In this document: positions 1 through 35,550 of the stretch, piece after piece
Layout of the letters: each line of letters opens with the position of its first letter
Position numbering within the stretch: the first letter of the stretch is position 1
Source of the DNA: Candidatus Bipolaricaulia bacterium
Lineage (GTDB): Bacteria > Bipolaricaulota > Bipolaricaulia > JBHIAT01
Length of the DNA: 35,550 nucleotides
Direction: 5' to 3'
Assembly: GCA_046758705.1 (NCBI GenBank)
Contig: JBHIAT010000014.1
Span: 1 to 35,550 of the forward strand
Notes under the pieces: model-generated
Seen by the model: only the letters and a program-made list of their open reading frames with translations
Databases searched by the model: none
Told to the model about the DNA's origin: nothing
Translations under genes and position numbers: made by a program

Positions 1-1417
1 GATCGTCGACCGAGATGAACCCCAGGATCCGATCTCCCACATACAGGGGGATGAACAACGCATCGCCCGGGTACCAGTCCTTGATCTCCCCGACCGACAT
101 GCGGCTTTTCCGCACGACCATTTCAGGATCCCAGGCGAACTGGCCCTGGGGGATGTAATAGGACCGGCTGAGCTTAAATCGTCCGTCAACGATCTGCTTG
201 CGATCCTCTGGAGCGACCGGGTTCCACTTGATCTTCTTCTCCTCCTCCTGGGTCAGCCCAGCGGTGGCGACCTTCACCACGTTTGCCTGCTCGATCTGCA
301 CCGGGGGGACCGGTCGTTCATAGAGCGAGATCACCGCCCGTCGGAACCGGCTGTGCCGGGTGATGATATCGGTCGCTCGGCCCAGGATCTCATCCACGTC
401 CTGTAGCGACAGGAATCCCTCACCTACTCCCAGCAGGCTCCTCTCGAGTCGTCGCTCCGATCTCCGATCGGTGATCTCTGGCTCTGGCTCCTGGAGCTCT
501 TTTTCCTTCTCACTCAAGACATCGAGGAACGTCTCCACCACCTGCTCATCAAACTGGGTCCCCGCATTCCTGTGCAGCTCGGCGATCGCCTCCGTTTTAG
601 AGAGCGCGTCTCGGTACGGACGGTCGGTCGTCATCGCGTCATAGGCGTCTACCACCGCGATGATCCGGGCTTCCAGGCTGATCTCTTCCCCATTTAGCCC
701 CTCTGGATAACCTTTTCCATCGACCCGCTCGTGATGCTGCTCGATGATCCAGGCCGCCTTCTCCAAGAAGGACTTTTGCGCGGCCATCCGACTGCCGATG
801 GACGGATGCTTGTGCATCTCCACCCGCTCTGCCTCGGTGAGCTTGCCCGATTTGCCGAGGATGTGCTCAGCGATCCCCGCCTTCCCCAGATCATGGAGGT
901 AGGCCGCGTACGCCAGAATATCCAGCCGGTCGGCAGATAGACCGAGCTTTTCTCCTGTCCTCGTCGAGAGCTCCTCGATTCTCCGACAATGTTCTTCGGT
1001 ATATTTGTCCTTCCGTTCGACCTCCTGTGCCAGAGAGACCAAGTCCTTGATATCATCTCGCTCTATATGAAAGGCCGGCTCAGATAGCACATGAAGGAAT
1101 GTTACCCCCGTCCCGGTCTTGAAATAGATTGTCTCTTGCAAAGCATGAGCAAATATGTAATCCCCGGCCCGAAGAACGATCTGTTCACCTTTATCCTCCC
1201 CCATCCAGGTCAACTCTCCGGCCAAGATATAGAGGAACTCATAACCCTGACCTTCCTCGGCAGGGTAAATGGTGAACCTTTGCTCTGGAGGGATGGTGAT
1301 CTTGCTGACTTCCAGGTCACTCCCATGAGCAAGAAGCCTGAGCTCCGCATTAAGGGGTGACCGTACTGTATCGATAGTCTCATCCGAGCGATGGAGACTT
1401 AATCCTTCCGTGTCCAT
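1..1417 (-). CDS. Cupin-HD-GYP-GAF c-di-GMP phosphodiesterase, copy A (3' end runs off the window start)
   Basis: Not in the ORF track. Manual translation from ATG 1417 gives MDTEGLSLHRSDETIDTVRSPLNAELRLLAHGSDLEVSKITIPPEQRF...EVERKDKYTEEHC...YLHDLGK...HHERVDGKGYP, collinear with copy B (2152-3678). Confidence 0.9.
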   Translation of the reverse strand, partial: MDTEGLSLHRSDETIDTVRSPLNAELRLLAHGSDLEVSKITIPPEQRFTIYPAEEGQGYEFLYILAGELTWMGEDKGEQIVLRAGDYIFAHALQETIYFKTGTGVTFLHVLSEPAFHIERDDIKDLVSLAQEVERKDKYTEEHCRRIEELSTRTGEKLGLSADRLDILAYAAYLHDLGKAGIAEHILGKSGKLTEAERVEMHKHPSIGSRMAAQKSFLEKAAWIIEQHHERVDGKGYPEGLNGEEISLEARIIAVVDAYDAMTTDRPYRDALSKTEAIAELHRNAGTQFDEQVVETFLDVLSEKEKELQEPEPEITDRRSERRLERSLLGVGEGFLSLQDVDEILGRATDIITRHSRFRRAVISLYERPVPPVQIEQANVVKVATAGLTQEEEKKIKWNPVAPEDRKQIVDGRFKLSRSYYIPQGQFAWDPEMVVRKSRMSVGEIKDWYPGDALFIPLYVGDRILGFISVDD

Positions 1418-1456
1418 GATGCAATCCTAGGACAACATCGAGAGTCACATATAAAT

Positions 1457-1500
1457 TTAGCCGGGATCAAGCAACACGACCACAACTTGATCCCGACTAA
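1457..1500 (-). terminator. 15-bp stem hairpin between the small secreted gene and HD-GYP gene (copy A); stabiliser or weak terminator
   Basis: Arms TTAGCCGGGATCAAG (1457-1471) and CTTGATCCCGACTAA (1486-1500). The single mismatch is a U-G pair on the minus-strand RNA. Only AUUUA follows, so not a canonical intrinsic terminator. Confidence 0.6.
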
Positions 1501-1527
1501 TCCCACATTAAAGCAAATAAAATAAAT

Positions 1528-1971
1528 CTAGTGTACCCGTATCGGATCGATTAACCTTTTAATGGCTAATGGCCTGTTCCTCCGCCCATTCCCATTAGGG
1601 GCCTTGCCCGTGCCAGCAGGGGAATCCGGTCCGAACCAAACCCAGTTCCACTCCTTTTTGACGTTGCTGAGGTCGAAGCCGCACCTGCGCGCATGTCGCT
1701 TCATCCATCGATTGAAGATCCTCTGCGACCTCCGTTTCGCCCTGCGAGCGTACCGGTTCACCTGTTGGCGAGTCGTCGCCCCGTTCGCCAGATATTGATA
1801 ACTCGCAACCGTGGCCGCGATCCTACTGTTGGTAATTTGAATTAGTTGCTCCAACGAACCAAATCTACAGATTCTTCTTTGACGCGCGTATGCATCCGGC
1901 ACGGAGAGGACCGCCACCACTAACACAAATACGAGGGCTCCAACTACGATAACACCTGACCTACTTCTCAT
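1528..1971 (-). CDS. Small cationic secreted protein A (signal peptide, 2 Cys, TNxRI / RRCG / DPIR motifs), unknown function
   Basis: SD AAGGAGGT upstream; basic N-terminus, hydrophobic stretch and AYA cleavage motif; paralogous to 3825-4265. Confidence 0.85.
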   Translation of the reverse strand: MRSRSGVIVVGALVFVLVVAVLSVPDAYARQRRICRFGSLEQLIQITNSRIAATVASYQYLANGATTRQQVNRYARRAKRRSQRIFNRWMKRHARRCGFDLSNVKKEWNWVWFGPDSPAGTGKAPNGNGRRNRPLAIKRLIDPIRVH

Positions 1972-1978
1972 CTAACCT

Positions 1979-2082
1979 ACCTCCTTACGACAGGCTCACT
2001 TCCTTCGGCAGCTCGGCTATCCTTGCGGACCCGTAGCTTTGCGTCCCCATCTTTCGATGAGTTTGCCTTTGTCGCGTGAGGT
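1979..2082 (-). ncRNA. c-di-GMP-I (GEMM-I) riboswitch with expression platform, copy A
   Basis: Minus strand reads GACAAAG-GCAAAC-UCAUC-GAAA-GAUGG-GGACGCAAAGC-UACGGGUCC-GCAA-GGAUAGCCGAGCUGCCGAA. This matches the GEMM-I consensus (GCAAAC, GNRA-capped P2, GGACGCAAAGC, ...GCCGA). G at the G20-equivalent position (2067). Confidence 0.92.
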
Positions 2083-2128
2083 GGCTTGATGGCTCTGCCA
2101 TTGGACACGTCTTTAGGCTTCACCAAAT

Positions 2129-2160
2129 ATTATACCCCAAAAATCGAAGTTTTATACCTG
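2129..2160 (-). promoter_or_regulatory. Promoter of module A: GGGTATAAT -10 plus conserved upstream CAGGTATnAAACTT block
   Basis: TATAAT at 2129-2134 (minus); the same arrangement is conserved in copy B. Confidence 0.6.
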
Positions 2161-3678
2161 GCCGATCGGATAGCTTCGTTTGATCCGCGTTTCAAACCGG
2201 GCATCCTGGATCGCGATCGCGATCAGATTGGCAAAGATCTCGATCAACTCCAGGTTCTTCGGGATCGGTGCCCGTCCGTCGATCGGATCGTCGACCGAGA
2301 TGAACCCCAAGATCCGATCTCCCACATACAGGGGGATGAACAACGCATCGCCCGGGTACCAGTTCTTGATCTCCCCGACCGACATGCGACTCCTCCTCAC
2401 CACCGTTTCAGGATCCCAGGCGAACCGGCCTTGAGGGATGTAATAGGAGCGGTTGAGCTTGAACCGATCGTCAACGATCTGCTTGCGAACCTTCGGCGCG
2501 ATCGAGCTCTGCTTGATCTTCTTCTCCTCCTCCTGAGTCAGTCCGGAGGTGGCGATCTTCACCACGTTCGCCTCCTCGATCTGCAACACGGGGACCGGTC
2601 GCTCATAGAGCGAGATTACCGCCCGTCGGAACCGGCTGTGCTGGGTGATGGCATCGATCGCCCGATCCAGGATCTCGTTCACGTCCTGTATTGACAGGAG
2701 TTCCTCACCCACTCCCAGTAGCTTCCTCTCAAGTCGCTGCCCCGATCTCCGATTGATGATCGGCTCCTGGAACTCCTCCTCACTCAAGACATCGAGGAAC
2801 GCCCCCACCACCTGCTCATCAAACTGGGTCCCCGAATTCTTGTGCAGCTCTGCGATCGCCTCTGCTTCAGAGAGTGCGTCTCGGTACGGACGGTCGGTCG
2901 TCATCGCATCGTAGGCGTCCACCACCGCGATGATCCGGGCCTCCAGGCTGATCTCTTCTCCGCTCAGCCCCTTCGGATAACCTTTTCCATCGACCCGCTC
3001 GTGATGCTGCTCGATGATCCGACCCGCCTCCTTCAAGAAGGACTTTTGCTGGGCCATCTGCCTGCCGATGGACGGATGCTTGCGGATCTCCTCGCGCTCT
3101 GCCTCGGTGAGCTCGCCCGCTTTGCCGAGAATGTGCTCAGAGATCCCGGCCTTCCCCAGATCATGGAGGTAGGCCGCGGACGCCAGATTCTCCAGCCGGT
3201 CGGCGGACAGACCGAGTTTCTCCCCTGTCTTTATCGAAAGCCCCTCGATTCTCCCACAATGTTCTTCGGTGTATTCGTCCTTGCGCTCGACCTCCTGCAC
3301 CAGGGAGATCAGGTCTTTGATCTCCTTTCGCTCTAGATGAAAGGCCGGTTCAGATAGCATATGGAGGAGTGTCACTTCCGTCTCAGCCTTGAAATAGGCT
3401 TGCTTTTGTAAATTATGAAAAAATATGTAATCTCCTGCCTGGAGAACGATCTGTTCATCCTCTCCCGTCCAGGTCAACTCCCCGGCCAAGATATAGAGGA
3501 ACTCATGACCCTTGCCATTACCGGTCTCGGGCGGATAAAGGGAGAACCTTTGCTCTGGAGGGATGGTGATCTTGCTGACCTCCAGATCATCCCCATGAGC
3601 AAGAAGCCTGAGCTCTATCTGCCCTTGCCTTACTGTATCGATAGCATCACTCGAGCGATGGAGACTTAATCCTTGCAT
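2152..3678 (-). CDS. Cupin-HD-GYP-GAF c-di-GMP phosphodiesterase, copy B (508 aa from ATG 3678)
   Basis: Cupin-like HEFLYILAGEL...LQAGDYIFF; HD-GYP motifs EHCGRI, LHDLGK, HHERVDGKGYP, VDAYDAMTTDRPYR; C-terminal GAF-like (FIPLYVGDRILGFISVDDP...FANLIAIAI). Start chosen by alignment with copy A and an AAGGA RBS. Confidence 0.92.
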   Translation of the reverse strand: MQGLSLHRSSDAIDTVRQGQIELRLLAHGDDLEVSKITIPPEQRFSLYPPETGNGKGHEFLYILAGELTWTGEDEQIVLQAGDYIFFHNLQKQAYFKAETEVTLLHMLSEPAFHLERKEIKDLISLVQEVERKDEYTEEHCGRIEGLSIKTGEKLGLSADRLENLASAAYLHDLGKAGISEHILGKAGELTEAEREEIRKHPSIGRQMAQQKSFLKEAGRIIEQHHERVDGKGYPKGLSGEEISLEARIIAVVDAYDAMTTDRPYRDALSEAEAIAELHKNSGTQFDEQVVGAFLDVLSEEEFQEPIINRRSGQRLERKLLGVGEELLSIQDVNEILDRAIDAITQHSRFRRAVISLYERPVPVLQIEEANVVKIATSGLTQEEEKKIKQSSIAPKVRKQIVDDRFKLNRSYYIPQGRFAWDPETVVRRSRMSVGEIKNWYPGDALFIPLYVGDRILGFISVDDPIDGRAPIPKNLELIEIFANLIAIAIQDARFETRIKRSYPIGQV

Positions 3679-3764
3679 GATACGATCCTTAAGGAAGATG
3701 TACGGATTGACAAAAACCGTCACCGTAAATGAGGAGGGCCTCCAGATGCTTTAGTCCTTTAAAT

Positions 3765-3814
3765 TTAGCCGGGATCAAGCAACACGACTGCAATTTGAAC
3801 TTGATCCCGGCTAA
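3765..3814 (-). terminator. 15-bp perfect stem hairpin between small secreted gene and HD-GYP gene (copy B)
   Basis: TTAGCCGGGATCAAG (3765-3779) / CTTGATCCCGGCTAA (3800-3814); arms conserved with copy A while the loop length differs. Confidence 0.6.
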
Positions 3815-3824
3815 TATCATCAAA

Positions 3825-4265
3825 TTATACCCTTACTGGTACTGGCCCTCTACGTCTACCTCTTCCCGATCCGGCGAACCGTATCGGATCGACCTCAACC
3901 GTGTGACTTCCCCACGGTCCTTGGAGGGTGACTGCCTGGTAATAATGTTCGAACGTGTAACCGCACCGTCTGCCCAGTCTCTCTGCCCTTCTGACGATTC
4001 TCTTCGTCTTCCTGAGCAGCTTGCGGACGATCTTTCTCACCTTTCTGGTATCCTCCACCGACGCCGCTTTATGCCTAGCTATAGCAATCATGCGTTGGAT
4101 CCTGAGGTTGGTTATGTTGACAAGCCGGTGCAACCGCTCGATGCTACACCTATTTCTGTTTCTATCTCTATTGCCACGCGCGAATGTGTTCGGTGCAGCG
4201 AGGATCGCCACCACCAATACCAATAGGAGGGTCCCAACTACGGCAAAAGATAACCTCCTTCTCAT
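3825..4265 (-). CDS. Small cationic secreted protein B (signal peptide, 2 Cys, TNxRI / RRCG / DPIR motifs), unknown function
   Basis: SD AAGGAGGT; signal peptide ending TFA; paralog of 1528-1971. Confidence 0.85.
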   Translation of the reverse strand: MRRRLSFAVVGTLLLVLVVAILAAPNTFARGNRDRNRNRCSIERLHRLVNITNLRIQRMIAIARHKAASVEDTRKVRKIVRKLLRKTKRIVRRAERLGRRCGYTFEHYYQAVTLQGPWGSHTVEVDPIRFAGSGRGRRRGPVPVRV

Positions 4266-4272
4266 CTGAGCT

Positions 4273-4375
4273 ACCTCCTTATGACAGGCTCACTTCCTTC
4301 GGCAGCTCGGCTGTCCTTGCGGATCCGCAGCTTTGCGTCCCCATCTTTCGATGAGTTTGCCTTTGTCACGGAGGT
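4273..4375 (-). ncRNA. c-di-GMP-I (GEMM-I) riboswitch with expression platform, copy B
   Basis: Minus strand GUGACAAAG-GCAAAC-UCAUC-GAAA-GAUGG-GGACGCAAAGC-UGCGGAUCC-GCAA-GGACAGCCGAGCUGCCGAA; near-identical to copy A; G20-equivalent is G (4361). Confidence 0.92.
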
Positions 4376-4420
4376 GCCTTGATGATTTCACCTTTGGACG
4401 CGTCTCTGGGCCTCACCGGA

Positions 4421-4452
4421 ATTATACCCGAGAAACCTAAGTTTGATACCTG
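4421..4452 (-). promoter_or_regulatory. Promoter of module B (GGGTATAAT -10 plus conserved upstream block)
   Basis: TATAAT at 4421-4426 (minus), preceded by CAGGTATCAAACTT as in copy A. Confidence 0.6.
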
Positions 4453-4500
4453 AGTGGATGAAATGAGCTGATCACGGAGCACGGAGGTGAGTCGTGAGCT

Positions 4501-4530
4501 TTGACAACCCCGCCCGGTATGTCCTATGAT
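4501..4530 (+). promoter_or_regulatory. Sigma70-type promoter TTGACA-N18-TATGAT reading into the IscB omegaRNA
   Basis: TTGACA 4501-4506, TATGAT 4525-4530, followed by AAGGAGGT and then the IS left end at 4557. Confidence 0.7.
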
Positions 4531-4556
4531 TAAGTTTGAGCAAGGAGGTAATACAG

Positions 4557-4820
4557 GTCAGCCACCCCACGGTTGAAGCCGGGGGCTTGTGATAGGATAG
4601 GCAAGCCCGGGGCTGATCAGCCTCAGCCAGGGCCGAAAGGCTATCGGGCTACGTTGCGGGGAAGTGCCCAAGCCCAACTTCGCACCCTGGGGTGCGTGAG
4701 CCAGCCCCAGGCTCTGCAACCCGGATGTTAAACAGGCATACGGGGTTGAAGCCGGTGCGTCCGGGAGATGGCCGCCCTGTAACATTGGTGAGGCTCACTT
4801 CACCGGCGAAAGCCGAGGTT
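4557..4820 (+). ncRNA. IscB omegaRNA scaffold (HEARO-like)
   Basis: Characteristic segments GGCTTG...CAAGCCC, GATCAGCCTCAG, CTACGTT, CCAGCCCCAGGCTCTG, TTAAACAG, AACATTGGTGAGGC directly upstream of iscB. Confidence 0.82.
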
Positions 4821-4850
4821 GCCGACGTAAGGAGGCGCTCTAATTCTAAG

Positions 4851-5942
4851 ATGCGTGTGTTCGTACTGGATGTCAACAAGAGAGCTCTTGACCCGTGCCA
4901 TTCAGCTAGGGCACGGCAACTGCTGCGCTCCGGCCGTGCGGCGGTATTCCGACGGTATCCATTCACCATCATCCTGAAAGACCGCACCGCAGAGGAATCC
5001 GTCATGCACAGCCACCGAATCAAGATTGATCCCGGCAGCAGAGTGACTGGGCTGGCCCTGGTACAGGAGGAAACCGGGTGTGTCGTCTGGGCCGCCGAAC
5101 TCCAGCACCGGGGCGAGCAGATCAAGCGCCAGCTCCTGAAGCGAAGGGCGTTGCGGAGAGCGCGCCGCAACTACAAGACCCGTTACCGCAAGCCGCGGTT
5201 CGACAACCGCTGTCGATCCGACGAATGGCTACCACCTAGCCTGGAGAGCCGGGTCCGGAACATTATGACCTGGGTCGAACGCCTGCGGCGCTATGCTCCC
5301 GTTTCCGCTATCTCGGTCGAACTGGCCCACTTCGATACGCAACGGCTCCAGAACTCCGAGATTTCAGGCGTTAAATACCAGCAGGGAGAGTTGTTCGGTT
5401 ACGAGATGCGCGAATACCTGCTGGAGAAGTGGGGCCGTTGCTGTGCCTATTGTGAGGTAGAGAACGTCCCCTTGGAGGTCGAGGTAGGGACGAGCGGACG
5501 GACGAAGTACAACCGCACCCGATTGGGATTGTCCAAGGTGCACTGGACAGACGCTGCGTGTGTTGGGAAAAGCACACCTGACCGGCTCCACATCGAAACG
5601 GGACCGGTCTCCGTCATTCGTGCTACAGGTCACGGAAAGCGACAGCGGTGCGGCACGAACAGGTACGGCTTTCCGATTCGTCACGCGCCGCGGGCAAAGC
5701 GGTTTATGGGATTTCAGACGGGGGACGTGGTGCGGGCGATCGTCCCGCGCGGTAAACATGCGGGTGTCCACGAGGGTCGGATCGCGATCCGTTTTCGACC
5801 CTCGTTCAGGCTCAACGGCTTCGACGTGCATCCGAAGTATCTGCAGCTGTTGCAGAGAGCTGACGGATACGCGTATGCCCTTGAAACGGAATCCCTCGGG
5901 ACTCGAGAAAGGGAGTGCGATGCCTCCTCCCTCAGACTTTAA
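4851..5942 (+). CDS. iscB: IscB RNA-guided nuclease with in-frame deletion of the HNH catalytic region (363 aa)
   Basis: PLMP-like N-terminus (VFVLD..KRALDPC..ARARQLL), RuvC-I KIDPGS, Arg-rich bridge helix RRALRRARR..RYRKPRFDNR, WLPPS, RuvC-II ELAHFD, CAYC, RuvC-III HWTDAACVG. PLEVE joins directly to VGTSGRTKYNR. Confidence 0.88.
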   Translation: MRVFVLDVNKRALDPCHSARARQLLRSGRAAVFRRYPFTIILKDRTAEESVMHSHRIKIDPGSRVTGLALVQEETGCVVWAAELQHRGEQIKRQLLKRRALRRARRNYKTRYRKPRFDNRCRSDEWLPPSLESRVRNIMTWVERLRRYAPVSAISVELAHFDTQRLQNSEISGVKYQQGELFGYEMREYLLEKWGRCCAYCEVENVPLEVEVGTSGRTKYNRTRLGLSKVHWTDAACVGKSTPDRLHIETGPVSVIRATGHGKRQRCGTNRYGFPIRHAPRAKRFMGFQTGDVVRAIVPRGKHAGVHEGRIAIRFRPSFRLNGFDVHPKYLQLLQRADGYAYALETESLGTRERECDASSLRL

Positions 5943-6002
5943 CTTTAGTCCGGGACTTCCGACGCCGTATGATCTGTAGTAGCGAGAAAGGAGGAATCGA
6001 CG

Positions 6003-7202
6003 GTGGGCAATATCAAGCAGTTATTCTTGGTGGGGACGTTAGGGCTGCTCGTTCTCGGCTTATTGTACGGTTGTGCTGCACCGCGGCGGGGGGTTGAGAT
6101 TCAACCTCGACCGCCCACTCCCCAGCCACAACCTACGCCCCAGGCCGAGGAGGAGACGCGAACCGTGACGGTCACCGGAGTCGGAGTCGATCAGGATAGC
6201 GCCTTGGAGAACGCCTACGAAACCGCCATCGAAGAAGCGGTGGGCTTCTTTATAAGCGCCCGTACCCAGATTCAAAACTACAAGCTCATCGATAAATCGA
6301 TCTACAAGAACCTGTCGGGGATGATCCGCAGACGGGAGATTCTGGAAGAGGGATTTACCCAAGACGGTGTCTATGAGGTGCGCGCCCGCATCACCGTCGC
6401 CGTGTCGGTGGACGTCATCCAACAGGAGCTGGCCGCTCTGGAGCTCCTTCAGGAGCGAATAGATCGCCCCCGGATCATGGTGGTGATCCCGGAGACACAC
6501 ATCGGTCAGCGGGTCCCCGATCCAGCCGGGGAGACCGAGGTCATCCGCAAACTGATCGAAAAGCGATTCAACGTCGTCGATCAGGCCCAGGTGCGGCGGA
6601 TCCGCGAGACGGAGGCGGCACAGCTCGCCCTGATGGGGGATACCCAGGCCGCCCAGCGGCTGGCCGCCGAGTTCGATGCCGAGGTGCTGATCATCGGAGA
6701 GGCGTTCAGCGAGAGCGCCGGCCAGACATTGGGGTTGGAGTCGGCCCGAGCGCGGGTCGAAGCTCGAGCGATCAAGGTCGACACCGGCGAGATCCTGGTA
6801 ACGAATGGGTTCTTCGCCTCGGCCGCCGACATCTCCCCCAACATCGCCGGGAAGCAGGCGCTGCAAAAGGCGGGGAGCGAGATGGCCGATTACCTCGTCG
6901 AACAGCTGATCCTGAAGTTCACCGAGTTCGCCAACAACGGCAACAACTTCCAGCTGTTGGTGACCCCGGTCTCGGTTGCCTTACTGCCAGCGTTGCGGGC
7001 CGGGTTGTTCGATATCGACGAGATGCGTGATGTCAACCTGCGCAGCTTCCAAGCCGATGGTCTCATCCGACTCGACGTGTTGTACAACGGCGATGTCGAC
7101 GACCTGGCGGCTGCGATCCTGGATTATCCATTCAGCGGGTTTGCATTGGAGATCGAGTTCCTATCGGCCAACCGGCTCAATCTGGCTTTGAAACCGAGCT
7201 GA
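6003..7202 (+). CDS. Lipoprotein with FlgT-N/LPP20-like N-terminal domain and TolB-N/CsgG-like middle domain
   Basis: RBS AAGGAGG, GTG start, lipobox LYG-C, Pro/Gln linker, TVTVTG...ALENAY..AIEEAVG, RPRIMVVIPE. Confidence 0.7.
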   Translation: MGNIKQLFLVGTLGLLVLGLLYGCAAPRRGVEIQPRPPTPQPQPTPQAEEETRTVTVTGVGVDQDSALENAYETAIEEAVGFFISARTQIQNYKLIDKSIYKNLSGMIRRREILEEGFTQDGVYEVRARITVAVSVDVIQQELAALELLQERIDRPRIMVVIPETHIGQRVPDPAGETEVIRKLIEKRFNVVDQAQVRRIRETEAAQLALMGDTQAAQRLAAEFDAEVLIIGEAFSESAGQTLGLESARARVEARAIKVDTGEILVTNGFFASAADISPNIAGKQALQKAGSEMADYLVEQLILKFTEFANNGNNFQLLVTPVSVALLPALRAGLFDIDEMRDVNLRSFQADGLIRLDVLYNGDVDDLAAAILDYPFSGFALEIEFLSANRLNLALKPS

Positions 7203-7233
7203 TCCTGGAGAGATGTCGCTCAGGAGGTAAAAA

Positions 7234-8190
7234 ATGAGAGGTATTAACCGTTCGTTCTATGCGTTCAGCCTACTGGTGCTGGTTCTGGTGGTCGTCATCG
7301 GATGTGCTCCTATTCCAACGTCCACCCAACCGTCGGCTTCGGTAAGGCCGGAGATTCCAATCCAGACGAGGATCATCGCGTTCGCTCCGATCCGCATCGC
7401 CGTCTCCGAGTTCGAGGACCGAAGTGGGACGATCTTCCGTTGGGCCGTCGGCAGGGGGATGTCCGACATGCTGACGACCGCCCTGTTTGAGACCGGCAAG
7501 TTCGAGCCGATCGAGCGCCAGGCGCTGGAGCAGGTTATCGCGGAACAACGGCTCGGGCTCTCCGGTCTGGTCAACCCCGCCACCGCTGCTGAAGTCGGCC
7601 GTATCCTGGGGGTCGAGCAGATCATCGTTGGTGCCGTCACCGAGTTCGGGATCCAAGAGACAGGGATAGACTTGCCTGGGGTCGGGGCGATCAGACAGGA
7701 CACCGCTCGGGTCGTCATCGACGTGCGCATCGTCGACACAACGACCGCAAAGATCCTGGCTGCCGCCACCGCTGAGGGGAGTGAATTCTCACGCGGCATC
7801 GCTATCAATGTCAACCGCTGGCAGCGGTTCAGGTTCGGGGACACGGGCTTCGACGACACGATCATCGGCAAGGCAACCCGCCAGGCGATCGATGAGTTGG
7901 TCGTTAAGATCAGCGATGCGATCCCATCCAAAGGTCTGGTGGCAACGGTCCAGGGGGATATCGTGATCCTGAACTTCGGGAGACGTTCCGATGCCGCGCC
8001 CGGGATGATCTTGAACGTCTACCGGACCGGGGAGCCGATCCGCGACCCGGTAACGGGTGAGGTGCTAACGTTGTTGGAGACGAAGCTGGGAGAGGTGCAG
8101 GTGATCGAGGTCCAGGAGAATGTGACCCTGGCGCGCAAACTTGGGGCTTTCGAGGTCGAGGTGGGGGATATCGTCCGACCTAAGATCTAG
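7234..8190 (+). CDS. CsgG/HfaB-family lipoprotein with FlgT-C-like C-terminal domain
   Basis: Lipobox VIG-C; IAVSEFED, GMSDMLTTAL..TGKF..IER..LEQV..EQ.LG.SG.V, G..TEFG, DVRIVDTTT; C-terminal DPVTGEVL. Confidence 0.82.
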   Translation: MRGINRSFYAFSLLVLVLVVVIGCAPIPTSTQPSASVRPEIPIQTRIIAFAPIRIAVSEFEDRSGTIFRWAVGRGMSDMLTTALFETGKFEPIERQALEQVIAEQRLGLSGLVNPATAAEVGRILGVEQIIVGAVTEFGIQETGIDLPGVGAIRQDTARVVIDVRIVDTTTAKILAAATAEGSEFSRGIAINVNRWQRFRFGDTGFDDTIIGKATRQAIDELVVKISDAIPSKGLVATVQGDIVILNFGRRSDAAPGMILNVYRTGEPIRDPVTGEVLTLLETKLGEVQVIEVQENVTLARKLGAFEVEVGDIVRPKI

Positions 8191-9149
8191 ACACCTGAGG
8201 CCGAACCCAGTCGATCACCGAACGCCAACCCATAGCCTCGCTGGAAGTCCATCCCGCCCATCCGGTCCCGGGACGCGGGCTGGACTTCGAGGAGTTCCAA
8301 CGCACCATCCCCCGTTCTGACCACGAACCCGGCCTCCGCGAACGCGATCACCTCGCCGGGTTCAGCATTGTGGTAGGCCTGGGGATGTCGATCGTTCTCC
8401 ACGAGATGACTCCGGTGCACTTTGAGCCGGAGCTTGTCCAAGAAGGTGTAGGCACCCGGGTAAGGGTTCAGCCCCCGGATCAGGTTGTGGATCTGCTGAG
8501 CGCTCTTGTCCCAGTCGATCTGTCCGTCCTCCGGCTTCAGCTTCGGAGCGTAGCTTTCCCGGTCCCCGGGTTGCGGGTGTGGTTCGAGCGTGCCGCGCTC
8601 CAAACCCGACAGGGTCTCCACGATCAACTCGCCCCCGAGCTGGGCCAGCCGATCGTGGACCGTCCCGGCCGCATCATCTTTACAGATTTGAACCTCCCGC
8701 TGCAGGAGGATATCCCCGGTGTCAAGCCCCTCATCCATGAGGAAGGTGGTGACCCCGGTGCGCGTCTCGCCATTGATGATCGCCCACTGGATCGGAGCTG
8801 CCCCACGGTATCGGGACAGCAAAGAGGCGTGGATGTTGATCGGCCACCTCGGTACGTCAAGCACTTGGCTCGATAGGATCTGACCGTAGGCAGCGACCAC
8901 GATCGCCTCGGGTTCGAACTCCTGCAATACGCTCACCGACCCGGCGTCGCTGATCTTCTTGGGTTGGTGCACCACCAAGCCTAACCCGTCAGCCACCTGT
9001 TTGATAGGGGATGGGCGCAGTTGTTGACCCCGGCCTGAACGACGATCAGGTTGGGTGAAGACCGCGATCACCTCATGAAGGTCACTCAAACTCAAGCGCT
9101 CGAGGGCGGGAACGCCAAACTCGGCCGTCCCGACGAAGATGACTTTCAT
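8187..9149 (-). CDS. fmt: Methionyl-tRNA formyltransferase
   Basis: MKVIFVGTAEF, TQPDR..GRG, VAAYGQIL, INIHASLL.RYRGAAPIQ, LDTGDIL. Confidence 0.97.
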   Translation of the reverse strand: MKVIFVGTAEFGVPALERLSLSDLHEVIAVFTQPDRRSGRGQQLRPSPIKQVADGLGLVVHQPKKISDAGSVSVLQEFEPEAIVVAAYGQILSSQVLDVPRWPINIHASLLSRYRGAAPIQWAIINGETRTGVTTFLMDEGLDTGDILLQREVQICKDDAAGTVHDRLAQLGGELIVETLSGLERGTLEPHPQPGDRESYAPKLKPEDGQIDWDKSAQQIHNLIRGLNPYPGAYTFLDKLRLKVHRSHLVENDRHPQAYHNAEPGEVIAFAEAGFVVRTGDGALELLEVQPASRDRMGGMDFQRGYGLAFGDRLGSASGV

Positions 9150-9179
9150 GCTCCTTTGTCTACGTCTACCTTGCCTACT

Positions 9180-9713
9180 CTATATGGCGCTACGCACGCC
9201 CCGGCTCCGTTCCCGTTTCCGGTGCTTCTCCTTGCGCTGTTTCTCGTACTCCTTGAGCAACAGGGTGCGCTTCGCCTCGCCCAGATGATCAATGAACAAG
9301 ATGCCATCCAGATGGTCAATCTCATGGAGGAGAACCCGGGCCATGAGCTCCTTCCCATCGAGCTCGACCCGCTCCCCTTCCAGGTCCAATGCCTCGATCC
9401 GCACCCATTTCGCCCGTTCTATCTCGGCCTCGGCTCCCGGGATCGAGAGACAACCCTCCGGCGCGACGACCGTCTCCTGGCTCGTCTCCAGGATCCGGGG
9501 GTTGATCAGGATATGGAACTCGTCTTCCACATCAATCACGATCAACCGAACCGGCTCACCAAGCTGGGGGGCGGCCAGCCCGAGCCCCTCGGCCCGGACC
9601 AGCGCCTGGACCATCTCGTCGGCCAGCGCCTGGATCTCCCCGTTGATCGTCTCGATCGTCTTGGCATGCACCCGAAGAGACGGATGTGGGTATTTAATGA
9701 TCTCCCGAACCAT
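9180..9713 (-). CDS. def: Peptide deformylase
   Basis: GLGLAAPQ, EGCLS, HEIDHLDG motifs; start placed at ATG 9713. Confidence 0.96.
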   Translation of the reverse strand: MVREIIKYPHPSLRVHAKTIETINGEIQALADEMVQALVRAEGLGLAAPQLGEPVRLIVIDVEDEFHILINPRILETSQETVVAPEGCLSIPGAEAEIERAKWVRIEALDLEGERVELDGKELMARVLLHEIDHLDGILFIDHLGEAKRTLLLKEYEKQRKEKHRKRERSRGVRSAI

Positions 9714-9751
9714 CCTCGGATCCTCCCGTTGAGTCTTGAGTTGCGATCCAG

Positions 9752-9799
9752 TTGTAAAATCCTTTGGTTTAGTATACAATCAACTGCAGAACGGATCAA
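9752..9799. promoter_or_regulatory. Overlapping divergent promoters for mreB (+) and def-fmt (-)
   Basis: Plus: TTGTAA(9752-57)-N17-TACAAT(9775-80). Minus: TTGATC(9799-94)-N17-TATACT(9776-71). Confidence 0.55.
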
Positions 9800-9854
9800 G
9801 CGTCTTGTGAGCTTTGAGTCAACTTCGATAGACATAGGGAATCAGGTGATCGCG

Positions 9855-10910
9855 TTGTTCGAATGGATCTCTAACTTCCTCCATCAGAAATTCTCTTATA
9901 GTTTGGGGATCGACCTGGGAACCGCCAACACCCTCATCTACTCATCACGGGAGCGGGGGGTCACCCTCAACGAACCATCGATGATAACCATCGACAAGCG
10001 TAATGGGGAGATTATCGCCATCGGCCGGGAGGCGAAGCAGATGCTGGGGAAGACCCCACCACCGCTGGAGGTCATCCGGCCATTGCGCAAAGGGGTGATC
10101 GCCGATTTCGACCTGACAGAGCGAATGCTCCGTTACTTCATCCGGAAGGCCCGTACGGAAGGTCGGTCACTCCTGAACCCTCGAATCGCCATCTGTATCC
10201 CTTCAGGAGCGACCGACGTCGAGAAGCGGGCGGTGTTGCAGGTCGCTCGGGACGCCGGGGCGAGTCAGTCCTACATCATCGAGGAGCCGATGGCCGGAGC
10301 GATCGGGACCGGGGTGGACATCCTGGCGGCGAGCGGGAATATGATCGTGGATATCGGTGGTGGGACAAGCGAGGTGGCGGTGATCTCGCTGGGCGGGATC
10401 GTCCTGTATCGGAGTATCAAAGTCGGGGGCGATGACCTGGATCTAGCGATATTGTTGTACGTCAAAGACCAGTACAGGACAATCATCGGGGAGATCACCG
10501 CTGAGCGAATTAAGCTGAGGATCGGAAACGTCTATCCCAGCGAGGACTCTCAGGGGGCAAACGGCTTCCAGGTCAAAGGACGGAGCCTGGCCACCGGACT
10601 GCCGGATATCGTCACGCTCCATCGGGATGAGATCCGAGAGGCGTGTGCTGGGACGATCGACATGATCGCCGAGATCGTCAACGAGGCTCTGGAGCAGACC
10701 CCACCGGAACTCGCCTCCGATATCAAAGACAAAGGGATCATCCTGACCGGTGGGGGGGCGCTGATCAACGGTTTGGATCGGTTGATCAGCGAGAGGACCG
10801 GGATGCTGACCAGTGTGGTGGAGAACCCGTTGACCGCGATTGCCGAAGGCACAGGTAAGGCGTTGGAAGAGATGTTTTTAATCACACGGCGGAAGGGGAT
10901 CATCTATTAA
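9855..10910 (+). CDS. mreB: Rod shape-determining actin MreB
   Basis: GIDLGTANT, EPS, IRPL..GVIADF, EEPMAGAIG, VDIGGGTSE, LTGGGAL. Start is TTG 9855 or GTG 9846; the 619-aa ORF is over-extended upstream. Confidence 0.95.
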   Translation: MFEWISNFLHQKFSYSLGIDLGTANTLIYSSRERGVTLNEPSMITIDKRNGEIIAIGREAKQMLGKTPPPLEVIRPLRKGVIADFDLTERMLRYFIRKARTEGRSLLNPRIAICIPSGATDVEKRAVLQVARDAGASQSYIIEEPMAGAIGTGVDILAASGNMIVDIGGGTSEVAVISLGGIVLYRSIKVGGDDLDLAILLYVKDQYRTIIGEITAERIKLRIGNVYPSEDSQGANGFQVKGRSLATGLPDIVTLHRDEIREACAGTIDMIAEIVNEALEQTPPELASDIKDKGIILTGGGALINGLDRLISERTGMLTSVVENPLTAIAEGTGKALEEMFLITRRKGIIY

Positions 10911-10945
10911 ATCCCTATTAGAACTTTAGAACTTGAGTACTTCCC

Positions 10946-11776
10946 ATGAACCTCAAATCGGCCGCTCGTGTCCTTATACACAGAAGGACGCTCTACCTGT
11001 TTGCCATTCTGGCTGTTGCCCTCGCCCTGGAGCTCTATCCCACCCTGCTACCCGATGCGTTGGCGACGGACTACGTGATCTCCCCGGTTCAGCGTCTCTT
11101 GACGAGCACCGCGAACGCCCCGAAGCGATTTCAGGACTATCTCACCGAACGTTCGACGCTCATCGATGAGCATCGCCGATTGGAGACCGAAAACGCCTTG
11201 CTCAAAGTTGAACTGGAGTTGATGAAGCGCCACGAGCGCGAAAACGATCGATTGAGGGCTCTGCTTGCCCTCCAAAGTCGCTTTGGGTTCCAGGCGATCA
11301 CGGCCCAGGTAGTGGGTCGATCCCCGGACGATTGGTTCGAGACGCTGACCGTCAACCGAGGGCGAGAAGACGGAGTGGCTGACGGGATGGTGGTAGTGGC
11401 CCCGACCGGGCTGATCGGCCGAGTCAGGGCCGCTCACGCGAGGACAGCGCTCATCGAGTTGATCACCGCTCCGAACAGCCGGATCGGCGTCTTGGTGAAC
11501 CGAACCCGAGAGATGGGGGTCACCCGAGGGATGATCGGGAAGCTGCTCCTGGACTTCATCGAAGTGGATGCGGACCTGGTCGAGGGAGATCTGCTGCTGA
11601 CCTCCGGGTTGAGCGGGATCTATCCTAAGGACCTGGTCGTGGGTCGGGTGAAGACCATTGAGAATTCCTCCACCGACCTGTTCAAATCGGTTGAGGTGGA
11701 GCCGGTTGTGAACCTGGGGAGGCTGGAGGAGGTAATGATCCTCCGGCCGCAACTTGGGGCAGATGGCGAAGGATAA
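10946..11776 (+). CDS. mreC: Rod shape-determining protein MreC
   Basis: N-terminal TM, coiled coil ENDRLRALL, GLIGRV, TSGLSGIYPKDL.VG.V; follows mreB. Confidence 0.93.
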   Translation: MNLKSAARVLIHRRTLYLFAILAVALALELYPTLLPDALATDYVISPVQRLLTSTANAPKRFQDYLTERSTLIDEHRRLETENALLKVELELMKRHERENDRLRALLALQSRFGFQAITAQVVGRSPDDWFETLTVNRGREDGVADGMVVVAPTGLIGRVRAAHARTALIELITAPNSRIGVLVNRTREMGVTRGMIGKLLLDFIEVDADLVEGDLLLTSGLSGIYPKDLVVGRVKTIENSSTDLFKSVEVEPVVNLGRLEEVMILRPQLGADGEG

Positions 11777-11794
11777 AATAACCGGGATATCACC

Positions 11795-12355
11795 GTGGAA
11801 AGAACGATTCACAGGATCATCATCGGTGTGATCGCGCTGTTCAGTCTGATCGCCCAATCGACGTTCGCCAAAGACCTGATGTTGTTTGGGGTCAAGCCGG
11901 ACCTCCTGGTGGCGGTCGTGATCGCCTGGGGCGCTCTCAAGCGCCCCGAGGAGGGTGGGTTGGTCGGTCTGATCCTCGGAGGACTGGGAGAGGTGATGGG
12001 CAACCACTCCGGAGGGGGCATCCTCGCTGCGACGGTGGTGGGTATCGTGAGCGGTTTCCTTAAGCAGACCCTGTTCGTGTACTCTCGGTTGAGGTTGTTG
12101 TGGATCGGCACCACCTTGGGGATCGCCTACCAGCTTATCTTCCTGGCGATCGGCGGCCTGGGCGATGGGATGGCCATCAGCTGGGTGAGGGGCCTAAAGA
12201 TCGTGGGGCTAAGCGGTCTGTACACCGGGCCATTGACTTTGGGTTTCTTCATGCTCTTCGAATTGCTGGATCGTAACCCCGGACGCAGACGGCAACGGAA
12301 CCGGAATCTCGAGGGGATCTTCCGAGTGGAGGAGCAGGATGAAAGACTTGGGTAG
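11795..12355 (+). CDS. mreD: Rod shape-determining protein MreD
   Basis: Hydrophobic, FGVKPDLL motif, located between mreC and PBP2. Confidence 0.88.
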   Translation: MERTIHRIIIGVIALFSLIAQSTFAKDLMLFGVKPDLLVAVVIAWGALKRPEEGGLVGLILGGLGEVMGNHSGGGILAATVVGIVSGFLKQTLFVYSRLRLLWIGTTLGIAYQLIFLAIGGLGDGMAISWVRGLKIVGLSGLYTGPLTLGFFMLFELLDRNPGRRRQRNRNLEGIFRVEEQDERLG

Positions 12356-14090
12356 ACGGGTGACTTGGCTGCTGACCGTCTCGATGGCCCTGTTCTTGAT
12401 CCTGATCGGCCGTATCGTCTACCTCCAGGTTGTCGAGGCGGGAGTCTACCTCCGACTGGCCCAGTCGAACCGGACGACGATCCAAGAACTCAAGCCTCCC
12501 CGCGGGGTTATCTTCGATCGCTACGGTGTCCCTCTGGCTGTCAACCGACCGAGTTATGTGTTGCATGTGGTTCCCGCTTACTTCGATCGAGGCAGGGTAG
12601 AGCAACTGGCGTCGGTCGTCGATTTCGATCGAGACACCCTGGAGACGATCCTCACCAACCATCGGGAATGGAACCGGCCGATCCCGCTCAAACGGAGGAT
12701 CACCAAGGAGGAAGCAATCATCCTCGAGGAACTTTCCCTTCCCGGGGTTCAAGTCCAGGTGGTGCCGGTGCGGGAGTATCAGGACGGGGAGATCTTCGCC
12801 CACGTACTGGGATACGCCAGAAGCCAGCGTATCGGCGGGGATCTGATCGGGGCGAGAGAGATCGAGAAGAGGTTCGATGCGCCCCTCCAGGGGACTAAGG
12901 GGGGGATCCGACTGGAGGTGGACGCGACCGGACGTATCTTGGGTGCGTTGGATCGAGAGGACCCCATCCCGGGCAGGAACATCCATCTGACCGTCGATCT
13001 TGGCATCCAGCAGGCCGCTTATGAGGCCCTGAAAGGCAACCCAGGGGCGATTATCGTCATGGACCCCCGCAACGGTGACATCCTGGCGATGGTCTCCCAA
13101 CCCTCGCTCGACAACAACCAGTTCATCACGGGGTTCTCCCCCGAGGCCTGGGAAGCCGTCGTCGAAGACCCCAGACACCCGTTGCAGAACCGAGCGATCT
13201 CTGGAGAGTACCAGCCCGGCTCGACGATCAAACCGATCATCGCCATCGCCGCTCTGGAGGAGCAGGTCACCAGCCTCAACCGCATCATCGATGATAACGG
13301 GATCTACGAATATCGCAACGCCCAAGGGGAGATCATTGGCGTCTACCGGGGATGGAAACGCGGCGGCCATGGGAAGGTGAACCTCGTCGATGCCTTGGCC
13401 GAGTCGGTGAACCCCTACTTCTACCGGTTGGGGATCGAGCTGGGGCTGGAGCGGATCACCAAATACGCTCGGATGTTCGGCCTGGGAGAGCCAACCGGTA
13501 TCGATCTACCTAACGAGAAGCCGGGGCTGATCCCCAGCCGGGACTGGAAGCTGGAGGTCGTCGGAGAGCCATGGTATCCGGGGAATACGATCCTGCTCTC
13601 CATCGGTCAGGGGTATATCACCGTGACACCGCTACAGCTGTTGAACGCTTTCAACGTCATCGCTAACGGGGGCACACTCTACCGGCCGCGGATTGTCAAG
13701 GAGATCACCGACGATCAGGGCCGCATCATCCGGCGGTTCGAACCCCAGCTTAAGCACCACATCGATGTCTCAGCGGAGACGCTTGACATCATCCAGCAGG
13801 GGCTGCGGGCGGTGGTGAGTCGCGGGACGGCCAAGGAGATCAATATCCCCGAGCTTCCGATCGCGGGGAAGACTGGTTCGGCAGAGGTGGCGATGGACGA
13901 GAACGCCAACGCCTGGTTCGTCGGTTACGCTCCCGCCGACGACCCCCAGGTCTCGGTCCTCGTCCTGGTGGAGGCGGGTCAGTATGGAGGGCAGGCGGCC
14001 GCCCCGATCGCTCAGCAACTCCTGGCAACCGTCTTCAACCTTCAGCCTCAGCAACCACCGACTTCGACTCAGGAGGCCCGCCGGTTTTGA
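12339..14090 (+). CDS. mrdA: Penicillin-binding protein 2 (class B transpeptidase)
   Basis: PPRG.I.DR.G, PGSTIK (SxxK), SVN (SxN), KTGS. Confidence 0.94.
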   Translation: MKDLGRRVTWLLTVSMALFLILIGRIVYLQVVEAGVYLRLAQSNRTTIQELKPPRGVIFDRYGVPLAVNRPSYVLHVVPAYFDRGRVEQLASVVDFDRDTLETILTNHREWNRPIPLKRRITKEEAIILEELSLPGVQVQVVPVREYQDGEIFAHVLGYARSQRIGGDLIGAREIEKRFDAPLQGTKGGIRLEVDATGRILGALDREDPIPGRNIHLTVDLGIQQAAYEALKGNPGAIIVMDPRNGDILAMVSQPSLDNNQFITGFSPEAWEAVVEDPRHPLQNRAISGEYQPGSTIKPIIAIAALEEQVTSLNRIIDDNGIYEYRNAQGEIIGVYRGWKRGGHGKVNLVDALAESVNPYFYRLGIELGLERITKYARMFGLGEPTGIDLPNEKPGLIPSRDWKLEVVGEPWYPGNTILLSIGQGYITVTPLQLLNAFNVIANGGTLYRPRIVKEITDDQGRIIRRFEPQLKHHIDVSAETLDIIQQGLRAVVSRGTAKEINIPELPIAGKTGSAEVAMDENANAWFVGYAPADDPQVSVLVLVEAGQYGGQAAAPIAQQLLATVFNLQPQQPPTSTQEARRF

Positions 14091-14095
14091 AGAGG

Positions 14096-14124
14096 TTGCA
14101 TCCTTAGATCTGAATTTATATAAT
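14096..14124 (+). promoter_or_regulatory. Sigma70-type promoter TTGCAT-N17-TATAAT
   Basis: Upstream of the 14161 ORF; a second GGGTATAAT lies at 14133-14141. Confidence 0.55.
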
Positions 14125-14160
14125 GCAAACCCGGGTATAATCCAAACTAAGGAGGCAAGA

Positions 14161-14517
14161 ATGAAACGAATCAACGTTGCTGTAGTTGTGGTACTTGTCC
14201 TCATGTTCACTCTTGGATCCCTGGCGCTTGCCCAGGTAGCAACTCCGGACACTTTACAGGGGCGCCAAGATGGACGGGCCGCCGGCGCGCGAGACGCGTC
14301 CTTTTTGAATGTCCTTGGGGGCTACCTTTTCGGGGTGTTGGCAGTCGGTTACTCCTTGATCGCCCCCGCTAACATCCCAGCTGAGCGGATACTTGAGATA
14401 TCAAGTGCTCCAGAAGCCTACAGACTGGGGTTCGCCGATAGCTATAAGGCAACGAAGCGCCAGCGAAGGACCCTCTATGCCCTGATAGGATGGGTTTTAG
14501 CGCTTAGCGCAAGTTAG
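14161..14517 (+). CDS. Small exported/membrane hypothetical protein
   Basis: RBS AAGGAGG, signal peptide ending ALA, two further hydrophobic segments. Confidence 0.7.
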   Translation: MKRINVAVVVVLVLMFTLGSLALAQVATPDTLQGRQDGRAAGARDASFLNVLGGYLFGVLAVGYSLIAPANIPAERILEISSAPEAYRLGFADSYKATKRQRRTLYALIGWVLALSAS

Positions 14518-14708
14518 ATAGAAACATCTGATTGGCCGTTTGATAGATAGTCTCTGTTAAAGAGATTCAAATCACGCTTGCCATTCCCATAATCTATTTT
14601 TGACTCAATCCTTTGTGTTACTCACGATCAACCGATAGCCTCTAGGATCAACCCCTCAATACACGTTGATACAAGCATTTCATCCTGTTACAATGGGGAC
14701 CGATACCG

Positions 14709-17018
14709 ATGGGAATCACCGATGAGAAACAGCAGACCCTCAACAAGCTGAAGCGGATCATCACCCTTGAACGAGAGAACGACTATACCGATGTGACGGT
14801 CATCGGCGGGTTGGAGGGCTTCGTGGCACGGGCGGCGGAGATGCTTGAGGACGAGACCCTCCAAGAGTTGATCGTCGATTACGCCAACCGGTCCGTCCCG
14901 GAGCGCCGCCGCGCGATCTCTGAACTTGGGGATCGCATCCGGGCGCTGGAGACCGGTCCCCAACCTCAAGAAGACTCTCAGAAAACTTTGATGAACCCGG
15001 TCCGCTACGCCAAACGGGTCGGAAAGATCCGGGAGAAGCAACTGAACCGCTTGGGCATCGAGACGATCGCCGATCTGCTGCTCTACTTCCCGCGTCGGAT
15101 CGAGGACCGGCGTCAGGTGAAGCGGATCGCCGAGCTGCGGGACGGTGAACCGGCAACCGTCCACGCCCGGGTGCGGGCCAAGGATGTCATTCGCCCCCGA
15201 GACAACCTGGAGATCCTGAAGGTCGCGCTTCAGGACCGCTCCGGCCTGCTGTACGGGATCTGGTTCAATCAGCCGTGGTTGAAGAGCCAGTTCGAGCCCG
15301 GGGAACGATTGGCCGTCCACGGCAAGGCCGAGCGCAAATACGGCCAGATTCAGATGAACAATCCGGTCTGGGAACCGATCGACGACCATTTCGAGACCGG
15401 CCGATTGGTCGCCATCTATCCTGCAACCGAGGGACTTTCGCAGCCGCTGTTGCGCCGGATCATCCGTGACAACCTGGCGATCTACCTTCCCCAGGTCAAA
15501 GAGGTGCTCCCCACCGAGATCCGAGAGCAACAGGGGTTGTTGATGCGACACGAGGCGATCCCCGGAATCCATTTTCCGGAGACGATGGAGGACTGGGAGC
15601 AGGCGCGCCGGACGCTGGCCTTCGAAGAGTTGTTTCTGTTCCAACTCGGCGTCGCCGTCCACAAGCGTCGGCTCGAGCGACAGGCGGGCAGAAGTCATCG
15701 GGTTGACGGTGAGTTGGTCGAGCGGGTCATCGACGCACTTCCATTCGAGCTCACGGCGGCTCAGACACGGACGATCGAGGAGATCCAGGGCGACATGGCA
15801 GCTCCCCATCCGATGAACCGATTGCTTCAAGGGGAGGTCGGATCAGGGAAGACGGTCGTCGCCGCGGTTGCTTGCCTGATCGCCATCGCAACCGGTGACC
15901 AGGTCGCGATCATGGCCCCGACGGAGATCCTCGCCGAACAGCATTATCTGACCCTCAAGGCGCTGTTTGCGTCCTTCCCGATATCGATTGAACTTTTGAT
16001 CGGGAGCCTCCCTGAGGCGGAGAAGCGTGACGTACAGGCGCGGACCGCCCGAGGGGAGATGGAACTTCTCATCGGCACCCATGCACTCATCCAAGAGGGG
16101 GTGTCTTTCCTCCAACTGGGGTTGATCGTGATCGACGAACAGCACCGGTTCGGGGTGATCCAGCGTGCCGAACTGGAACACAAGGGGGAGGAGATGGATA
16201 TCCTGGTGATGAGTGCGACCCCGATCCCCCGGACGGTGACCCTGACCCTCTACGGGCAGTTCGACATCTCGATCATCGACGAACTCCCGCCGGGTAGAGG
16301 AAAGACGGAGACCTACTGGGTGACGGAGCACCATCGCAACGAGGTCTATGAGATGGTCAAAAACGAACTGGCGCGGGGAAGGCAGGGGTACATTGTCTAT
16401 CCGCTGGTGGAGGAATCCGAGGAGCTGGACCTAAACGCAGCCACCGAGATGAAAGACCGGCTGCAACGGGGGGCGTTCCAGGCGTTCCAGGTCGGGTTGC
16501 TCCACGGAAGGATGAGTCGGGCCGAGAAGGAGGCGGTGATGGAACGGTTCCGAAGCGGAGAGATCGATCTGCTCGTCGCGACCACCGTCGTCGAGGTCGG
16601 CATCGATATCCCCAATGCGACCGTGATGGTCATCGAGCATGCCGATCGGTTCGGTCTGTCACAACTTCACCAACTGCGAGGGCGGATCGGTCGGGGAGAG
16701 GAGCAGGCCCATTGCTATGCGATCGCGTCCCCCAAGACCGAGGAGAGCCACAGACGGCTGACCGCGTTTCGGGATATCGACGATGGGTTCCAGATCGCCG
16801 AGGAGGACCTCAAGATCCGAGGGCCGGGGGAGCTGTTGGGGACGTCGCAACACGGGGCGTATACCGACTTCAAGGTGGCCGATCTCATCGGGGATCTGGA
16901 GATCATGAGCCGGGCTCGCCAAGAGGCGTTCCGGGCCGCAGAGCGGGGGCCTGAGCCCAAGTTGATCGAGGCATTTCGGGAACGGTTCGGAGAGCAGTTC
17001 GAGTTGGCGAGCGTGTGA
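14709..17018 (+). CDS. recG: ATP-dependent DNA helicase RecG
   Basis: MNRLLQGEVGSGKT, DEQHRFG, SATPIPRT, QLRGRIGRG, EEDLKIRGPGE. Confidence 0.97.
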   Translation: MGITDEKQQTLNKLKRIITLERENDYTDVTVIGGLEGFVARAAEMLEDETLQELIVDYANRSVPERRRAISELGDRIRALETGPQPQEDSQKTLMNPVRYAKRVGKIREKQLNRLGIETIADLLLYFPRRIEDRRQVKRIAELRDGEPATVHARVRAKDVIRPRDNLEILKVALQDRSGLLYGIWFNQPWLKSQFEPGERLAVHGKAERKYGQIQMNNPVWEPIDDHFETGRLVAIYPATEGLSQPLLRRIIRDNLAIYLPQVKEVLPTEIREQQGLLMRHEAIPGIHFPETMEDWEQARRTLAFEELFLFQLGVAVHKRRLERQAGRSHRVDGELVERVIDALPFELTAAQTRTIEEIQGDMAAPHPMNRLLQGEVGSGKTVVAAVACLIAIATGDQVAIMAPTEILAEQHYLTLKALFASFPISIELLIGSLPEAEKRDVQARTARGEMELLIGTHALIQEGVSFLQLGLIVIDEQHRFGVIQRAELEHKGEEMDILVMSATPIPRTVTLTLYGQFDISIIDELPPGRGKTETYWVTEHHRNEVYEMVKNELARGRQGYIVYPLVEESEELDLNAATEMKDRLQRGAFQAFQVGLLHGRMSRAEKEAVMERFRSGEIDLLVATTVVEVGIDIPNATVMVIEHADRFGLSQLHQLRGRIGRGEEQAHCYAIASPKTEESHRRLTAFRDIDDGFQIAEEDLKIRGPGELLGTSQHGAYTDFKVADLIGDLEIMSRARQEAFRAAERGPEPKLIEAFRERFGEQFELASV

Positions 17019-17028
17019 AGGTAAAGCT

Positions 17029-17337
17029 TTGGGGGAGGTGCATCCGTTGATCAGCGAGGCGCAGATCCGACATATCGCCGAGTTGGCGAAACTTAAGTTG
17101 ACCGAGGCAGAGATCGCGCTCTACCAGGAGCAACTGGGGGAGATCCTGGAGTACTTCCAGAAGCTGGAGGAACTCGATACCGATGACGTAGAGCCGCTGA
17201 AGCATCTGCTCGAGACCGTCAACGTCCTACGTGATGACCGACCGGAATCGTGCCTCTCCCAGGAGGAGGCGCTCAGGAACGCACCTCAACACCGAGACGG
17301 GTTCTTCGAGGTCCCGAAGGTCGTCGATGTCGATTGA
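17029..17337 (+). CDS. gatC: Asp/Glu-tRNA amidotransferase subunit C
   Basis: HIAELAKL, IL.YF.KL.ELDT, NVLRDD, NAP...DGFFEVPKV. Start may be GTG 17038. Confidence 0.92.
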   Translation: MGEVHPLISEAQIRHIAELAKLKLTEAEIALYQEQLGEILEYFQKLEELDTDDVEPLKHLLETVNVLRDDRPESCLSQEEALRNAPQHRDGFFEVPKVVDVD

Positions 17338-17358
17338 TCTCGCCCTGATCCGGTCACG

Positions 17359-18810
17359 ATGATCCGGTCGATCCGGTTGAAGAATTTGCTGGATGCAATT
17401 GAATACCTGGATCTGTGCGTCGATCCAGATGTGGATATCTCTGGAATCGCTTTCGACTCCCGCCAGGTGAGAGCCGGGGATCTGTTCATAGCGATCGTCG
17501 GTACCCAAGACGATGGACACAACTATATCGATCAGGCGATCGAGCGGGGCGCGGCCGCAGTCATTGGCCAGCGGGCCCGGCCCGGGAGAATCAACTATAT
17601 CCGGGTCGCCGACAGCCGGATCGCGTTGGCCGATCTGGCAGCCGCCTTCTACGATCATCCCACCCGAGGACTGTTCACCGTCGGGGTCACCGGCACCAAC
17701 GGCAAGACCACCGTCGTTCACCTGCTGGGAAACCTGTTGGATGAGCAACGGACCGCACAGTTGAGCACCATCCTCAACGCGATCGGCCCGCGACCGATCG
17801 GCTTAGGGACCACCACTCCGGAGTCGGTCGAGATCCAGGAACGGGCCCGGGAGGCCCTAGAGGCGGGGAAAGAAAACCTGGCTCTGGAGGTCTCGTCGCA
17901 CGCCCTGACCCAGGGCCGGGTGCGGGGGATCGACTTCGATGCGGCGATCTTCACCAACCTTACCCAGGATCATTTCGACTACCACCGCGACTGGGAGGGG
18001 TATCTGAACGCGAAACTGAAGCTGTTCACCCAATATCTGAATCGAGATAGCTGGGCGATCATCAACGGTGATGATCGCTGGGGGGACAGGTTCTCCCAAC
18101 AGGCCCGGGGTCAGGTCCTCCGTTATGGGATCGACGGTGCCGATCTCGATCTCCGCGCCGAGGCGATCTCCTTGGATATGCACGGCTCCTGGTTCGTCGC
18201 CCGAACTCCGCAGGGAAGGGTAGAAATCGAAACGAAGCTACCGGGGAAGTTCAACATTTACAACACCTTGGCCGCCATCGGCGTGGGCCTGATCCGCGGA
18301 ATTCCCGTCCGTGAGGTCCGAGACCGGATCGTGAGGGTAACTCATATCGAGGGCCGATTTGAGATCCTGCCGACCCGAACCGGCTTCACCGTGATCATCG
18401 ACTTCGCCCACACCCCCGATGCCCTCCAGCAGATCATCGGTGCCATCAAGCCCTCCTACCGGCGGGTGATCACCGTCTTCGGGGCCGGAGGAGAGAGTGA
18501 TCGGATCAAGCGGCCGATCATGGCTCAGGTGACAGGTCGGCTGAGCGACCACACCATCGTGACCAGCGACAACCCCAAGGGTGAGGACCCCGAGGCGATC
18601 GTTCGGGAAGTGGTGGCCGGCTTCGCTCCTGATGACGCATACGAGGCCATCGTGGACCGCCGAGCTGCCATCCGAAGAGCCTTGGAGCTTGCCGAGCCCG
18701 GTGATGCCGTACTGATCGCTGGGAAGGGCCATGAGCGAACCCAGATCTTTAAGGATCGGGAGATCGTGTTCAACGATAAAGTGTTCTTGCAGGAGGAAGG
18801 AATTATTTGA
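17359..18810 (+). CDS. murE: UDP-MurNAc-dipeptide:diamino acid ligase MurE
   Basis: GVTGTNGKTT, TTPES, LEVSSH, FTNLTQDHFDYH, IDFAHTPDA, SDNPK, AGKGHE. Confidence 0.95.
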   Translation: MIRSIRLKNLLDAIEYLDLCVDPDVDISGIAFDSRQVRAGDLFIAIVGTQDDGHNYIDQAIERGAAAVIGQRARPGRINYIRVADSRIALADLAAAFYDHPTRGLFTVGVTGTNGKTTVVHLLGNLLDEQRTAQLSTILNAIGPRPIGLGTTTPESVEIQERAREALEAGKENLALEVSSHALTQGRVRGIDFDAAIFTNLTQDHFDYHRDWEGYLNAKLKLFTQYLNRDSWAIINGDDRWGDRFSQQARGQVLRYGIDGADLDLRAEAISLDMHGSWFVARTPQGRVEIETKLPGKFNIYNTLAAIGVGLIRGIPVREVRDRIVRVTHIEGRFEILPTRTGFTVIIDFAHTPDALQQIIGAIKPSYRRVITVFGAGGESDRIKRPIMAQVTGRLSDHTIVTSDNPKGEDPEAIVREVVAGFAPDDAYEAIVDRRAAIRRALELAEPGDAVLIAGKGHERTQIFKDREIVFNDKVFLQEEGII

Positions 18811-18814
18811 TTAT

Positions 18815-20066
18815 GTGACGACTCCCCATGAATGAATTCAGGGGCTTCTCAGTTCATCGCCCCGACCTCCGTCGGGACTCCCTGAAGGCTCCGCCCGAGC
18901 CTCTGGATATTCACCGCCGCATTGTGATCTCGATGTAACTCCAAGCCACAATGCGGACACCTGTGCCACCTCTGAGAAAGACTCTTGATCACTATCTCTT
19001 CGCATCCCGAGCACTTCTGGTTGGTCCACTGAGGGGTCACTGCAACCACATCTCTACCAGCTTCTTCCGCTTTGTAGCAGACATAGCGCAGAAACTGTCC
19101 CCAGCCTGCATCCGATATGCTCTTGGCGAGATGGCAATTCTTGACCATGTTCTGAATGTTTAAATCCTCATAGTAGATGCGGTCATACTGATTGACCAAC
19201 TTTCGACTCAGCTTGTGATGGAAGTCCTTGCGCTGATTTTGAACTTTCTCGTGGGCTCGTTGAAGCAGCCGTACGGCTTTATGATGCCGGTTACTTCCTC
19301 GTTTACGCCGGGATACTCGTCGTTGCGCCTTGGTCAACCGTCGTTCAGCCTTGCGATACCATCGGGGATTCTCAATCTGGGTTCCATCGCTCAACGTCGC
19401 CAAGCTCTCCACACCCACATCAATCCCCACATCTTTGCCCATCTTAGGTAACGGCTCAGGTTGGTCCATCTCGACCGAGAAACAGGCGTACCAACGGCCA
19501 GCCTTCCGTATGATGGTTGCCGTCTTGATTCGGCCTTGCAGCGGACGATGTAACTTGATCTTGACGGCACCGATCTTGGACAGCCAGAGTTTGCCATCTT
19601 TCAGGTGGACGCTGCCATTGCTCGGTTGGGGAAAGGTAAAGGAGCTGTTTGAACCGAGAGACTGATCGAACAGCCAAACCGCTTCCAGGCGATGCGCCGC
19701 TCTTGCAGCCCTGCGTTATAAACCTCTCTACAGACATCGAGCCAGGCTTGGAGGATCTCAACTTGTTTGCGTGTCAGGTAGAGTCTGTATTTGAAGGTCT
19801 TGCGCATGGATCTTGATCTTGTCCTTTACTTAAATTACATCATAATCGAACTCACGACCCCGTGCCACGACAGATGTCGTAAGTAAAGGGTGAATGTTGT
19901 CACTATGACCAAACTATAACGATGATTCCTCGATGCTTGGCAGGTCAGTTCAGTCAGGAGAAGGAGAAGAGATCAACCGCCTAACGGCGGTTACGAGGGG
20001 TCCACGTATCCCTCGTATCCCCATGGATCAATCCAGAGGGCTTATGGCCGCCCCTCGTGCTTCCCT
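18815..20066 (-). mobile_element. Non-autonomous IS605-type TnpB element between convergent murE and coaE
   Basis: Right-end hairpin (minus) GAAGCCCCTGAATTCATTCATGGGGAGTCGTCAC ending at 18815; left-end hairpin AAGCCCTCTGGATTGATCCATGGGG near 20019-20043; TGAT at 20067-20070 as candidate target motif; no tnpA. Confidence 0.8.
18849..19807 (-). pseudogene. tnpB: TnpB, frameshifting internal deletion near 19642-19648
   Basis: N-terminal MRKTFKYRLY..VYNAGL is in one frame; SFTFPQ...GIDVG...EDL...CSGC..CPHC..RDHNAA is in another. The helical segment normally between them is missing. Confidence 0.88.
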
Positions 20067-20071
20067 ATCAG

Positions 20072-20710
20072 CTAATTGGTGAACTCGATCCGCAATCGCT
20101 CGAGCAATCTTTCGGCTCGGGCGATCGTATCTTCGGGGTCTCCGCTCGTGTCAATCACATCATCTGCCCGGGCCAGCCGCTCCTCCTGAGGGATCTGCTG
20201 ATCGATCCGATGGAGCGCCTCCTTCCGATCGATCCCGTCCCGCGCCATCAGTCGCCGCACCTGCTCCTCTGGGTCGACCCGGGGGGCCACCACCCGGTCA
20301 AAATGCTGGCGGGCGAATGCAGCTGACTCGTCGGAATCCAAGATCAGTGCAACCTCAATGACCAGAACCTCCGTCCCCATTTGCCGATGCTCGTTGATTA
20401 AATCGACAATCCGCTTGCGCACCGCGGGATGGACAATCCGATTCAGATCCTGTAGCGCCTGCCGATTGCTGAAGACGATCTTTCCCAGAGCCGCACGATC
20501 GATCTGGCCATCCGACCCCAGAATTCGCCGGCCGAAGCGATCGATCAGGTGTTTATAAGTCTCAGTGCCCGGGCAGTAACTGTCCCAGGCAATGCGGTCG
20601 GCATCGACCACCACAACCCCTGGTTGACGCTCCCAGGCGCGGACGACCATGCTCTTCCCACTCGCGATCCCGCCGGCCAAGCCGATGGTCAGCATACTTC
20701 CTCTTGACAT
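20072..20710 (-). CDS. coaE: Dephospho-CoA kinase
   Basis: IGLAGGIASGKS, DADRIA, IDRAALG.IVF, LNRIVHP. Confidence 0.94.
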   Translation of the reverse strand: MSRGSMLTIGLAGGIASGKSMVVRAWERQPGVVVVDADRIAWDSYCPGTETYKHLIDRFGRRILGSDGQIDRAALGKIVFSNRQALQDLNRIVHPAVRKRIVDLINEHRQMGTEVLVIEVALILDSDESAAFARQHFDRVVAPRVDPEEQVRRLMARDGIDRKEALHRIDQQIPQEERLARADDVIDTSGDPEDTIARAERLLERLRIEFTN

Positions 20711-21510
20711 CAGATCAGTGTGCGGTGAGCGCTGCTGACCAGCTCGACCAGATCGATCCGTTTAGATCGTCCGGCAACATTTTCCAGATAAAGGAAGAAC
20801 TCGATGTTTCCCGCCGGGCCGGTGATCGGTGAGAACATCGCATCGCTGACAGACAGATCGATCTCTTCAGCGTAACGACAGATCTCGCCGAGCACGTCGA
20901 CGTGGACTTCGGGGTCGGTTACCCGACCGCCCCGCTTCACGAATTCCCGGCCGGCCTCGAACTGTGGTTTGACCAACGCGACGATCGTCCCGCCTGGCCG
21001 GACGATCCCCCGAAGCGGCGGCAGGATTTTTTTGAGCGAGATGAACGAGACGTCAATTGTCGCCAGGTCGACCTGCGCTCCGATATCCTCCGGACGCAGG
21101 TGCCGGGCATTGGTTCGCTCGAGGACCACGACTCGGGGATCGTTTCTCAACTTCCAGTCGAGCTGGCCATAGCCGACGTCGACGGCCCAGACTTTGACGA
21201 CACCCTGTCTCAATAGACAATCGGTGAACCCACCGGTCGAGGCGCCGATATCGACGGCCGTCCTGCCGCGAACGTCCAACCGGAAGACCTCCAGAGCCCG
21301 CACCAGTTTGAGTCCACCCCGACTAACGTAAGGGTTCTTCCCTCGGACTTCGATCTTCGCGTTCACACCGACCTGAGTCCCCGGTTTATCGACCCGTTTC
21401 CCGTTCACGAAGACGTTCCCGGCCATGATCATCCGGTGGGCCTGACTTCTCGTCCTAAACCGCCCCTGCTCCACCAGCAAGCGATCCAGTCGCTGCTTGG
21501 TCTTAGTCAT
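20710..21510 (-). CDS. tlyA: TlyA-family rRNA 2'-O-methyltransferase
   Basis: S4 domain RLDRLLV, YVSRGGLKL, DIGASTGGFTD, DVSFISL, KPQFE, GNIEF. Confidence 0.95.
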   Translation of the reverse strand: MTKTKQRLDRLLVEQGRFRTRSQAHRMIMAGNVFVNGKRVDKPGTQVGVNAKIEVRGKNPYVSRGGLKLVRALEVFRLDVRGRTAVDIGASTGGFTDCLLRQGVVKVWAVDVGYGQLDWKLRNDPRVVVLERTNARHLRPEDIGAQVDLATIDVSFISLKKILPPLRGIVRPGGTIVALVKPQFEAGREFVKRGGRVTDPEVHVDVLGEICRYAEEIDLSVSDAMFSPITGPAGNIEFFLYLENVAGRSKRIDLVELVSSAHRTLI

Positions 21511-21568
21511 CGACCTGATCGGGCTTCAAGGGTGTTTTTAGCTCCCATGATTTCCCCAAAAGTGCCCC

Positions 21569-21718
21569 TTACTGTCCCCCTTTCACCTCCTTGGCATAGT
21601 CGAGGGTATCAACTTCAAGAAAAACAATCAACTTAGCCTTGATCTCCAGGATTTCCTCGGCGAGGCGCGACCGGTAAAGCAACGAACGCAGTTTGCGCCG
21701 AGCCTGCGCTGGCGTCAT
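21569..21718 (-). CDS. 49-aa small ORF (MTPAQARRKLRSLLYRSRLAEEILEIKAK...), possibly a relic
   Basis: Below the ORF-track cutoff; strong RBS AAGGAGG upstream of the ATG; manual translation. Confidence 0.4.
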   Translation of the reverse strand: MTPAQARRKLRSLLYRSRLAEEILEIKAKLIVFLEVDTLDYAKEVKGGQ

Positions 21719-21999
21719 GGTGAATCCCTCCTTTAAGAAAATTGGTGGAATGCTAATTGAGAAGAGTGTTTATCTTAACAAACTGTCTGATTAAGTGGAA
21801 GGATTTGCATGGTGAGGTTGTTTGAAAGTATAAAGTGTTAGAGAACTACCGAGGACAAGAAGCAACAATAGTATGATCTAAACTGTTCATGAGCGATTCC
21901 CTCCTTGTTTGGCACAGGATCTTTCAGAAATCTATTGTACCAAATCCCGGGAGGGATCGCTATTTCCAAGGTTCCATTGAACATCTATGAAAGCGCTGC

Positions 22000-22193
22000 C
22001 TTTGTCAAGTCCCCTTCTCCTTCAGGCTAACGATCCTGATCTCACCTCACCCAACGGTCCTGCTCGCTTAACTCAAGCCGATCTTGCCGGAAACATCTAT
22101 TCGCCGTCTCTTCGCTGCCTGCGGCATGAGTATATTCAGCCGAAGTGTCGCAATCATACGTCGTATCTCTTTGGATACATGTTCAATTCGCGC
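22000..22193 (-). ncRNA. Candidate bridge/seek RNA of the IS1111-type element
   Basis: Non-coding right end with stem-loops (e.g. GTATC-caaaga-GATAC) and short segments matching the target flank and donor junction. Confidence 0.6.
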
Positions 22194-23255
22194 TTACCCC
22201 GGCTTTGGCAAAACCGTGCTCGCCTTCGGTTCCTTGTAAGGTTCTCCCTTCTTCAACACCCAGTAAGCCGCTTCAGAAAGATGTCGGGCCACGGCCCCGA
22301 CCGCTATGGACGGTCCCCTCCGACTTCTGATCCGCTTGTACAATCGGGTGACGTGCCGCTGCCGCCACCCTCGGTGGTTTTGATGCCGGACCACCACATT
22401 CGCCGCCTCGATGAACGCCCACTTCAGATACCGGTTCACGTCCTGGCGCATCCTCCCATGCCTGACCTTGCCCCCGCTGGCTTTGACCTTCGGGGTTGTC
22501 CCACAATAGCTCGCAAACCGCTCGTTGTCCGGGAAGCGATCAATACAGCCCATCTCCCTCTCGATGACTATTGCCAGAATGTCCCCCACCCCAGGAAGCG
22601 TCTTGAGCCACTTCATGCTCTCTGTCACTTGGATCCGTTCTTTCATCCGCGCTTCGAGCTGGTCAATCTGTTTTTGGATCTCATCCAACACGTCGAGATG
22701 CTGCTCCAGGCACCGGCGGGTCTCAGACGGCAGCTTTTGGATCGCCTGAGTCAGCAATCTTCGGCCCTCCCCGCCAAAGATGTCGCTGACCTCATCGATG
22801 GTAATGGCATACTTGGCTAACGTGGAATGAACCCTGTTTTTGAGCGCGGTTCTCACCTTGCAAAGCGCCATTCAGGTTCGGGGCAACTCCCGTTCGTCTC
22901 TCAGCTCCCCAGGTGGGAGCCAAACCTGGGGCAAGGTCCTGTTCCTCAGCAGCGTGGCTAGCCCCTTAGCATCGAGCTTGTCGGTCTTGTTGGTCTGTCC
23001 CATCATCAGCTTGGCTTTCGCCGCATGGGCCAACAGCGGCTCACAGCCGGCCGCTTCGATCTCATCAACGATCCAGTACCAGTTCCCCACCGTTTCCACC
23101 GCCACCGGAGTCCCTTCAGGAAACCGGGTGAAGTAGTCTCTGATAGCGCCACGAGCGTGCATCACCTTGGCTTCGTGTCTGAGCTGACCGGTCTCGTCCA
23201 GGACGGCAATTTGAGAGAACTTCTTGTGCGCGTCACATCCGACATAGTCACTCAT
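22194..23255 (-). pseudogene. IS110 DEDD recombinase with premature TGA at 22872-22874
   Basis: GCDAHK, AVETVG, KTDKLD, PGVG, ASGG. The two ORF-track halves are in frame across one stop (LPRT*MAL, likely CGA>TGA). RBS AAGGAGGTG before ATG 23255. Confidence 0.9.
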
Positions 23256-23425
23256 GCTGCGACACCTCCTTAATGCCTTAGACTTGGGATAGTATAGCAA
23301 ACGGTTAAGCCTGCTCTGCCTTCCCAAGTATTGCACAGTGCCGCAGCGCTTTCATATAATTATACTAAGATTTAAAGTTAAGATATGATTCGTTGCTGAA
23401 TAGCCCTTTCATCTTAGATCTCTTT

Positions 23426-24032
23426 TTATTTTTTGCCACTATGCCCTCCAGGATGAGAAGCTGTCATACGGTGTAAAGAAGCAGTGAGAATAGGCTTGTT
23501 CTCGAACTCTGCTACGCAATCTTCTGTTGAAAGATCCCGATAATACTTGAGGATCGTCTCAACAATATCACTGGTGTTCTGTTGCATCACTTTGATGTCT
23601 CTACCAACTATTCTCAACTACCGGATGAACGTATGTCGTAGCCAATGAAACGTTACCAGGGTATAGCTGTTGGAGTCAAGACGAATACCAACTTTCTGAC
23701 ACCATTTTTTAGCTTCCTATTGGAAGTTTTCCCACTGAAAGGGAAAAACAGTGACGATCTTTGCTTCTTGACTCTTAAATACATTCTTAGATGTGAGCCT
23801 ATAGATCGAGAGAAAACGACATTTCCTCCATTAATCCTTCTTCTCATCATAAACCTGAATGACCTGTCTCTCATACTCGATGTTTGAAGCTTGAAAGGAA
23901 ACAGCTTCTGGCCTGCGTAAACTTGTCTCTAATGCAAACAGAATAAGCGTTTTATCCTTATCTCTCTTGTGGCTTCAAAAATTGGTTCGGATCCAAGATC
24001 GGTATCTTCAGCGAATAGTGGCTTCACCCATT
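23426..24032 (-). pseudogene. Degenerate tyrosine recombinase/integrase
   Basis: Reading across frameshifts and stops: DKTLILFALETSLRRPE (box I R)...VYDEKKD*WR...FHWLRHTFIR* (HxxRH)...QQNTSD..ETILKYY (catalytic Y). AT-rich. Confidence 0.72.
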
Positions 24033-24243
24033 TCGACAATCAGCTTAAAGCACACCATATCCATCCACAAGGTCACGTGTCTTGTAGAGACGGTGAATTT
24101 TGTCACCGCCTCAGAGGGGCAACAGAATATGTACAGTTGTCAGATCAATCGCTATAAGACGACCAGTTTCACCCATGTGGTCTACCACAAGTTTTTCATA
24201 GCGGTTTTCCGATCTGGAACGGGTCTTCTGTTAAGCGATCAAA

Positions 24244-24307
24244 TTGACCGCTCCTCCTTCACTTTGTACACTGAATTGTAATGGCTGATTACTACATCAT
24301 CATTACA
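24244..24307 (+). promoter_or_regulatory. Toxin-antitoxin promoter with candidate operator
   Basis: TTGACC(24244-49)-N17-TACACT(24267-72); inverted repeat TGTAATG(24277-83)...CATTACA(24301-07) just downstream. Confidence 0.55.
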
Positions 24308-24324
24308 TTCCAAACTGGAGGGAC

Positions 24325-24612
24325 GTGGCCATGGGGATGAAGTCGGTCCAGGTGCGGTTAAGTGAGGAACAGCTTGCGGAGATTGACAGCAAGGTGAAGG
24401 CTGGAGAGTATCCCAGCTGCTCTGAGGCGATTCGGTCCTATCTTCGCAAGGCGCAGACCTGGGAACTCCTCGAGCGTCTTCTTGAGCTAAGCGAGCGGAA
24501 GGATCAGATCGAGGTCCCGGTACTTCGAGATCTGGAGCGGCTTCGTGAAGAGGTCTATCGGGAGTATGTCACACCGAAGCGAAAGCGGAAACGGCGGGAA
24601 AAGCGAGCATGA
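24325..24612 (+). CDS. Ribbon-helix-helix (CopG/ParD-like) antitoxin or regulator
   Basis: MKSVQVRLSEEQLAEIDSKVKAGEYPSCSEAIRSYLR; ATGA overlap with the downstream toxin remnant. Confidence 0.8.
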   Translation: MAMGMKSVQVRLSEEQLAEIDSKVKAGEYPSCSEAIRSYLRKAQTWELLERLLELSERKDQIEVPVLRDLERLREEVYREYVTPKRKRKRREKRA

Positions 24613-24674
24613 AGGTTCTCGCGGATACCAGCATCACTCAATTTCCAGCCTGTTGAAGCGCTCAAGGCTCTTAG
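24609..24674 (+). pseudogene. PIN-domain toxin N-terminal remnant
   Basis: MKVLADTSI then, after a frameshift, ISSLLKRS (PIN-type start DTxxLIS.LL); ends at the IS insertion. Confidence 0.6.
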
Positions 24675-25642
24675 CTAGTTCTCGGTGCAAAAAGGATGCA
24701 TCGATACCCGTTTCAGGATATACTCAAGGCACCTGAAACACAACTTTGAGAAGGTGACCCGACCATGCTGCGTGACCACTATGAGCCCGATGATCTCTTC
24801 GCCAAGGTCCCCGAACTCGCCCTGAAGCTCGATCCGACCCTGGCCCAGTTGGATACCCTCCTCGACGACGATGCGTTGTTCAATACCATCAAAGCCGATT
24901 TGCAAACGCGCTATCCCCAGACCCCCACCCGAGGCCGACCCTCCACCCCGATGGCAGTCATCCTGCGCATGTTGGTCCTCAAGCACCTGCAGAACTGGAG
25001 TTATGAGGAACTGGAGCACTTTGTGGCTGACAGTCTGGTGCTGCGCCAGTTCTGTCGGGTCTACCTCAACCGCGTCCCCGATGATACGGTCCTGATCCGC
25101 TGGGCGAACACGATCCAACCGGAAACGCTCCATCAGCTCCACGAACGGGTGGTGCAACTGGCCCGCTCAGTGAACGTCACCCGGGCGCGCAAGCTGCGGG
25201 TGGACAGCACGGTGGTGGAGACCGACAGGCACCCGCCCAGCGACAGCTCGCTGTTAGCGGTAGTCGGAGATCGGGGGTGTTGGTCAGCGGAGAACGAGCG
25301 GTATGCCAAGCAGCAGGGAGTGAAGCAGATCGGGTTACCGAAGTCGGGGAAGACGAGCGAGGCGCGAGTGAAGCGAGAACAGGCGAGGTGGTTTAAGCGG
25401 TTGCCGCGGTTTCGCGCGGGGATCGAGGGACGGATCAGCGTGCTGAAGCGCAAGCATGGGCTGAGGCGGTGTCGGGATCACGGGGAGGCGGGATTTGCGC
25501 GCTGGGTGGGCTGGGGAATCATCGCGGGGAACCTGACGGTAATGGCGCGGACGATGGCGGCGAGGGGATAGCCATAGACAGACCCAGAGGACAGGGCGGG
25601 AATCCTAAGTGAATGTTCAGGGAATTTCGCACCAGAAACTAG
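24675..25642 (+). mobile_element. IS5/ISNCY-like insertion sequence, internally deleted
   Basis: CTAG at both ends (24675-78, 25639-42); imperfect IRs GTTCTCGGTGCAAAA / GTTTCTGGTGCGAAA. Confidence 0.82.
24765..25571 (+). pseudogene. DDE transposase (DUF772 N-terminus) with large in-frame internal deletion
   Basis: GRPST..VILRMLVLKHL.NWSYE, RVDSTVVET..PSDSSLL joined directly to AVVGDRG, then RAGIEGRIS.LKR; the segment normally between them is absent. Confidence 0.78.
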
Positions 25643-25663
25643 CTGATGCTATAATTGAATATC

Positions 25664-26059
25664 ATGAAGCAAGATAAGAAGAACCTGCAGAAGGCTAAGA
25701 TCAGCCCCGCGTTCGAGGTGCGTTTGAATCGTCTTGACCCACAGCAAGAGGTGCGGGCGATTGTCCTGTTGCGCATTCATGATTCGAGAGAAGCATCTTC
25801 GAAAAGCCGCTCGCATGGCCGACAAGAGAAGATCGAGGCAATTCGCAAATCAGCTAAGGAGGCTTTGAACGATGTATATGGCATCCTCAAACGCCATGGC
25901 GGTGAATGCTTAGCTGAAAGTCCTGACGCGCTGGGCTCTATCCCCATCGAAACGACCGTTGCCGGAATCAAAGAGCTTGCTACTTCCGAGCACGTCAAGG
26001 CCATTCTTGAAGACCAACCGATCTCTGCACTTTACAAGCCGAAAGACGAAAGGAATTGA
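25664..26059 (+). CDS. Hypothetical protein, resembles a stand-alone subtilase propeptide (inhibitor I9-like) fold
   Basis: KIS..F..RL....QEVRAIVLL ... LGSIPIE.T..GIKELA.SEHVKAILEDQPI pattern; family assignment from recall only. Confidence 0.5.
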   Translation: MKQDKKNLQKAKISPAFEVRLNRLDPQQEVRAIVLLRIHDSREASSKSRSHGRQEKIEAIRKSAKEALNDVYGILKRHGGECLAESPDALGSIPIETTVAGIKELATSEHVKAILEDQPISALYKPKDERN

Positions 26060-26060
26060 A

Positions 26061-26651
26061 ATGAAAAAGAAATTCAATCAAGTGTACCAATTTAAAATTA
26101 CGCTGGAGGATAGTAAACCACCGATTTGGCGACGAATACAAGTTCCACAAACCTATACGTTTTGGGATTTACACGTCGCTATTCAAGATTCAATGGGTTG
26201 GGTAGATTATCACCTCCATGAATTTGAAATCATTGATCCCGCTAATGGGGTAGTGAGAATAGGGATCCCTGAAGGAGATTTTGATAGAGAAGTCCTTGCA
26301 GGATGGAGACAAAAAATAGCTGACTATTTTTCTATGGAAAATCGATTAGCTGGGTATGTATATGATTTTGGTGATAATTGGGTACACAAAATACAATTGG
26401 AAAAGATACTTCCCAGAGAAAAAAATATTAATTATCCGATATGTATCAAGGGAAAAAGAGCATGTCCCCCAGAAGATTGTGGAGGGATTTGGGGGTATGA
26501 GGAACTTTTAGAAACCATAAAAAATCCCAATCATGAGGAGTATGAAGAGATGTTGGAATGGCTTGGTGGAGAATTTGACCCAGAACATTTTGATGTGAAA
26601 GAGGTTAGCTTTGATGATCCTGACAAACGTCGCAAAATGGCATTCGGGTAG
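26061..26651 (+). CDS. Plasmid pRiA4b ORF-3 family (IS1096 passenger TnpR-like) protein
   Basis: YQFKITL...PPIWRRIQVP, DLHVAIQ..MGW..YHLHEF, YVYDFGDNW.H, G.RACPPEDCGG.WGY; AT-rich. Confidence 0.9.
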   Translation: MKKKFNQVYQFKITLEDSKPPIWRRIQVPQTYTFWDLHVAIQDSMGWVDYHLHEFEIIDPANGVVRIGIPEGDFDREVLAGWRQKIADYFSMENRLAGYVYDFGDNWVHKIQLEKILPREKNINYPICIKGKRACPPEDCGGIWGYEELLETIKNPNHEEYEEMLEWLGGEFDPEHFDVKEVSFDDPDKRRKMAFG

Positions 26652-26704
26652 AAGATGCACATCACCGAGGTAGGCGACATTGCTCAACCAAGAAGGAGTG
26701 AGCC

Positions 26705-27142
26705 ATGAGCGACATCTATCTGAAGCTTACCGTCGCAAACATCAACGACCCAGAACGCCAGCAAGAGGTTTCGTTTCTGGTAGATACCGGAGCCACCCGG
26801 GCCTGGGTATCGAAAGAGATAGCTGAAGCGGTTGGGATAGAGCTGGCCAGAACTGTCCCCCTGGAATTGGCGGATGGTAGCATCACGGAACGTCCCTATG
26901 GATTCTGTCTCTTTGTCTACACCGGGGAGATTGTGGCGGGGAATGTCGTCATAGGTCCGCCCAAGTGTGAACCGCTTGTCGGCACCCATGTCCTGCAGGA
27001 CTTTCGAATGATTGTTGATCTAGAGCACTACGAAGTGACCCGCGGCCGGGCGATGCGGGCAAAGCGAGGGAGTTCGCATTGCCCAGACCGAGGGACTTCC
27101 CGAGGGGCTCGACCTGTCAAGATTCCGGCTCCCGCCAGGTGA
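26705..27142 (+). CDS. Clan AA retropepsin-like aspartic protease
   Basis: FLVDTGAT catalytic motif, LELADG, EPLVG..VLQ; RBS AAGGAG. Confidence 0.85.
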   Translation: MSDIYLKLTVANINDPERQQEVSFLVDTGATRAWVSKEIAEAVGIELARTVPLELADGSITERPYGFCLFVYTGEIVAGNVVIGPPKCEPLVGTHVLQDFRMIVDLEHYEVTRGRAMRAKRGSSHCPDRGTSRGARPVKIPAPAR

Positions 27143-27653
27143 TCGGGGTGGAGAGCCGGATCGGACCCATCAACAGACGGCCGTCGCGCAGGGTCAGCGC
27201 AATCCGCCACGAACCGTCGTCTTGACGGACCAGATAGAAGACGTACGGAACTGGCTGCCCCTCGATGGCGTTCATCCGGATCAGGAACTTCGAATAGTCG
27301 CCGCCGATGAAATCCAACCCCCCCACCTCATACTCGGCGAAGCTCAGCAGGATGAGCCGAATCGCTTCCTCTGACAGGTCGATCCCCTCGAGAAACTCGG
27401 ACTTCAGCTCCCTGATGAAGCTGTTGGTAAAGCTCTCCACGTAGATCTGATCAAGTTCGCCGTTCATCGCCATCGTTTCGGCGAGACGGGACGGATCCAC
27501 AGCGAGCACCGCCCTCCACCATGACATCACCGTCTTGGTTGGGGTTGAGGTGTCGACGGTGAACCGTTGCTGTCGCTGTGCAATCCCATGGACCGTCAGG
27601 GCGGTCAGCAGGACAGCGGCGACGGCTATGGTTGTTGCTGTGGTTCTGCCCAT
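27117..27653 (-). CDS. Exported hypothetical protein (possible NTF2-like fold)
   Basis: Signal peptide, STPTKTV..WW.A and LVRQDDGSWRI; the C-terminal tail overlaps the convergent protease gene. Confidence 0.6.
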   Translation of the reverse strand: MGRTTATTIAVAAVLLTALTVHGIAQRQQRFTVDTSTPTKTVMSWWRAVLAVDPSRLAETMAMNGELDQIYVESFTNSFIRELKSEFLEGIDLSEEAIRLILLSFAEYEVGGLDFIGGDYSKFLIRMNAIEGQPVPYVFYLVRQDDGSWRIALTLRDGRLLMGPIRLSTPITWREPES

Positions 27654-27697
27654 ACAGATCCCCTTTCGTGAGCGCGTTTATCGGTTTCGGTCTCAGC

Positions 27698-28900
27698 TTA
27701 TCCCAGCAACCGTTCCATGATCCGATGGCCTTCAGTCAGGTAGATCGGGCTCTCCGCGGCCGATCGTTCGTTGAACCCCCGGTCTCGTTCGTCCGCGTTT
27801 GCATCCCGAGATCGATAGATGAGATAAGGAACTGGATCGGCGGTGTGAACCTGGAGTTGAACCGGCGTATAGTGGTCGGTGAGGATGAGTGCGGCGAACG
27901 ATTTGAACGCCCCCAACCCGTCGAGGATCGGGGCAACGACGTTCGCGTCGAACGCCTCGATCGCCTGGAGCTTCTTCTCCAGATCTCCCTCGTGGCTTGT
28001 CTCGTCCGGGGCCTCAATGTGAACGTAGGCCAGGTCCCGTTCCTCAAGGTGTGCCAGCGCGGCTTCGACCTTGCCTGCGTAGTTGGTGTCCAGGTATCCG
28101 GTCGCTCCGGGGACTGAGATCGGCTCCAGGTCGGCGTAGATCGCCAGCCCTTTGATGAGGTCGACGGCCGAGATCACCACCCCCGTCAGACCATGAATCG
28201 ACCGAAACGGGGGCAGATCCGGCGGTGTGCCCGCGCCCCAGAACCAGATCGAGTTAGCCTCCTCCCCATCGAGAATCTCCCAAGAGCGCTCGATCAACTC
28301 CCTGAGCGGTTTGGCACCCCGACCCTGTGGCAAATAATCTTCTATGGGTTGGTCGGGGATATTATGCGGCGGGGTCAGCTCCAGGCCTCCCGGGTCGATC
28401 CGATCCGCCCCGCCCCGCCAGATCATCAGATGTCGATAGCTGACCCCGGGATAAAAAGAAAACAGCTCATCGCTGAGCATCGCGGCGATCCGTCCGATCA
28501 GCGTCCGTCCCCGGTCTGTGGGAAGGTGGTCAGCGCTATAGTCGGCCATCACCCGATCTTCGTCTCGAACGGCCAGCTGCACGAGGTTACAGCGCAACAT
28601 CAGGTCACCGGGCGCAGGGACGACCCCCATACTGGCCGCCTCCAGGGCTGCCCGACCCGTATAGTACTGTCTCGGGTCGTAGCCCATGATACTCATGTTC
28701 CCGACGTCACTGCCCGCAGGGAGCCCGTCGGGGATCGTCCGCACCCGACCTAGCTCCCCCCGCTGGGCCAGTTCGTCCATATGGGGAGTCCTGGCCGCCT
28801 CGAGTGGAGTTTTTCCGTCCAGCGCGTCGCTCGGATGATCTCCCATCCCATCGCCCTGCAGCACAACATATTTCTCGGTCGGGTTGATCGGGCTCACCAC
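27698..28900 (-). CDS. apgM: Cofactor-independent phosphoglycerate mutase (archaeal type)
   Basis: GDGMGD, TPLEAA.TP.MD, GSDVGN, TGRAALEA, H.EAPDE.SHEG, TDHYTP, HTADPVP. Confidence 0.93.
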   Translation of the reverse strand: MVSPINPTEKYVVLQGDGMGDHPSDALDGKTPLEAARTPHMDELAQRGELGRVRTIPDGLPAGSDVGNMSIMGYDPRQYYTGRAALEAASMGVVPAPGDLMLRCNLVQLAVRDEDRVMADYSADHLPTDRGRTLIGRIAAMLSDELFSFYPGVSYRHLMIWRGGADRIDPGGLELTPPHNIPDQPIEDYLPQGRGAKPLRELIERSWEILDGEEANSIWFWGAGTPPDLPPFRSIHGLTGVVISAVDLIKGLAIYADLEPISVPGATGYLDTNYAGKVEAALAHLEERDLAYVHIEAPDETSHEGDLEKKLQAIEAFDANVVAPILDGLGAFKSFAALILTDHYTPVQLQVHTADPVPYLIYRSRDANADERDRGFNERSAAESPIYLTEGHRIMERLLG

Positions 28901-28923
28901 GATCGTCTCCGGGACGTTTCCGT

Positions 28924-29934
28924 TTACGTTTCAGCTTCAGTTTCTGAGAACCGCTTCAGGTGTTCGTAGGCCCGCTCCGTCGCCACCCGTCCCTGGGGGG
29001 TCCGTTGGATGAACCCCTGCTTCAGCAGATAGGGCTCATAAACCTCGGAGATGGTATCCGGCTCCTCGCTGAGTGAGGCCGCCAGGGTCTCCAACCCTGC
29101 CGGCCCCCCGTCGAGCTTGACGATGATCGTCCTGAGGATCTGCCGGTCGAGTTCATCGAGCCCCTGATCGTCGATATCAAGCATCTTCAATGCCCGGCAG
29201 GCGATCTCGTGGTCGATCCTCCCGTCGGCACGTACCTGGGCGTAGTCTCGGACCCGTTTGAGAATCCGGTTGGCGACACGCGGTGTGCCCCGGGCGCGTT
29301 TGGCGATCTCTAACGCTCCATCCTCGGTGATCTCAATCTCCAGGATCCTGGCCGACCGGAGGATGATCTCCTTGAGTTCTTCGACCGAGTAGAAATCGAG
29401 TCGGAACGAAACCTCAAACCGATCGCGCAGCGGAGAGGTAAGCAGACCGGTCCGGGTGGTGGCGCCGATCAGCGTGAACGGTGATAAGCTGAGCCGAATC
29501 GACTGGGCGCTCGGCCCCTCGCCGAGCACGATATCGATTTTGTAATCCTCCATGGCCGGATAGAGCATCTCCTCGACGTTGCGACGCAATCGGTGGATCT
29601 CATCGATGAACAGCACATCTCCGGAGGCAAGGTTGGTGAGGGTTGCAGCGAGATCCCCGGTTTTCTCGATCGCTGGACCGGAGCTGATCTTAATCTCCAC
29701 CCCTTGCTCCGCGGCCACGATCGTCGCCAGGGTCGTCTTCCCCAACCCTGGGGGACCATGAAGCAGGATATGGTCGAGTACCTCATCCCGCTCCTGGGCA
29801 GCCTTCAGGTAGATGCGCAGCTTCTCCTTGATCCGCTCCTGACCGATGAACTCGCCCAGGATGCCCGGCCGCAGCGAGGTACCGAACCGGTGATCCTCAC
29901 CTCGCTCCTCTCCCTGAAACACCTCACGTGTCAT
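28924..29934 (-). CDS. ruvB: Holliday junction branch migration helicase RuvB
   Basis: LRP...[45 protein letters not shown]; start ATG 29934. Confidence 0.97.
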
Positions 29935-30049
29935 GGCCACCCGATTATAATCGGCGGCGGCGCGATCGTTCAACCACCCCGGCTCACTTGCTAACCTATC
30001 CATGATCTCATACAATACAGAACAGATGCAAACTAAGGTGGGGGAGTGC

Positions 30050-31087
30050 ATGGATGGAACAGGTGGGTTGTCCGTCGTGGAGCAGATCGCCGATCTGATC
30101 GAGGAAAATCAGCGATTTCTGATCTCAACGCATCTGAGCCCCGATGGGGATGCGATCGGCAGCCAGCTTGCGCTCAAAGGGTTGTTGGATCAGCTGGGGA
30201 AAGTCGTCGTGCTGATCAACGCTGATCGGACCCCGAAGCGATTCTCGTTCCTGAAAGGGATTGATGAGATCCTGCAGCCCGATGGCAAGCTCCATGAGGA
30301 GATTGACGAGATCGACGTCTGGTTCGTGGTGGACTGTGGGGATATCGACCGGGTCGGGGAGGATGTGTTGAAGTTGGTCGGCGAGGGAAAGCGGGTGGTC
30401 AATATAGATCACCATTCCGATAACACACGGTTCGGAGATTTAAACTGGGTCGTCAGATTGTCGTCGACGGCGGAGGCGATCCACGAGTTCAGCCGCTTCC
30501 TGGCTGTAAAGCTCACCCCTGAGATCGCGACCGCCCTGTATACCGGGATCGTCTTCGATACGGGATCGTTCCGGAACGCGAACACCCGGGCCCGAGTGTT
30601 CCGCCGCTGTGCCGAGTTGTTGGAATGCGGAGTCGATGCCCGTCAGATCGTGATCCATCTCTACGAGCAGGAGCGGTTTGAGAAGTTCACCCTGCTGGGC
30701 GAGGTGCTGAAGGGCATCCGGAGATCGGAGACCGGGATCGTTTGGGGGTCTGTGACCCAGGATTTGCTCACCCGGACCCAAACCACGATGGAGGACACGA
30801 TCGGGATCATTGAGACCCTGCGAACGATTGTGAGAACCGAGGTCGCGATCCTGTTCAAGGAGCTGGATCGGGGAGAGGTGAAGGTCAGTTTCCGATCGAA
30901 GGGAGGGCTGGATGTCGACGTGATTGCCCATCGGTTCGGGGGTGGGGGGCACGCGAAGGCCGCCGGCTGCAAGATCGAAGGGGAGCTCCACGAGGTCGAG
31001 TCTCGCGTGCTGGAAGAGGTGGAGCGGCGGCTGCGAGGTGAGATTCCGCCTGAAGCAGGGACCGACGCGCCAAGGTCCCGGGGATGA
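30050..31087 (+). CDS. nrnA: DHH/DHHA1 bifunctional oligoribonuclease / pAp phosphatase
   Basis: [36 protein letters not shown]. Confidence 0.92.
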
Positions 31088-31115
31088 CAGATCGGGATGC
31101 AACCAGGAGACGGCG

Positions 31116-32060
31116 ATGATCGAAGTGCCACAGGATTTGTGTGATACGGTCGTTACCCTCGGGACGTTCGACGGTGTCCACCGAGGCCATCGCAAGCTCC
31201 TGGAGCGAACCGCCCAGATCACCAGAGAACGACAGACAAAGAGCGTGGCGTTCACGTTTCCCTACTCCCCCAAATATGACTTGGAGGGACGCGAACCGGA
31301 GTTGATCTTGCCGGTCTGGGCCAAAGTGAAGGCCATCCAGGGATGTGGCATCGATTATATCCTGTTGACGGAGTTCCAAACGGTCCGCCTGATGTCTCCA
31401 AGGATGTTCGTCGAGGACGTGCTAATCGGGAAACTGAACGCAGCTTGTGTGGTCGTGGGCTTCAACCACCGCTTCGGTCGGGATCGGGCTGGGGACATGG
31501 AGCGCCTGAAGGCACTCGGTCGTGAGCACGACTTCGATGTGGTCGTCGTCCCGCCGGTGATCGTTGGCGGGCAGGCAGTGAGCAGCACCACGGTCCGCCA
31601 GGCGATCCGGGCCGGCGCGCTCGATGTAGCGGCCGAATTGCTTGGTTACTACCCTCTGCTGTTCGGGACGGTCGTCCCCGGGGATCAGCTGGGCAGAACG
31701 CTCGGGTTTCCGACCGCCAACTTAAAGATCGAGCACGGCGTGTTCACCCCGGCGACCGGGATCTACGCCGTTAAGGCATCGTTTGATGGGGAAGAGTGGC
31801 CCGCGGTTATGTACATCGGCCGTCGCCCAACGTTCGGCCACCATCGACAAAGCTTCGAAGTCCATCTGTTCGATCCCGAGCTTTCGGAAGATCTCTACGG
31901 GGTGGAGTTGAAGGTCAAACTCATCCGTCGTATCCGCGACGACCAGAAGTTCCCGGATTCCCGATCCCTCAAAAAACAGGTGGCCGAGGATGTGGAGGCG
32001 GTCAAATCCCTCTTCCGTCAAGATCTGACGGAACTTCCAGATCCAATCGTTCCAGGATAG
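31116..32060 (+). CDS. ribF: Bifunctional riboflavin kinase / FAD synthetase
   Basis: LGTFDGVHRGH, VGFNHRFG, VSST.VR, GRTLGFPTAN, G.RPTF, EVHLFD. Confidence 0.95.
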   Translation: MIEVPQDLCDTVVTLGTFDGVHRGHRKLLERTAQITRERQTKSVAFTFPYSPKYDLEGREPELILPVWAKVKAIQGCGIDYILLTEFQTVRLMSPRMFVEDVLIGKLNAACVVVGFNHRFGRDRAGDMERLKALGREHDFDVVVVPPVIVGGQAVSSTTVRQAIRAGALDVAAELLGYYPLLFGTVVPGDQLGRTLGFPTANLKIEHGVFTPATGIYAVKASFDGEEWPAVMYIGRRPTFGHHRQSFEVHLFDPELSEDLYGVELKVKLIRRIRDDQKFPDSRSLKKQVAEDVEAVKSLFRQDLTELPDPIVPG

Positions 32061-33339
32061 TCGGGGTGAGATCGGCGACCCAAAGATCATCCCGCAGCTC
32101 CCGGTCCTCGTTGATGTAAAGCAGCGCGCCGTCGTGACGGTGCATGCCGGTCCGCCCGCCCTTGTAGGTGAACTCGCGCTTGCCGATTCCCTCCTTCAGA
32201 TCGTAGCCCGGCCGCGGCAGTGCGACCAGATCCGGGCCGTACCCAGCATAGGGTCCTCGGTAGAGCTCGCTCCCGTCATGGACCGCCTCGATGATCGGCT
32301 CGCCGTCGAGCTCGATCTCCTTTAGGGCAGCGCTCAGCTCCTCTTTGAGCTTCGGCAGATCCTCGGGCTCGACACAACCGTTCGGCTCGCGCCCTCGGAT
32401 GTTGAAGTAGATCCGGCCCGGCGTCATGCTGAACGCTTTCGTGTTGGGGCTCAGATCCTCCAGCTTCTTCGGGTCGTCGGCCCGATAGGCGAGCCAACCA
32501 TTTCGCTTCAGCCAATGGTTCAGATGAATCTCCTGATGCAGCGCCTGGAATCCGTGGTCGGACATGACGATGAACGTCGTGTTATCATCGAGATCGAGGC
32601 GATCGGCGATCCGGCCGATCGCCTCGTCGACCGCCCGATAGTAGTCGACGAATGCCGGGGCATAGACCTCGTGCCCGGTCTCCATCTCTTCGAACAGGAA
32701 GTGGTTGATGCGGTCAGTCCCCATGATCACCGCCATGAAGAAGTCCCAGTTCTCCTGCTGCATGAGATACAGGATCGTCTCCAGCCGCTTCTCCAGGGTG
32801 AGATACAGATCTTTGAGCAGCCCGTCCTTATCGGTCTGTGCCTTGTGCGAGTCGACATCAACCTGGTAGCCGATCTCCTCCAGCTTGCTGAGAAGCGATC
32901 TCGGGTGGACTCCCCGACTCAGGTCGTAGGTGAGGAACCCGCCGATCATCACCCCGTTGATCTCGTTGACCGGGAAGGTGAGCGGAACGTTGATCACCAC
33001 ACTCCGCTTGCCCGCCTGCCCGAGGAGGTCCCACAAAGCAGGGGCTTTGCGGTAGTCGGCGAGCGGGATGAACGTCTCGTAGGAGTGACCCTTGCGATCC
33101 TGAAACCCGTAGATCGCGTGCTTGCCCGGGTTGACCCCGGTCACCACCGTCGACCAGGCGACCGACGAGACGTCCGGGATAGACGAGCGCATCTCGCCCC
33201 ATCGGCCGTCCCCAAGCAGTCGCTCGAAATGGGGCCAGTTCCCGGCCTCGATCTGGCGGTTCGCAAACTCATATGGGACTCCGTCGATCCCCAGCAGAAA
33301 CAATCGTTTCTTCTTATGGGCCCTTCTGAAAATCGCCAT
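32002..33339 (-). CDS. Alkaline phosphatase superfamily (type I phosphodiesterase/nucleotide pyrophosphatase-like) protein
   Basis: LGIDG, S..AWST..TG.NPGKH.IYGF, TDR..H, MSDHGF, GPDL, G.H...G, DLTPTIL. Confidence 0.88.
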   Translation of the reverse strand: MAIFRRAHKKKRLFLLGIDGVPYEFANRQIEAGNWPHFERLLGDGRWGEMRSSIPDVSSVAWSTVVTGVNPGKHAIYGFQDRKGHSYETFIPLADYRKAPALWDLLGQAGKRSVVINVPLTFPVNEINGVMIGGFLTYDLSRGVHPRSLLSKLEEIGYQVDVDSHKAQTDKDGLLKDLYLTLEKRLETILYLMQQENWDFFMAVIMGTDRINHFLFEEMETGHEVYAPAFVDYYRAVDEAIGRIADRLDLDDNTTFIVMSDHGFQALHQEIHLNHWLKRNGWLAYRADDPKKLEDLSPNTKAFSMTPGRIYFNIRGREPNGCVEPEDLPKLKEELSAALKEIELDGEPIIEAVHDGSELYRGPYAGYGPDLVALPRPGYDLKEGIGKREFTYKGGRTGMHRHDGALLYINEDRELRDDLWVADLTPTILERLDLEVPSDLDGRGI

Positions 33340-33423
33340 GATAGATCACGATCACTGTTCCCAAGATATATGGATACGAAATTATAGCGACCGCCGGCCC
33401 CCCCAGTCAAAGTCCCAATCACC

Positions 33424-33453
33424 TTGACAAGATCGTTACTCATCTGTTATAAG
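33424..33453 (+). promoter_or_regulatory. Promoter upstream of trxA
   Basis: TTGACA(33424-29)-N18-TATAAG with extended TG. Confidence 0.5.
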
Positions 33454-33538
33454 AAATGTAAGTGCCGTTACGGATAATCCCGTGGAAATCTGGTTCAATA
33501 ACAGATGAAATTGAATCAGGCAAGGAGGTTTTTTCCCC

Positions 33539-33877
33539 ATGAAACCAGAGGCTGTCAACGATAGCAGCTTTGAGTCCGAGGTGGTGCAATCCCAGATTCC
33601 CGTGCTGGTCGACTTCTGGGCCGAATGGTGCGGTCCGTGCCATGCCATCGCTCCGATCGTCGAGGAGGTCGCCTCCGACTATGCCGATCGGCTCAAGGTG
33701 GTCAAGCTCAACGTCGATGAGAATCAACGGACGGCAATCCAGTACGCGATCATGAGCATTCCCACCCTGCTCCTGTTCAAGGACGGGAAGATCGCTGAGA
33801 AGCTCATCGGCTACATGCCGAAGGGAAATCTGCTCAAGCGACTGGAGCCCCACTTAGGCGACGGGACCAGCGGATAG
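33539..33877 (+). CDS. trxA: Thioredoxin
   Basis: VLVDFWAEWCGPC, IMSIPTLLLFKDG. Confidence 0.97.
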   Translation: MKPEAVNDSSFESEVVQSQIPVLVDFWAEWCGPCHAIAPIVEEVASDYADRLKVVKLNVDENQRTAIQYAIMSIPTLLLFKDGKIAEKLIGYMPKGNLLKRLEPHLGDGTSG

Positions 33878-33907
33878 ACGACAAGGCGAGGACGAACGGC
33901 AGGAGGC

Positions 33908-34678
33908 TCACAACTCGTAGTGCTCCATGATCTTCTTTTCCTCGCCGACCACCCTCGCCCGGATCTCGAAATACTGCTTTACTCCTGAGTTCTGAAGCTT
34001 CTTCTTCAGCAGGTTGTCAAGCTGGAAGATCCCGGCCGAGTTGGACATCTCGATCTCGATGCGGATCGGCTTCGTCGCACCCCGCTTCACCCGGACCTTC
34101 TCGATCGCAAACGCGGAGATCGAGTGGATGGTTACATCTCCCTTCTCGAACGGGATCCTCGCCCGACCCTTCTCCATGTCCAAGGCATCGGCGACCTTCA
34201 GCACACCGGCCTCCAGGGTGAGCGGCTGTGCTTCCATCTTGTGCGCATAGATCGCATGAAGAACCTCCGACTTGACGATCGACTTCACCCGTTCATCGTA
34301 GATCCCGTCCAGCAGTTTCTCCAGCAGCTCGGGAGCCAGGGAGACGGAGAACGCCTCATGGTCCGGGCGTTGCACGATGTGACCGATGTCGTGTAGACAG
34401 GCAGCCAACACGATCACCACCTCCGCATCGTCCTGATCCAGGCCGTAATCGGCCGTGATACTAGGTGGGACACCAGTCTCGACGATGAGTCGCAGGAGCT
34501 TCAGCGCCAAGTTGGCAACGATCTTGATGTGGATCGGACCGTGGTCGTTGATCCCCATCCGATCTATGGCGTTGACGTTCGAGCAGTCCCAGTAGGTGTT
34601 TAGTTGCTCGTTCTCGGCGATCCGGTCCACCATCGCTTTGAGCCTCAGGTTTCCTTTGATAGGCAGGTTCAGGGTCAT
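33908..34678 (-). CDS. HD-domain phosphohydrolase (COG3294-like)
   Basis: R.GINDHGP.H, LHDIGH, ADALDM..GRARIP, IHS.SA. Confidence 0.85.
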   Translation of the reverse strand: MTLNLPIKGNLRLKAMVDRIAENEQLNTYWDCSNVNAIDRMGINDHGPIHIKIVANLALKLLRLIVETGVPPSITADYGLDQDDAEVVIVLAACLHDIGHIVQRPDHEAFSVSLAPELLEKLLDGIYDERVKSIVKSEVLHAIYAHKMEAQPLTLEAGVLKVADALDMEKGRARIPFEKGDVTIHSISAFAIEKVRVKRGATKPIRIEIEMSNSAGIFQLDNLLKKKLQNSGVKQYFEIRARVVGEEKKIMEHYEL

Positions 34679-34950
34679 CTTGATTGAATCGACCTTCCGA
34701 GCTTCTCCACGATCTCCTCGACCTTAGGCGGCAGTCCGTCCGGGCCAACCTTGTAGATCGGCTCTCCGTCGACGAAGACGTTATAAATACCGTAGCTGCC
34801 GGGTTTCAACGTTACGGCTGTCACGTGACTGCTGGGTTTCGACATCATGCCTATCATCCGTTCCGCGTAACGCTCCAGGATCGCCTCGGCCGTCTCTAAC
34901 GCCCGTCCCAAAAACATGCATTCCACACAGTATTCGATCGTCACTTTCAT
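34675..34950 (-). CDS. Rdx (SelW/SelT/SelH-like) family protein with CxxC
   Basis: MKVTIEYCVEC, L.PGS.G.Y.V.VDG; ATGA overlap with the HD gene. Confidence 0.85.
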   Translation of the reverse strand: MKVTIEYCVECMFLGRALETAEAILERYAERMIGMMSKPSSHVTAVTLKPGSYGIYNVFVDGEPIYKVGPDGLPPKVEEIVEKLGRSIQSR

Positions 34951-35019
34951 GGGAACCGAAGGGAATTATAGAGGAGCCGGCAACGAAAGACAAATACAAA
35001 TTTGCACCTCAACGCCCTG

Positions 35020-35550
35020 CTACTGGGACCCCACCGGGGATGGCACCGCAAGCGTATTATTTTTCTCCGCCATGATCGTCGGTCCCTCTTCCACCCGACC
35101 GAACGGACGAGCACTTGTGGGTAGATCGACAACAGCTAAGAAGTACCCCGACCAAACCCCACATGTTCCAACGTTCTCCCATTCAACCACTTGTGTCTCA
35201 CCGATCCCGAGTGGACCCACACCAATAGCAACGGGGAACACCGGGTTAAATACGATTGCAAAGCCCACCGATTCTGGCCCGGTAACGGTTTTGAAAAGCT
35301 TAACCAGGAAAAATCCGGCTTCCTTATCCCCAACATTCTTGGCGAAGACACGCACGTTAAGGGTCTGCAACTCACCGGTGCCTGTACAGAAAAATTCGAT
35401 ATCTTCAACGATCAGATCCGGCATGGGAACGATCGGCACCACTTCCACCGGTGGTATTTGCATTTGAGCGAATGACCCATTGGAAACCAGCCAGGTCAGC
35501 ACACCGACTAAAAGCCCAATGCGAACCGTCAATCGCATGTTTCGAGTCAC
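35020..35550 (-). CDS. Secreted CARDB-like domain protein (start uncertain, at the window edge)
   Basis: Signal peptide ending SFA, PDLIVEDI, KNVG...AG.F, AVVD, E.NN. Confidence 0.65.
   Translation of the reverse strand: MTRNMRLTVRIGLLVGVLTWLVSNGSFAQMQIPPVEVVPIVPMPDLIVEDIEFFCTGTGELQTLNVRVFAKNVGDKEAGFFLVKLFKTVTGPESVGFAIVFNPVFPVAIGVGPLGIGETQVVEWENVGTCGVWSGYFLAVVDLPTSARPFGRVEEGPTIMAEKNNTLAVPSPVGSQ

Follow-up and report, generated by a model that had tools for sequence, protein, structure and literature searches.

Tandem c-di-GMP-I riboswitch units pairing a small, putatively exported protein with a cupin-HD-GYP-GAF enzyme in a Bipolaricaulia bacterium

Several described systems resemble parts of the locus reported here. 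In the Rap-Phr cassettes of Bacillota, a small gene whose product carries a Sec signal and, at its C-terminus, a conserved peptide lies beside the gene of a cytoplasmic signalling enzyme. Our locus shares this two-gene layout of an exported small protein with a C-terminal motif next to such an enzyme, but its partner consists of cupin, HD_5 and GAF domains and is no TPR receptor, the peptide gene comes first, the motif has stayed conserved instead of diversifying, and processing and re-import are hypothetical. HD-GYP phosphodiesterases such as RpfG of Xanthomonas likewise have an HD_5 domain with the HD and HHExxDGxGYP motifs. Here, however, a cupin-like barrel at the N-terminus and a GAF domain at the C-terminus take the sensory place of a receiver domain, and a small exported-protein gene precedes the enzyme gene, as it does at 52 of 68 related loci.

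The CD1980.2 family of Clostridioides difficile is similar in that multi-copy small, positively charged proteins are encoded directly behind class-I c-di-GMP riboswitches. CD1980.2 and its paralogues are described as small, hydrophobic, positively charged and membrane-associated proteins of 58 aa that are repressed by c-di-GMP via termination, have no phosphodiesterase partner and are stated to be without homologues outside C. difficile (PMC13724677). That description sets them apart from our proteins in size, membrane association, repression and unpaired genes. The SecM, MifM, VemP and RAPP arrest peptides are encoded by small upstream ORFs in which a variable spacer sets an export signal apart from a conserved motif at the C-terminus (PMC10987492, PMC7897499 and PMC10951233). 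Our locus has these features too, but no secA, secDF or yidC lies downstream, the motif is not RAPP-like and is repeated in some members, and the next gene often lies too far away. Tandem c-di-GMP-I riboswitch arrangements have also been reviewed (PMC9481103), and doublets and triplets of the aptamer occur at other places of this genome. Our aptamers resemble the class in covariance score, in the canonical AAAGGCAAAC, ACGCAAAGC and GCUGCCGAAG, in their position in the 5' leader and in being arranged in tandem; they differ in a short second hairpin, in new target genes and in a platform that appears to be translational, with an anti-Shine-Dalgarno stretch 5' of the aptamer.

Two tandem units on the minus strand

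The window (the whole stretch of 35,550 nucleotides that was analysed) starts at base 1 of contig C14. Its minus strand carries two units in head-to-tail order at a spacing of about 2.28 kb, with direct-repeat families spaced by 2264-2308 nt at 84-92% identity. A first-pass annotation had described a duplicated unit of ~2.3 kb, and every element it named was found in place. In each unit, a TATAAT block is followed by a c-di-GMP-I aptamer, the gene for a 146- or 147-aa protein bearing a Sec-type signal, a hairpin of 16 bp and, last, a cupin-HD-GYP-GAF gene:

4421..4452, minus strand: putative promoter block, unit B; TATAAT at 4426-4421; 84% identical to the unit A block
4297..4370, minus strand: c-di-GMP-I aptamer B; RF03167 70.4 bits, E 6.8e-15; RF01051 67.8 bits
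3825..4265, minus strand: putative small exported protein B; 146 aa; signal peptide aa 1-29; mature pI 11.9
3765..3814, minus strand: intergenic hairpin B; -27.6 kcal/mol, z -5.6; 16-bp stem, 18-nt loop, no U-tract
2152..3678, minus strand: cupin-HD-GYP-GAF protein B; 508 aa from the ATG at 3678; stop TAA at 2154-2152
2129..2160, minus strand: putative promoter block, unit A; TATAAT at 2134-2129; overlaps the stop of enzyme B
2003..2076, minus strand: c-di-GMP-I aptamer A; RF03167 77.1 bits, E 8.3e-17; RF01051 72.6 bits
1528..1971, minus strand: putative small exported protein A; 147 aa; C-terminus IDPIRVH; mature pI 12.0
1449..1508, minus strand: intergenic hairpin A; -29.2 kcal/mol, z -7.1
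2..1417, minus strand: cupin-HD-GYP-GAF protein A; first 472 aa; 3' end lost at the contig start

Nucleotide identity between A and B is 95% in the aptamer, 90% in the linker, 81-88% in the enzyme gene and 57% in the mature small-protein region, which diverges much faster than the enzyme. Two further such units lie elsewhere in the genome, at C23 and C66, and the same trio is present in G092. The whole genome holds 27 c-di-GMP-I aptamers. It is very improbable that the two units stand in tandem only because a repeated locus was misassembled in this metagenome-assembled genome. Contig C14 does begin inside copy A at the exact residue at which contig C23 stops inside its own copy, so the assembler broke on this repeat, and none of the best 24 of 86 public contig pieces bridges 2077-2333. 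However, units A and B are distinct sequences, because 5-43% of their positions differ, depending on the part compared. Moreover, unit-specific pieces of both (1280-2030 and 3550-4358) were present in three runs of one study, and the two units are joined within the window itself.

The TATAAT promoter initially assigned to each unit is backed in part. A sigma-70 consensus scan called no minus-strand promoter here and found no -35 match, but we keep TATAAT as a candidate promoter because it sits in a block common to other aptamer loci of this genome, where GGGTATAAT with a T-rich stretch upstream recurs ahead of the aptamers. The stop codon of enzyme B does fall inside the unit A block, as had been noticed at first sight, within AGGTATAAAACTTCG...GGGGTATAAT.

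The enzymes, which are 78% identical to each other, bear out the assignment of an HD-GYP gene to each unit. Pfam HD_5 was matched at 2.7e-37 (A) and 8.7e-38 (B), and both proteins carry intact the HD and HHExxDGxGYP motifs that define the subtype, as HDLGK and HHERVDGKGYP, with residues invariant in an 8-sequence alignment (A5). Cupin_2 scored 29.3 bits in enzyme B and 25.0 bits in enzyme A (cut-off 27.2); GAF scored 28.1 bits in enzyme B (cut-off 22.4), copy A being cut by the contig end. Among the titles and abstracts of the listed matches from the HD-GYP and cupin literature, no description of a cupin-HD-GYP architecture was found. The second gene would encode a cytoplasmic cupin-HD-GYP-GAF phosphodiesterase, the conserved partner of the small-protein family, and by hydrolysing c-di-GMP this putative enzyme would provide negative feedback.

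Such feedback would be built in if the small gene and the enzyme gene are co-transcribed, as we infer from their arrangement. The gaps between them are 110 nt (unit A) and 146 nt (unit B) long, and both contain the strong conserved hairpin that had been reported between the genes. Gaps and hairpin would also fit a riboswitch that governs the small gene only, the HD-GYP gene being expressed separately, whether driven by an internal promoter or because transcripts end or are processed at the hairpin; feedback would then not be built in. A -10-like GGGTATAAT at 3832-3824, ahead of HD-GYP B and overlapping the stop of small ORF B, points the same way; it has the -10 form found before many genes of this genome, and together with the hairpin it could uncouple or attenuate the expression of the enzyme gene. 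Nonetheless, we regard separate expression as distinctly unlikely. The hairpin has no U-tract and was not called by a terminator scan, and unit A shows just GGGTACACT at the place matching the -10-like site. In addition, the arrangement is typical of an operon, because the small gene precedes the enzyme gene on the same strand at those 52 of 68 loci, with gaps down to about 30-40 nt.

Aptamers and predicted translational switch

Both aptamers scored above the Rfam gathering cut-offs of RF01051 (35, exceeded about twofold) and of RF03167 (59). The GEMM-I call of the first-pass annotation therefore holds as to class, with the qualification that the best-scoring model is the GGC variant (RF03167), under which Rfam ranks the aptamers because their second hairpin is short. 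The conserved junctions of the ligand pocket, AAAGGCAAAC, GACGCAAAGC and GCUGCCGAAG, equal the RF01051 consensus in both, and their nucleotides are those that we take to correspond to G20, A47 and C92 of the solved structure. Both also carry the canonical ACGCAAAGC, where the GGC model has ACGCGAAGC. At model position 37, presumably the nucleotide that gives the GGC variant its name, the RF03167 consensus is ACGCGAAG, and both window aptamers have an A (ACGCAAAG) like the parent class. On this point the aptamers depart from the GGC variant despite the better score, the nucleotide that separates the two models being the canonical binding-site A in both.

The aptamers are flanked by leader and platform segments that would form the switch:

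4371..4420, minus strand: 5' leader, unit B; conserved GUGAGGCCCAGAGAC block, then an insert with anti-Shine-Dalgarno GGCACCUCC (4378-4370)
4266..4296, minus strand: expression platform B; GGAAGUG (possible P1 extension), anti-P1 GCCUGUCAU, Shine-Dalgarno AAGGAGG at 4280-4274
2077..2128, minus strand: 5' leader, unit A; conserved GUGAAGCCUAAAGAC block, then an insert with anti-Shine-Dalgarno AGCCACCUC (2086-2078)
1972..2002, minus strand: expression platform A; anti-P1 GCCUGUCGU (1995-1987), Shine-Dalgarno AAGGAGG (1986-1980)

In both small ORFs, AAGGAGG lies 7-8 nt upstream of the ATG. In the ligand-free folds of units A and B, this Shine-Dalgarno sequence is buried in a helix that forms in competition with aptamer stem P1; the minimum-free-energy fold of unit B pairs 4378-4359 with 4289-4269. 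Without ligand, the ensembles of both units leave GGAGG fully paired (unpaired probability about 0 in A). When the aptamer was enforced, the unpaired probability of the GGAGG core rose to 0.17-0.71 in unit A, and in unit B the Shine-Dalgarno was freed only in part. The 3' arm of the sequestering helix differs at three positions between A and B, two of which have compensating changes in the 5' arm (C2074:G1988 versus U4368:A4282, and C2084:G1976 versus G4377:C4270).

Together, the folds and the two paired substitutions point to a translational ON switch in units A and B. The aptamer in the 5' leader would act as the sensor, each unit being a c-di-GMP-responsive operon. In the ligand-free state, the anti-Shine-Dalgarno and the 5' strand of P1 would pair with the anti-P1 and the Shine-Dalgarno as one long helix, and translation of the first gene would be blocked. 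With c-di-GMP bound, the aptamer would keep the 5' strand, the helix would dissolve and the ribosome-binding site would be exposed, the net effect being an ON switch at the level of translation. Activation at high c-di-GMP, as proposed earlier, is thus plausible for these two units, but folding of the third unit (C23) showed no Shine-Dalgarno sequestration and did not reproduce the A/B pattern.

A motif family paired with cupin-HD-GYP genes

Small proteins A and B are 30% identical across 87 aa. Protein B has a signal peptide (judged by eye), an Arg/Lys-rich helical hairpin and a beta-sheet finishing in VDPIRFAGSG, and its AlphaFold2 model has a pLDDT of at least 89 across roughly aa 41-130. 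The protein is presumably exported by the Sec pathway. It would form an arginine-rich helical hairpin, probably disulfide-stapled and packed on a small beta-sheet. Its place of action would be extracytoplasmic, where it would most likely bind polyanions of the envelope or matrix or serve as a signal. The label of a cationic secreted protein suits A and B with their mature pI values, yet basicity is specific to three paralogues of this genome and is not a property of the family: the fourth paralogue has a pI of 5.1, and cationic character is seemingly missing from most relatives, whose sequences were judged by eye.

Pfam and NCBIfam held no family for the small protein. Relatives have in common a signal peptide, a middle part that varies and, at the end, the motif xP(I/V)(H/R)x(G/A)G, which is the sole conserved part. 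Judged by sequence, the small protein is a member of a previously undescribed, unannotated family set by this motif. Among independent cupin-HD-GYP homologue loci in other genomes of the phylum, a signal-peptide and motif ORF lies directly upstream on the same strand at 19/28 and 33/40, the 52 of 68 cited above; in opposite-strand ORFs, used as the control, the motif occurred in 1/144 and 1/275 (2/419). Some members consist only of a signal peptide and 2-6 PIHVGGG repeats, the first copy abutting the predicted signal-peptidase site and the last running to the stop codon. At the DNA level, the 52 PIHVGGG instances comprise 46 different strings that vary mostly at third codon positions, the pattern of a coding sequence. 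Several long forms have Cys pairs around the motif. Apart from the enzyme gene, which is the sole conserved neighbour, the genes flanking 19 loci belong to unrelated Pfam families, and in many relatives the small gene and the enzyme gene are 157-293 nt apart.

An aptamer search at related loci found none in 69 screened (0/69). The expected co-occurrence of small-gene homologues with HD-GYP genes was observed at related loci, and that with GEMM riboswitches was not. On this count the riboswitch is a rare add-on to an older pair that is independent of it, and the proposed feedback loop is a lineage-specific rewiring. As far as the compared sequences go, what is conserved phylum-wide is the pairing of the small exported protein with the cupin-HD-GYP enzyme, and it occurs there without the riboswitch. 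No description of the gene pair was found in the literature on cupin-HD-GYP enzymes and riboswitch-linked HD-GYP genes, which together with the missing family assignment agrees with the original impression of an undescribed effector.

Possible roles of the small protein

Our overall reading is that the units are c-di-GMP-responsive operons in which an ON riboswitch controls an exported motif-family protein and a feedback phosphodiesterase, and we give it about an even chance. The self-limiting circuit proposed from the first look is retained here to the extent that a c-di-GMP-sensing leader precedes both genes, but its riboswitch is not part of the conserved unit.

The small protein might instead be an exported pro-peptide whose processed motif signals back to the adjacent enzyme, by re-import or through a sensor, and so sets c-di-GMP turnover, in analogy with Rap-Phr cassettes or with DSF acting via the HD-GYP protein RpfG; here the riboswitch would close the loop. 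The conserved motif and the conserved neighbour fit such a role, as does the mature region that evolves far faster than the enzyme. The short forms have the layout of a multi-copy peptide precursor, and the cupin and GAF domains of the enzyme are ligand-binding folds. Still, we hold the pro-peptide to be unlikely: quorum signal peptides usually diversify, whereas this motif is conserved across the phylum, and AlphaFold2 places the motif of the long form within a folded beta-sheet (pLDDT above 90) and not in a free tail. The flanking Cys pairs of several long forms also speak against it, and no processing protease or importer was linked among the neighbours of the 19 loci. 

Alternatively, the small ORF could act in cis as a monitoring substrate like SecM, MifM or VemP, its C-terminal motif stalling the ribosome until export pulls it free; the stall would govern translation of the downstream HD-GYP gene and tie c-di-GMP breakdown to export load. 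The family, with signal peptides judged by eye, shows the four features by which Fujiwara et al. searched for arrest peptides, namely an upstream ORF that is small and unannotated, an export signal at the N-terminus, conservation at the C-terminus and a spacer of >30 aa, and its spacer length varies widely as it does there (PMC10987492). According to the same paper, arrest peptides also occur upstream of genes unrelated to Sec or YidC. The motif (R/H)x(A/G)G(G/P) is faintly like RAGP and the RAPP-like arrest motifs. It is, however, not among the RAPP-like motifs given in PMC10987492, and the downstream gene encodes a cupin-HD-GYP protein and not SecA, SecDF or YidC. In the short forms, the first motif copy abuts the signal peptide, which leaves no room for a pulling force. 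In unit B, 17 codons and then 146 nt separate the motif from the enzyme start, and across the longer gaps of many relatives a stalled ribosome would be too distant to expose the ribosome-binding site of the enzyme gene. Both the confidently modelled fold and the Cys pairs suggest that the protein functions after export, and we consider ribosome stalling decidedly improbable.

A broader interpretation, which is tentative and rather doubtful at present, is that of a phylum-wide, undescribed two-gene cassette in which the exported motif, as a single copy or as 2-6 tandem copies, is the input that controls the cupin-HD-GYP phosphodiesterase encoded beside it; the motif might be re-imported as a ligand, or it might stall the ribosome as part of the nascent chain. 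If this is true, the cassette would link events beyond the membrane directly to c-di-GMP breakdown. The four cassette copies of this genome would then have been captured by c-di-GMP-I riboswitches to give a closed loop, in which c-di-GMP would induce its own destroyer together with the peptide that tunes that enzyme.

Two tandem riboswitch-headed units

The source assembly (G000) comprises 319 contigs in 3.7 Mb and is 93.9% complete; the window begins at base 1 of contig C14. On the minus strand of positions 1-4452 two units, A and B, lie head to tail, with direct-repeat families spaced 2264-2308 nt apart at 84-92% identity. All elements that the first-pass annotation had listed for both units (promoter block, aptamer, small-protein gene, hairpin and cupin-HD-GYP-GAF enzyme gene) were found in this stretch. 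This includes the reported overlap between the units, as the stop codon of the copy B enzyme (TAA, 2154-2152) falls within AGGTATAAAACTTCGATTTTTGGGGTATAAT, the block preceding aptamer A.

Features of units A and B
4370-4297, minus: aptamer B, Rfam class-I c-di-GMP (RF03167, 70.4 bits, E 7e-15)
4265-3825, minus: small ORF B, 146 aa
Minus strand: intergenic hairpin B, 16-bp stem, -27.6 kcal/mol, z -5.6
3678-2152, minus: enzyme gene B, 508 aa counted from the ATG equivalent to the copy A start
2076-2003, minus: aptamer A, Rfam class-I c-di-GMP (RF03167, 77.1 bits, E 8e-17)
1971-1528, minus: small ORF A, 147 aa
Minus strand: intergenic hairpin A, 16-bp stem, -29.2 kcal/mol, z -7.1
1417-2, minus: enzyme gene A, incomplete, interrupted by the contig start

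In both units the ATG of the small ORF stands 31 nt past the aptamer and is preceded by AAGGAGG. Identity between A and B is 95% for the aptamer, 81-88% for the enzyme gene and 57%, with 46 gap columns, for the region encoding the mature small protein. The hairpin was ruled out as a dispersed repeat, the genome's two other 12-mer matches falling in unrelated sequence. The TATAAT promoters proposed earlier were only partly borne out: the boxes are present and the block recurs at other loci, while a sigma-70 consensus scan returned no minus-strand promoter because the -35 region misfits. The promoters are therefore called from the TATAAT boxes and from the way the entire block recurs.

Both C14 (at window base 1) and contig C23 (at position 30525) terminate within paralogous HD-GYP genes, and do so at one shared residue (...GFISVDD); no G000 contig carries the missing 3' ends at high identity. 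These coincident ends indicate that the assembly collapsed or broke on the HD-GYP repeat. Public contigs from three runs of one study cover the unit-specific parts of A and B; among the 24 contig pieces listed, of 86, none was shown to bridge the B-to-A junction.

An IscB element lies directly upstream of unit B (4501-5942, plus strand), its guided_IscB match being split in two, with profile positions 1-208 of 314 covered by the better part. Beyond it, at 6003-8190 on the plus strand, come two genes divergent from the riboswitch units: the first encodes a 399-aa protein that has no Pfam family and whose N-terminus is lipoprotein-like, and the second belongs to the CsgG family. The CsgG-like gene was rejected as a linked gene: in other genomes the CsgG matches are on contigs other than those of the small protein-enzyme pair, so this linkage is not conserved.

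Neighbouring features in the window
4501-4530, plus: sigma-70-like promoter of the IscB element, TTGACA-18-TATGAT
4557-4803, plus: HEARO (omega) RNA, 117.9 bits
4692-5942, plus: IscB ORF, RRXRR E 6e-71; NCBIfam guided_IscB 326.8 bits vs 175
7234-8190, plus: CsgG-family gene, 127 bits
18849-19469, minus: TnpB-like ORF, 206 aa, OrfB_IS605 and Cas12f1-like TNB domains; short for its family and may be truncated

Aptamers, leaders and the proposed direction of the switch

The aptamers are members of the known c-di-GMP-I class, as the first-pass annotation had anticipated: on the parent model RF01051, A and B score 72.6 and 67.8 bits, well above the cut-off of 35. The best Rfam model for both is RF03167, the 'GGC' variant, which is ahead by a few bits because the second hairpin of the aptamers is short. 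Among the strongly conserved consensus positions of RF03167, both window aptamers deviate in the Rfam alignment at position 37 alone (consensus ACGCGAAG, window aptamers ACGCAAAG, RF01051 consensus GACGCAAAgCc). We take this position to be the adenine that intercalates between the two guanines of the ligand in the solved Vibrio structure, and the G in AAAGGC is presumably the 'G20' of that structure. Judged by the nucleotide that separates the models, which is RF01051-like, aptamers A and B class as canonical c-di-GMP-I.

Genome-wide, RF01051 has 27 matches in the 3.7 Mb of G000, all over the cut-off, and RF03167 has 30, of which 22 are over it. At least one c-di-GMP-I match was found in 145 of 151 sampled genomes of the phylum, and the G000 count was the highest. 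Two further units occur on other contigs of this genome. The one on C23 consists of three aptamers, then a small protein of 134 aa and an HD-GYP gene, which the contig end truncates at the residue where copy A also breaks off; the one on C66 has a single aptamer ahead of a small protein of 90 aa and an HD_5 protein of 672 aa. Tandem doublets or triplets of c-di-GMP-I aptamers are present at C52:3498-3788, C52:5154-5325, C23:28238-28607, C55:19848-20036, C81:6940-7112 and C149:3050-3221. These arrays contain a second aptamer subtype (GGGUAAAC ... GCACAAAGCC, with a G-C pair exchanged for U-A), which is promoter-distal in doublets and at C52, and in the middle of the C23 triplet.

The promoter-like block and the leader GUGAAGCCYAAAGAC..UCCA also precede aptamers at other G000 loci. 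In its fuller form (AGGTATAAAAnTTCGnTTTTTGGGGTAYAAT ... GUGAAGCCYAAAGACRYRUCCA) the block was seen upstream of many aptamers, on contigs C14, C23, C52, C66, C68, C81, C82, C97, C112, C149, C190, C207 and others, and its leader part also between the tandem aptamers on C52. Possible explanations are a promoter common to these loci, an additional RNA element or spread of the whole cassette by duplication.

Surface and motility genes make up most c-di-GMP riboswitch targets, and the first GEMM papers reportedly noted aptamers upstream of cyclase and phosphodiesterase genes. At other loci of G000 with a gene behind an aptamer (L001, L007, L013, L027 and others) the products have an N-terminal hydrophobic segment. 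Eleven genes behind G000 aptamers were tested, of which three encode DUF7305 and five have no Pfam family; one gene so placed encodes an MshEN-domain type II/IV secretion ATPase. The aptamer regulon of this genome looks surface- or pilus-related.

Compared with other block-bearing loci, units A and B carry about 25 additional nt between leader and aptamer, and this insert contains a stretch complementary to the Shine-Dalgarno sequence (CCACCUC in unit A, GCACCUCC in unit B). Both leaders have a minimum-free-energy fold in which 1995-1974, a region containing the anti-P1 stretch GCCUGUCGU and the Shine-Dalgarno sequence, is paired with the insert, the 5' strand of P1 and the adjoining junction (2086-2065). 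When the aptamer was not enforced, the unpaired probability of the GGAGG core was ~0; enforcing the aptamer consensus pairs, at a cost of 12-13.5 kcal/mol in the folding model, raised it to 0.17-0.71 in unit A and 0.02-0.52 in unit B. The 3' arm of this helix has three differences between A and B, two of which are compensated in the 5' arm (C2074:G1988 in A to U4368:A4282 in B, and C2084:G1976 to G4377:C4270). We hold with moderate confidence that the leaders of A and B are predicted translational ON switches. This logic was seen in A and B only: for the third C23 aptamer, the same folding left the Shine-Dalgarno sequence open in both states.

The small, putatively exported protein and its HD-GYP partner

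The enzyme product matches Pfam Cupin_2 and HD_5 (E 1e-37), with a GAF domain in the complete copy B, while NCBIfam gave partial matches only, to a response-regulator HD-GYP family and to HDIG. Its HDLGK and HHERVDGKGYP motifs are intact in both copies and invariant in an alignment with six relatives, and the natural reading is that it would be a working c-di-GMP phosphodiesterase. Within the HD-GYP family its set of sensor domains is unusual; by-eye inspection of the translations revealed no transmembrane segment, and we therefore take the enzyme as cytoplasmic. Among the listed papers that mention both HD-GYP and cupin, no title or abstract describes this architecture. A search of genome contigs with the enzyme yielded HD-domain matches only (residues ~125-300), in Actinomycetota assemblies, and was uninformative for the pair.

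The small proteins of A and B share 30% identity over 87 residues. By eye, all four G000 paralogues have a basic n-region, a hydrophobic core and an AxA-like site at the N-terminus, and all end in a (V/I)DP(I/V)R(V/I/F)(A/H)G-like sequence. Three paralogues are strongly basic (27-32 Lys+Arg per 101-118 mature residues, pI 11.7-12.0), among them the two of units A and B that were earlier described as cationic; the fourth has pI 5.1. Neither Pfam nor NCBIfam assigns them a family, in line with the earlier view of an undescribed effector. With a 19-row alignment, AlphaFold2 gave a confident model (pLDDT at least 89 over approximately residues 41-130) with long helices at 42-68 and 73-100 and then four short strands, DPIR forming the last turn. 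Foldseek returned no PDB match at E <=0.001, and the best of 48,161 chains in VIA-align (Z 7.8) were designed helical hairpins only. The predicted fold thus resembles generic helical hairpins at most among solved structures, with no fold assignment. The ESM Atlas offered unnamed clusters as leads only (TM ~0.6 for the long form, scores <=0.81 for the short form).

A profile search of 1.84 billion representatives recovered three full-length relatives of 120-128 aa (E 3e-5 to 6e-4), and a word-seeded search with a wider alignment added nine proteins (P0008-P0016). Two of these have a named source, both outside the phylum: 'hypothetical proteins' from a Latescibacteria assembly and from Neobacillus notoginsengisoli. 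Searches of metagenome contigs with P0006 and P0016 yielded no relative. The 2263-aa repeat protein P0004 was set aside as a chance resemblance, matched in the region of the beta-strand motif alone. Within the phylum, the small protein had clear hits in three other genomes: in G092 a cupin-HD-GYP-GAF gene closes a row that begins with an aptamer and two small genes; in G124 two small genes accompany an aptamer; and G090 has a small gene and an enzyme gene, with no aptamer at gathering score. A match in a fourth genome (G178), inside a 799-aa frame, was judged spurious.

Enzyme B has a match at E <=1e-40 in 108 of 184 phylum genomes, and upstream DNA was examined at 29 loci with 1.5-kb flanks and at 40 more with ~700 nt. 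In the first set, a same-strand ORF with the C-terminal motif xP(I/V)(H/R)x(G/A)G was found upstream at 20/29 loci, or 19/28 without the G090 locus that had contributed to the profile; among the nine misses, three have <300 nt of upstream sequence and two are N-masked. In the second set the loose pattern occurred at 35/40 loci and 33 were retained, L134 and L141 being removed as chance occurrences (a single loose match, without signal peptide). Opposite-strand control ORFs carried the motif in 1/144 and 1/275 cases, respectively. Pooled, 52 of the 68 independent loci, which come from 66 other genomes, have a motif gene upstream of the enzyme. No Rfam c-di-GMP aptamer reached gathering score at any of the 29 loci or in any of the 40 upstream stretches.

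Only signal peptide and motif are common to these proteins. In one large family of the phylum, the precursors have 57-102 aa and are made up of a signal peptide and 2-6 copies of (D/S/T/A)PIHVGGG(P); copy one begins immediately behind the AxA site, and the final copy mostly reaches the stop codon or its vicinity (for example, MKR...VSADPIHVGGG...SSPIHVGGG). Their partner enzymes have ~300 aa and no GAF domain. The motif is under selection at the protein level: the 52 instances of PIHVGGG are encoded by 46 different DNA strings that vary chiefly at third codon positions. Genes flanking the pair vary by family (SPFH, ABC ATPase, aminotransferase, PFOR and others), so the conserved unit is the two genes alone.

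From the conserved gene order and the short gaps, which are ~30-40 nt in many relatives, we infer that small gene and enzyme gene form an operon. The enzyme gene may still be expressed unevenly or separately, given the intergenic hairpin and a -10-like box at 3832-3824. This box, GGGTATAAT (3824-3832, minus strand), has a form found before many G000 genes; it overlaps the stop codon of small ORF B immediately ahead of the hairpin, and its unit A counterpart is GGGTACACT.

Possible functions and the proposed circuit

The small protein may act outside the cell as a folded protein. Such a post-export function is favoured by its confidently predicted fold and by the paired Cys residues of many long forms, and the simplest idea is that the three Arg-rich paralogues bind polyanionic matrix or envelope material, which would fit induction by c-di-GMP. 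It may instead be a pro-peptide, with the motif serving as a signal that feeds back on the enzyme. The 'free' ends of the multi-copy precursors, the enzyme as the only conserved partner and the fast evolution of the rest of the protein all point this way, but the motif is uniform across the phylum, unlike in a classical pherotype system. Complex prediction for residues 29-66 of one precursor (L098) with its partner enzyme scored 0.17 and 0.12 (mark 0.32; no controls) and counts neither for nor against this reading. As a further alternative, the protein may be an arrest peptide that monitors secretion. It agrees with the four search criteria of PMC10987492; against this reading stand a motif that is not RAPP-like, a downstream gene that encodes neither a Sec component nor YidC, and an often unsuitable geometry.

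At its core, the system is an exported small protein or peptide long paired with a cupin-HD-GYP phosphodiesterase; in G000 and G092 this pair has come to lie behind c-di-GMP-I riboswitches and has multiplied. High c-di-GMP would then yield more exported protein together with more of the enzyme that removes c-di-GMP. An ON switch combined with an operon would give the self-limiting loop proposed in the first-pass annotation; with operon and ON direction both as we infer them, this circuit is reasonable but unproven.

The nearest published analogue among small proteins behind c-di-GMP riboswitches appears to be the CD1980.2 family of C. difficile, described in PMC13724677 as 58 aa long, associated with membranes and subject to repression by c-di-GMP. 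Unlike the small proteins studied here, that family is presented there without a phosphodiesterase partner. Literature listings and abstracts contained no case of riboswitch control of an HD-GYP gene with an exported partner.

What is most interesting is the conserved, unannotated cassette of exported peptide and phosphodiesterase, which lies beyond what the first-pass annotation could see. A family without a Pfam or NCBIfam model is tied to an HD-GYP phosphodiesterase gene at about three quarters of the related loci examined, and some of its members are a signal peptide plus repeats of a seven-residue motif, and nothing else. To our knowledge, the control of HD-GYP enzymes with non-receiver sensor domains is poorly understood, and the conserved exported partner provides a concrete and cheaply testable hypothesis for it. 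With its 27 aptamers, G000 is a good model for a riboswitch-based c-di-GMP regulon. If the switch is indeed ON, a riboswitch inducing the destroyer of its own ligand would be a compact homeostat that is accessible to simple reporters.
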